Positions 1 to 64,000 of a stretch of 64,000 bases of DNA are shown in pieces. This stretch comes from Macrostomum hystrix (Eukaryota; Animalia; Platyhelminthes). The stretch is taken from NCBI GenBank assembly GCA_950097015.1, contig CATNEN010000038.1:27528001-27592000 (forward strand), written 5' to 3'. Under the pieces are notes generated by a model. The model searched no databases. It was given only the letters and a program-made list of their open reading frames with translations, and was not told where the DNA came from. Within the stretch, counting starts at the first letter, position 1, and each line of letters opens with the position of its first letter. The translations under genes were made by a program, and so were the position numbers.

Positions 1-1460
1 TGTGTCTAACGGGTGGTGAGCGTGTCTAACGGGTGGTGAGTGTGTCTAACGGGTGGGTATTGTGTCTAACAGGTAGGGATTGTGTCTAACAGGTAGGGAT
101 TGTGTCTAACAGGTTGGGATTGTGTCTAACGGGTGGGGATTGTGTCTAACAGGTAGGGATTGTGTCTAACGGGTTGGTATTGTGTCTAACAGGTTGGGAT
201 TGTGTCTAACGGGTGGGAATTGTGTCTAACGGGTGGTGAGCGTGTCTAACGGGTGGTGAGTGTGTCTAACGGGTGGGTATTGTGTCTAACGGGTGGGGAT
301 TGTGGCTAACAGGTTAGGATTGTGTCTAACGGGTTGGATTGTGTCTAACAGGTTGGGATTGTGTCTAACAGGTTGGGATTGTGTCTAACAGGTGGGGATT
401 GTGTCTAACGGGTGGTGAGTGTGTCTAACGGGTGGGTATTGTGTCTAACAGGTGGTGAGTGTATCTAACGGGTTGTGAGTGTGTCTAACGGGTGGTGAGT
501 GTGTCTAACGGGTGGGTATTGTGTCTAACGGGTGGTGAGTGTGTCTAACGGGTGGTGAGTGTGTCTAACGGGTGGGTATTGTGTCTAACGGGTGGGTATT
601 GTGTCTAACGGGTGGTGAGTGTGTCTAACGGGTGGTGAGTGTGTCTAACGGGTGGTGAGTGTGTCTAACGGGTGGTGAGTGTGTCTAACGGGTGGTGAGT
701 GTGTCTAACGGGTGGTGAGTGTGTCTAACGGGTGGGAATTGGGTCTAACGGGTGGGAATTGTGTCTAACGGGTGGTGAGTGTGTCTAACGGGTGGGGATT
801 GTGTCTAACAGGTTGGGATTGTGTCTAACGGGTGGGGATTGTGTCTAACAGGTTAGAATTGTGTCTAACGGGTGGTGAGTGTGTCTAACGGGTGGTGAGT
901 GTGTCTAACGGGTGGGGATTGTGTCTAACGGGTGGCAATTGTGTCTAACGGGTGGGGATTGTGTCTAACAGGTTGGGATTGTGTCTAACGGGTGGGGATT
1001 GTGTCTAACGGGTGGCAATTGTGTCTAACGGGTGGGGATTGTGTCTAACAGGTTGGGATTGTGTCTAACGGGTGGGGATTGTGTCTAACAGGTTGGGATT
1101 GTGTCTAACGGGTGGTAAGTGTGTCTAACGGGTGTTGAGTGTGTCTAACGGGTGGGAATTGGGTCTAACGGGTGGGAATTGTGTCTAACGGGTGGTGAGT
1201 GTGTCTTACGGGTGGGGATTGTGTCTAACAGGTTGGGATTGTGTCTAACGGGTGGGGATTGTGTCTAACAGGTTAGAATTGTGTCTAACGGGTGGTGAGT
1301 GTGTCTAACGGGTGGTGAGTGTGTCTAACGGGTGGGGATTGTGTCTAACGGGTGGCAATTGTGTCTAACGGGTGGGGATTGTGTCTAACAGGTTGGGATT
1401 GTGTCTAACGGGTGGGGATTGTGTCTAACAGGTTGGGATTGTGTCTAACGGGTGGGGATT
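1..1460. repeat. 20-bp minisatellite (TTGTGTCTAACGGGTGGGGA-like, ~70 copies with variant units)
   Basis: Directly visible 20-bp periodicity with an invariant GTGTCTAAC(A/G)GGT core; lies in the presumed first intron of the NCS gene; truncated by the window start. Confidence 0.97.
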
Positions 1461-2634
1461 GTTGTCTGAAAAGTGATAGTGGACAGTCTAACGGGTGGAA
1501 ACTTGCTGTCTGAAAAGTGATAGTGGGCAGTCTAACGGGTGGAAACTTGCTGTCTGAAAAGTGACAGTGGGCAGTCAAACGGGTGGAAACTTGCTGTCTG
1601 AAAAGTGATAGTGGGCAGTCTAACGGGTGGAAACTTGCTGTCTGAAAAGTGACAGTGGGCAGTCTAACGGGTGGAAACTTGCTGTCTGAAAAGTGATAGT
1701 GGGCAGTCTAACGGGTGGAAACTTGCTGTCTGAAAAGTGATAGTGGGCAGTCTAACGGGTGGAAACTTGCTGTCTGAAAAGTGACAGTGGGCAGTCTAAC
1801 GGGTGGAAACTTGCTGTCTGAAAAGTGATAGTGGGCAGTCTAACGGGTGGAAACTTGCTGTCTGAAAAGTGATAGTGGGCAGTCTAACGGGTGGAAACTT
1901 GCTGTCTGAAAAGTGATAGTGGGCAGTCTAACGGTTGGAAACTTGCTGTCTGAAAAGTGATAGTGGGCAGCCTAACAGGTGGAAATTTGCTGTCTGAAAA
2001 GTGATAGTGGGCAGTCTAACGGGTGGAAACTTGCTGTCTGAAAAGTGACAGTGGGCAGTCTAACGGGTGGAAACTTGCTGTCTGAAAAGTGATAGTGGGC
2101 AGTCTAACGGGTGGAAACTTGCTGTCTGAAAAGTGACAGTGGGCAGTCTAACGGGTGGAAACTTGCTGTCTGAAAAGTGACAGTGGGCAGTCTAACGGGT
2201 GGAAACTTGCTGTCTGAAAAGTGACAGTGGGCAGTCTAACGGGTGGAAACTTGCTGTCTGAAAAGTGATAGTGGGCAGTCTAACGGGTGGAAACTTGCTG
2301 TCTGAAAAGTGATAGTGGGCAGTCTAACGGGTGGAAACTTGCTGTCTGAAAAGTGATAGTGGGCAGTCTAACGGTTGGAAACTTGCTGTCTGAAAAGTGA
2401 TAGTGGGCAGCCTAACAGGTGGAAATTTGCTGTCTGAAAAGTGATAGTGGGCAGTCTAACGGGTGGAAACTTGCTGTCTGAAAAGTGACAGTGGGCAGTC
2501 TAACGGTTGGAAACTTGCTGTCTGAAAAGTGACAGTGGGCAGCCTAACAGGTGGAAATTTGCTGTCTGAAAAGTGATAGTGGGCAGTCTAACGGGTGGAA
2601 ACTTGCTGTCTGAAAAGTGACAGTGGGCAGTCTA
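1461..2634. repeat. 44-bp minisatellite (GTCTAACGGGTGGAAACTTGCTGTCTGAAAAGTGATAGTGGGCA, ~27 copies)
   Basis: 44-bp period; the unit is two diverged 22-mers and shares the GTCTAACGGGTGG core with the adjacent 20-bp array. Confidence 0.95.
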
Positions 2635-2908
2635 AATAACGATTGTCTAACACAGCAGAATGTGGCATAACAAGTTTATGGTTTATAACCTCATCTTAAC
2701 ATTCGAATATCTATATAAAGGATTAGTCAAATGCCAAGGTAGTAAGTTTAACCGACTAGTGTAAAGCAAGTGAATGCAGACAATATCGCTTAGACAAGAA
2801 ATACTGTGCATTAGCACGGCATGCTTTTAGTAGATTGCCGACTTATAATTCAAGTTGGACAGTGGACCATTTTAAAAAAAGTATAGCGCCCAGCAGACTC
2901 CTTATATT

Positions 2909-3995
2909 TACTTCAGGGAAGTGAGACTTCAAGTAAGGGAAACTTCAAGGAAGTGAACCTTCAGGAAGTGAAACTTCAGGGAAGTGAAACTTCAGGGAAG
3001 TGAAACTTCAGGGAATTGAAACTTCAGGGAAGTGGGACTTCAGGTAAGGGAAACTTCAAGGAAGTGAAACTTCAGGGAAGTGAAACTTCAGGGAAGTGAA
3101 ACTTCAGGGAATTGAAACTTCAGGGAATTGAAACTTCAGGGAATTGAAACTTCAGGGAAGTGAAACTTCAGGGAAGTGAAACTTCAGGGAATTGAAACTT
3201 CAGGGAAGTGAAACTTCAGGGAACTGAAACTTCAGGGAAGTGAAACTTCAGGGAAGTGAAACTTCAGGGAAGTGAAACTTCAGGTAAGGGAAACTTCAGG
3301 GAAGTGAAACTTCAGGGAAGTGAAACTTCAGGGAATTGAAACTTCAGGGAAGTGAAACTTCAGGGAAGTGAAACTTCAGGGAAGTGAAACTTCAGGGAAG
3401 TGAAACTTCAGGGAATTGAAACTTCAGGGAAGTGAAACTTCAGGGAATTGAAACTTCAGGGAAGTGAAACTTCAGGGAACTGAAACTTCAGGGAAGTGAA
3501 ACTTCAGGGAAGTGAAACTTCAGGGAAGTGAAACTTCAGGTAAGGGAAACTTCAGGGAAGTGAAACTTCAGGGAAGTGAAACTTCAGGGAATTGAAACTT
3601 CAGGGAAGTGAAACTTCAGGGAAGTGAAACTTCAGGGAAGTGAAACTTCAGGGAAGTGAAACTTCAGGGAATTGAAACTTCAGGGAAGTGAAACTTCAGG
3701 TAAGGGAAACTTCAGGGAAGTGAAACTTCAGGGAAGTGAAACTTCAGTGAAGTGAAACTTCAGGGAAGTGAAACTTCAGGGAATTGAAACTTCAGGGAAG
3801 TGAGACTTCAGGTAAGGGAAACTTCAAGGAAGTGAACCTTCCTTGAAGTGAAACTTCAGGGAAGTGAAACTTCAGGGAAGTGAAACTTCAGGGAAGTGAA
3901 ACTTCAGGGAAGTGAAACTTCAGGGAAGTGAAACTTCAGGGAAGTGAAACTTCAGGGAAGTGAAACTTCAGGGAAGTGAAACTTCAGTGAAATGA
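2909..3995. repeat. 16-bp minisatellite (AAACTTCAGGGAAGTG)n
   Basis: Clear 16-bp periodicity, ~65 copies. Confidence 0.96.
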
Positions 3996-4685
3996 AATTA
4001 AGTTAAAAGTGAATATTCCGCAAGTAGCAGTCGAAAAAGCAGGTTTTTCTTACGCGCTGGCTTTCAGGGCATGCCAAATTGATTTCGTTGGAATCGGAAA
4101 AATTTCTGTGAAAAGTTTCGAATGAATATTCTTGACACAAAAGTGTTTAATGTACGCAAAAAGTATGCCACAACATGTGCCACAACTATGCTGACAACTG
4201 CCTGTCTGCATAGGAGCAGGTGCGCAAAGCTAGGCGCCCTACTAATTGCTGCTGCACTCGAGGCAGGGAAAACAGGTGGAAAGGATCGACTACTATATGC
4301 GCTTCTACGAGTATAAGAGACTTTGACAGGAGGGTTATATCGACTCAAATTTCGACTGAGTTCCTTGTGCGACACACGCCTTGCTTTTAACAGCCAGTAG
4401 TGTGCTTCAGATTCGCCTCATCACAATTCTCAATCTACTCGACTGGACATAATTTCATTATCAAAGGAAATCTTCTAGAATATTTTCCTATATTATAAGA
4501 TGCTTTATAGACAGCTGTCTGTTGCTGAGAACGCACCAACTGACACTAATCAGTGTTGCGAGTTTTTTATCGACTCTCAAGGGCGTCACATAAACAAGTA
4601 AAAACTGATTTTGTTGTCGCAAAGCAAGAACTGATTGCAGAACGTGCGAGTAGGCACTGTCACAAAGTTGCCAAAAATATGCGTC

Positions 4686-5450
4686 GAATCCCCTCAGTGG
4701 AATCTCCCTTCAGTGGAATCCCCCCTCAGTGGAATCCCCCTTCAGTTAAATCCCCCTCAGAATCCCCCTCAGTGGAATCCCTTCTTAGTGGAATCCCCCC
4801 TCAGTGGAATCCCCCCTCAGTGGAATCCCTCTCAGTGGAATCCCCCCTCAGTGGAATACCTCTCAGTGGAATCCCCCCTTCAGTTAAATCCCCTTCAGAA
4901 TCCCCCTCAGTGGAATCCCCCTCAGAGTTATCCCCCTTCAGTGGAATCCCTTCTTAGTGGAATCCCCCCTCAGTGGAATCCACCCTCAATGGAATCCCCC
5001 CTCAGTGGAATCCCCCCTCAGTGGAATATCCCTTCAGTTAAATCCCCCTCAGAATCCCCCTCGGTGGAATCCCCCTCAAAGGAATCCCCCTTCAGTGGAA
5101 TCCCTTCTCAGTGGAATCCCCCCTCAGTGGAATCCCCCTCAGTGGAATCCGCCTCAGAGGAATCCCCCTTCAGTGGAATCCCTTCTCAGTGGAATCCCCC
5201 CTCAGTGGAATCCCTCTAAGTGGAATACGCCTCAGTGGAATCCCCCTTCAGTGAAATCCCCAACAGAGGCATCCCTTCTCAGTGGAATCCCCTCATTGAA
5301 ATCCCCCTCAGTGGAATTCCCCAAGATAAATCCTCCTAGTGGAATTCTTTAAGTGGAATCCTTCTCAGTGGAATCCCTTTAGGGGAATGTCCTTAAATGG
5401 AAGTACTCTCAGTGGAATCCCACTTTAGCGGAATCCCCACATGCGGAATC
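4686..5450. repeat. degenerate (CTCAGTGGAATCCCC)n minisatellite, 14-17-bp units
   Basis: Recurrent AGTGGAATCCC core; accounts for the repetitive ORFs at 4553-5352. Confidence 0.93.
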
Positions 5451-5517
5451 AGATTTACCTAATCACAATGTTGGTTTGCTAAGCTACATATCGGATTTAC
5501 CCAATCACATTATACAG

Positions 5518-6538
5518 CGTGACTGCCCCTCTGGCCAGCTGAGCAAGAAGAAGTTCATTGAAGTATACTCTGGCTTCTTTCCCGATGGCAATGCTGAGGA
5601 ATTCTGTACGCATGTCTTTCGAACCTTCGATAAGGACAACTCGGGCAAGATAGACTTCAAGGAGTTCCTGCTGGCGATTAACATTACTTCGGGTGGCAAG
5701 CCGCAAGAGAAGCTGGAGTGGGCCTTCCAGATGTATGACATCGACGGCAATGGCAGGATTGAGAAGGCCGAGATGGTTGAAATCATCAAGGTGATTAAAA
5801 AAATAATTTTCTGGCTTTCGGTATGACAAGTGAGGCGGGTGAGAGCTGAAGAAATTTGGACTTGAGCTAGAGTGAGGTGTTGTGAGCTGAAGCTTCAGCT
5901 GAGGTGTGTTTGAGCTGGAGTCGAAGTGGGGAATGAGTTGGGTGTAAGCTGGAATGAGGTGGGTGTAAGCTGGGGTGAGGTGGATGTAAGCTGGAATTAG
6001 GTGGGTGCAAGCTGGACTGAGGTGGGTGTAAGTAGAATGTGAGTTAAGTGTAACCTAAAGTGAGGTGGGTGTAAGCTGGAGTGAGGTGGGTGTAAGCTGG
6101 AGTGAGGTGGGTGTAAGCTGGAGTGAGGTGGGTGTAAGCTGGAGTGAGGTGGGTGTAAGCAGGAGTGGGGAGGGTATAAGCTGGAGTGATGTGGGTGTAA
6201 ACAGGAGTGGGGAGGGTGAAAGCTGGAGTGGGGCTGCATGAACACAGTGTCATGAGATGTCGTACAGGACAGCAGAAAGAGCCACTGAAAGAACCCATGC
6301 TCTGCTCTGCACAACACTGTCTCAGGCAATCTACAGCATGCTGGGCGCCGACGAGTCCAACATCGACATGAGCCCGGAGGCGCGAACCCAGGAGATTTTC
6401 GACAAGATGGACAGCAACCGCGACGGTGTGCTCAGCCGCGACGAGTTCATGCAGGGCTGCATGGCTGACAGGCAGCTATACTCCATGCTGCTGGCTGACG
6501 AGTCCGGAGCAGAGGGTCCGGCTCAGCAGGCCCGCTGA
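5518..6538 (+). CDS. neuronal calcium sensor / neurocalcin-hippocalcin family EF-hand protein, last two coding exons (5518-5790, 6326-6538); first exon not found, probably upstream of the window
   Basis: RDCPSGQL...[67 protein letters not shown]; acceptor AG ends at 5517, donor GT at 5791, acceptor AG ends at 6325, all phase 0. Confidence 0.93.
5930..6232. repeat. 21-bp intronic minisatellite (GAGGTGGGTGTAAGCTGGAGT)n
   Basis: 21-bp periodicity inside the NCS intron. Confidence 0.9.
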
Positions 6539-8415
6539 GGTGGCGCAGCTAGTCCACGCCAGGTGATTAACAGTACATGCAGACTAGAATGGCATACATT
6601 GAACAGCAACAGCTTATTCGAGTCGAATGCATATGGATTACGCACCCTGTATCCTTTAAGAAATTAACGGCAGACGAGTTGTGAGTCTACAAAATGTACA
6701 CACGATCAAATGAAAGGAGCATTAAAGATTCTACATCATAATAAAAATTTACTAGTGTATATTTAATTTATATAGTGCGATTAAATTTTTTTCGATAAAT
6801 AATTTATCGATGTACTTGGATTGTTCTGAATTGTCGCGCAATATTTAATCAGTCTCACACTTTTTCCTCGACATATAGCTGATTTTCCTTTAAGTCAGAA
6901 ATTTTGTGCTTATTTTTTCTTTAATTATCTTTGTCGTTGTAACACAACGTTAATTTAACAAACATTTTCGAGTACCTTGGTTCTGTGTTCTGTTCGATCT
7001 GTTTAAACGGCTTGAAATTTTGTGACACGACAAAAACACAACGCGGGTCTCTATTTTTCTTTTCTAGATAGATTAAAAATTGCGTGTGTGTGTGTAAACT
7101 GTGCATTATGTACGTAGTCCATCTGAGAATGGATCCATGGAAAACTGTCTATACATTTAATTCACATAACATCTAATATGGCTTGATGAAAAAGTATCTG
7201 GATATCGATATTAAACCAGACTAAGACACCAACCATTTATTAAAAATGAAGCGAAATATACAGTTTTTATCAGTAAAACCAAGCAATCAACTTACAATTT
7301 TAATTACCCAATTACCAATAAATGTTTATTCTCAGATATTTAAAACCTTAAACAAAAAATAGGTGACGATAATTGACAAGGACTGTGACGTAACAAGATT
7401 TTCTAAATTAAATTCTAACAAACTTTTAATACATTTAATGCATAGCTATGTTTTAGGTATTTTTATGGATCAATTGGCGTTTCATCTTCAATATATAAAA
7501 AGTCTTGTTATATAAGAGTACATGTATTGCACTCAGCTTGAATATTATAATACAAAAACTAATTAACTAAAATAAACTAAAATACAAAAATTAAAATTAA
7601 CTTAAAGCAATTCAAAAATTTTTTTAAAACAGCGTACGGCTACTTATAATAAACATGCTTCACTAGTCACGTTTTGTTCTGTCTTGCATTACTTAAAATG
7701 CTTGTTAAGAGCTCATAAGGATTTATTTTTAAATCGGTTTTTTGTTGGATACTTTCGAGTACATCATTTTGATTTTTAAACGTATAGCTATGCCTAGCTA
7801 TATATTAGAAATAGTTAAATATTGGGGTTCTTGATAGGCATGTATTAAGTTTTAAGAAAGTGAGAAAAACGGAAATGTTTTACTTAAGTTCGATTTTTTT
7901 AACCACATCGAAACATAACTATTACGATAAGGCAATCCGAACAAAATATATACTAAGATACCATACGAGACCATACTAATACAGTATTAAGGCGCAAGAC
8001 CTTTTTAACAGATGGAAATGGCAGCGAAGATAGTGGGGCTGCATTGCGCGTATTTATATATTCTGAACAGAAGCGCGGGATAGAGATTGAGGGGCCAGAG
8101 AGGTGCGACAATTTGCAAACCCCCCGGCTTAGCGGGTCGGCTGGCTGGGTGCAAATGCACTGGTCGCGTATTGTCCGGCCGCCAGACAATTGTCTGGCCG
8201 TTTATTTACAATAAAAATATATCGGAAAATTACTGTTTCCAGTTTTGGTTTTAAATTTAGTTACTTCATAACTTTTATCCCTTAGTGAATAAAATTCGAC
8301 AAAAGTATAGTTAGGGAAGCTGATAGGGTGATGATAACTGTACTACTATCAGTTAACTTGTACTGCTATTATAATTGAAGTTGAGTCTTCGCAGCAAGAG
8401 ACCGTCTTCGCAGAA

Positions 8416-8710
8416 AGAGGTTGTAGCCTAGTGGTTAGGGCGTCGGACTCACGACTTGGAGGTGGGGGGTTCGATTCCCGACTCAACTGAAACAATCTGT
8501 GTCCTTTAGCAAAACACTCAACTCTGCATTGCTTCAGTTCACCCAGCTGTTAAATGGCTACCAGCATTAGCTGGGATAATTGAAGGTGGGGTCCCCCCAG
8601 TCCATGGACAGCTGTACGCAGTCATCAGATGCGCCGCGCAATAGCTGCGGCTGTGCTGTCGGCTGTACATCTGGCCCCATTGGGACAGATGTAATCAACT
8701 ATTATTATTT
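8416..8710 (+). mobile_element. tRNA-derived CORE-type SINE (family A), full length
   Basis: tRNA-like head (GTAGCCTAGTGG A box, GGTTCGATTCC B box), CORE-like CCTTTAGCAAAACACTCAACTC...CAGTTCACCCAGCTGTTAAATGG, (ATT)n tail; closely similar copies at 37565 and 62345. Confidence 0.88.
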
Positions 8711-8765
8711 CATTAATTATTAATTAACTAATTATTAAAAGCAAAATTTTAGTCCTTCAGCCGCA

Positions 8766-9817
8766 CTACTGCAGGTCAGCCAGATCAGTCTCACCATCCA
8801 GTGGGTAAAGTTCAGAGAAGCGAGGCGGCGGCATTCGGCGCTGCCACTCCTGAGCACAATCCCAGTGCATGTACGCTGAGTAGGATGGCGGCTGCTCAAT
8901 TGATTGAGTCCGCTTCCAACGGATGAGCACAGTTTGTCCCTGCTGCTGATGCTGCTGCTGCTGCTGCGGCGGACTTTTCACCGTCGTTTGCGAATTCATC
9001 AGGACAACAGTTAAGACTCCAAGGATCATTAAAATTGATGCGGAGGCCACTAAAATAATTGATAATGTTTGAGTAGTCAGAAACCAGTCGTCCAGATTGA
9101 TGACCGAATGCTGAGTAGCAACTGTCTCAGGTGCTGGCAGTCTTGTCTCAATTGTATCTGTTGTCGAGGAATTCAACTGCAGTAGAACACTGGCTGAAAA
9201 GTACAGACTGTCGCTCACGTTCAGAAGTCTCTTGTGGCGCTGTCTAACCCTGCCAGTGCAGACGTATCGACCAACCAGCTGCGGCAGCATCTGATAGATT
9301 GTCAGCCGGATCACGTGATAGGCTGGTCGGTCAACTGACACGGAAGCAGCAGCTAAGAGATTAGACTCTCTGCATATGGGGGGTAGTAGGAATCATTAAT
9401 AGATCAGATGAGCAGCAGACAGCACAGCTGCAGTTACTGCGCGGCGTACAGCTGTTCAGTGCATGGAATGGGGGGACGCCACACCCACCATCAATACGCA
9501 TTGTTATCGCGGAGTCTGGAATCTGTAGCCACCTAGAGTAGCAGCCGACGCAGCACACACTCACACAGGTGTGTACATCTGCTCTGAATTTTTTATCGTC
9601 AGACAGTGTACACGACTATCGACAGTGCAATCAAGCAAATAGCTAAACCTCACCTTCCAGCCTCGACGTGCAGTCTCCAACGAACCGAGTCTGGCAACAC
9701 TAGCGATATGTTCACGAGGCACAGTAGTCTGAATGCATCTCCTAGTGGGACCGTGTGAACGCTGCCAGACGGCCTGATGTCTATGGCAGCCAAAGTGGCT
9801 GGCAACTGGTCAAGCAT
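8766..9817 (-). CDS. single Ig-domain, single-pass membrane protein with PPxY tail; exons ~9817/9805-9654, 9532-9489, 9352-8766; 5' end uncertain
   Basis: Spliced frame gives FRLLCLV..VRWRL..RWLQIPDS..IRLTIYQMLPQLVGRYVC (Ig C-W-L-YxC pattern), a TM segment IILVASASILMILGVLTVVLM and cytoplasmic PPSY; the 44-nt middle exon reconciles a phase-2 donor with a phase-1 acceptor. Confidence 0.7.
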
Positions 9818-9977
9818 TGTGAAAGTAGGGCTACGAGTATGCCGATTGTTGAGAATGAATATGCCTTTAATAATAAATGAAATGACCAGCTGTGATTGGC
9901 TGTGGGTCTTGCTCAGTCGAGCCAATGCCAGTCGTTTTTTAACTCCAACCAGCAAGACCACACTAATTTTCCCCCCT

Positions 9978-10323
9978 TTGCGATGAACTAATTTTCAAAG
10001 ACATTGAAGTCAACATCATCGAGATATTCAGCGAATATTTTTGTGAATGACCTTCGTGAAAAGACCCTGGTGACAAGAACAAGCAATTACATTGCTCTGT
10101 ATAAACTTCTTTGGCGAGTCCATGTTGGTTCAAAAATGAAAAAAATTAACAATTTAATCAATCTAAAATACTCAACAATAATAGCCGACATAGTTACATG
10201 ATGAAGTTTTGTGAGCTGAAAAATATTCAATATTTGTGGTTCTTGCTACGAGACACTCTGACTAGAATCGTTGAATATCTCGACGATGGCGACGTTGAGT
10301 GATTCTTGAAGTTGTTTCCTCGG
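9978..10323. mobile_element. degenerate inverted-repeat (MITE-like) element
   Basis: CATCATCGAGATATTCAGCGA (~10014) is the inverse of TCGTTGAATATCTCGACGATG (~10268); the same motif recurs at ~16850 and ~40064. Confidence 0.5.
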
Positions 10324-10328
10324 TTGAT

Positions 10329-10699
10329 AAGGGCGGTCGGTGGCAGAGCGGTTATCGCGTTTGCCTCTCGCACCAAGGTCCCTAAGTTCGATTCCACGGC
10401 GAGGCCACATTTATTTGGGCACAGCAGCGGAGAGAAGGCTTGGGGGCTTGTCGTGCAATTCACGCCCTTGTGGACCAACCTCCAAGGCACAGTGAAATGA
10501 ACACTGCCTGACGATGAGAAAGTCAGGGCAGATGTACACACCTGTGTGACGTTTGCCTCCGTACAGTATCTGTTTGCGTGTGTGCTCAGGAGTCAGCGAA
10601 ATAGGCAGAATTGCCTCCTCACTGGCTGCGGGTCTAGTGTCACCAAATGATGTACCATTGCCCGCAGCCCTCCTGCAATTATAATTATTATTAATATTA
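10329..10699 (+). mobile_element. tRNA-derived SINE (family B), full length with 13-bp TSD
   Basis: GTGGCAGAGCGG A box, GTTCGATTCC B box, (ATT)n tail; TTCCTCGGTTGAT duplicated at 10316-10328 and 10700-10712; about a dozen related copies in the window. Confidence 0.9.
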
Positions 10700-11453
10700 T
10701 TCCTCGGTTGATTGAATTTTTGAAAAACCCAGTGATGTTTCTACTTGGAAAGGCGATGAATACGCGATGAATATGTTGAGTACCGTAGAAACCATGTGAC
10801 TGCAGGGCCTTTAGACTGCGCAAAATAATTGAAATGTGAGTCATTGTTCCGAAGAAAAACGATTCGAAACAAAGTTTGAAGATGAGTAAAGATGCTGAGC
10901 AAGAATGATACTGAAGATAGTTGAAGTTGGGAATTAGAGTGAGAATATCACTGAATGAGATCATCTTTCTCATCTGTGAGTCAGCGGCATGCATTGTTTG
11001 ATGCTGCATTTGGAGCATATTGACTAAATGGCACATTGGGCGAGGTCAAGCCAATTTATCAGGCATGAGAGACAGTTTAAGTGTAGCTAGAAAATCCCAA
11101 AAAGAAAAGAATTACAGGCTCCAATTCTTGTTTCATTCCAGTCTTGAGCCGGCGGAGCGTGGGAATATACTAAATATTCCGTTCTCCAAATTGCAGCCTA
11201 AAATAGATAGCACAGAAGCGATTGATAACACCAAGGCTTAGCCTCATGAGTCATGGACAATTTCTGCAGTTTTTGATTGCTATTTTGCCTCATGATAGAT
11301 GAGTCAGTGAGTCACCCGAACTGATTAACTGACTCGAGGAGCTAGCCAGTTTGAGCAGATTCTCAAATAAAATAACAATCAACTCAAATGTTAAAAAATA
11401 GGATAAAAGAAATGATTAATTTAAATAAATAGATCGACAGATATTATACAGCT

Positions 11454-11735
11454 ATTCAGTCAGTCCATGGACTGGTGAGGCCTCTACATGCACACAATTC
11501 TACCTCAGCTCCTGCTGGCACCAATTTAACAGCTGGGTGAACTGAAGTAGCTTTCCCTTGTCTGAATTTCTATTTTCTGCTTACATATTCTACCTTATAA
11601 ATATAAATAATTTATTATAAAAATTGATTACACCTGCCCCAATAGGGCCAGATGTGCAGCCGACAGCACAGCCGCAGCTGTTGCGCGGCGCATCTGAAGG
11701 CTGCTTACGGCTGTTCAGTCCATGGACCCAGCCTT
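11454..11735 (-). mobile_element. two SINE family A fragments (about 11454-11550 and 11625-11735)
   Basis: Reverse-complement similarity to the SINE A body and 3' end. Confidence 0.7.
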
Positions 11736-12295
11736 CGATCAAGCTACCAATAGGCAAATTATAAAGTGCATTGCTAATGGAAATAGCTTTTTCCAGGAAT
11801 CGAACCACTGACCAATTTGTGATTTGTCACTCTAAACACTGGGCTACACGCTTAAATGTTTTGCCTTATTACGAACTACTTCATAAACAAAACCTTGACA
11901 AATTATGATGTATAACAGTGCATTTTAGTTTTAGTTTCATTTCTTTGTAAATATGTTTTCTATAAAATGCGTAAAATATATAAAAATTAAAAGCGCGCCA
12001 AAAAACAATTTGTTTAACTTTTTACCGTAACGAAAATAATACTGTATATAAATATTTTGTTTTAATTTGTACCTTATGCACAATTATGTAAAATGTTTCA
12101 ATTTAAACTAACGCTAAGTTTTACTGTATATATATAGCTGCAATTTTTGACCAAGAAAATAAAGTTGTAAGTTGAAAGTTGTAAGTTGAAAGTTGTAAGT
12201 TAAGTGTTAAGTGTTAAGTGTGTGTTTTAAAGCAAATTTCGAAGTTTGAAGTGTTACATTGTGTTATTCATTTTAAAAGAAGATAGTAGTGAGAA

Positions 12296-12450
12296 ATATA
12301 CTCAGAACCATACTCAGAACTATACTCAGAACTATACTCAGAACTATACTCAGAACTATACTCAGAACCATACTCAGAACTATACTCAGAACTATACTAA
12401 GAATTATACTCAGAACTATACTAAGAATTATACTCAGAATTATACTATAA
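12296..12450. repeat. 12-bp tandem repeat (TATACTCAGAAC)n
   Basis: About 12 copies. Confidence 0.92.
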
Positions 12451-12764
12451 GAATATTACAAAAGGGAAACTGCTAAACTCTAATCTCGGGGACGCCTAAT
12501 TGACTGGAGACGCATACAGTTGCCTAAATACCGCTCGTGCAAATTCATACGCTACCATTTGAAAAGTTAAAACGGCCCATTTAAGGACCGCAAGTTAAAT
12601 ATCTATTAAATTAAGGCAACAGCGGTGGGATCTTAATTAATAATTTTGCCCTGCAACAACTTTGGTGGCATCATTGGGATAAATACATAACAAAGAAATT
12701 AGGCCTACAACAGATGCAAAAAAGTTTTCATTGTCATCTATTCACAATTTGCAACTAAATATAG

Positions 12765-13678
12765 GGGATGTGACCTAGTAGTCATGCAGGGCATAAAACG
12801 CACGTTTTGAAGGTCGGTGGTTCGATTCGCGACTCCACTGGAACAATTTGTGTACTATAGACACCTAACACTGCATTGCTTCAGTTCACCCAGCTGTTAT
12901 CTATCTATCTATCTGCAGGGGGGCGCGGGGCACTTGTCGCATAAGCGACGGAGCGGCACGCCCCCAGACCGGCGAACTAGGCGCTTTTGAGCCCATCGCG
13001 CCGCCTCCCCTGAGCAGGCACCACACACAGCAGCACAGACCAGCCGGGGAGGGCAGGAGGCACCCAGAATAGGCAGCAGTGCCCCCCACCCCAGCCCCAC
13101 ACGCACATAGCAGACCAAGCCGGGGCGGAAGGCTGATAAGAAATCAGTCCTCAGGGGGGCCGGGTGATGAGTGTACACTTATCCAATCGCGCTGACGGAA
13201 TTCCAGGGAGCGCGCGGCGGTGTACACCAGCCCTCCAGCCACCCCCGCAAGGTCTAACGCCCCAGCGCCAACGCACACAACTCACACAACGCAGAACAGG
13301 CACACAGAAGGTAGGAGAGAAGCTATTATTTCAAGCTTTGATTGCACGAAATATGGTGCACCTCCGCCGGTCGCTACTGTCCAAACCCCCCAACAAGTCC
13401 CGAAATTAATCGTGACTTGAAGGGTGAATCGAACTAGCGTCCTTTGGAGAGCGAGGCAGCGACGTTAGCCGCTGACCCACTCGCCCCCTTGCTTCAGTTC
13501 ACCCAGCAGTTAAATGGGTACCAGCATAAGCTGGGTAATTGAGGGTGGGTGTGGCGTCCCCCCAGTCCATGGACTGAACAGCCGTACGCTGCCTTCAGAT
13601 GCGCCGCGCAATAGCTGCGGCTGTGCTGTCGGCTGCACATCTGGCCACTAAAGGGGCAGGTATAACTGATTATTATTT
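12765..13678 (+). mobile_element. SINE family A copy split by a nested insertion (5' part to 12899, 3' part from 13489)
   Basis: Head with GGTTCGATTC at ~12820; body resumes at 13489 and ends GGGGCAGGTATAACTGATTATTATT. Confidence 0.8.
12900..13488 (-). mobile_element. third tRNA-headed SINE (family C) with (ATAG)n tail, inserted into SINE A
   Basis: Minus-strand head GGGGCGAGTGGGTCAGCGG...AGTTCGATTCACC; tail reads CTATCTATCTATCT on +; 24-bp TSD TTGCTTCAGTTCACCCAGC(T/A)GTTA at 12876-12899 and 13489-13512. Confidence 0.8.
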
Positions 13679-14459
13679 AATACGTTAGTAGTATACGTCA
13701 AAACCTATAAATAAACTAGATTATTCAGCAATAGAATAAAGTATACATTACTCGTAAAGTGTGTCATCGATTTGCAAAATACGAAATCTGGAATGAAAAC
13801 TCACCGCCTGGTTACAATTTTCTTAGCAGTTTTTATAGATTAGCTGCATATCCATCAAAGTTTAGAATAAAAAAATTATAAAATGTTTTTATTTGAACAA
13901 TGATAAAAAGCATTTTACTAGTACAAACGGTATTCATGGCGAAATAAAAAATGATGCTTTGCTACACGATAAAACTATAGATACATGGATAGAAATGACA
14001 CAGCACGTAAGCCATGTTTGTTAGTAGTAATGACATAATTAAATATAGCTCGTATTGTTGAGTTATAACAATCGTCATGGTTCGTTTAGTGATGAGATAT
14101 AGGTTGTAATCCAATAATTTTCAACCGAATTTTGTAAGAATTTTTTCAATGTGCTTTCTTATTACAAGTCCAAGTTTTACAGGTGTTCGTTGTTTTACAA
14201 AGACTTTATTTATATTTTTCATTTCGAAATGAAGTATTGTTATAGAAGCTTAAGAGTGCTGATGAGAACCTACAAGTATATAATAAATATGGTGATTCTA
14301 CAGGAGAATTTAGTAAAATTATAGTTAGAAAAGTCGAAGTATATATAAGCTTAACGCTGATTGGTTCTCGGCGAAACCCACCTCACTCCACTCACGCCAT
14401 GAATCAAAATCTAGACGCTCTCCGATTTGCTAGCGGCTAGAGCCAATCACCGATTAGTA

Positions 14460-17400
14460 TCACTTTGGATTCAATCGGCGCTCCTTATCGCCAACTTCGC
14501 ACAGCATTAACACCTTCTCCGGATTTAGGGGCAGGTCGAAAACCAGGTAGCGATCTGGCTTGCCCTCCTGCCGGCGGAAGGCCTCGATCGCACGCTTGAT
14601 GGCCGTCATACACACCGGGGCCAGACAGACTGGCGGCTCGCCGATGGCTCTGGTGTTCAGCAGGCCGCTCGGATTAGCCGACTTCTCAAGCAGGTGGACG
14701 CGGAAGTCGCGCGGAGTGTCAGCGGCTTGTGGTACCTGAGACGGGCATTGAAGTACGGGAGAGATGAGACACGGGAGAGATGAGACACGGGAGAGATGAG
14801 ACACGGGAGAGATGAGACACGGGAGAGATGAGACACGGGAGAGATGAGACACGGGAGAGATGAGACACGGGAGAGATAAGACACGGGAGAGATGAGACAC
14901 GGGAGAGATGAGACACGGGAGAGATACGACACGGGAGAGATAATACTCGGGAGAGATGAGACACGGGAGAGATGAGACACGGGAGAGATAAGACACGGGA
15001 GAGATGAGACACGGGAGAGATGAGACACGGGAGAGATACGACACGGGAGAGATGAGACACGGGAGAGATGATACACGGGAGAGATAATACTCGGGAGAGA
15101 TGAGACACGGGAGAGATGAGACACGGGAGAGATGAGACACGGGAGAGATGATACACGGGAGAGATAATACTCGGGAGAGATGAGACACGGGAGAGATGAG
15201 ACACGGGAGAGATACGACACGGGAGAGATGAGACACGGGAGAGATGAGACACGGGAGAGATGATACACGGGAGAGATAATACTCGGGAGAGATGAGACAC
15301 GGGAGAGATGAGACACGGGAGAGATGAGACACGGGAGAAATAAGACACGGGAGAGATGAGACACGGGAGAGATGAGACACGGGAGAGATGATACACGGGA
15401 GAGATGAGACACGGGAGAGATGAGACACGGGAGAGATGAGACACGGGAGAGATGAGACACGGGAGAGATGAGACGCGGGAGAGATGAGACGCGGTAGAGA
15501 TGAGATGAAGAGCGCCGATAAGCCCACCTTATAGTTCCAGGTGCCATCGCAGAGGTTCCTGCCGCTGTCCGGATCGTAGACGGTCCTCTCGGTGAGGCAG
15601 TAGCCCATGCCGAACACGAAGGCGCCCTCAATCTGGCCGATATCGACGCCCGGATTCAGCGACTTGCCAACGTCGACCATCAAGTCGACGCGGCGCATCT
15701 GATAGACGCCGGTGAGGACGTCGACTTCGGCCTCCGCCACGCAGATGCCGTTGGTGTAGTACTGGGCTCCTTTGCCATCATCGTTTCGCTGCAGGAAGCT
15801 GCTCAGAGTGTTAAATTGGAACTTTCGTTAAGCATAAAGATACGTTTTAAAAGTACATCAGGACTCGTTGAGTTATATTTTAAGTGCTTCATTGGATTGA
15901 AGTTACATTTTATATGCAAAGTAAAATCCTGAATTTTAGTGCTGGATAATTCAAGACAAAATTATCAACGCCAAGCCAATTGGCACAGCTAGAGACACAA
16001 AAAGCTTGCGCTCGATTCCGCGAGAACGTCACATTCATTTTTGGCGCAGCCGCGGAGAGAAGGCTTGGGGGCTTGTCGTGCAATTTACGCCCTTGAGGGC
16101 CAACCTCCAAGGCACAGCGAAAGTGTACACTGCCTGACAAAACGTGTATTCAAAACGAGCAGCATTGACTCCTCGCTGACTGTTGGTCTGATAATCATTT
16201 AATGAAAACATTTTAGAATTGTCTTAGAACTCGGGAGTACTCGCCTGCCAATGGCGGAGAGACTGGCGCCCATGTACACTGCCTTCTGCACGACCATCTG
16301 CCAGTTGTTGGCATTTTCCGGGTCAGCCTGTCGCACCGGGTCTAGACTGGCGTTCAGCTGCTTAGCAGCGTCCATGGCTGCCCTGCAGCACCACTCGCTG
16401 GCAATACTGCCACCGGTGACGTTGCCGTTCGGCGTCATCTGCGAGTCGGTCGGCTTCATCTTCACCAGGTTAATGTCGATGTTCAAAGCCGAGGCCACGG
16501 CTTGGGCGATCTTCACGGTGATGCCCTGGCCGATTTCGCTTGCGCTAAAGTACACGCTGACCGAGCCGTCTTGGAGGACGCTCAGCTTGACTACAGCCGG
16601 GCGGAAGTGATTGTAAGAGACGAAGTAGGACGCGGCCGACATGTCCAGACCGCGTTTGCGGTACCGGTTAGACTGGAAACAGAAGGTAGCTCCTATATTG
16701 ATACGTCCAACTTGAGTCGATTAAGAGTAGACCACGCTATCTTCCCCCTAGACAAGGACCACCAGGAATTTCACATACCCAATGCCTACTTCACGAAAAC
16801 TCTGCACTTTTTGGTTGTGGCAAAATTTTGCAATGACACCCCTACGAGAATCGTTGAATATGTCGATGATGCCGATGTTTTAAGATTTTGAAAATTGTTT
16901 CATCGGAAAATTTTAGCCCTTGATATGATTTTCATGGCGATCGGTTGAATATTTTGGGAGATACAAAAAATGTTGGCATTTGGTCTTTCTTCTGTTAATT
17001 GTGTTTAACTTATTGGTCTAAGTTAAAAATAATTTTTTAGAAATTATCGAATGACAGTCAATCAAACAAATACAAAATTTTAAAAGGAAAACTGTTTCAT
17101 CTGCCAAACTGTTTTGAAATCAATGACTTCTAGGAGTAAATAAAAGGACTAAAAACCACGTTTCTTAGAAAAAGTCTAGGTGGCAGATATTTAGATATTC
17201 GCATAAAGTTTTGATTATAGTTTTTATTGCATCAAAAGCCGAGCTGACCCACCTGACCTGTTACCCCGACGAGTTTTACAAAGCTTTGTTTCATAAATTG
17301 TTATCTTCAGATTTTTTTCTTTATTAAGCGCATATTAATAAATGGACTTGATCATCATATAATTGATTAAAACTAACGACTAGTTACGTGTAGACAGTCA

Positions 17401-20400
17401 CTAAAGCTGTAACTTAGACAGGTGTAAATTACGCACCTTATTAAATTTGTCAATGTCGGCTAGGCGAGCCTTGACATCGGCCCTCTCGTACAGCTCGTCC
17501 CACATTAGAATGAGACTGTCACCTTTGCGCGTTATGCCCAGCATATCCAGCTGATCGGGTCGGTACAGATTCTCTCGCTTAAACTGGATGGGGTCCAAGC
17601 CTGCTGCGTGAGCCAGGTGGTCCATGAGCAGTAGGCTGCCTACCGCAGCGGGAGCAGGGCCGGGCGAGCGAACAAAAGTGCTGCACGGCTTGTTGGTGCG
17701 ATAGTTGGCGAATGCCAGCTTGCGGTTCGGCGAGTAGTAGCCCATGTCCATGGACTCCTGACAGAGGGACAGGTGGCGAAAGGGTTTCAAATTGCGAGCT
17801 TAGTTTAAAGGCTAGCTCGCTCGATCGTACCATCCTGTGTCTCTTGGTTAAAGCAAGGGGAAACTGAGGAAGTAGTTGAAAAGACCCAGAAGCTCCAGAA
17901 GCTTATAAAGTCCTAAATAGTTATAGTACAGTATTAGCAGGAGGGCGGCGGGCACTGACACACTATTTGGTGACAGTAGATCCCTTGACATTAATTAGGG
18001 AAATAATGGCAGAAATTAACAACACAACTTTGATTCGAGTTTGGACACGTCTCACTGTGCCTTGGAGGGCGCAAATTGCACGACAAGCCCTTAAAACTTC
18101 TCTCCGAAATGTGGCCTAAATAAATTCCACTATTATTTTCTGCATCAAACTGTCCACTGACCTGCATCTCGTGCGATAGAAGGCCGCCGATATTATTGAC
18201 GAAGCCGACTTCAACGTGCAGGTCCCAGTCCACGGCTAGTAGGCGGCCTTTGGTGTCGCAGGCGGCCCGATATTTGAGCAGCTTGGTGCCTCGCTTGCTG
18301 GTGATGCGCATGACGGTGCTGGTGGTCAGGTTGATGCGTACAGGCTGACCCGTGATGTCAGCGCATAGAGCCACGGTGGCTGCCACCAGGTCGGACATGT
18401 TGATCTTGCCGCCGAAGCCGCCGCCAACACGAGGCGAGATGGCGCGAACTTCGCTCACCGGCCGACGAAGCATTCGGGCTACAACCAGGGCCATGGTCTC
18501 GACCCATTGGTGCGGCGCCGAAACAATGACGCCCTCCTCGGTGATCTCGGCGAATGCTGTGATGTTTTCAATGGGGAAATGAGTCTGCTCCGAACTGAAG
18601 ACTTCGCCTTCGACCCGGATGGCTCCGGGCGCGGCTAGAGCCTCCTCGAAGTCGCCGGTGCCGACTATGTGCGGTTCGCCCTTCTGCGCCGGCTGGCTTC
18701 GAGCGATGGCGTCTCGAATGGACAGTAGCGGCTCCTCGTCCGTCTGCTGGTACTGCACCTCCACCAGGGAGGCGGCCTCATCGGCGGCCCATTGACTGTT
18801 GGCCAGCACAATGGCCACTACCTGACCGCTGTAGCTGATCTTGTCAGCAGCCAGGAGTTCTTCCTTTTCGCTGTTGATTTGTTTTTATTTTTCGAGTCAA
18901 TTAGTCAAGCCCTGGCTAAAGCGTTAACAGTATTATCAATACTCACAACATCTCCATTGGCATCATAGGAAAGGCCAGGCTGTTCACGTATTTGTCCTTC
19001 ATATCTTCCGCTGTAACTAGGCGCCTAAAGCCGGGAACTTTCTGCGCAACGGCAGCGAGGAAGAGAGAATTGAGTTCTAGCTGAATGTGTGCTCATGAGA
19101 GTCTAGTTTAGCGTACAGGCACTCCATGCACTTCATGCCTGAGTTCACATCCTCATTCTAGAGCTTCCGGAGCCATCACATGAGTCCACATCCTCATTCT
19201 TGAGCTTCCGGAGCCATCCATGAGTTCACATCCTCATTCTTGAGCTTCCGGAGCCATCCATGAGTTCACATCCTCATTCTTGAGCTTCCGGAGCCATCCA
19301 TGAGTTCACATCCTCATTCTAGAGCTTCCGGAGCCATTCATGAGTTCACATCCTCATTCTTGAGCTTCCGGAGCCATCCATGAGTTCACATCCTCATTCT
19401 TGAGCTTCCGGAGCCATCACATGATTTCACATCCTCATTCTAGAGCTTCCGGAACCATCCATTAGTTCACATCCTCATTCTAGAGCTTCCGGAGCCATCA
19501 CATGAGTTCACATCCTCATTCTTGAGCTTCCGGAGCCATCCATGAGTTCACATCCTCATTCTAGAGCTTCCGGAGCCATCCATGAGTTCACATCCTCATT
19601 CTAGAGCTTCCGAAGCCATTCATGAGTTCACATCCTCATTCTAGAGCTTCCCGAGCCATCACATGAGTTCACATCCTCATTCTAGAGCTTCCGGAGCCAT
19701 TCATGAGTTCACATCCTCATTCTAGAGCTTCCCGAGCCATCACATGAGTTCACATCCTCATTCTAGAGCTTCCGGAGCCATCACATGAGTTCACATCCTC
19801 ATTCTAGAGCTTCCGGAGCCATCCATGAGTTCAAATCCTCATTCTAGAGCTTCCGGAGCCATCCATGAGTTCAAATCCTCATTCTAGAGCTTCCGGAGCC
19901 ATCCATGAGACAATCGGTGCTCACCTCAGCCTCATCCGTTACAAAGCCCTGCAGCTTGGCTGGCGCTTCAGGGGCCAGCACGAAGGCTGCGCACAGCTCC
20001 TGCTTGTGCGCCTTGTAGTCGTTGACGTAGACAGCCTCACCGGAGGTCTGAGCTCGAGCCTCCTGCTTTGGCATCGCCTTGCCCAGCCACTGGCCCTGCA
20101 TCTCCTCGGCGAAGGTGACCTCAGTGTGCTGCGCCGGCCGATCAAAGACCAGACCGCCGCTGGCCGAAGCTGGTTCGACGCCGTCAGCGCAGGCAGCCAG
20201 AATGAACTTATAGAGCAGGTTGGCTGCCAGGTTGCGTCTGTGCTCCTGACTGGACAGCGTTGGAATCTCCACCGGGACCACCTCGGATTGGAGGACCTCC
20301 AGGGCGCCTGGAGAGGAAGTGAGTGGCAGAGCGGTAAACGCGTTTGCCTCTCGCACCGAGGTCTCTGTGCTCGATTCCGCGGCGAGGCCACGTGTATTTA

Positions 20401-23400
20401 GGGCGCAGCCGCGGAGAGAAGGACATACACAGACTCGAGATACTAGCGCACGGACATACACAGACTCAACAAACAAACACAGGGACATACACAGAGTCGA
20501 GACACAAGCGCACGGACATACACAGACTCAACAAACAAACACAGGGACATACACAGAGTCGAGACACAAGCGTACGGACATACACAGACGTAGTATAGTA
20601 CTTTAGATTTTACTAACTACTAGATTTTGTTCTCACCCGAAACCACATCGGGGTCAACTAGACTCTTGTTCTGCAGATAATTCTCAGTCTTGGTGGCATG
20701 ATTCTGAAACAGATGTGTTTTAATCAAGCGCATTTAGATAGGAGTTTTTCGAAATTTTAATAGGCTCACACAATCAGGTGAATACAAACTAACAAATTTT
20801 CCGGAGATTCCGCCGTACAAAATGCTCGGCTTCTCAGTCACCGAGTGCTTCTTATTTTTGTCAATCGCAAAATGGAAGGCGGCATTAACGTAGGCGTGGG
20901 AGTGCTACAATGGGTAATGGATCGCTTGTCAGATTCAATATCTGAAACATTTGATAAAGTAAAGGAAGGAGAGTGTTAGAAGTGAAGGCTTAGAGAGAGA
21001 CATTCAAGCTGGCGACCAATCAGAAGGCAGGAAGGCTATTCGAGCTTAAAGCGTGAGCCAATCAAAGTGATGGATGCAGAGTGGGAGGGTGAGAAATAGT
21101 CAGTAAAAACTGGGCGAAGAAAACACAAACAACACGGTTGTTTTAACAGACCAATGGTAGACGCAGTGCCGGTGGGAACGGAAATCCTTGATTCTTAAAT
21201 TCCTACATTTTTAAATATTGTCGATCGCAACAACAGCAGCTTGAGGGGTTGAGTGGCAGAGCTGTCTAACCCGTTTGCCTCTCGCACCAAGGTCCCTGAG
21301 CTCGATTCCGCGGCGAGGCCACGTTTATTTGGGGCGCAGCCGCTGAGAGAAGGCTTGGGGGCAATATACAAAACTTGGGGTCAACCTCCAAGGCACAATG
21401 ACAGTGTACACTGCCTTTTTCTGTCTTTGGATAAAATTGCCTCTAAAAGCAGATCTTACCAACACACGCTGGGTGATTTTGAACGACTTGAACACGTGGT
21501 TCTTGGTTGCCACGGCCGGCAGAACGGCTCCGACAACCAGCTGGCCACGCATGTCCAACTGCAGAAAATCGGTCAGCGTATACTCTTTCACGGATCGACC
21601 GTCTGTTATCTTCAGCATCGCTTTCGACGCCTCCATGGTGATGAAGATGTCGGAGCCCATGGCCGGATGGTCGTGCTTCATCATGAGATTACCTGCCCAG
21701 CTGCCGTTTCTGCGTACGGCCTGACTACCGACCACCTCGTAGTGCTTGGCCACCTCCGCCAGGTGTTTCAAACCGTCGACGCGGGAGCCGACATCGCTGA
21801 ATAGGCTAATCAAATCGGCGATGGTTAGGCAAGCGCCGATTTCAAGGCCGTTCTTGGACTCCTGGGGGATTTTAAGTCACGCAGTTCTGGTAATAAGAAT
21901 AATAATTGCAGCAGGGCTGCGGGTAATGGCACATCATTTGGTGACACTGCAGCAAGTGAGAAGGCACTTCTGCACATTCCACTAACTCCTGAGCACACAC
22001 GCACACCCTAACACATGTTTGTACTCGCACACTCACCCAGGTGTCTTCATCACCTGTGATTGTGTGCTCAGGAGTCAACAGAACGAGCAGAATTGCCTCC
22101 TCGCTGGCTGTGGGTCGACTGTCACTAAATGTATCCATGATAGCCTCTGAGCAAATATCATTATAATAATCTATTTTAAGCAAAGCTTCGCACCTTGACT
22201 CCGTATAGTTCTGGCACATTGCGGATGTTAATGTAATAGTCAGCCTGGGCGTCGCCTTTGAACACGCCGGCCGATGTGTTGCCGACTAGCAGTCGATAGG
22301 AGCTCTGGCGAACTCGTTGAAGCAGGTCCAGCAGCTGGTCAAGGCTGCCAGGGTTGTAGAATCGTTGGCCGCGCCAGCCACGTGCCACCGGCGTGATGCC
22401 GGAGGTCGGAACCTTCTGCACTTCGGCCTTCTGACAACACGCCTTCAGATCCTAAACACGGGAATGAATGGCACAATTCAAAATTTGAACATAAATCTAA
22501 AAATTGACACGCAATAGCTGACCTTTATCAACAGGTGTCAGACGAAACAGTGTTACAGGTGGCACAGGTGTCTGTCTAACAGGTTTCAGACACACACCTG
22601 TCTAACAGGTTTCAGACACACACCTGTCTAACAGGTTTCAGACACACACACCTGTCTAACAGGTTTCAGACACACACACACCTGTCTAACAGGTTTCAGA
22701 CACACACACCTGTCTAACAGGTTTCAGACACACACACCTGTCTAACAGGTTTCAGACACACACACCTGTCTAACAGGTTTCAGACACACACACCTGTCTA
22801 AAAGGTTTCAGACACACACCTGTCTAACAGGTTTCAGACACACACACACCTGTCTAACAGGTTTCAGACACACACACCTGTCTAACAGGTTTCAGACACA
22901 CACACCTGTCTAACAGGTTTCAGACACACACACCTGTCTAACAGGTTTCAGACACACACACCTGTCTAAAAGGTTTCAGACACACACCTGTCTAACAGGT
23001 TTCAGACACACACACCTGTCTAAAAGGTTTCAGACACACACCTGTCTAACAGGTTTCAGACACACACACACCTGTCTAACAGGTTTCAGACACACACACA
23101 CCTGTCTAACAGGTTTCAGACACACACACCTGTCTAACAGGTTTCAGACACACACACCTGTCTAACAGGTTTCAGACACACAAACCTGTCTAACATGCGA
23201 GACGCATTCGTCTCAAATACGGCACACCATATCTTGTACACCAAAATTACAATTTTTAGCACGGGTGTTGTCAGTTTCCAAGAAAGGGATTATCACCTCA
23301 ATATCCAAACAGCCGGCGCCGTTAGCCTTACAATCCTTGGCAAAGGTCTTCATAGAGTCCAGAATTGGCCGATAGCCGGTGCAGCGGCAGATATTACCGT

Positions 23401-24253
23401 CGAAGAAGTGTTCCACCTCAGCTTCGGTTGGATTCGGCTTGTTCAAGAGGTTGCTGAACATCGACATGACAAAGCCGGGCGAACAGTAGCCGCACTGACT
23501 GCCGTAGTTGTCAGCTAGTCTAGTCTGGATCGGATGGTAGCCATTCTTCTTGTCGCCCAAGCCTTCCACTGTGGTCACGTGCCAGCCGATGGTTGAGTAT
23601 AGCGGTGTTAGGCACTGCAAATTTTATATCGCGTTTGAAATAGTCAACTTATAGTAGAAATACAAGTATTTTAAACATTGTAAATTTGTTTTAGCAAAAT
23701 TTGCGGACCGAGTTGACGGGACGGCTGACGACCTCGCCGGTGCTGGGGTGCTTGTAGGTGGCGCACACGATGCAAGCGCCGCAGGCGGCCTCTCGGCACG
23801 ACACCTTGCTGCCCTTCAGCTCCAGAATGTCGCGTAGAAAGTCAATCAGCATAAGCTCGGGTCCGCAGTCGCGAGGAACTGCGTGAGAGACAATAATCGG
23901 TTCTCTTAGCTAATCGGCTTGTTATAGCCAATCAGATTACTCGAAGGGTTAGAAAATATACTAGCCGTTAGCCAACCAAAAAAGCCGCCAATCAGAGTCT
24001 GCAAAATTGGAAACCTTTTAGAAGTGTGAAATTTGGAAGTTGTGAAGTTGTGATAAAACACAATGTGGTGGAATTCGAGATCAGTGACCTTGCTGCGACC
24101 TATAGGGCCTCTGTTTTGCCAGACAATTGGGCTTGTTAAGATTTGAATTTGGACCGAGCAGTGTCACTTACTCTCATACTGGATCCCGTTGACGTGAACA
24201 CTGGGATCCGTTGGCGAAATGACGTGCGACTCGGAGCTGTACTTGCTGTACAT
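14460..24253 (-). CDS. aldehyde oxidase / xanthine dehydrogenase-family molybdo-flavoenzyme, 14 exons, ~1296 aa
   Basis: Exons 24253-24172, 23878-23709, 23614-23297, 22451-22194, 21861-21460, 20904-20794, 20703-20637, 20307-19925, 19041-18947, 18870-18162, 17757-17437, 16672-16245, 15798-15528, 14735-14460, with consistent phases; motifs SCREAACGAC, SQCGYCSPGF, GNICRCTGYRPI, LLVGNT, GGGFGGK, DIGQIEGAF, AIGEPP. Confidence 0.93.
14755..15505. repeat. 16-bp minisatellite (GGGAGAGATGAGACAC)n filling the last AOX intron
   Basis: About 46 copies; produces the repetitive SHLSRVSSLPCLISPV ORFs in all three minus frames. Confidence 0.96.
16042..16138 (+). mobile_element. SINE family B fragment
   Basis: Matches the SINE B body (GGCGCAGCCGCGGAGAGAAGGCTTGGGGG...). 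Confidence 0.8.
19135..19907. repeat. 40/41-bp intronic minisatellite (CATGAGTTCACATCCTCATTCTAGAGCTTCCGGAGCCATC)n
   Basis: About 19 copies, occupying most of AOX intron 19042-19924. Confidence 0.95.
20319..20422 (+). mobile_element. SINE family B 5' fragment abutting an AOX splice acceptor
   Basis: GAGTGGCAGAGCGGTAAACGCGTTTGCCTCTCGCACC...; begins about 10 nt from the acceptor AG at 20308-20309. Confidence 0.8.
20421..20588. repeat. short tandem repeat of GGACATACACAGA-headed ~30-bp subunits (~61-bp higher period)
   Basis: Directly visible. Confidence 0.8.
21245..21415 (+). mobile_element. SINE family B 5' portion
   Basis: Similarity to the copy at 10329-10699. Confidence 0.8.
21895..22150. 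mobile_element. two SINE B 3' fragments in inverted orientation (about 21895-22010 on -, 22060-22150 on +)
   Basis: Both match the SINE B 3' end; CTCCTGAGCACAC and GTGTGCTCAGGAG are mutually complementary. Confidence 0.65.
22570..23195. repeat. 24-28-bp minisatellite CCTGTCTAACAGGTTTCAGA(CA)n
   Basis: About 24 copies with a variable CA dinucleotide run; ACCTGT-CTA-ACAGGT internal palindrome. Confidence 0.95.
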
Positions 24254-25364
24254 TCTGTCTTTTGCTGCAACTGTTGTCTAGGGAAGAAACCGTTAATGTG
24301 GGATGTGAAACTTAGAAAATTAATTTGTTTGACGGCTTCAATATAGTCTGTCTGTTTTATAAGGCCAATCGACAGATAATTGGGTCAGAGTAAGAGCGAC
24401 AAAGTTATAAAAGAAATTCTTGAGTCCACGCCTCTCCCAGGCGAGCCTGGACTGACAGGCAATTGCTGCCACAAGTGTTGTCATAGCAACGAGCTAGGCA
24501 AGAAAAATCTACATTGGTTGTACACCTGAAAGAATTGTTCAGAGCTGTCACTCGCTAGGTCGAGTACGCAGCATTTTCGTCTCTTTGTTCAAACAATCGG
24601 CTTTTCTGTCTGGCTTGGATAAACAGTGGACCCTGCCTGTTGAGTCCGCATGCTCAACACGCACACGCATGCGTAACCCTGGAGCACTGCTCAGCTATAC
24701 CATCTACTTGTCGCTGGCTGCTTTAGCTGCTTGAGCGTCATAGTAATGTTTGTTTTAAAGCGAATTTTAAGCTTTTTTCTGTAAGAATCAAACTTTTATA
24801 ACCTTATAGCTAAATAATATTTGCTTCTGAAAGACTGGATTTTCTAAAACTGAAGATCTGTAAGAAATTCTGTGGACTTAATTAGAGAAGAGAAGAGAAG
24901 AAATTCAACTCTAAAAGACAAGCCGACAGGTTAGGCTGATAAACTAAAATGAGTGTAGAAAATATTGTATTGACCAGGCTGTCTAAGATAAAAATGCCAG
25001 TTAATTAGACCGAACGTGTTAGAATACTTCTCATCGCGAGAAGAAAAACGTGCTCAATAGCTGATGATGCTTCTAAGAGATAAGAATAATACCTTTATTT
25101 ATTGAGAATATTTTAGCGCAACCAGCAGTAAAGGAAAGAGATAATTAATACGAAAATAAATTACAGTTCTGGAAGTCTGTTTTCGGTTAAATCTGTTGCA
25201 TATATAAAGAATCTTCACAGAAACTTTTTTGTAGAAAATTCGCAACTTACCGATTCGAGAAACCTCAAATTACCGAATCTGTGTCCTCTTAGTTTCCAAT
25301 TCTTCACAACACCGAAACTTCACAAAATCATATACTCCCGAAAAAAAGAAACGTCACAACTGAA

Positions 25365-26025
25365 TCTTTACAGTACCGAATTTTCACGACCCTGAAATCT
25401 TCAAAATAAAGAATCTTCATGATACCGAATCTTCAAAATAAAGAATCTTCATGATACCGAATCTTCATGATACCGAATGTCACGATACCGAATCTTCAAA
25501 ATAAAGAACCTTCATGATACCGAATGTCACGATACCGAATCTTCAAAATAAAGAACCTTCATGATACCGAATGTCACGATACCGAATCTTCAAAATAAAG
25601 AATCTTCATGATACCGAATGTCACGATACCGAATCTTCAAAATAAAGAATCTTCATGATACCGAATGTCACGATACCGAATCTTCATGATACCGAATCTT
25701 CAAAATAAAGAATCTTCATGATACCGAATGTCACGATACCGAATCTTCAAAATAAAGAATCTTCATCATACCGAATTTCACGATACCGAATCTTCAAAAT
25801 AAAGAATCTTCATGATACCGAATGTCACGATACCGAATCTTCACAATAACAAATCTTCATGATACCGAATTGTCACGATACCGAATCTTCACAATACCGA
25901 ATCGTCACGATACCGAATTTTCACGATTCCGAATCTTCACAGACTTCTAATGATACCGAATCATCATGATACAGAATCCTTACAATACCGAATATTTACA
26001 ATACTGATTTTCAAAGATACCGAAT
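25365..26025. repeat. degenerate ~15-16-bp repeat (GATACCGAATCTTCA / AATAAAGAATCTTCA) with a higher-order period
   Basis: Directly visible. Confidence 0.88.
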
Positions 26026-26524
26026 TCAAAACGTCAATTCAAAACGTCTACGATATTGAGTTTTAGAAATATTTTTTAGAATCCTTTATTTTTACAATGT
26101 TACATATTCAGAATTACGAAGACTTGAAAAAACGAAGCTTCAATAAAATATAAAAGCAGATAAGGACGTTAATATTAGTAAAACAACGCTTGAAAATATG
26201 CTTTATTTGTGCAAATTAGTACTACACAAAATAAGCTTATTTTTAATCACTTTTCTGTTGGTCCGCTTTTAAATTTACAATGAATGAATGATTTTCCCAT
26301 CCGCTTTCAAGTGTCGACATAAATAAGAGACCTTCTGAAAAACAAATTTAAATGAACACCGAGAAATCTATCTGAAGAACAGGAAACGCAAAAAGCAAAG
26401 TGAACAATCAAGAACAGTTAAATTTAATCTGTTGAGGTCATCAAGGTTTACTTAAAAATGGTGCCTAAAGGACATAAAAACTAAAATATAAAAGCATTTG
26501 AGAAGATAGATATGAAACAATGGA

Positions 26525-27165
26525 CCAGGAAATTCCCGGATTAACTATAGTTAGAACAGGGGATTCCCAGGTTTACTGTAGTCAGAACAGGGATTTTCCA
26601 GGTTTACAATTGTTAGAACAGGGAATTCCCTGGTTGAATGGAGTTAGAACAGGGGATTCCCGGATTTACTGTAGTCAGAACAGGGATTTCCCAGGTTTAC
26701 AATTGTTAGAACAGGGAATTCCCTGGTTAAATGGAGTTAGAACAGGGGATTCCCGGATTTACTATAGTAAGAACAGGAGATTCCCGGATTTACTATAGTC
26801 AGAACAGGGATTTCCCAGGTTTACAATGGTTTGAACAGGGAATTCACAGGTCGAATTAAGTTAGAACATAGCCGTCTAAGGTTTACAATAGTTAGAACAG
26901 GGGATTCCGGGATTTACTATAGTCAGAACAGGGATTTCCCAGGTTTACAATTGTTAGAACAGGGAATTCACAGGTTGAATTAAGTTAGAACATAGCATTC
27001 TTAGATTTACAATAGTTAGAACAGGGATTCCCGGGTTTACTGTAATTAGAAGTGGGAATTCCCACGTTAACTATAGTTAGAACAGGGAATTCTCAGGTTG
27101 ACTTAAGTTAGAAAAGGGAATTCCCCGTTTACTATAGTTAGAACAGGGAATTCCCGGGTTCACTT
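26525..27165. repeat. degenerate ~31-32-bp repeat (AGTTAGAACAGGGAATTCCC.GGTTTACTAT)
   Basis: Directly visible; explains the repetitive ORF at 26520. Confidence 0.88.
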
Positions 27166-27932
27166 AGTACAGGAAATACTCGTAGTACTGACCGTAATAG
27201 AGAATTTGTTATTAGCCTCAATAAGTTAGAAAATTTTAGCAAGAGATTCTTAAACTAAAAAATCACAAAAATTGGGTAATTAAGGACATGACAAAGCAAG
27301 CTTGTCTAAAAAACTGCAAAACAGATAAAGTAGTTAAAAAGTTACATATTAAGATGTAAATCACTAAATTGGCGGCCAAGCTGCAAATTTCAAAGCAACA
27401 TTCAGAAAGCTGAAAAGACACGGAAATTGAGTTTAAATGAGGCGATGACAGACACTTGAAAATTCGGCTGCAAATTGTGGATTGGAAACAATACCGATCG
27501 CCCCTAATAGCCGTTAAAAACGATATTTTTTTTACTGGAAAATAAGAAATTAGCGTTAGTTAGCATTTTATTGTACAATGTACATACGGCTAAACAGAAT
27601 TAAGTATTCTAGAATTAAATACGTCAAGCGTATATATTCACAAAACATCTAGCAGTTAGTTATTGGGCTATTCCCCAAAATCTAGAGATTTCACTATAAT
27701 CAAAGTATACCTCACTTTCGAGGAATTTCCTACTTTGAAGGATTTTTTGATTAGATTAAGTCCCAGAAAAAATAAATATCTAAAACTAAACACTTCTTCT
27801 GAAATCAAAAAGTTATCCCAAAACAAGGAATTTCTTATAATCTAGTATGTCTAATTTTTATTAAAGAATTTCTAGTAATAGGGGTATCCCCTATAGTCTG
27901 TGAGTTCTCTGTACTCAAGGAATCCCCCTAAA

Positions 27933-28440
27933 TATCTTGGAATTCCCTGATAATTTTGGAATTCTCTAATAATCTTGGAATTCCCTAATAATCTTGGAAT
28001 TACCTGATAATCTTGGAATTCCCTGATAATCTTGGAATTCCCTGATAATCTTGGAATTCCCTGATAATCTTGGAATTCTCTGATAATCTTGGAATTCCCT
28101 AGTAATCTTGGAATTCCCTAGTAATCTTGGAATTCCCTGATAATCTTGGAATTCCCTAGTAATCTTGGAATTCCCTAGTAATCTTGGAATTCCCTGATAA
28201 TCTTGGAATTCTCTTACAATCTTGGAATTCTCTAATAATCTTGGAATTCCCTGATAATCTTGGAATTCCCTGATAATCTTGGAATTCTCTAACAATCTTG
28301 GAATTCTCTAATAATCTTGGAATTCCCTGATAATCTTGGAATTCCCTGATAATCTTGGAATTCCCTAATAATCTTGGAATTCCCTGATAATCTTGGAATT
28401 CTATAATAATCTTGGAATTCCTTAACAATCTTGGAATTCT
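27933..28440. repeat. 19-bp minisatellite (AATCTTGGAATTCCCTGAT)n
   Basis: About 26 copies. Confidence 0.95.
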
Positions 28441-28592
28441 TTATTAATATAGTCTAGCCTGTTAAGATCAAAACATAAAAACCAGCAACTAATATTTATT
28501 TTATCAAATAAAATCGATGAAATATTTTGCATCCTACTCACAGTAAGTGATGTGAATATACGAGTAAATACGAATGATTTAGCGTTGTCTGT

Positions 28593-30940
<2,348 letters not shown>

Positions 30941-32041
30941 AATAATTTGTGTAAAAAACTAGCTGAAAAAGAGAAATGCAAAACATTTTAAATAAAATAT
31001 ACTAAAACTTGTGATCTTAAAACTTTATTTGCTGATCATTAAATAGAACTGGGTCTAAAATATTCCTTAGGGAATAGTAATGAAAATGTTACAAACTAAT
31101 AGGAAGTTTAAAAGGGCTAGATTATACTACTTATACAGTCTATAAAATATTATTTGTATAATTTAACTTTAATTTATATACTTATATCTATATTATACAT
31201 TTGAAGTAATGTAAACATAGGCCCTAAATAAAAAGCAATACTTAAAACAGAAACCTATTTTTACAATTAATCTTACAAAAACCTAGCAATCTTGGTAATG
31301 AAAGCTGCTTTTAAAAACTAAGAGAACCTTAGTTTGTATCCATGGTTTCTTAACTATAAAATCTAGCCTAGGTGCAGGGCCAGATCTAGGGGCTTAACTG
31401 GAGAAGTCTACATATCAAATGACATTTTTATAGAGGTTTTAATGATTTTTAGGGGTTTATATGCCCACAAAACAGATTTTCTGAGGTGAGTAAGGGGCCC
31501 AAGTGGGCAAAGCCTCCCCTTCATTTGCCACAATATAGGCATTCATGTGAAATTGGTTGTATAAGCAGTTACTGACTATAAAAAACCTTTGACACAGCTG
31601 GTAAAAATTAACAATCAAAAGGAAAACATGTAGAGGCAAAAATACAAAATTGGACTTTCCCTCAAGAACAAGGAAATTTGAGTATCTTTTAATTTCACAC
31701 ATTTGTGCTTGTGGCAACCATATTTCTACCAAACTTAGAAGACTAGGCCCTATATAGAGGACAAAAACCAATTGCAATGGACTATACTAACATGCTTTTT
31801 CCAGTGGGTCCTTATGCAGTTAACAGGCCTTAACTACATAAGGCCTGTTCAAATGTTTGTTTAAAATACTAGGCCTATCTTTTTCTACTAAGCCAAATTT
31901 TTTAATTACTTTACACTTTTTATTGACAGATAAAAACATAATCACATTTATCATAAGAGTTATTATGTCCACAACTGCAACATGCAGTAACTAAAAAAAT
32001 ACTAGGCCTAGTGAATATTTGACTAATTAGAATATTATTAA

Positions 32042-32352
32042 GGCAGAGCTTATTCCCACAGTCCCGTGCAGATAATTTCAATTTTATCCACACAGATCCG
32101 TGCCGATAATTTTCTGCTTCTCCATATGGCAGTTTGTATGAATAGGTCTAAAACTCTTTATATAAATATGCTGTGCCATTAATTTCAATTTTATCCACTT
32201 GGAGCCAGTGCCGATAATTTTCTGCTTATCCACATGGCAGCTTGTATAAGCAGATAAGCTTATACTGTGTGGATAAGCAGAAAATTATCGGCATGGATCC
32301 ATGTGGATAAAATTGAAATTATCGGCACGGGACCGTGGGAATAAGCTCTGCC
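32042..32352. mobile_element. MITE/foldback element with ~80-bp terminal inverted repeats
   Basis: GGCAGAGCTTATTCCCAC.GTCCCGTGC.GATAATTTCAATTTTATCCACA is mirrored at the right end; internal repeat of the subterminal block; no clear TSD. Confidence 0.82.
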
Positions 32353-33645
32353 AGAGTAATAAAACATTTACTCCACAGATTCAGTGCTTAAAGAGAGAAG
32401 CACTAGGACACATAAATATTTATCATAAAATTTGACAAACTGACTAGGTTAAATTATAACTTTCCTAAAATTAGGAGCAAACTTTATAAAAATTAAAGGT
32501 AAGCTGCAACACAATAGTAAGTAAGTGAATTTAGACTAGAATCAATTAAAAAACCGAAGTAGTTGAATAGGATTAAAGTTCAAGAATCTTCAATAACTCG
32601 ATTGCTGTATGAATGCAGAATTTCAGTCACGTTTTGTTTTCATAAGCTTTATAATTTGTTATATTTTGAATGTTCTTAAATATCAGATTTGGGATAGGCC
32701 CAAATTTTCGTGTAGATTTCAACTACATGAAAATTTTAGAAAATGTAGGTTGGCTGAGGCATGCAGGAAAGCCTATATGAAAATTCATGTACTTTTACAT
32801 GAGGTTTAAAAAACAGTATATTGTAAAAAATGCTTTTAATTATAAGCCTGACAAAATACTATCCTTTATAATTAATATAACTGTAGTGCATAACAAAAAA
32901 CTGCTAGCGAAGATTATTTCCAAAATTTTTAGTTAAATACATTTTGTTTTTCCTTTCTAAACATGAGATTGTTTAAAAAATATTCGCTTCGATTTTTCAA
33001 AAATGTGCCGCAGTCCTACCAAACTGTCTCTAGTCTTTTTCGAAGTCGGCAGAGTTCATTAATCTGAAGTTCAACGGTTTATCAGGCTGTCACTAGTTTA
33101 AGATAAGTAAGACAAACACACCCGACATTAGTATTACGAGATAGCTAAGAGAAAAAATATATAAATATAAGAGCATAATTGCTTGCTAACAATTTTTGTC
33201 TTTGATTTTCCTAGTTAAGCAACTCTTCTCATGAGACTGTACTGTTGTCTATTGCTTAAAACGTTCACTTAAATAAGTAAAAAATATCTTAACAAATTAA
33301 TCTAGGCCTATCTCTTTTACGAGCATTTAATAACTTTTAGCAGTAGTCCTTGTGGCTAACAGGTCAGCAGTCAACAGTCATAGATCTTATAGGGCCTAGT
33401 GAGAGACTTCTCGCACAATAGAAAATAAAATGTGCTGACAAGGAAGACTAAATGACAGATTTAGTCAGTTGCTTTCTATGTAAGAGAAGTACATAGTTGT
33501 CAGTTGGGCTCCATTATTTGTGTTGTAATTTATTTAAGTTATTCAACTAATAACATTATAAATATAAACATATACGCCATGACTAGGGACATGGCGGCCG
33601 TGCCTCTAACTCTATGTCTAAGGACACGGCCGCCGTGTCCCTAAC

Positions 33646-34046
33646 GGATCCTAGACACTTTGTCATCTTACAACTTCGTCATCCACTTGGAAGGTAGGAC
33701 ACTTCATCATCCAGCCAATTGGCATGCTTTAAAGTTTGGTCAGTTCATCATCTACTAATAACAAGCAAATAAGTTCATCATCAATAAAGTAAGGGTGGTG
33801 GGGCAGAGGTGTGAACACACTTCACACTCTAAATTGTCAAAAAAATGTGTCAAAACAGATTTCATTATAAGAGTTAAAAGATAGGTGCCAACACGATGTG
33901 AGGAGGTGGGGAGGGGTGGTTCTGTTCTAACTTTGAAAACTTTTGCTTTATAGATGACGAAGTGTCCACAAGTCTAAGTCTCTTCGTAATCCACCCTCTG
34001 AGATATTAGACAGATTGTCATCTGGATGACGAAATGTCCAGGTATC
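33646..34046 (+). mobile_element. Mutator-like MITE with 9-bp TSD
   Basis: Ends GGATCCTAGACACTTTGTCATC ... GATGACGAAATGTCCAGGTATC; TSD GTCCCTAAC at 33637-33645 and 34047-34055; second copy at 57403-58142. Confidence 0.85.
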
Positions 34047-36006
34047 GTCCCTAACTACCACGCTACTTTGTGACTGTGCCTAGAGCCACGGCGGCCATGT
34101 CTTTAGCTGTGTGGACTTGCAGCACAGCTGCCATGTATCTAGCTCTGTGTATGGGGACACGGCAGCCGTGTTCCTAGTAATCTACCACTCACATGCCTGG
34201 GGGCATGGCGGTTGTCTATGAACAATGGGCTTTAAATGCAACATGATTCGATACATACAAGTAAGTAGGTAGCTAGAATGTCACGGGTAGTGTCTGTAAA
34301 GACGGTCAAATATTGTGTCAATCAAGCTTTTACAATATACATATATGCACAACATTTTATTCATAAAATCTATTTGCATTAAACCATATGCCTTGAACTT
34401 GCAATAGGCCTAGTAATACAGCAATATTTTGTTATTTGATTCCTTGTTCACTGCAAGGTGAAAAGCAACTTCTTTGTTCTTTTTTATTTCTCATTTTCTT
34501 TTGAAAAGTCACTATTTTATTGATTTAAAAAATGTTCTGCTTTGCAAAATCCTTGTCTATTACAACAACTTGCCTTTCTTTAGATCTACAATTGAGTGTT
34601 ATCTTTGAAAGATCAGTTTAAGACCTCTAGAGTTGGCTTGGTCTCCTATTTCATTATCCATACTTACAATAGTTTCTTTAGCATTCTAGCATCCTTTACA
34701 GAAATAAAAAAACTAAGAAAAATAGAAAGTGGTTTTAAATTGTAAAGCTTATATATTATATCAATGAGAACTATTCTAGGAAACTGTTAAAACACTGAAT
34801 TTATTGCATTAGTTAGTATGAGATTGCCACAATAATTTGTTTTTACAAAAAGTTAATGTAAAAATGTGGACATCAGCATCTTGTTGACTTGAAAAAGGTT
34901 TATGGCCTCTTTCATTCCTATATTTACTCTACACTAATGGATTTGACTGCAAATTTTAATTGTCTAGGTCCTAAAGAAATATGTGTCAACCTTGCCTTAA
35001 CAAATTCAGAGCTTTATAAATTTCTTGTTACAGCTAAGCTTTATCATCTTTGTATAGGTTTTGTTCTAGAAAAAAGTTGATAAATAATTCCTACAGTACA
35101 AAGGTATGAAAGTTGCTTAGTCATTGTGTTTTGAAGCAAAATTCAGTTGCTGTTATCATTCTAAAGAGCATTATAAGCATTATATTATTTGAACTCATCT
35201 CAAGTATACTTTCAGTACAGGATGGTTGTGCTGAAGGTTTTGTAGTAGAAAGTACAAGGTATTGGCCACAGCTACTAACTGACAATAGGATTTTAAGAGG
35301 TCATCCCATTAGTCCACTACTGTGTCAGTTTAAGAAATCAAAGTATTTAACATAGACTGAGACACTGCTTTTCTTTAACAATCAATATTTAACAGAACTT
35401 ATATGTTCATCTTTCCCTTTATTGACAGCATATCACTCTGGCAGATCTTACTTTTTCTTTCTTTAACAATTCTGCACATATTTCCAAATGCTTTAAACTA
35501 TTTGCCCTGAAAATTGCCATTTGAACTTTTAATACTCTGCATGTCTTATTTCCTCATGATTAACACTCTAATGGTAACAACTCTTATGGCTTAAGCAGTC
35601 ACATTCTAAGGCTTTCACAAATATATCACTCTCAGTCTTTAGGGCTCTCTTGGACTAAAGGGTCACAAGCTCAATTTTGAACAAAGAATAGAACCAACAT
35701 GTTAAAACACCTTTCCAAGATCAATTTACTAAATTTCAGCACAACAGTGTTACTGATTTCAGGATTGTATGCCATACCAACAAGTTGGTTTTTTAACACA
35801 AATTATTCCTGTATTTATTATCATGAGGTTACAGTTTGTTTTACTAAAATACATATTCTAACAATAGGCAATATACATTGGCAAATAATTTTGAACATAG
35901 AAAACTTCATATATGATAAATCAATATCCATAATACTAATTGACTTATTCTATTTTTTACAGCCAATTCAATCAGTTCAATAAAGAAACTATAATTTAGC
36001 AAAAAA

Positions 36007-39000
36007 ATGGAATTCACAAAGAACGAAAAACTAGCCGAAGGCAAGACTAAAATCATATTTTCTGTAAAAGACCAGCCTGGGCTGTGCATTATGCAAGCCA
36101 AAGAGCGCATCACTGCAAATAATGCTGCTAAAGTGAATGAACTAGCTGGAAAAGCTGCAGTTAGTACTCGGACAACAGCTATGGTATTCGAGTATCTGAA
36201 GCGAGCTGGCATCAGGTGATTTTTGTCTTGTCTTTTAAAATATCTCTCTTTGTTGGACAAGTAAAATATTATTATGTCATTCCGTCCTAAAGGTGCGCCT
36301 TCGAACGTTCTCTTGACGACATCTGCCTTCTGGCCCGTCGCTGCCATATGATTCCTATAGAATTCGTGTGTCGCCGTGTTGCTACCGGTTCGTTTCTGAA
36401 GCGAAACCCTGGTGTGCAAGAGGGCCACCGTTTTGTGCCAGTCAAGTCAGAGACCTTCTTTAAAGACGACGCTAATGACGATCCGCAGGTGTCTAAGGAG
36501 CAAATCGTTGCCATGAAGTTGCAGTGCGGTGAAAGGCTGGTGACTGGCAGCGATGTTGACATCCTGGAAGGCACCACTTGCGCTGTGTTTGAGATTCTGG
36601 AGCGTGCCTGGCACCATCTTGACTGCGCTCTTATCGATATGAAGGTGAGGCATCAGTTTGCTTGGGCTATTGGGTCCTTCAGGATCGAACTAGTATTGCA
36701 AAATCAGTTTTACTATTTGTTGTTGGCTGCATTGGTGAAGCTGAACCATGTCCAATATATGAATATTGTAAATGACAGGTTCAGTTATGGCAATAGATTG
36801 CTTCAGCCTAACAGTAATGCAGTTTGCAATGGTCGCTGTGCAGTTCTGCTAATAAAAATACTTGGTGAGTGTGCAGCATTACCCAGTAAACTGACAGTTT
36901 CATGTTAAATAGAATAAATAACTGGGCTGTGATGACAGAACACGGGCTCCCTCTTCTGACAGAATACAATTTCTGTGTGAAGACCCGTCCCGTGCTGCCT
37001 TCCTTCTGAGCCTGCAGATATCTTGTTTATAATCATGTTCAGTGCTATTTGTTCAGCACTGCTTGGTCATTTGATCATTTACTATGATTGTAGAATACTT
37101 ATAAATAATATGTTTTCAGTTCTTTTGACATGTTTGTTATTACTAGAGGGGCGTGAATTTCTTTGAGGAACATAACACTTACAGCAGTTATTAAGAAGAT
37201 CCAGCCATTATGTGATTTATTAGGGCACTTAACAATTGCATATGAAAAATAACGCGCTTAAGAAAAGCTACTTGTTAATTCTACAAAGGATTGTTTCTCA
37301 AATAACAAATGGCTGCATTGGTGAAGCTGGACCATGTCCAATAAATGAATATTGTAAATGACAGGTTTCAGTTATGGCAATAGATTGCTTCAGCCTAACA
37401 GGAATGCGATTTGCAATGGTCGCTGTGCAGTTCTGCTAATAAAAATGCTTGGTGAGTGTGCAGCATTACCCAGTAAACTGACAGTTTCATGTTAAATAGA
37501 ATAAATAAGTCCGTTTAGTGTTTGTGTTTTAGTTTACCCTGTTGCATAATTAATAATTATTAGTAGAGGTTGTAGCCTAGTGGTTAGGGCGTCGGACTCA
37601 CGACTTGAAGGTCGGGGGTTCGATTCCCGACTCCACTGGAACAATTTGCGTCCTTTAGCAAGACACTTAACTCTGCATTGCTTCAGTTCACCCAGCTGTT
37701 AAATGGGTACCAGCATCAGCTTGGATAATTGAAGGTGGGTGTGGCGTCCCCCCAGTCCGTGGACTGAACAGCTGTACGCAGCCTTCAGATGCGCCGCGCA
37801 TTAGCTGCGGCTGTGCTGTCGGCTGCACATCTGACCCAATTGGGGCAGGTGTAATAAATTATTATTAATTATTATTATAAAATTATTATAATTAATAAGC
37901 TGTTCATAGCCTTAAGAAGCACCACGCAATAGAATTCGCTGTGCCACTGTCTCAAAATTTATTAACTATCTATGCGTGTTTAGGAATTTAGTTCTCTAAG
38001 TCCTGATAAATTCAATGCGGCAATGACGACAGAACACGGGCTCCCTCTTCCGACGGATCTATAAAAATCCGTGTGAAGACCTGTCCCGTGCTGCCTTCCT
38101 TCTGAGCCACCAAAAGTTAAATTTTTAGCAACTGTTTATATTTATAAAATGTTTGATTTGTTCTTATGAGTAAGTTTTTTTCTCAGCTTAGCCACCTTTG
38201 AGTTAACTTCAACGTGGCTAAGGTGGGTATGTGGCAGCGAGCGAGGCCACATTTTTTGGGCGCTGACGCGGAGTGGGTTTGGGGGCTTGTCGTGCAATTT
38301 ACGCCCTTGAGGGCCAACCTTCAAGGCGCAGTGAGAGTGTACACTGCCTGACGATGAAAAAGTCAGGGCAGATGTACACACCTGTGTGAGCGAGTGCCTG
38401 CGTACGTTATCAGTGTGTTGTATGCTCAGGAGTCAGCGAAATGGACAGAATTGCCTCCTCGTTGGCTGCGGGTCTAGTGTAACAAAATTATAGTGCCAAT
38501 GCACTAAGCCCTCCTGCAAATACTCGTAATATTAATATTAATTAACGTGACAATGATGACAGAACACGGGCTCCCTCTTCCGACGGATCTATAAAAATCC
38601 GTGTGAAGACCTGTCCCGTGCTGCCTTCCTTCTGAGCCACTAAAAGTCTTGTATACTAATAACTTTTTGCCACCACCTCGGCCCTCTCCCATTTTTGTTT
38701 CAAATTCGGTCATTTATTCTCCCGCTTCCTTAATCCGGTCTTAGGTTGAATACGGCGTTGATGCCGAAACCGGCGAGCTTCTACTAGCTGACGTTATCGA
38801 CAGCGACTCGTGGCGTCTGTGGCCAGGCGGCGACAAGCGCCTGATGGTTGACAAGCAGGTCTACAGAGACATGGTCGAAGTTACGGACGATGGCCTGCGC
38901 GCTGTGCTGCGCAATTTCGAATGGGTGGCCGACAAATTGCCGGCCTTTTTAACGCCGGCGAAGGGCCGGGTGATCATTACCATGGGCTCGGCTACCGATG

Positions 39001-41102
39001 CGGACTATTGTAGAAGCATCGGAGCTGAACTGCGCAAACTTGGCGTTGAACAGGTGATTAAATTCTTCCCCATTTGAAGTTCAGATTTAACACAACAAGT
39101 GTTTCATTATTAGTGTGTCAAAAATTTCACGACTGGCTGCATTGGTGAAGCTGAACCATGTCCAATATATGAATTTTGTAAATGACAGGTTTCAGTTATG
39201 GCAATAGATTGCTTCAGCCTAACAGGAATGCAGTTTGCAATGGTCGCTGTGCAGTTCTGCTTATAATTGATGCTTGGTGAGTGTGCAGCATTACCCAGTA
39301 AACTGACAGTTTCATGTCGAATAGTCAAACACCTTAGTTGTGATGACGGAACGCAGGCTCCCTCTTCTAACATTTGAGTATCTGTGTAAAGCCTGATTTT
39401 TCAATTTGGCTGGTTTGGTGAAGCTGAGCAGTATCTTAATCAGAAGTGGCCTGTTCAGTTACAGCAATCCGTTTGCACCAGCCTAATATTGCTATCTGAT
39501 CAGTTTGAAATGGTCGCTGTGCAAATCGAATCTCTCTGTGACTGTGCGGCATTACCCAACAAACTAACAAATTTCCCAAATTCATAGAATTTTGATCCTC
39601 ATTGGCTGTGATGACAAGACACGGGCTCCCTCTTCTGACAGAAAGGTGTTTCTGCATGAAGACCTGTCCCGTGCTGCCTTCCTTCTGAGCCTATGTTTAT
39701 GAGGATTTAGAAAATCCCAGAATGCTAGCAACGTTGGTTGGTGACTGATTGGTTGACAGACTATGCGAGAGTGTTGTGTGGTTAAGCAGAGCCTTGTATT
39801 TGTTTTAGGCTTGATCAGTGAAATTGGGGAATTTCGCGTCTGGGTTTCTATTGTGACCTAGTTCCACCTGTTGTAGCCATTGTACCTCCAGCAGTCTGTC
39901 TGGATAAAGATAGGTGACAACCGAAGACGGAAATGATGCAGGCACATTCGGTAGACAGGCTGATAATTTTTGAAGGCCTTGAAGGCCGCACTGAGGCGCA
40001 CTGCTAATTTGTGTATAAAGTACACTAGCTGTAATGGAAAAATCTAACATTCGACCAGGACTATTGAATATCTCGACGATTTAAAAAGCTCGCGACTTGA
40101 TTATTGTTTAAGAAGATGCGCAACAAAAAGTTGGCTTGTATTGGAAATCCCCCTTGGTAGTTTTACTCTTATCCGCAAAATCTGGATTCCCAACCTAAAG
40201 CCTGTTATGGCCGAGTAGTTATAGCTTTGAATTTAACTGTATTAAATTGTGGTAGAAATTTAGATTTATTTGGAGCTAATAATAATAATAATTGCAGGAG
40301 GGCTGCAGGCAGTGGCACATCATTTAGTGACACCAGACCCGCAGCCAGTGAGGAGGCAATTCTGCCCATTTCGCTGACTCCTGAGCACACACGCACACAG
40401 ATACTGTACGCTGGCATACGCTCACACAGGTGTGTACATCTGCCCTGACTTTTTCATCGTCAGGCAGGGTGCACTTTCACTGTGCCTTGGAGGTTGGCCC
40501 TCAAGGGCGTAAATTGCACGACAAGCCCCCAAGCCTTCTCTCCGCGGCTGCGCCCCAAATAAATGTGGCCTCGCCGTGGAATCGAACTTAGGGACCGTGG
40601 TGCGAGAGGCAAACGCATTAACCGCTCTGCCCCCGACCCCCCATATGGAGCTAGGCTAGGCCAGATTTATATAGAGCACACTTTCAATTCCTGCCAGGTC
40701 GAAATTCGCGTCTGCTCGGCTCACAAAGCCACCAGATTCGCTCTGGAAGTCGGCGCCCTAGCCTCTGACCCGGCTCGCGGCCCGACTGTTGTCATCGCTG
40801 TAGCAGGCCGGTCCAACGGCCTCGGCCCGGTTCTCAGCGGCAACCTGTGCGCTCCTGTGATTAACGCTCCCCCGGTTACCGCTGATTGGGCTAACTGGGA
40901 TCTTGGCTCTTCGCTGCGTTTGCCATCCGGCCTGGGCTGCGTCACGGTGCTGGGCGCAGCTGCTGCCGCTCTGGCCGCCGCACAGTCGCTTGCCACGGGC
41001 GCTTCCGAGCACTCCATCTGGGCTAGGCTGAGAGCTAGTCAGCTAACTGGCTGGGTTAGGGTTCTGCGCGACGATGAACTGCTGCAGAGCAAGACCCATT
41101 GA
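36007..41102 (+). CDS. PAICS: bifunctional SAICAR synthetase / AIR carboxylase; exons 36007-36215, 36293-36644, 38745-39053, 40698-41102; 424 aa
   Basis: [99 protein letters not shown]; phases consistent. Confidence 0.96.
36724..36899 (+). ncRNA. putative H/ACA snoRNA, copy H1
   Basis: Hairpin-H box (ACAGTA)-hairpin-ACA+3 nt; stems GGCTG/CAGCC, GCTGAACC/GGTTCAGT, CAGTTTGC/GTAAACTG, GCTGTGCA/TGTGCAGC; four intronic sense-strand copies. Confidence 0.65.
36925..37012 (+). ncRNA. C/D box snoRNA, dual 18S guide (SNORD100-like + snR52/SNORD83-like), copy CD1
   Basis: Terminal stem GGCT/AGCC, C box GTGATGA, guide GGCTCCCTCT + D' CTGA, C' GTGAAGA, guide TGCTGCCTTCCTT + D CTGA; guides complementary to conserved 18S AGAGGGAGCC and AAGGAAGGCAGCA. 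Confidence 0.88.
37311..37486 (+). ncRNA. putative H/ACA snoRNA, copy H2
   Basis: Near-identical to H1; H box ACAGGA; 3' basal stem partly disrupted (CGATTTGC). Confidence 0.58.
37565..37870 (+). mobile_element. SINE family A, full length
   Basis: Nearly identical to the copy at 62345-62630. Confidence 0.9.
38017..38110 (+). ncRNA. C/D box snoRNA copy CD2
   Basis: C box variant ATGACGA, D' CCGA, both guides intact, D CTGA at 38102-38105. Confidence 0.78.
38240..38540 (+). mobile_element. SINE family B, 5'-truncated
   Basis: Similarity to the copy at 10329-10699; lies between snoRNA copies CD2 and CD3. Confidence 0.85.
38547..38640 (+). ncRNA. C/D box snoRNA copy CD3
   Basis: Canonical C box ATGATGA at 38553-38559, both guides intact, D CTGA at 38632-38635. 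Confidence 0.87.
39134..39311 (+). ncRNA. putative H/ACA snoRNA, copy H3
   Basis: Near-identical to H1; H box ACAGGA; ACA at 39306-39308. Confidence 0.65.
39336..39398 (+). ncRNA. shortened C/D snoRNA variant CD4 (first guide only; possible pseudogene)
   Basis: GTGATGA, GGCTCCCTCTT + degenerate D' CTAA, CTGA at 39393-39396; second guide missing. Confidence 0.5.
39407..39572 (+). ncRNA. divergent H/ACA-like paralog H4
   Basis: Keeps TTGGTGAAGCTGA, GTTCAGTTA, AATGGTCGCTGTGCA, ATTACCCA and terminal ACA; loops replaced; H box not evident. Confidence 0.5.
39604..39691 (+). ncRNA. C/D box snoRNA copy CD5
   Basis: GGCT/AGCC stem, GTGATGA, both guides, D' CTGA, C' ATGAAGA, D CTGA at 39685-39688. 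Confidence 0.87.
40278..40640 (-). mobile_element. SINE family B, full length
   Basis: Reverse complement of the SINE B consensus, including the tail. Confidence 0.9.
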
Positions 41103-41713
41103 GGAATGAGTCATTCTGTGAACTGAATCTATAATATTTACGTTTATAACAATTTATAATTCGTAAACAATAATGCATCGCGATCTAAATCTTTAATCCA
41201 GTGATTTGAAGTTTTTTTTCATATCACCCCATTAGTTTAACGTGTCTCTTTACAACTAAAAAACATCTCTTTGTTCTTTGGTAATGTTAAACAAATAGTT
41301 GTCAGCTTTTATTTAACCATATATAATTAGGCTACTAAAAATTTCGAATCTCATTATAATTCCAACTCGGTGAATTTTTTCTGATTGCTTATTGAAACAA
41401 TTAAAGTCTTATATCTCTTTTTGATAATAATTTTCGACTACACTGCAATTTTTCAAATTCAATAGCAGCCCAAATACATAGTCATTTCTACCCGCTAGTT
41501 GTTGACTTAGGAATTTGAAAGTTTGGATTTAATTTTGCTTTTTTTTAGCTGTATTATTTAGCTATTTCCCCCTTGGGCAAGGACACGTGAGGTATTTCTT
41601 ATACACCCGTGGTTTTTCTACTGCTCATTGTAAATTTTATTGTTGATATTATTAACTAAAATTGTTAATTGGCCCTATAAAATCTTTCAGCTATAAGGTA
41701 CAACAAGCTTCTG

Positions 41714-44700
41714 ATGCCAACTGCTGATTCATCTAAGGAAGCGTCTTCCAACGCTACTAATAGTAGTAACTTATTAGACAGCAGTAATATAGTTGCCAAG
41801 GCTACTAAATGTGATTTCTGCTCACAATCTGGCGCCTCTGCGGATGCCGAAGCTCAGGCCTGCATCTTGCATTGGCTAGCACTGCTAATGCGCTCCTCCG
41901 ATGTCAACTGGACAACTAGCTCTGAATTGAAAGATAAATCTTTATCATTAAACGAATTAGCCGACGGAGTTGTGCTGTTAAATCTGGTTGGCCGAATTGA
42001 TCCTGACTGGCGTCCCAGCGACAATTACGAGCCGTTGGACTCGCCATTGCCTCGGTTCGCATTTTTAGAAGAATACTTAGACTCAGCATTCGGCGTTGCC
42101 AGATACGCTTTAGTTCGTGTCCTAGATTGGGATCGAATTGTTCTACCCGAAGCTGCTGTTGGTCAACGCGACTGGGAACTGCTGAAAGTGTGCGTCCTAC
42201 TGCTGGCTGCTTGGCTGCGACAGGCGCGCACCTTGGAGTTGGCGGCCGCCGCTGCTGACGCCCTCCCGGCTCATCTGCAGCCGCGCGCCGTAGCGTCTCT
42301 CCGGCCGCTGCTCAGCCTGCCAGAGGGTGCCAGTCTGAGCTGCGACCTGTTCCACTGCCTTTTGTCAACCGATTCTAATAGTGTCCAACTCAAAACTGAT
42401 GTCAATCAATCCATAGCCAAGGTAATTGTAACTCTCAAGGTGGCTTGCGGTTACTAATTAGCTAGAATGGGGAAGCTCGTAGCTCAGTTGTTAAAGCTTT
42501 GAACTTATGACCGGGAAGTTGAGAGTTCGAATCTCAGCTGGAAGGGAGAAAATTAATGTGTTTGAACACTACTCCCTTATGCCTCAGTTCACCCAGCTAT
42601 AGTTACAATTGGTACCAGCAAGAACTGGGATGAAACTGGCGATCTTTAAAGTCCACAGACTGAACAGTTGTACACAGATTTTTCAAATATTTAGAAGTGC
42701 CACTGGCTTTGCATGAGGTGTTCATAAGCCGCGGTAAGTGTACTTTTTTAAACAGGAATATAAGAAATATGAAAATAATTAATCTAGGAATTAAGCAAGG
42801 ACCACTAGGTATAGAAGAATGGAAAACTTCGTTTCGAAGAAAGTGTTTAATTGACAGGTTGATTTATGCCGAAAATGATTGATATATTTTCACTTGTTTA
42901 ACATTTAAAAGTGTTCGTTTTAATTGGGTCCAGATTCAAAGCTCTTCTTTTAGCTTATTTTACCAGTTTCAAAGACATAACTTGCCTAACACGTTGCTCT
43001 AACAACTTTTACAAAGCTATTTCAATAAAAAAAAGAAATCATTTTGTTTTTAATTTTCAAAATCCAGTCAAGTACAGTCGAAGCCGCCACTGCCGAACAT
43101 CTGGAGTCTCTGGAAACAGCAGCTAAAGCGGACAGCGGTCGCGACGCTGAGACAGCCGCCTACTGGCTGAATGTTCGCCTGCGCACTAGCGAAATGGCCC
43201 GCTTTCGTTTAGAGGCTCGCGTTGCAGATCTCGAATGCCAGGCTGCTCGTTACACAGATTCCACCGACGAACTGCGCGCCGCGCTGGAGGACGCCCAGGC
43301 AGACGCCAGACGATCGAAGCGTCGCGCCGTTGAGGCGGCTCGCGCTGCTGAAACTGCCACTGCAGAGATTCGTCGACGCAGCGAAGCCGAATTAGAGGCC
43401 TGCCGCGGTCGCCTGGCTGAGGCTGCTCATACAGCTGCGCATGCTGCGGCTAAGGCAGATAAACTGCAGGTCAGTGGGCCACGTCCGCAGGAGGGCTGCG
43501 AGCACTTGCACATTATTTCGAGACACTAGACCAGCAGCTAGCGAGGAAGAAATTCTGCCCGTTTCGCTGAATCCTGAGCACACACGCTCACACGGATACC
43601 ATACACATGGACTCTTCACAGTATCTTGGAAAGTTGACCCTCAAGGACCTTAACTGCACAGGCCCCCCTAAGCATTCACCCCTGAGTCTGCGCCTTAAGT
43701 TAATGTGGCCTCGCCGCGCAATCGAGTACAGGGAGGGACCTTAGCGCGAAAAGCAAATGCGTTTGACCGCTCAGCTACTCACCCCCTCCCAACTACAGAC
43801 CTTCAGATTTATTCTGATTTATCTTCTGCAGTTTAAAATGCAAAATAGGTTTTCTCCACAATTTCCTTTTTGAAATTCGAATTCCCAACGAAGTTAAATA
43901 AGAAGTGGACCTCGTTTTAAACTTCTTTTAGGCACCTACTGCACAATCTATTCTCAGTTTATGTAATTCTCTGTCCAGCTGTTTAATATGTTTCGCAAGC
44001 TTAAGTTTTTCGGGTCTGAAAGATAATATTGTACGCCTCAACTCTGGTCGCAGAATTGTAGTACATTATTTTTCGGCTAAATAGTATTTCTTTTTTTAAT
44101 TTTTAGGGTGAAGTCGACTCCCTTACAGTTCGTTATGAAGAGGCTATTCGGCTATTAAATCTAGCAAAGCAACGAGAAGCAGTCAATACAGAACAAATAA
44201 CCGAACTGCGTGAAGAATTATGCCATTGTCGATGCGGATCTAGAGCTCCCAATCGCTTAAACATCGGCGTGGAAGCTAACCTAGGCCCGCAATTGATTCA
44301 CCGCTCCGTTGAAGCTTGCTGCATTGAACTACCTAGGCCTCCTTGCCAGAATAAAAAAGTTCAGGTGCGTTCTTCTTGTGTCGACAAACAGTTCGGCGTT
44401 TGTCTTGATCCTCCTAAACCCGTCTGTGTCAGCAAAGAGGTTGAGGCCTGCCTTGAACCACCGAAGCCCGTCTGTGTCAACAAGCAGGTCGAAGTCTGCA
44501 TTGAACCACCAAAACCTGTCTGTTTCAACAAGCAGGTCGAAGTCTGCATTGAACCACCGAAACCTGTCTGTTTCAACAAGCAGGTCGAAGTCTGCATTGA
44601 ACCACCGAAACCTGTCTGTTTCAACAAGCAGGTCGAAGTCTGCATTGAACCACCAAAACCCGTTTGTTTAAACAAGCAGGTCGAAGTCTGCATTGAACCA

Positions 44701-46080
44701 CCAAAACCCGTTTGTTTAAACAAGCAGGTCGAAGTCTGCATTGAACCACCAAAACCCGTTTGTTTCAACAAGCAGGTCGAAGCCTGCATTGAACCACCAA
44801 AACCCGTTTGTTTCAACAAGCAGGTCGAAGCCTGCCTTGAACCACCAAAACCTGTCTGTGTCAACAAGGAGGTCGAAGCTTGCCTTGAACCGCCAAAACC
44901 CGTCTGTGTCCACAAGGAGGTCGAAGCTTGCCTTGAACCACCAAAACCCGTCTGTGTCAGCAAAAAATTTGGGGTGTGTGAAAAGCCATCAATAATGAAA
45001 ATACGCAGCAGTGAAGCTAGTGCTCAGACAAGCCTCGACTACTCCCTTAAGAGGGTTAGTTCTGGCGCTGTAGAGAGGGATGTTAAAGACGCTAGTGCTC
45101 AAGAAGGGCTCCTCACTTTCTCAGTAAACTCTCAATCGCAAGCACTACTAGAGATTGGTAAACAAGTTGAAGCGCGACTCGATCAAACTTTTAACCAACT
45201 CAGCGCTAGTGTTGCTAACAATGCTGAAAATGATGAGAAATTTTATGAAAACGACGGAACAGACGAAGATAATGATGAAGAGCTGCTATCCGAGCTCAAT
45301 CTTCGCCAACCTGAGTCGCTGTTAGCCGGCAGCAGAAGGCCTAGCGTCAACAACTTTGATCACGATTGTTCCTTTCGTGTGGGTGGAGCCCGCCGATTGT
45401 CAGCAGCCCCCACCGCTAGTGTGCCAGCGGAAATCGTGGACGACGACGAAGAACTGCAGCTGCCTATAACAACTTCGTCTCTGCTAGATGCTTTAACTCT
45501 TGAACGTTGCCAGCGTGAGCTAGACTTGGCAAAAGCGACTAATTCAGCTCTGGTAGCTCGCATCGATGATCTTTCCAATCAGCTAAGTTGCTCCCGTCTG
45601 CAGTATCAGCAGCTGGCCGCTGCAGCAGCTAATCGCCGCTGGTCGCCGGTGTTTCCTCGCCAACAACAGCAGCTTCATCAGCGTCGGCGATCCCATACTC
45701 GCACTAGTAATCAAAGCCGTCAGGACGAATTCGAAGATAGCAGCTTCCTTGACGACCAGCTGCCCATCATTGGCGGTGTGCCGACTCTGGCTGAAGAGGA
45801 GGCCGCCGCCTGGCGTGCTGCGGAACGACGACAGCGACTGGCGAAACGGCGTCGTGCCAGCCTGCACAACCTGGCTGCCTGGATGCATCCGCCGCAGCCC
45901 TCATCACCGGCTATACCGCCGCCTCCACCTCCACAGCCACTGCCTCCTACATCCGAGCATGAACAGTTGTCAGCCAATCGAATCGCGAGCTGGTTGGCCA
46001 CGCCTGGTCGTCGATTAAAGCGCATCGGAGCCGCTGGACGTCGCTTTCGGGCCTCGGTTGGCACATGGGATGTTTCTTAA
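41714..46080 (+). CDS. NuMA/Hook-like protein (N-terminal CH-like domain, coiled coil, Cys/Pro repeat); exons 41714-42421, 43068-43469, 44107-46080
   Basis: LNELADGVVLLNLVGRIDP and ELLKVCVLLL resemble the Hook/NuMA CH domain; Ala/Glu/Arg-rich coiled coil; phase-0 GT-AG joins; the family call is tentative. Confidence 0.72.
42468..42680 (+). mobile_element. diverged SINE related to family A
   Basis: GTAGCTCAGTTG, GAGTTCGAATCT, CAGTTCACCCAGCT, GACTGAACAGTTGTAC. Confidence 0.65.
43485..43790 (-). mobile_element. diverged SINE family B copy
   Basis: Reverse-complement similarity along the whole length. Confidence 0.8.
44401..44976 (+). repeat. coding 48-bp tandem repeat, 12 x C(I/L)EPPKPVC(F/V/L)NK(Q/E)VE(V/A)
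   Basis: In frame within the 44107-46080 exon; variation is largely synonymous or conservative. Confidence 0.93.
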
Positions 46081-47797
46081 ACAGATTACTACGAGTATTA
46101 TTATGCTGTGGAGCATTCTCTAAGGGTTTCTGACTCGGACATTCAGAAAGTATTATACATAATTTTAAATCTAAGTATAACTTACTTGTAGATCTTGCAT
46201 TTTAGCCCTTGATTTTATTAAATGGTCCATTGATCGTATTCGCGTGTGAACATATTTTTCTAATTTTTATTGTAAATCAATTTTCTGTATGCCACAGCAT
46301 ACTGCTCAATAGTTGCTAGGCTTTCACAATTGCATTTTGGTTTCTAAGCACGTAATTGGTTTTTTAACTCCCCTTTTGTACATGTGCATGTACATCCCCT
46401 GATTACTAATTAGTTTTCTATCGCCCACAGAAGCAGCTATATTACGTGGCTTCGTGTCTTTTTCAAATCACTATTTTACTGTAGGTCGCTTATTTTACAT
46501 TCTAACGATTGCAGTTAATTATACATTATATTATAACAAAAAACGTGTTTATTTTATGTTCGAAATTATTCATGTAAAAAATTATAACTAATTACAGGTT
46601 CGTATTTATTCTTTATTCTTCTTAAGAGCATGGAAACTTACACATATATATTTTATAATTAACAACTACTGCAACTGCACCGTATTGACAGCATCAATTT
46701 AAGGCATTCGAAGTTGTCAAGACACAAACGTTTGTTTCGGCCACGGTGCTTGGACCATAGACATGGACTGAAAAGCGGACTTAAAATAAAATACTTAGTA
46801 GCTGATGCATAGAATCAAAGAGTACTGAGGTCGCCTTAGTCCTCGCTGCGTCCGTCATGGAGGCTCCCTGCCGCTAAGTCAAGTAAGTCAAGAGGTCGCC
46901 TAATATACGAATAATAATAGGCTGCAGAGGGCTGAAACGAGGTAAAACGCCTAGGCGCTACGCAGCCTATCCATATTCGTGTTGTAGTTAGCGGCCGTGA
47001 AACGCGTTTCACGGCCCGCTGAGACTTTCTTCAGCAGAGTTTTCAGCCCCTGTCGGAATTAATCGCAAGCTGTTAAAAGCTAAATTGTCGGTTTCTCATT
47101 GCGGTTTCGCCTATTTTGCTTGATCATCGTTTGTCTCTAACTTCGAACAGGTACGCAAGACACCAGGACGTGAAACTGAAAAGTTGAAGTCTCGTCAGAA
47201 GCATGGTTCTTTAATCATTCCTTATCCTTAGTAAGCGGTTTAGCTTGATCGGAATAAGTTTTAAGATATACTTTTGCAAACCGTCAAGGCATCAAAAACT
47301 GTTCCAGCCCTGACAGAACATATGGATTAGGGAAATGGCGAGGTTTTGCAAGCAGTTTCTTAAGTAATAAATTTCTGTAAAATACAAAAAATAATTTCCT
47401 TTTAAGCTAAAAAATAGCTCCGTTTCCCCTTCAATATAACGGATAAAAGGCCCGCCGCCTATCTTCCGACATCCAAGCTGAGCGGCATTCGTTTGATGGG
47501 CGGTTCTTTAGATGTTCCTTGAGTGAGCTAATTCACTCTACAGCAATAGACAATGGCTGATATTATGAATTCTCAGCAGCATCCTATCTATTTATGCTCT
47601 TCCGAATGCGTCCCACTGAGGATTGCCTTTTCAAACATGCCGCTCTGCAGTGCCTGAGCTACGTAAGGCAAACTGTCTAACTCGGCCGTTTCTATAAATT
47701 CTCGGTATTTTCGCGTCGGTAATAGCAATCCTGTCGCTCTAGGAAGAACTTAGGAGGTTCTTGGCCTCAGACAACTATATTCACATTCGCATCTTTT

Positions 47798-48544
47798 ATG
47801 ATTTGGCTGTTCCTAAGCTTTTTGCAGGCTGTTGTCTGCGCTCAGACGCTGACTGTGCAGGCTGGTCTCAGCTGCCCGTCTCCTTTCAAGAAAGAAGCCA
47901 ACAGGTGCGTGTTTGTGAACTCTTCGCAGACTTTCAACTGGTGCTCGGCCAATCGGCAGTGCGCATCGATCGGAGGCGAACTCATCAACTCGTACAACTC
48001 GCTGCAGCTGCTGGACGGCATGCCTAGCCTGAACTGCACCTGCAAGCTTTGGCTCGGACTGACGGACTTGCCAGATGAAAGAGAAAGAAGTAAGTCCGGC
48101 TGGCAAATGATACTTGATCACGGAGCTCTACCATTGAACAACAGCATGTGGTATAATGGCATGCCATCCAGCTTAGGTAATCAGGATTGCCTATCTCAGT
48201 CGTCAGCTAATGATGGCCGCTTCATTGATCTACAGTGTTTTTCATTGCGCGGCTTCGCCTGTGAACTGGCTCAGCCCGCTCCAAGGCACTCCCCATATCT
48301 GACTTGGTCTAAGACAACATTCAAGCGTACGAGCTTCAAACAGAAGAATGCGTATTGCCACACTGACCTGCCCGGCATGGATTCGCTGATGCACTGCGTT
48401 GCTGCTGCTGCCAACTTTGAAAATTGTCGACGCATTCTATACAACAGCAATTCGAAACTGTGCCGCCTGCTTGAGTTCACGGATTCACAGGTGGAAGAGA
48501 TTATTGAGACTAGCCCCGACTGGAGCAAGTACATTTTGGAGTGA
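47798..48544 (+). CDS. secreted C-type lectin domain + PAN/apple-like domain protein, intronless, 248 aa
   Basis: Signal peptide; CPSPF..C, WCSANRQC..GGEL, LWLGLTD, QDC, C..LRGFACE; C-terminal C...SLMHC...C..ILYNSNSKLCRL. Confidence 0.85.
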   Translation: MIWLFLSFLQAVVCAQTLTVQAGLSCPSPFKKEANRCVFVNSSQTFNWCSANRQCASIGGELINSYNSLQLLDGMPSLNCTCKLWLGLTDLPDERERSKSGWQMILDHGALPLNNSMWYNGMPSSLGNQDCLSQSSANDGRFIDLQCFSLRGFACELAQPAPRHSPYLTWSKTTFKRTSFKQKNAYCHTDLPGMDSLMHCVAAAANFENCRRILYNSNSKLCRLLEFTDSQVEEIIETSPDWSKYILE

Positions 48545-49604
48545 GACTGCCTTGCCACTTACGAGCTATATTGCCAAGACGTCGAAAAATTCGGAATTTC
48601 CGTCACATTGTGACTTTTACTTGGCTCTAAAAAACTAAAAAACTGCATTGACATGGCCCGCCTTTCATTTATTACTTTCAATGCATGATGTGGACCTTGA
48701 AAAAGTTTCATCAGTGACACTGAACCATCCATTTGCATGCACTTTTTTAGGACTTAAAAATTCAGTTTTTTAACGCTTAAACAAAACAACAATCGCATCG
48801 GCAATATCGTGTCTTTATCCGAAGGAAATCCCTCATGTCGATTTCGTCATAGTTACTAGCATGGAATTTGACGGTCTGGACATAGTATGGGTTATGTATG
48901 CCGACTGGAGAAGCTATGCATGAATTTCCTAAACAAGCCCACATGATGTGACAAGGTCAAGCGTTGTTGCTGGCACAACGGAGATTCCAATTTGTTAGAA
49001 TAAAAATAAGACTCCGATAGGAAGTATATTCGGCGGCAGATGGATTTGCAGTGTATTTTGTAGTCTTTACGAGTGATTAAGTGACATAAGAATTAAGAAA
49101 GTATTTTACGAGTCGCGACACAGCAGCGCGGTTTAACTATTTAACTAACGAGTATACGCAAAAGGCATCGAGAAAGAACTTTCTACGAGCTAGAAGCTTA
49201 CTAGAATAGAAAGCAAAAACATTTAGGAATAGGTGAAATGTACTTGAACGCATTTTAACAAAGATAAAAGTTTCTAGAAATTTTCCGGAATGGCTGTGAT
49301 GATATTTTTTTTTAATAAAAAGATTAAAACATTTCATGTGTACGGGATCGTAGGACAGCGAAGCGATCATGAATTGCAATGTTTTCCTGTTTTACATTAG
49401 TAGAGATATTAAATAAAACATTAGATTTTACTATGTATTGCTTTAATTCTAAATTGTTGTTGCCATTCACAGCTAGGTAAAGTATCAATGAAGTTAACTA
49501 CCGATTTTTATTCAAAATCTAAGTATAAAGATATAGTATTTTGTTGCTCCTGTAGTTTAAAAAAAATAAGTATTGCTGTATCAGATGCCAGCAGTTTTGA
49601 ATTA

Positions 49605-50381
49605 TCACACTGAATTAGGATTGAAAACCATTCCAAATTTGACCCAGTCATCACTGGTCTCAATCGCTTCCTCCACCTGAGCGTCAGTGAACAGCAGCAA
49701 GCGGCACAGTCCCAGTTTGCTGTTGAAGAGCACGTGTCTACTGGTGCCAGACTTCACCGCAGTAGCCATGCACTGGAGTGAGTTGGCCACCTCATACACA
49801 TCTTCGTAGCAGTACTCGGTGTTAAAGTTGTAGCTGGTGCGCTTGAACGGAGTCGGCCTCCAAGTGGCGCTGAAGATTGGCTCCATCAAAGCGTTTGGCA
49901 CGAATTCGCACACGAAGCCTCCCTTGAAGGAGCAGTAGAAGTCCGATAGCTTTCCAAAAGCGTCATTGTACTGTGCAATGCAGTCCTGAGTGAAACCGCC
50001 ATTGTTCGGGTCACCGGTCCTCCATAAGGATGCGTCCAGTGGCAGGACACCTTTGTCCAGAGTCCTAAGCCAACCCGACTGGCCTCTGTCTCTTTCATCG
50101 GGCATGTCGGTCAATCCCAGCCATAGCAGGCAGCTGCAGTTCAGGCTAGGCATGCTGCCGAGCAGCTGGAGCGAGTTGTACGAGTTGATGAGCTCACCTC
50201 CGAGCAGCAGGCACTGCCGATTGGCCGAGCACCAATCGAAGCTGTTCGACTTGTTGACGTAAACGCACTTACCGGCTTCCTGTTGGAAAGGCGCCGGACA
50301 CGGAGCTGGAGTGCACAGTGATAGGTGCGGACCCACAGCCACTAATAAAAGCAAAGCTACAACTGCTGCAGGGCAGGTCAT
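49605..50381 (-). CDS. secreted C-type lectin domain + PAN/apple-like domain protein, intronless paralog, 258 aa
   Basis: Signal peptide; LWLGLTD, WRTGDPNN, QDC, C..KGGFVCE; collinear with the gene at 47798-48544. Confidence 0.87.
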   Translation of the reverse strand: MTCPAAVVALLLLVAVGPHLSLCTPAPCPAPFQQEAGKCVYVNKSNSFDWCSANRQCLLLGGELINSYNSLQLLGSMPSLNCSCLLWLGLTDMPDERDRGQSGWLRTLDKGVLPLDASLWRTGDPNNGGFTQDCIAQYNDAFGKLSDFYCSFKGGFVCEFVPNALMEPIFSATWRPTPFKRTSYNFNTEYCYEDVYEVANSLQCMATAVKSGTSRHVLFNSKLGLCRLLLFTDAQVEEAIETSDDWVKFGMVFNPNSV

Positions 50382-50663
50382 TTCATTATTTTACGAAATA
50401 AATAGTTACGAATTTTACGATCTTCTTCTTTATGTAGCTTTAATAAGTCGTTTGATTCGTCTCCAGGAACTTCTTCTTCTATATGTTTCTTTATATAGAA
50501 TATTATAAATGTACTTGCTTTAGACCCAATTGTATGCACTCGTATTGATCCAGCTGCTATGCAGCTTCTAAATCGCGCGTGTGTATTTCTCAAGTATGTC
50601 GTGCATGCCATGCCACAATGTTAATTTTATATGAAATCTAGCCTTTAGGTGCAGCAGCATGGC

Positions 50664-50943
50664 ATTATAGCTGTTCCTAGAATTTTCCTAGAATTATGCA
50701 AGAAAATTTGCTGCAAGCCTATAGCTCTACGATTCATTAGAATTTTAGCCTGTTTGAGCACAATTCACTACATCTCAATTTATAGTCTGCCGTGGTAAAG
50801 AATTATAGCTGTTCCTAGAATTTTCCTTTCATTAATTATGCTAGAAAATTTGCTGCAAGCCTATAGCTCTACGATTCATAAGAATTTTAGCCTGTTTGAG
50901 CACAATTCACTACATCTCAATTTATAGTCTGCCGTGGTAAAGA
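50664..50943. repeat. ~140-bp direct tandem duplication
   Basis: ATTATAGCTGTTCCTAGAATTTTCC...GCCGTGGTAAAGAA occurs twice. Confidence 0.88.
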
Positions 50944-52010
50944 AGTCAACAATGTCTCGCTTCATTAAAGTACACAAGTGATTTTGGTCACCTTTTGCAG
51001 ATTAATTAACTGCGCTATTAATAGGCGGAGTACGTTAAAATGTTTAATTTGACATGATCTATTGACTTCTCGAGTTTGGTTACAAACAAAATTAGTTCGT
51101 AGGTTGATTAAGTTACTTGGACCATAGTTACTTGCCTTTCAGTTTCCCTTATCATTTTTTAAATGGTTGCAATTGATGATGAGATATTCGAATACGCATA
51201 CAAATACGCAAAGGGGAGAAAAAAGATAGGGACGGGTCACATGGGGATTAAGCCGAATCGCTTGCAAATCAGTTGAATTGAGCAGTTAAATACAGTTCGG
51301 CCTTTGGCCACGGTACAGCCGCTCAGAATCTGTTTGTCACGGTGGTGGCTCGAGCCTCAACCAGGCCCAGCAGTGCCTCCAGCGCCAAGTGTCGCTCAAG
51401 ACCGGGCCATCAGATCTCTGGATGGCAAGCCTAGCTCTCTCTGGGTAGTGCGCGTCCTGAGCCTACTCTCGCGTGTCGATCATCAGCAGTGCTTTCATGC
51501 CGAACAAGAAAATCGGTCACACGCCAGCGCGCGCGAAGGAGAGTCACATCTTCAGGTCGTCACGAGCGGAAGAATTGAAGACGTTTAAACAGATGCGCCG
51601 CACGCCAGGCCTGAGTCCTGTCGGAAACGATGGTGTCAACGATGTCTCCCATCGTTTTCTTCAGAGCCAGTGCAGGGTCAGTGCCCACATGCAATACCCG
51701 GCCGTCTTGCGCGCTTTCACCAGCAGGCCGACCCTCTTTGAGTCTTGAGAGAGCGCATTGGGCATCAGCCGGATCACAGCACAGAAGTGTGCGATGTGAT
51801 AAGCGTACGCAAGAGCAGGCAGCAGTACTGCAGGATGTCGGCAGCTTCGTCGCGGGACCAGCACATAGTCTACATGTACAACCTGCATGATGAAGATACT
51901 GATGAAGATACTGATGAAGATACTGATGAAGTGCTGCAGGTACTCTTCAGTGACACCGTCGCTCGAATGGACAAACGCCCTGGATGGATTCGCTGTTGAA
52001 CTCCGTCACA

Positions 52011-55000
52011 ATACAATACAATACAATAAGTACAATGTCCACCGACCACAAGTGGCCTGAAAAGGGGGGGCATTGTCAAAAAACACGTCTGGCCGCACAG
52101 TCTCTGATGAAGGCAGCGCCATTAGCCTGATCGGGCGCCCTGGCGTCTTCTAACAGACAGTCGATGAACCTCCGGGTTCACGCCTGACCTCGCCGGTATG
52201 GACCCTGCTGCGTGTGCAGCAAAACCTCCTGCAGCGGCTCCGGGCAGTAGGACTCAGGGCGGAGAGCGTGACCCGTCAGCTTCAGGCACTGTGAGAGATA
52301 CAATTCAGACTACTGACAACAGTAGAAAAGCAAAGACTTGGCTGCAAAACTCTCACATAACACTAAAAAGTATCGCCATAAAAATGGCAAGGTTAAAAGA
52401 GACTTCTGTGCACACTGAGAGTGGTGGGAGAGGACTGCGTGTGGCTATGGCTGACTGACGAAGGCAAACAAGCCAGAAACCGGTCTCGGTCTGCCAGCGC
52501 GAGGCTCGTTCCCCACTTTTAGTGTGTCACAGGCACCGTTGTCGCAGGATCATGCTTGGAGGGCTCAGCTTTGCCCGTTGATAGAGGGCCTGGTTTGTGA
52601 CATGATCGGTGTGGCGGTGGATGCTGAAGGCAGCGCGCAGCAGGCTGGAGTGAGCTGCGTCCAGCTGACGTTGCAGCACCTCCGTCATGGTCCAGGTTTC
52701 GGCATTGTAGAAAAGCACGATTTCCACAACCGCCTGGAACAGTCGGGTCCTCAGCAGATCTGGCAGGGCGTCGCTTTGAAGCACGACTCGAACTGAGCGG
52801 AAAGCCGCCCAGGCGAGCCCTCTGCGACGTCGCAGATCCTCTTGGACACTGGGCACAAGACCGCCAAGATGCCAGAACTGCTCACACCGGGGTAGGGATG
52901 TTGCCGTCGAGCTGTCTATGCTGGGAAGACGGATGTCAGCTGGCAGGTCAGCAGGCACAGTGAGGACCTCCGTCTTCTTGACGTTGATTTTGAGGCCAAC
53001 CCTTGCAGCGGCAGCAGCGAGGCCGTCAAGCAGGCGTTGGGCACCTTCAGCGGTGGAGGCTAACAGGGCCAGGTCGTCGCCTTAGCCTAGGACTGCCAGT
53101 CGCTTCTCTGGGTGCCGGCTGCTTGTTCGCCTGCATAGGATGTAGCCGTCTGAGTTGTCCGGTAGACCTGTCCGCAGCACCCAGTCCAGGATGAGGATGA
53201 ACAGGAAAGGAGCGAGGGTGTCTCCCTGCAGGACTCCGGATGATGTTGTGAATGGGTCAGAGAGGCCATCAGGTGTGACCACAGCGGCGAGCGTGTCTTG
53301 ATAGAGCGCCATCACTGCTGCGATCAGCTTTTCTGGTACATTGTAGGCTCGGAGAACCAGTGGTATCGCGCCTCGAGCCACTGAGTCGAAAGCCTTCAGG
53401 AAGCCAACAAACTGACAGAAAAGGTCCGATTGGCGAATGCGCGATTCCTCGATGATTCTCCGGATCGCCAGAATTTGTGTGACAGTGCCGCGTCGTGGCC
53501 GGAATCCATTCTGCTCATTCCGCAGGTACGGGTCCAGCACAGGCTGCAAGCGCATCAGTAGCAACTTGTTATACAGCTTGGCGGCGCAGGACATTAAGGA
53601 CATACCTCGGTGTTCTTCAATCTTGTTTGTGCCCGGCTTCTTGGGGATGCCGACAGTGTGGGCTCGGGTCCACTCAGGAGGTGCGATGTCTGTGTCGAGG
53701 ACCATTGATCACCCGAGCTATCTCCTGGGCAACCTTTGGAATTCTGAGCGCCTCGATTGGGATTTCGTCGGGGCCCGTAGCCTTGCCGCCTGGTGTGTTC
53801 TTGGCGAGCTGAGAGACGTCGGTTGCAGTCACATGTCCGGTGCAGAATTTGTGTGGAGGCGGCAGTGATGTGCCTGGTGGTAGTGCGAGTGCATCGGGGA
53901 GTCTGTTGCGCGCCTGCTCCTCCTAAGTCGTTGCAATCGCTCTTTGGCCTCTCTGATTGCTGGGCCGCTCATCCACACTGGTTGCTAGCGCTGTGGGAGT
54001 CGCACGAGTGGCAGCGTGCTTTCCGCTGCGGAGTGAATGGCGGCGCAGATGTCGGCATACTAAGCAGTTTGTGAGTTGCCCGGCGCGGTGGAGAAGGCGC
54101 GAGAGAAGCGGCTTCTAGTTGCCTGGTTCCGCAATGCTCTGAAGAAGCGCCTCGGTTTTTTCTTTGGTGGGCGGTAAAGGGGGTCGTGAAGTCGCAGGTC
54201 ACATAGCAGTAACTTGTGATCGGACCCCAGGGCCAGTGGTCTGATGGTGTCGCAATTCAAAGCACGGCGGCGTTCGCGGTGGCGCAGCAAAACGTGATAT
54301 AGCTGTGCGAGCCTGCGGGTTGCGTTACGGCCGGTCGCATTCCGCTTCTCCGTTTGCAACCGGCGAAGGTAGCGAGCCGGCTAGCAGGTTTGCGGAAGAT
54401 GGTATTTGCGGACACCAAGTCGTGTCGTTCTGTCAGGCTCACCAGTGCATCAGTGTTGGCGTTCTCGCGTGGAGTCACAAAAGGGGCTCTAGCTGATCGA
54501 GGCATCACGGCGTTCAGGTCGCCAAGCAGCGCCAGAGTGTCTCGCTGCGCGACGGCTTCAAGTTGATCTGATAGGAGATCGAAAAACCTGCCAGCTTCGT
54601 CTGGGTGGGCAGCTGTTGGTGCGTATGCGCAGAAGATACGCGCATTGCGGTTGCGTAGGCGAATGTCCACCCGCATTAGCCGAGGGTTCAGGGGGAGACA
54701 GCGGACGCCTTGTCGCAGCCGAGGGTTCACAAGGGCACCGACCCCGCCACGTCCCTTCTTGTCCGCGGAGGTGTAGAACAGGGTCCAGCCGCCACCAAGG
54801 TCTTCCACTTGCAAGTCTGGTCCGCTGACGATGGAGAGTTCTTGCAACATCAGTATGTCCACCCGTAGTTCTTCAGCGAGTTGGGCTACCATTCCTCTTC
54901 GCCAGGTAGCCTTCAATGTGCGGCAGTTATAGGATGCAATTCTTCTGCGCCGGTGAAGGTAGCGAGCCGGCTAGCAGGTTTGCGGAAGATGGTATTTGCG

Positions 55001-55020
55001 GACACCAAGTCGTGTCGTTC
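52011..55020 (-). mobile_element. inactive RTE-like non-LTR retrotransposon (APE + RT) with 14-bp TSD and (TTGTA)n tail
   Basis: APE motifs IASYNCRTL, LQE, YAPT, LGDLNA, SDH; RT motifs IPKK, QNGFR, AFDS, GVLQGDTLAPFLF, YADD mutated to *GDD (stop 53082-53084); frameshifts; TSD TGAACTCCGTCACA at 51997-52010 and 55021-55034. Confidence 0.92.
52290..52531. mobile_element. solo LTR (TGTGA...TCACA) with 5-bp TSD GGCAC, inserted in the LINE
   Basis: GGCAC at 52285-52289 and 52532-52536; removing the insert restores the LINE frame LRQRCL-KLTGHALR. Confidence 0.8.
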
Positions 55021-55034
55021 TGAACTCCGTCACA

Positions 55035-56120
55035 CAGCAGCTACCAGTGTGAATAAGCACACCATCTAGTTGAACAGGAGCCACGCGAGCCAGGCCTGGC
55101 TACGGAATCGATCTCCTTGCGGAAGGAAAATATAACAAAGCGAGATCATGCAGGCAGCTTGAGAACCCTTGTGGTATTGAGCCCACCCTGGCAGTGGCAT
55201 CAGCACGCGTGGTCTTCAGAAGCTGACCTAGTCCATATTTATTTCCCGGTATTAAAAGCGTCGAAAAAGAGTCAGTTGGGATAAAGATCGGGATTGGAGG
55301 AAGCAATTCAGATGAAGCAGGAGTGGTGAGCACATCGAGGTATAGTGGGTGCAGATCCACCAGCATGACCTTCCCGTTCTCAAGTGAGTCTGCGCCGACG
55401 ACTGTGCTGCATTGGCCTGGGCTTTCTGCCAGTGAGGCGGTTGATAGTAGGTAGGCCAGGTAGAACTGTGGCAGAGTTGTCGGTCGCTCGATGAATTTCA
55501 CTCTCACTCCTTCTTCGATGAAGAATTCAGTTCGCTCCTCCATAGATGAATGGTGCCTGCACGTGTACGCCTCGCGTTGATGATTTATATATGGCATGAT
55601 CGCTGTGTCCCTAAACGACATGGTTAATTGTTTGGTTGACTATCTACACGTGAAGAACAGTCGCGAAATTCTCGACAGCTACTAGCCCTTGTGAAAGGGA
55701 GTCAGCGGACTCATCCAGGGGCGGTAGTAATGTGGAGCGCATGCTGCAGCCTGTCCAGGAAGGCTGACCGCGTTTCCGAATCCCTCAAGTCAGCCCAGAG
55801 CAGTTGTTGATCAGGGCGGGGGAAATTTTAGTTTTGACTATCGGAGGTCAAGATCGTAGTCTACCAGACTGTGTTCAGACAGAAATTACGCATGGCGAAT
55901 GTTGATCACCCTGCGAACTTGACCGGAGAATCCACAATCTCTCATGCAGAAGGGGCAGAGATCCTTGAGGGAGCAGTCATGCAGTCCGGCCGCGTTGATC
56001 AGACTGTTCGGGTCGAAGAAAGTCGGCCTATTACAAGAGCGCTGCAGTGGAAAGCTAATTGACAGGAATGAGATCAATATAGCCAAGATGAAGCTGGACA
56101 GCGGCCGGTCAGGTCATGGC
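55035..56120 (-). pseudogene. unidentified GC-rich decayed coding-like sequence, continuing at ~51300-52010 across the LINE
   Basis: Protein-like minus-strand ORF pieces (55100-55621, 55886-56086, 51661-51888) with stops; no family recognised. Confidence 0.3.
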
Positions 56121-57402
56121 GTTGATCGGGGTGCCGAGACCGTCTTCGAGACCACTTTTGTGGTTAATGTAAGGTACTCGTACTCACAAAAATGGCATAC
56201 ATTTATGGCATTAAAAACTTTAAAACTCGTTGCACTTAATTTTTAATTCGCAGTCGTGGCAAAAGCTAGGGTAATTACAATCGCAAAAAAATAAAATCAA
56301 GAACGGCTAGACAGAATCGCTAAAATAAAGATGCGTCTAGCGGTTGGAACCGTTATAGACTTTGTCCACTTTTTCCACTTTGCAGTCGAGGCACAAAGCA
56401 GACACAAAACAGAGAACCGCAAACGTGTTTTTGAACCTGTTTACCTCAAAAATGGATGAGTTAGGAGCATTACAATTATGTTTTCGTTACAGAGTTTAAT
56501 GCATTTAAAGCGCTCAGAAGTTAAAACAAAAGTAAATGCATCTTGCAACTAAAGTGTTAGTCACTACGAATAAACGAGATATTCCTTAACATATTTTTTT
56601 TCGTTGCTTTTAAATAGTTTTGCTTATTTTTTACGTAAATGTTTTATTGGGAGGTCAAAATTTGACTAAATAAAAATATTATTTTTATACGGCTTTTTAT
56701 TGTGCATGGCTTTTACTTCGAGGTCCAAGGATAGGTTAGATTTACATTCGATATAAAACAAAGTAAATAAAAACTTATGCTATACAGAATACCGCTAAAG
56801 GTAGGGCCTATCCAATAGGAAAGGCATATGATATGCGTGCTGTTGTGATTTTTATTGCAAACAATATAGACATTGACCTTTTTTGCCCTTGTAACTTTGT
56901 AAGTTGTGTAGATTTTTTCTTTACCAAGAGTATAAAATTAATACTCTTTCTAAGATATAAAATATGCTACTGAAATAACAACAGCTTGAACATACCAGCA
57001 GTTAAGCTCCAAAGTACTGCTGAAAAATGGCATAGTCCAGCTGAAAAAATACAATTTTTGGCCATAGTAATTTAGCATGGCTTTTGTTCTGCCAGTAGGG
57101 CCTAGCTATCTAAATTAAGTTTCCTTGTTATGTCTAGCTTAAGCTATTGATGCCTGGCAATATGAGATTTAGCTTTTTTATTTTATTGCAATTTTTAATC
57201 CAAGTCAGTTTTCTATTTCAAATAGGCCTAGCCTTATTTACTTGTCAGTTGTCATTAGGCCTATTAATATTAGTATTAGTCTTTAGTGCTGCATATGCAT
57301 TTTGCACGCCTACCCAACCCACCTTGAGCTCTAAGTGTGCACACACAAAATTCAATGTAAGGCAAGTGCATGCATATGTCAACCATGCATGCCCAAATTG
57401 GA

Positions 57403-58142
57403 GGTACCTGGACACTTTGTCATCTTACAACTTTGTCATCAAGATGATGATCTGTCCAATATCTCAGAGGGTGGATGACGAAGAGACTTAGACTTGTGGA
57501 CACTTCGTCATCTATAAAACAAAAGTTTTCAAAGTTAGAACAGAACCACCCCTCCCCACCTCCTCATACATACATGTGCAACCTCCCAAATCTTAGCCGG
57601 CCTGTGCGACTTAGTTTTTGCTCTATTTACAACTTAGTTTGCTCTCAGTTGCAACTTAGTTTGTTTCATTGCTCTATTTATGACTTAGTTTGCTCTCATT
57701 TGCTCTATTTTTCTCTTCTCTTTTTCCTCTTCTTCACACCTTCCTTTTTTGTCCCTTGGTCCCCCCTTTGATGGTCCCCCAAGCAACCAAAAACCAAGCG
57801 CTTGGTTGCTTGGTTTTTGCGACTTTCCTTGCTTGGCCCTTGTTTCACCCGGCCAGTTCGGCCGGGTCAGCCGGGTGTTGCGCATGTATGTCCTCATATC
57901 ATGTTGGCACCTATCTTTAAACTCTTATAATGAAATTAGTTTCGACACCTCTTTTTGACAATTTAGAGTGTGAAGTGTGTTCACACCTCTGCCCCACCAC
58001 CCCACCCTCACTTTATTGATGACAAACTTGATTGCTTGTTATTAGGTAGTAGATAACAAACTGACCAAACTTTAAAGCATGCCAATTGGCTGGATGACAA
58101 AGTGTCCTACCTTCCAAGTGGATGACGAAGTGTCTAGGATCC
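57403..58142 (-). mobile_element. Mutator-like MITE (second copy, inverted) with 9-bp TSD CAAATTGGA
   Basis: Reverse complement of 33646-34046; TSD at 57394-57402 and 58143-58151. Confidence 0.87.
57569..57890. mobile_element. hAT-like MITE nested in the Mutator-like MITE
   Basis: 14-bp TIR CATACATG(T/C)GCAAC; 8-bp TSD TCCTCATA at 57561-57568 and 57891-57898; absent from the copy at 33646. Confidence 0.87.
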
Positions 58143-58619
58143 CAAATTGGAAGGCATAGGCCTATACTAGGTACATTATTGGGACTATGGCTACATGGCA
58201 ATGTTTTACTTTATTTTGCATAATATTTTTCTTTTTGAAATTGCATGCCCTCATCAGGGAATAGGGCCTATCATAAAAAAATAAAATGAACAAAGAACAA
58301 CAAGCAGCAACAAGTTAAAATGGTCATTTGGTCAGTCATTCAGAAGAAAATCACAGTGGGTAGTAATGAGCCACTTGGCCTACTTGAACTTTCAAAGCAT
58401 AGAAATATTAGCAGTTAGGAGACTCAAGATGCACTTCTATATTTTGCCCCCAGTCATCCCTAGCCCTAGCATGCAAAGCCCACAAATGCCTATGGCACTT
58501 GAACCCCCTAAATCCATATCAGCACGTAAAACCTCAGCACATTAGTATATGTCTGTGACACTTGCCATATCCTATTACATATCACCATGGTTGTGTGAGT
58601 TCAAATCAGTTTTAAAAAA

Positions 58620-58915
58620 CAGTTAATGTGTTTGCCTCTTGTACCAATGTCCTTGAGTTCAATTCTGCAATAAGGCCAGGGGGCTTGTTATGCAAGTTAT
58701 GCCCTTGAGGACCAACCTCCAAGGTGCAGTGAAAGTGTACATTGCCTGATGATCAGAAAGTCAGGGCTGATGTGCATACTGTGTACAGTTATCTTTGTGC
58801 ATCTGTGCTTAGGACTCAGTGAAATGGGCAGAGTTGCCTCCTTGCTGGCTGTGGTTCTAGTCTCATCGAATAATATGTCATTGGCCACAGTTGTACTGCA
58901 ATTATTTTATTTTTA
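58620..58915 (+). mobile_element. diverged SINE family B copy
   Basis: Similarity to SINE B with CpG decay. Confidence 0.78.
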
Positions 58916-59504
58916 TTTTTATTATTGGTGACATGCAATTGGTGAAACATAATTCATTCATTCAGTCATTCTCAGTCATTCTGAGTCATTCTCAGAAACT
59001 CAGTCATTCCTAGGTAAAAACATTTATGTTCAGTTAAGCAACAAAAATATACGAGAAAGAGTTCATTATTAGTAATATAAACAAGGATTTCATGTTTTAT
59101 TAGCAAAATAAAAAGATCATGTAAAAGTTTTTTAAATGTTAGACTATAGCTCAAATAAAAATGTTTTCATCATGATCATTTTTGTCATCATAATATTGAG
59201 CTAGAGCCATGGAACTCAAATGCAGACATATATTTGTTTTTTTGGGGCCTATCTTCTTAAGGATCTTATGGGCTTGGAGTCAGCCAAGTCAGTAAGCCCA
59301 ATTGTAGCTTTCTAGAGTTAAAAAAGAATCAGAACTTCTGAAATTTTGGTAAATGAAAAATATACAGTTAACTTTATAGCACATTTAATGAAAGCTAAGC
59401 AAAAATAAATATACTTAAAATCATAATTAATAGTTTATCAATGTGCTATCTTTGTCACTTTTTATTTGACATATTTTGAGATTAAGAAACTAGTTTTATT
59501 TAAT

Positions 59505-59655
59505 CTGAGAAAGTCAGGGGCTGACTACGCTCGTAGTATCTGTGTGTGTGTGTTCAGGAGTCAGCAAAATTGCTGGGCAGAATTGCCTCCTTGCTGGCTG
59601 CAGGTCTCTTGTCACCAAAAGATGTACCATTGCCTGCAGCTTTCCTGCAACTATT
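59505..59655 (+). mobile_element. SINE family B 3' fragment
   Basis: GAGAAAGTCAGGG...CAGAATTGCCTCC...CCTGCAA. Confidence 0.72.
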
Positions 59656-59811
59656 TTTACTCATTTTTTCATAGTTGTCATTGGTATTGGTAATTCTTAA
59701 AACACTATAAAGTCTCACTGTCATTATTTGGATGAAAAAGTTATATTAGTGCAGTATATTTATATTTATATTTATTCATTCTTTTCAGCTGAAAGTCAGC
59801 ATCACTGGGGC

Positions 59812-62800
59812 ATGAGTCAGCAGCAGCAGCAAGACGGTCAAGTGACCATAGTTGATGCAATAAAGAATGTCAATCTACTGGACAATCTGGACGCTTCAGA
59901 CAGCGTTTACTCAATCGAAGCTGCTCCAATTCCAATCTTGTTAAAGTCAGACACAGATCGAAACTTTCAGGACCGCAACGCCTATGTTGTTGGCGTGGCC
60001 AAGTATCTCGAAGAGGCCACGGTGCACGCGGAGATGACCGACCTTTTAAAGGAGGGCGAAGAGTTCGCTGTCATGCTGTACACTTGGCGATCTTGTTCCA
60101 GAGCGTTGCCACAGATTCGGTCTAACGAACAGTCTAATAAAAATGAGATTCACGAGAAAACCATTGAAGTGTTGCAGGAATATGCCAATCGTCTGATGAG
60201 ATTCATGCTGTTTCACAACAAGGCAATCAGTCGCTTCTGCGAGGATGTCAAACGATTGTGCTTGAATACTAAGCGTCAGGAGTTTGTTAGCGAGGCTTAT
60301 CTACTGACGCTAGGCAAGATGTTGAATATGTTTGCTGTGCTAGACGAGCTTAAAAACATGAAAGCATCCATGAAAAACGATTATTCGCATTATAAGCGCG
60401 CGGCGCAGTTTCTCAGGCGCATGACCGACCCTGCCGTGTTGCATGACGCTCAAACTCTTACTATGTTTCTAGCCGAACAGAATAAGATTCGCAAGACTCT
60501 TAAAGATGAACTGCAAAAGATTGAAGGCTTTGAAGATCTATTCGCCGAAGTGATTAACACCGCCGTCATGATGTACGAGAACAGGCTCTTTCTCTATCCA
60601 AGCGAGAAACACTTGCTAGTGAAGGTGATCGGCTTCAGCATCTTCATCATCAACACTAATCCTAACATCAACATTTACAAGATGGACGCCAAGCGGCGCA
60701 TTTGCATAGCCAAGATTGACGCCATCTTCAAGCAGTGCGAAGTGGTCAATCTCTACGGCGATATGAGCATCTCCCCGTTTGACGCCTACGTCAGCAAGAG
60801 TCAGTTCTTCGACCCGTCCAAGTGGCCAGAGTGTCGCAATCCGCGCACCTCAACACAGGGTCAACTTTTCATGGCGCTGCCGCGTTTGAAGCAGCAGCAC
60901 GCCGAGCTGATGTCCGAACTGGCCACCCGGACTAATCTGTCAACCACTGTCCAGCAGCTAAACAAGGCCGACGCAGAAAATAGACGCACCTACGATCTGG
61001 CTTTGAAATCTTTGAGCTATCTTGGCAGCTGGAGTTTGCTAATTGTTGACGTGTTCACTTGGAAGCTGGCTCACCTCACAGACGTTCGACAGAATCCCGA
61101 CATGCCTAAAGAGGCGGAGGACTACGCCAAGGCCACGCAGTACAACTACAGTCGGGAGGAGCGTTTTGCCATTGTCGAAGTGATCGCAATGATCAAGTCG
61201 GTGCAAGCTATTCTATTGCGCATGGAGACAATCCTAATGGACAGTGTTAAGCGCGCCATATATTATCAGTTACAAGATTTTGTACAGCGTCAATTGCGCG
61301 AACCCTTGCGCAAGGCTGCCAAAAATAAGCGCGAAGTTGTGAAAAGTATCATAGTGTCGATCCGCACTATGGCAACGCATATGGCTCAGCTGGACTCGTC
61401 GGGAGGTCCCCAGCTATCTGAAGATTTCTCAGCGTCGCACAAGAAAAGTAGCAAAGGTGGCCCAACTGAGCCAGAGATACGCATCATGCAGCGCAATGTG
61501 CCTCCTAGTTCCACGCAGTTGTACATGGTTCGCACCATGCTGGAATCGCTTATCGATCGAAGCGGAGGTAAGCACACGCTGCGCAAGGATGTTGATCCGC
61601 AGTCTCTTGCCGCTATCGACCAGTTCCACCGGGACAGCTACTTCTGGCCCTATCTATTGAACTATTCGGACACACTGCAACAGTGCTGCGATCTAAGCCA
61701 GCTTTGGTATCGAGAATTCTTCCTGGAGATGACCAACGGTGCTCATATTCAATTCGACATTGACATGTCCCTGCCTTGGCTGCTAACTAAACAGCTGCTT
61801 GATTCTAAGGATCCAGCCTACATGGAGTACCTTTTGTATCCGTTAGACCTATACAATGATAGCGCATTCTACGCCCTCACCAGATTTAGGCGCCAATTTC
61901 TCTACGACGAAATTGAAGCCGAAGCTAATCTAGGCTTCGACCAGTTAGTGATCTGTCTTAGCAAGGACATCTTCGCTTACTACAAGACCCTGGCCGCCAG
62001 CATCTTGCTTGACAAAGGCTTCAGAACCGAATGCAATCAGAAAGGCATGCGAATACAATATCCTGCACCTTGTCGGTACGAGACCCTTATCAATCAGCGT
62101 CACGTTCAACTTCTCGGTCGGAGCATCGATTTAAATCGTCTAATTGGCCAGCGCGCTAACAAATCACTGTTAGCTAGCCTTCAGGTGGCTGTTCAATTGT
62201 TTGAGTCTAAGGATATCACTGGTGAGTTGCTGTCTCGGCAACTGAAGAGTCGGCTAGATCCACCACAATTTCAATTTTTCTTGTTTGAGATTAAAACCTA
62301 TCGACCTTCGAGACTTTTCGAGCCGTGTACAAAAATGTGAATCTAGAGGTTGTAGCCTAGTGGTTAGGGCGTCGGACTCACGACTTGAAGGTCGGGGGTT
62401 CGATTCCCGACTCCACTGGAACAATTTGCGTCCTTTAGCAAGACACTTAACTCTGCATTGCTTCAGTTCACCCAGCTGTTATCCCAGCATCAGCTGGGAT
62501 AATTGAAGGTGGGTGTGGCGTCCCCCCAGTCCATGGACTGAACAGCTGTACGCAGCCTTCAGATGCGCCGCGCATTAGCTGCGGCTGTGCTGTCGGCTGC
62601 ACATCTGACCCAATTGGGGCAGGTGTAATAAAAAATGTGGGTCAACAACCTCCTAGGTAGAGTGAGAGTGTAGACTGTATGGAAATTAAAGTCGGAACAT
62701 ATGTTTAGTTAGGCCTCCAGTTCCCAGTCTCGCAATTCTTAGTGTCAACGCTAGCTTAAGAGCTTTTAAGCATTGTCTTTCTCAAATTGCAGGCGTCATC

Positions 62801-64000
62801 GAGTTGGAGCAGCTGATTGAAGTGTCTCGCCTAACTCACAAACTACTGCAAGAGGCCGGCCTTCAATTAGACGATTTCGATCAACTATTCAGCGAAGCTA
62901 ACGAAGAGGTCGCCGCCTCCTGTGGCAAAGTGACTCTGCATTGCTTCTGGGAGTTGCAATTAGACTTTGTGCCGCATTACTGCTACAACAGCAGCACCGG
63001 CCGTTTTGTGAAATCCACGCTTTCAATGGCTTCCGAGTCTGTTGAGAGGGCGCCATTTCCCAAGGATATGCAGGACGAGCTGCTGTTCGGCAATGCCCGC
63101 TTAAATAAGGCCTTTGGCGCTGTGCTCGGCCTATACGACAGGTGTGCATTTTTAGTCTATAGTGGCTGGTTATGAAATCTGAATTCATTAGACTGCATCA
63201 GTTAACCTCTACATAGTGATATCTTGAGACTGATGCCCCTTAAGAGACTGAAGTAAAGTATCTGAAATGATCAGAATAAATGTGTACGAAAGGGAATCAA
63301 TATTCCTTTTTAAAGGCATCAAAAATGTACTAAATGTGATCTAAATGTGTACTTGAGCCGATCAGAATGAATGTCTATTGAAGAATTGCAACTAATATTG
63401 ACAATATTAGTACACAGGTGTGTACATCTGCCCTGACTTTCTCATCGTCAGGCAATGTACACACTTCACTGTGCCTTGGAGGTTGACCCTCAAGAGCGTA
63501 AATTGCACGACAAGCCCTAAAGCCTTCTGTCCGCGGAATCGAGCTCAGGACCTTGGTCCAAAAGGTCACTCAGCTCCAAATTCCAACCGAACTTTTAGAT
63601 TTGTCGGTCCGCCCCACTTTGCCGCAATGTGCCGTCTCCTTGGTTACAATGGCATCGGTACGATTGTTAGCGAAATGTTGAAAGCGGTTCGCGGCCTGTT
63701 GGAGAACACGCTGGCCGCATATCTGGTTGAGTTGCGCAAGCTCATGCCGAAGGATTGCAAACTGCAGCGATTCGATTACACTAGTCCTGGCATTCTAGGC
63801 TACTATTGCGCCCAGCTCAGACCGATCATCGCTCACCCGGATCTGCGCACCGAGGTGTTTCAAGCGTTTCGAGAATTCGGCAATACAGTCCTAGCCTGCC
63901 TGATGATGGAGCAAAGCTTAACCATTGAAGAGGTCTGCGATTTGAAGCACGCCGCCGCTTTTCAGGAGACCATACCCAAACCCTTTGTGCCGCCGCCTAA
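59812..64000 (+). CDS. CYFIP: cytoplasmic FMR1-interacting protein (Sra-1, WAVE complex); exons 59812-62221, 62793-63141, 63599->64000; 3' incomplete
   Basis: NFQDRNAY, MLYTWRSCSRALPQ, NMFAVLDELKNMK, PSSTQLYMVRTMLESLI, DLSQLWYREFFLE, QFLYDEIEAE, QRHVQLLGRSIDLNRLI, FVGPPHF; phases consistent. Confidence 0.97.
62345..62630 (+). mobile_element. SINE family A, near full length
   Basis: Nearly identical to the copy at 37565, with a small internal deletion. Confidence 0.9.
63411..63572 (-). mobile_element. SINE family B fragment just upstream of a CYFIP acceptor
   Basis: Reverse-complement similarity. Confidence 0.8.

What the first reader, a model, noticed from the sequence alone, without database searches (positions are those of the whole stretch)
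36724..39691. Tandemly amplified polycistronic snoRNA cluster (H/ACA + C/D cassette) inside two PAICS introns
Seen: the order is H1-CD1-H2-[SINE A]-CD2-[SINE B]-CD3 in intron 2 and H3-CD4-H4-CD5 in intron 3. All copies are sense to the host, with only ~25-30 nt between an H copy and the next C/D copy in three places. Similarity drops sharply outside the RNA bodies. Known: vertebrate intronic snoRNAs are normally one per intron, and multi-snoRNA introns need endonucleolytic separation. Inference: an H/ACA-C/D cassette was duplicated within and across introns, tying rRNA-modification guides to a purine-synthesis gene that I do not recognise as a usual snoRNA host.
Basis: partly seen in the sequence, partly recalled or inferred. 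Interest (0 to 1): 0.82.

Follow-up and report, generated by a model that had tools for sequence, protein, structure and literature searches.

The report
Flatworm PAICS introns carry snoRNA cluster
Two introns of the purine-synthesis gene PAICS in a Macrostomum flatworm carry repeated copies of two small guide RNAs: a methylation guide for two conserved 18S rRNA sites, and a likely pseudouridine guide whose target I could not find. The cluster is real but is an ordinary example of a known gene layout.

Summary
On the + strand, sense to a four-exon PAICS gene, intron 2 reads H1-CD1-H2-[SINE A]-CD2-[SINE B]-CD3 and intron 3 reads H3-CD4-H4-CD5.

**C/D units.** These are convincing box C/D snoRNAs.
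- They have C, D', C' and D boxes, a terminal stem, and an internal hairpin kept by compensatory changes.
- Two 13-bp guides match the genome's own 18S rRNA, placing methylation at G395 and A427. By the 32-nt spacing, these appear to equal human Gm436 (SNORD100) and Am468 (SNORD83).
- Four copies are intact. CD4 is a truncated relic.

**H units.** These have box H/ACA architecture, but no Rfam family matches, and no rRNA or snRNA target scores above chance. H4 is diverged and has a defective H box.

**Not a transposon.** Both unit types occur only at this locus in the 220-Mb genome. The two SINEs, by contrast, are dispersed in both orientations.

The animal is a Macrostomum flatworm, not a vertebrate and not human. 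Several snoRNAs per intron is a layout already known from rice and Drosophila. Earlier notes of this scan, which I did not check, report many such arrays of other snoRNA families elsewhere in this genome.

**Not possible here.** Expression and related-species conservation could not be tested.

Verdict: real, a new member of a known kind, of modest interest.

The parts
36007..36215 (+). PAICS coding exon 1 (start ATG at 36007)
   Evidence: Pfam SAICAR_synt profile positions 1-61, E 3e-12. GT donor read.
36293..36644 (+). PAICS coding exon 2
   Evidence: Pfam SAICAR_synt 67-172, E 1e-22. AG acceptor and GT donor read.
36645..38744 (+). PAICS intron 2 (2100 nt), host of H1, CD1, H2, CD2 and CD3
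   Evidence: GTGAGG donor and TTAG acceptor, phase 0.
36725..36899 (+). H1, an H/ACA-type unit of 175 nt. It has two hairpins, an H box ACAGUA in the hinge, and ACA at 36894-36896.
   Evidence: Fold -54.6 kcal/mol, z -2.47. Model R1 scores 221 bits. No Rfam hit beyond SNORA16 at 13.6 bits.
36924..37013 (+). CD1, an intact double-guide box C/D snoRNA (C UGAUGA, D' CUGA, C' UGAAGA, D CUGA, GGC/GCC terminal stem)
   Evidence: The D guide pairs 13 bp with 18S 423-435. The D' guide pairs with 18S 391-403.
37311..37486 (+). H2, 96% identical to H1. It has one mismatch in the lower stem of the 3' hairpin. It is followed by the 22-nt spacer but no C/D unit.
37564..37900 (+). SINE A, a tRNA-derived dispersed repeat
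   Evidence: tRNA model 31.8 bits. Copies elsewhere in the window lie on both strands.
38018..38109 (+). CD2, a C/D copy with variant C box UGACGA and D' box CCGA
38241..38540 (+). SINE B, a dispersed repeat. An inverted copy lies at 40277-40646 in intron 3.
38548..38639 (+). CD3, an intact C/D copy, 97% identical to CD2. It ends 105 nt before the 3' splice site.
38745..39053 (+). PAICS coding exon 3, which lies between the two snoRNA-bearing introns
   Evidence: Pfam SAICAR_synt 173-227. Single copy in the genome.
39054..40697 (+). PAICS intron 3 (1644 nt), host of H3, CD4, H4 and CD5
   Evidence: GTGATT donor and CCAG acceptor.
39135..39311 (+). H3, 95.5% identical to H1
39335..39400 (+). 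CD4, a truncated C/D relic. The C box and D' guide are kept (12 nt Watson-Crick to 18S). The D' box reads CUAA, and the D guide and D box are missing.
39408..39572 (+). H4, a diverged H copy (about 68% identity). Stems and pocket strands are conserved while loops and hinge are not. The hinge reads AUAUUG instead of ANANNA.
   Evidence: (147 bits).
39603..39692 (+). CD5, an intact C/D copy, 88% identical to CD1
40277..40646 (-). Inverted SINE B copy in intron 3. Together with 38241-38540 it forms an inverted pair around exon 3.
   Evidence: 86% identity over 299 nt, opposite strand.
40698..41102 (+). PAICS coding exon 4 (AIR carboxylase part, stop at 41100-41102)
   Evidence: Pfam AIRC 30-142, E 6e-21.

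Best explanation
This is a genuine intronic snoRNA gene cluster in the single-copy PAICS gene of a Macrostomum flatworm.

**C/D unit.** It is about 90 nt long, with four intact copies and one truncated relic. It is a double-guide box C/D snoRNA. The guide upstream of box D' pairs with 18S rRNA so that G395 is methylated. The guide upstream of box D pairs so that A427 is methylated. By their spacing, these appear to be the flatworm counterparts of human Gm436 (guided by SNORD100) and Am468 (SNORD83), here combined in one RNA.

**H unit.** It is about 175 nt long, with three near-identical copies and one diverged copy. It is most likely a lineage-specific box H/ACA snoRNA whose target is not identified.

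**Origin (inferred).** An ancestral H-spacer-C/D cassette, and later single units, were duplicated locally. The copies were then kept alike by selection and probably by gene conversion restricted to the RNA bodies.

**Expression (inferred, not shown).** The RNAs are released from the spliced PAICS introns. Because several snoRNPs sit on one intron, an endonucleolytic cut in the short spacers is needed before exonucleolytic trimming, as in the intronic gene clusters of rice and Drosophila.
For: **C/D units**
- The boxes, terminal stem and an internal D'-C' hairpin are present. The hairpin is 100% paired, and 2 of its 5 pairs show changes on both sides.
- The D guide pairs over 13 nt Watson-Crick with the genome's own 18S at 423-435, putting A427 at the fifth position. 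The D' guide pairs over 13 bp (2 G-U) with 391-403, putting G395 at the fifth position.
- The 32-nt spacing equals the spacing between human sites 436 and 468.
- The D guide plus D box is identical to the Rfam U83/U83B consensus.
- SNORD100 is predicted to guide G436 (PMC3412847). SNORD83A is predicted to guide 18S-468 (PMC4914119).
- The exact guide-plus-box strings occur nowhere else in the 220-Mb genome.

**H units**
- The fold is hairpin-hinge-hairpin-tail, with ACAGNA in the hinge and ACA at the aligned 3' end.
- The 3' pocket lies 16 nt from ACA.
- 96% of the proposed pairs are kept across the four copies.
- In the diverged H4, stems and pocket strands are conserved while loops are not.

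**Locus restriction.** BLAST and a covariance model find the units only here, all in sense orientation.

**Host gene.** PAICS was confirmed exon by exon and is single copy.

**Known layout.** PMC2780460 describes it. Unchecked scan notes report it elsewhere in this genome.
Against: - There are no expression data.
- No Rfam family reaches its gathering score: snoU83 29.5 against 50, snoU83B 24.7 against 35, SNORD100 18.3 against 58.
- The H unit has no rRNA or snRNA target better than shuffled controls.
- The H unit's 5' pocket lies about 24 nt from the H box instead of 14-16, and it contains an extra mini-hairpin.
- H4 lacks a consensus H box, H2 has a stem mismatch, and CD2 has a variant C box. 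Some copies may therefore be inactive.
- With only four sequences, covariation for H is weak (120 of 500 shuffles reach the observed score).
- Conservation in a second species could not be tested.
Confidence: 0.8

Rival explanations
1. Only one or two copies of each type are functional. The rest are recent, inert duplicates (snoRNA pseudogenes) that have not yet decayed.
For: - CD4 is clearly truncated.
- H4 has no ANANNA box, H2 has a lower-stem mismatch, and CD2 has C box UGACGA.
- Only CD3 lies near a 3' splice site (105 nt). The other units are far from one.
Against: - Four C/D copies keep both guides and all boxes intact, even though their internal hairpins have diverged with compensatory changes.
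- H4 keeps pockets and stems while its loops have diverged. Both patterns indicate purifying selection on more than one copy.
Confidence: 0.3
2. The H unit is not a pseudouridylation guide. It could be some other structured intronic RNA, or a non-functional repeat that merely folds like an H/ACA RNA.
For: - No Rfam H/ACA match.
- No target above chance.
- Non-canonical 5' pocket geometry.
- Modest fold z-scores of -2.5 and -1.7.
Against: - The architecture is canonical: hinge box ACAGNA, ACA at the aligned 3' end, and a 3' pocket 16 nt from ACA.
- The conservation pattern in H4 is selective.
- It always lies in sense orientation next to bona fide C/D snoRNAs and only at this locus.
Confidence: 0.15
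3. The H-spacer-C/D cassette acts as one composite RNA of about 290 nt, analogous to composite C/D-H/ACA scaRNAs, rather than as two separate snoRNAs.
For: Three cassettes keep a 23-30-nt spacer with a shared AUAGAAU-like motif.
Against: - H2 stands without a C/D partner, and CD2 and CD3 stand without an H partner.
- The C/D unit has its own terminal stem and rRNA (not snRNA) targets.
- No CAB box was seen in the terminal loops (my reading of the folds).
Confidence: 0.06
4. The units are a mobile element or SINE-like repeat, not genes.
For: Similarity stops sharply at the unit ends, as it does for retroposed copies.
Against: - Only these copies exist in the genome, all on one strand within 3 kb.
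- There are no target-site duplications or A-tails.
- The true SINEs in the same introns are dispersed in both orientations.
Confidence: 0.02

Closest known systems
SNORD83A/B (U83, Rfam RF01179 and RF00593), human RPL3 introns, sponge RPP0 introns
   Same: The 16-nt D guide plus D box (GCUGCCUUCCUUCUGA) is identical to the family consensus. The predicted target is the 18S adenosine equivalent to human A468 (PMC4914119).
   Different: - It scores below the gathering thresholds (29.5 against 50; 24.7 against 35).
- It carries a second, functional-looking D' guide.
- It has a different host gene (PAICS).
- It is present in several copies.
SNORD100 (HBII-429, RF00609), RPS12 intron from sponges to vertebrates
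   Same: The D' guide places methylation on the 18S guanosine that, by spacing, corresponds to human G436, the site assigned to SNORD100 (PMC3412847).
   Different: - Only 18.3 bits against a gathering score of 58.
- Here the guide shares one RNA with the SNORD83-type guide and lies in PAICS, not RPS12.
- No separate SNORD100-type guide string exists elsewhere in the genome.
Intronic gene clusters of snoRNAs (rice; Drosophila melanogaster, Huang et al. 2004/2005 as cited in PMC5932544 and PMC2780460)
   Same: Several sense-oriented snoRNAs, often paralogous isoforms, lie in one intron of a protein-coding host, which implies processing of a polycistronic intron.
   Different: - H/ACA and C/D units alternate here as a cassette. 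PMC5932544 says H/ACA units flanking C/D units are uncommon in Drosophila.
- The same cassette lies in two neighbouring introns.
- The organism is a flatworm.
Mixed C/D + H/ACA polycistronic clusters of plants and trypanosomatids
   Same: Both snoRNA classes are interleaved with short spacers and repeated (PMC2780460).
   Different: Most of those clusters are independent transcription units. This one is embedded in introns of a protein-coding gene.
SNORA16 (RF00190)
   Same: There is a weak resemblance in the upper 3' hairpin (GGUCGCUGU... / ...UGCAxCAUU), seen.
   Different: The score is 13.6 bits against a gathering score of 35 (E 1.5), which is not significant. The 5' hairpin is unrelated. 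I do not claim homology.

Membership tests
Box C/D snoRNA | C box (RUGAUGA) near the 5' end and D box (CUGA) near the 3' end, joined by a short terminal stem | tested here: met
   CD1, CD3 and CD5 have UGAUGA ... CUGA with a GGC/GCC stem. CD2 has UGACGA. CD4 lacks the D box.
Box C/D snoRNA | Antisense element of at least 10 nt ending next to D or D', with the target nucleotide at the fifth position | tested here: met
   13 bp to the genome's own 18S for each guide, giving G395 and A427.
Box C/D snoRNA | Stable RNA of about 70-100 nt bound by fibrillarin | not testable with these tools
SNORD83 (RF01179 / RF00593) | Score at or above the Rfam gathering threshold | tested here: not met
   26-29.5 bits against 50; 24.7 bits against 35.
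SNORD83 (RF01179 / RF00593) | D guide complementary to the 18S site equivalent to human A468 | tested here: met
   The guide is identical to the family consensus and pairs with 18S 423-435. The target assignment comes from PMC4914119.
SNORD100 (RF00609) | Score at or above the Rfam gathering threshold | tested here: not met
   16.8-18.3 bits against 58.
SNORD100 (RF00609) | Guide for the 18S guanosine equivalent to human G436 | tested here: met
   The D' guide puts G395 at the fifth position. G395 lies 32 nt before A427, matching the human 436/468 spacing (PMC3412847). No residue-by-residue alignment to human 18S was made.
Box H/ACA snoRNA | Hairpin-hinge-hairpin-tail fold with an H box (ANANNA) in the hinge | tested here: met
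   H1 has ACAGUA. H2 and H3 have ACAGGA, 2 nt after hairpin 1. H4 has AUAUUG, so this feature is not met in H4.
Box H/ACA snoRNA | ACA three nucleotides from the mature 3' end | tested here: inconclusive
   ACA is present at the aligned position right after hairpin 2 in all four copies. The mature 3' end is unknown.
Box H/ACA snoRNA | Pseudouridylation pocket 14-16 nt from the box, with bipartite complementarity to a target uridine | tested here: inconclusive
   - The 3' pocket lies 16 nt from ACA.
- Its best target is 18S U1028 (11 bp), which is no better than shuffled targets: 55-61% of shuffles do as well.
- The 5' pocket lies about 24 nt from the H box.
Intronic snoRNA gene cluster | Two or more snoRNA genes, sense to the host, within one spliceosomal intron | tested here: met
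   There are five units in intron 2 and four in intron 3. Intron borders were read from the sequence, and exons were confirmed by Pfam.
Transposon / SINE | Dispersed genomic copies in both orientations | tested here: not met
   The units are found only at this locus, by BLAST, by covariance model and by guide pattern.

The most novel reading that the evidence does not exclude
The H-spacer-C/D cassette might be a functional dicistronic module. In this reading, a lineage-specific orphan H/ACA RNA with a non-rRNA target or a non-guide role is obligatorily co-processed with the 18S double guide. The module would spread between introns as an RNA-defined unit, because copies begin exactly at the H 5' end and end exactly at the C/D 3' end. 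That would point to an RNA-mediated or processing-intermediate-templated way of duplicating snoRNA genes in Macrostomum.
Probability: 0.08. Interest if true: 0.6.

Novelty: new member of a known kind. Interest (0 to 1): 0.3.

Why it matters
- **Sole source.** The locus appears to be the only genomic source of guides for two conserved 18S methylations in this flatworm.
- **Guide recombination.** Two guide functions that sit in separate, long-conserved host genes elsewhere (SNORD100 in RPS12; SNORD83 in RPL3 or RPP0) have been merged into one RNA and moved to a metabolic gene. Such recombination of guide elements is already known from fungi (PMC2780460).
- **Genome pattern.** It adds one more case to a pattern that earlier notes of this scan report across this genome, in which snoRNAs are amplified as several copies per intron.
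- **Overall.** This is useful for annotation and for studying snoRNA gene turnover, but it is not a new mechanism.

Tried and rejected
1. **Rfam at gathering thresholds.** No snoRNA hit in the window, only two SINE tRNA heads. Permissive scans of H1 and H4 alone gave nothing significant: SNORA16 13.6 bits, mir-19 18.7 bits, snR61 16.2 bits.
2. **H/ACA target search.** I searched the genome's own 18S, 5.8S, 28S, U1, U2, U4, U5 and U6.
   - The best hits were 18S U1028, 18S U970-972 and 28S expansion-segment U2384.
   - None was better than shuffled targets.
   - The 28S hit fits the wobble-to-Watson-Crick differences between H1 and H4, but it violates the box-distance rule and lies in a variable segment. 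I do not adopt it.
3. **Retroposition.** No target-site duplications or A-tails.
4. **Other C/D snoRNAs in the gene.** No further antisense element of at least 11 nt followed by a D box.
5. **Extra genomic guide copy.** The C31 hit has no C box. The C1 hits form a 44-nt minisatellite with a mismatch.
6. **Other organisms.** Exact-pattern scans of metagenome and prokaryote genome collections were blank, as expected for animal RNAs.
7. **Related-species PAICS locus.**
   - The exon-4 protein search found no close relative within the allowed length range.
   - I did not use the large protein search because of its stated cost.
Full report
**What the window is.** The window is G000:C38:27528001-27592000 of a 220-Mb, 42-contig genome. 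It is not human and not a vertebrate. A long CYFIP open reading frame in the window (59809-62337) is 95% identical to a Macrostomum lignano protein, and the next-best hit is an M. lignano paralogue at 71%. This agrees with earlier notes of this scan that call the genome a Macrostomum flatworm. No contig was taken for human, so nothing was withheld on that ground.

**Host gene.** Reading the splice sites gives four coding exons on the + strand: 36007-36215, 36293-36644, 38745-39053 and 40698-41102.
- Pfam, run exon by exon, gives SAICAR_synt profile positions 1-61, 67-172 and 173-227, then AIRC 30-142. This is the bifunctional PAICS enzyme.
- Exon 3 is single copy in the genome.
- The two introns in question are coding intron 2 (36645-38744) and coding intron 3 (39054-40697).

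| Unit | Coordinates |
|---|---|
| H1 | 36725-36899 |
| CD1 | 36924-37013 |
| H2 | 37311-37486 |
| SINE A | 37564-37900 |
| CD2 | 38018-38109 |
| SINE B | 38241-38540 |
| CD3 | 38548-38639 |
| exon 3 | 38745-39053 |
| H3 | 39135-39311 |
| CD4 | about 39335-39400 |
| H4 | 39408-39572 |
| CD5 | 39603-39692 |

- H-to-C/D spacers are 24, 23 and 30 nt.
- Body identities are 95-97% for H1/H2/H3 and CD2/CD3, and 78-88% among the other C/D pairs. The 60-nt flanks are about 48% identical, which is the random level for these introns.
- The exceptions are the spacer after H and the C/D unit that follows it. These are shared among cassettes and carry an AUAGAAU-like motif.

**The C/D unit.** Each intact copy has a C box, a D' box (CUGA or CCGA), a C' box (UGAAGA), a D box (CUGA) and a 3-4-bp terminal stem. 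CD2 has the C-box variant UGACGA.
- A hairpin between D' and C' is 100% paired. Two of its five pairs changed on both sides between CD1/CD5 and CD2/CD3: A-U to G-C and A-U to U-A.
- The folds are more stable than shuffles, with z from -2.5 to -4.0.
- I took the genome's own 18S from the rDNA. The guide before box D pairs over 13 Watson-Crick base pairs with 18S 423-435, which puts A427 at the fifth position. The guide before D' pairs over 13 bp (two G-U) with 391-403, which puts G395 at the fifth position.
- The two sites are 32 nt apart, the same as human 18S sites 436 and 468.
- The D guide plus D box is letter-for-letter the Rfam U83/U83B consensus. That explains the sub-threshold hits to snoU83 (up to 29.5 bits, gathering 50), snoU83B, SNORD100 and snoZ13/snR52.
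- According to the literature, SNORD100 is predicted to guide Gm436 and sits in RPS12 from sponges to vertebrates (PMC3412847). SNORD83A is predicted to guide 18S-468 (PMC4914119).
- This flatworm RNA therefore unites two guide functions that are separate genes elsewhere. Another first-stage note on this window said the same, and I confirmed the pairing here.
- The exact guide-plus-box strings occur only in these four copies in the whole genome.
- CD4 keeps the C box and a 12-nt D' guide, but its D' box reads CUAA and its 3' half is missing. It is a relic.

**The H unit.** H1 folds into hairpin-hinge-hairpin-tail.
- ACAGUA (ACAGGA in H2 and H3) lies 2 nt after the first hairpin, and ACA lies directly after the second.
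- The internal loop of the 3' hairpin lies 16 nt from ACA.
- On the four-copy alignment, 96% of 132 pair cells are standard pairs, against 27-39% when partners are slid. With four sequences the covariation is weak: one pair changed on both sides, and 120 of 500 shuffles do as well.
- More telling is H4, which is only about 68% identical overall. It keeps the stems and both strands of both internal loops almost unchanged, while apical loops and hinge have diverged with indels.
- Arguments against a fully canonical guide:
  - No Rfam H/ACA family matches.
  - The 5' pocket is about 24 nt from the H box and contains a conserved GCAA/UUGC mini-hairpin.
  - H4 has AUAUUG in place of ANANNA.
  - H2 has a mismatch in the lower 3' stem.
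  - No rRNA or snRNA target is better than chance. I tested the genome's own 18S, 5.8S, 28S, U1, U2, U4, U5 and U6, and the best scores were reached by 33-65% of shuffled target sets.
- I therefore call H a probable lineage-specific, currently orphan, H/ACA snoRNA.

**Not a transposon.** BLAST with H1 and CD1 found the units only at this locus. So did a covariance model of H run over the genome (only the 150 best of about 46,000 first-look candidates were scored, so this is a floor) and the guide patterns. All copies are in the sense orientation. In contrast, SINE A and SINE B have many copies on both strands within the window alone. No target-site duplications or A-tails flank the units.

**How it most likely works.**
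- Shown: the sequence features, the guide-target pairing, the locus restriction and the intronic sense position.
- Inferred: the RNAs are made from excised PAICS introns. Five and four snoRNP-forming units share one intron each, so exonucleases alone would leave polycistronic intermediates, and a cut in the 23-30-nt spacers is needed. This is the accepted logic for the intronic gene clusters of rice and Drosophila (PMC2780460; reference list of PMC5932544).
- Also inferred: the pattern of copies suggests an ancestral H-spacer-C/D cassette, now present as H1-CD1, H3-CD4 and H4-CD5. Later duplications of single units followed (H2 with its spacer; CD2/CD3). Gene conversion or selection confined to the RNA bodies would explain the sharp identity boundaries.

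**Comparison and novelty.** The layout is a known kind. Mixed H/ACA-C/D neighbours are called uncommon in Drosophila (PMC5932544) but are usual in plant and trypanosomatid clusters (PMC2780460). Earlier notes of this scan, which I did not check except for the taxon, list many multi-copy intronic snoRNA arrays of other families elsewhere in this genome, in PABP, MO25, a zinc-finger gene, a LEM-domain gene and Prp8. Several snoRNAs per intron and a non-ribosomal host therefore seem to be the local rule. What is specific here:
- SNORD100-type and SNORD83-type guides are fused in one RNA.
- This locus is apparently the sole source of those guides.
- An orphan H/ACA partner accompanies them.
- The same cassette lies on both sides of one exon.

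**Limits.**
- There are no expression data.
- I did not use the large protein search because of its stated cost.
- Equivalence to human site numbers rests on spacing, guide identity and the cited papers, not on an alignment.

Noticed in passing
L011:2713-2875 (- strand of the locus, same strand as the rRNA genes; G000:C15 rDNA unit): A full-length U1 snRNA gene (151.7 bits) lies inside the intergenic spacer of the 11.6-kb rDNA repeat, so U1 appears to be co-amplified with the rRNA genes.
   Followed up: no
window 38241-38540 (+) and 40277-40646 (-): Two SINE B copies form an inverted pair (86% identity over about 300 nt) in introns 2 and 3. They bracket PAICS exon 3 and the H3-CD5 units. This geometry can favour back-splicing or exon skipping.
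   Followed up: partly
window 37566-37635 and 62346-62415: Two identical tRNA-like heads (31.8 bits) belong to SINE A copies. The second lies immediately after the CYFIP ORF.
   Followed up: partly
window 36924-37013 and the other intact C/D copies: The predicted folds pair the 5' part of the D' guide region (CACGGG) with CCCGUG just upstream of the D guide, and pair CUCUUC with the C' box region. This gives an unusually closed C/D RNA, with z down to -3.95.
   Followed up: no
window 39252-39263 (apex of H3's 3' hairpin; similar in H1 and H2): The 12-nt stretch CAGTTCTGCTTA in H3 is complementary to 28S (position 1371). The similar stretch in H1 gave the weak snR61/Z11 match. No D box follows it and it is absent from H4, so it is probably chance.
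   Followed up: partly
window 14460-15740 (-) and 44269-46080 (+): Long ORFs contain tandem peptide repeats: SLPCLISPVSHLSRVS-type repeats inside a molybdopterin-oxidase-like reading frame, and CIEPPKPVCFNKQVEV-type repeats in the gene downstream of PAICS.
   Followed up: no
G000:C1:26598968-26599497: A 44-nt-period minisatellite carries GCTGCCTTCCTCCTGA, one mismatch from the D guide plus D box. I did not examine it further.
   Followed up: no
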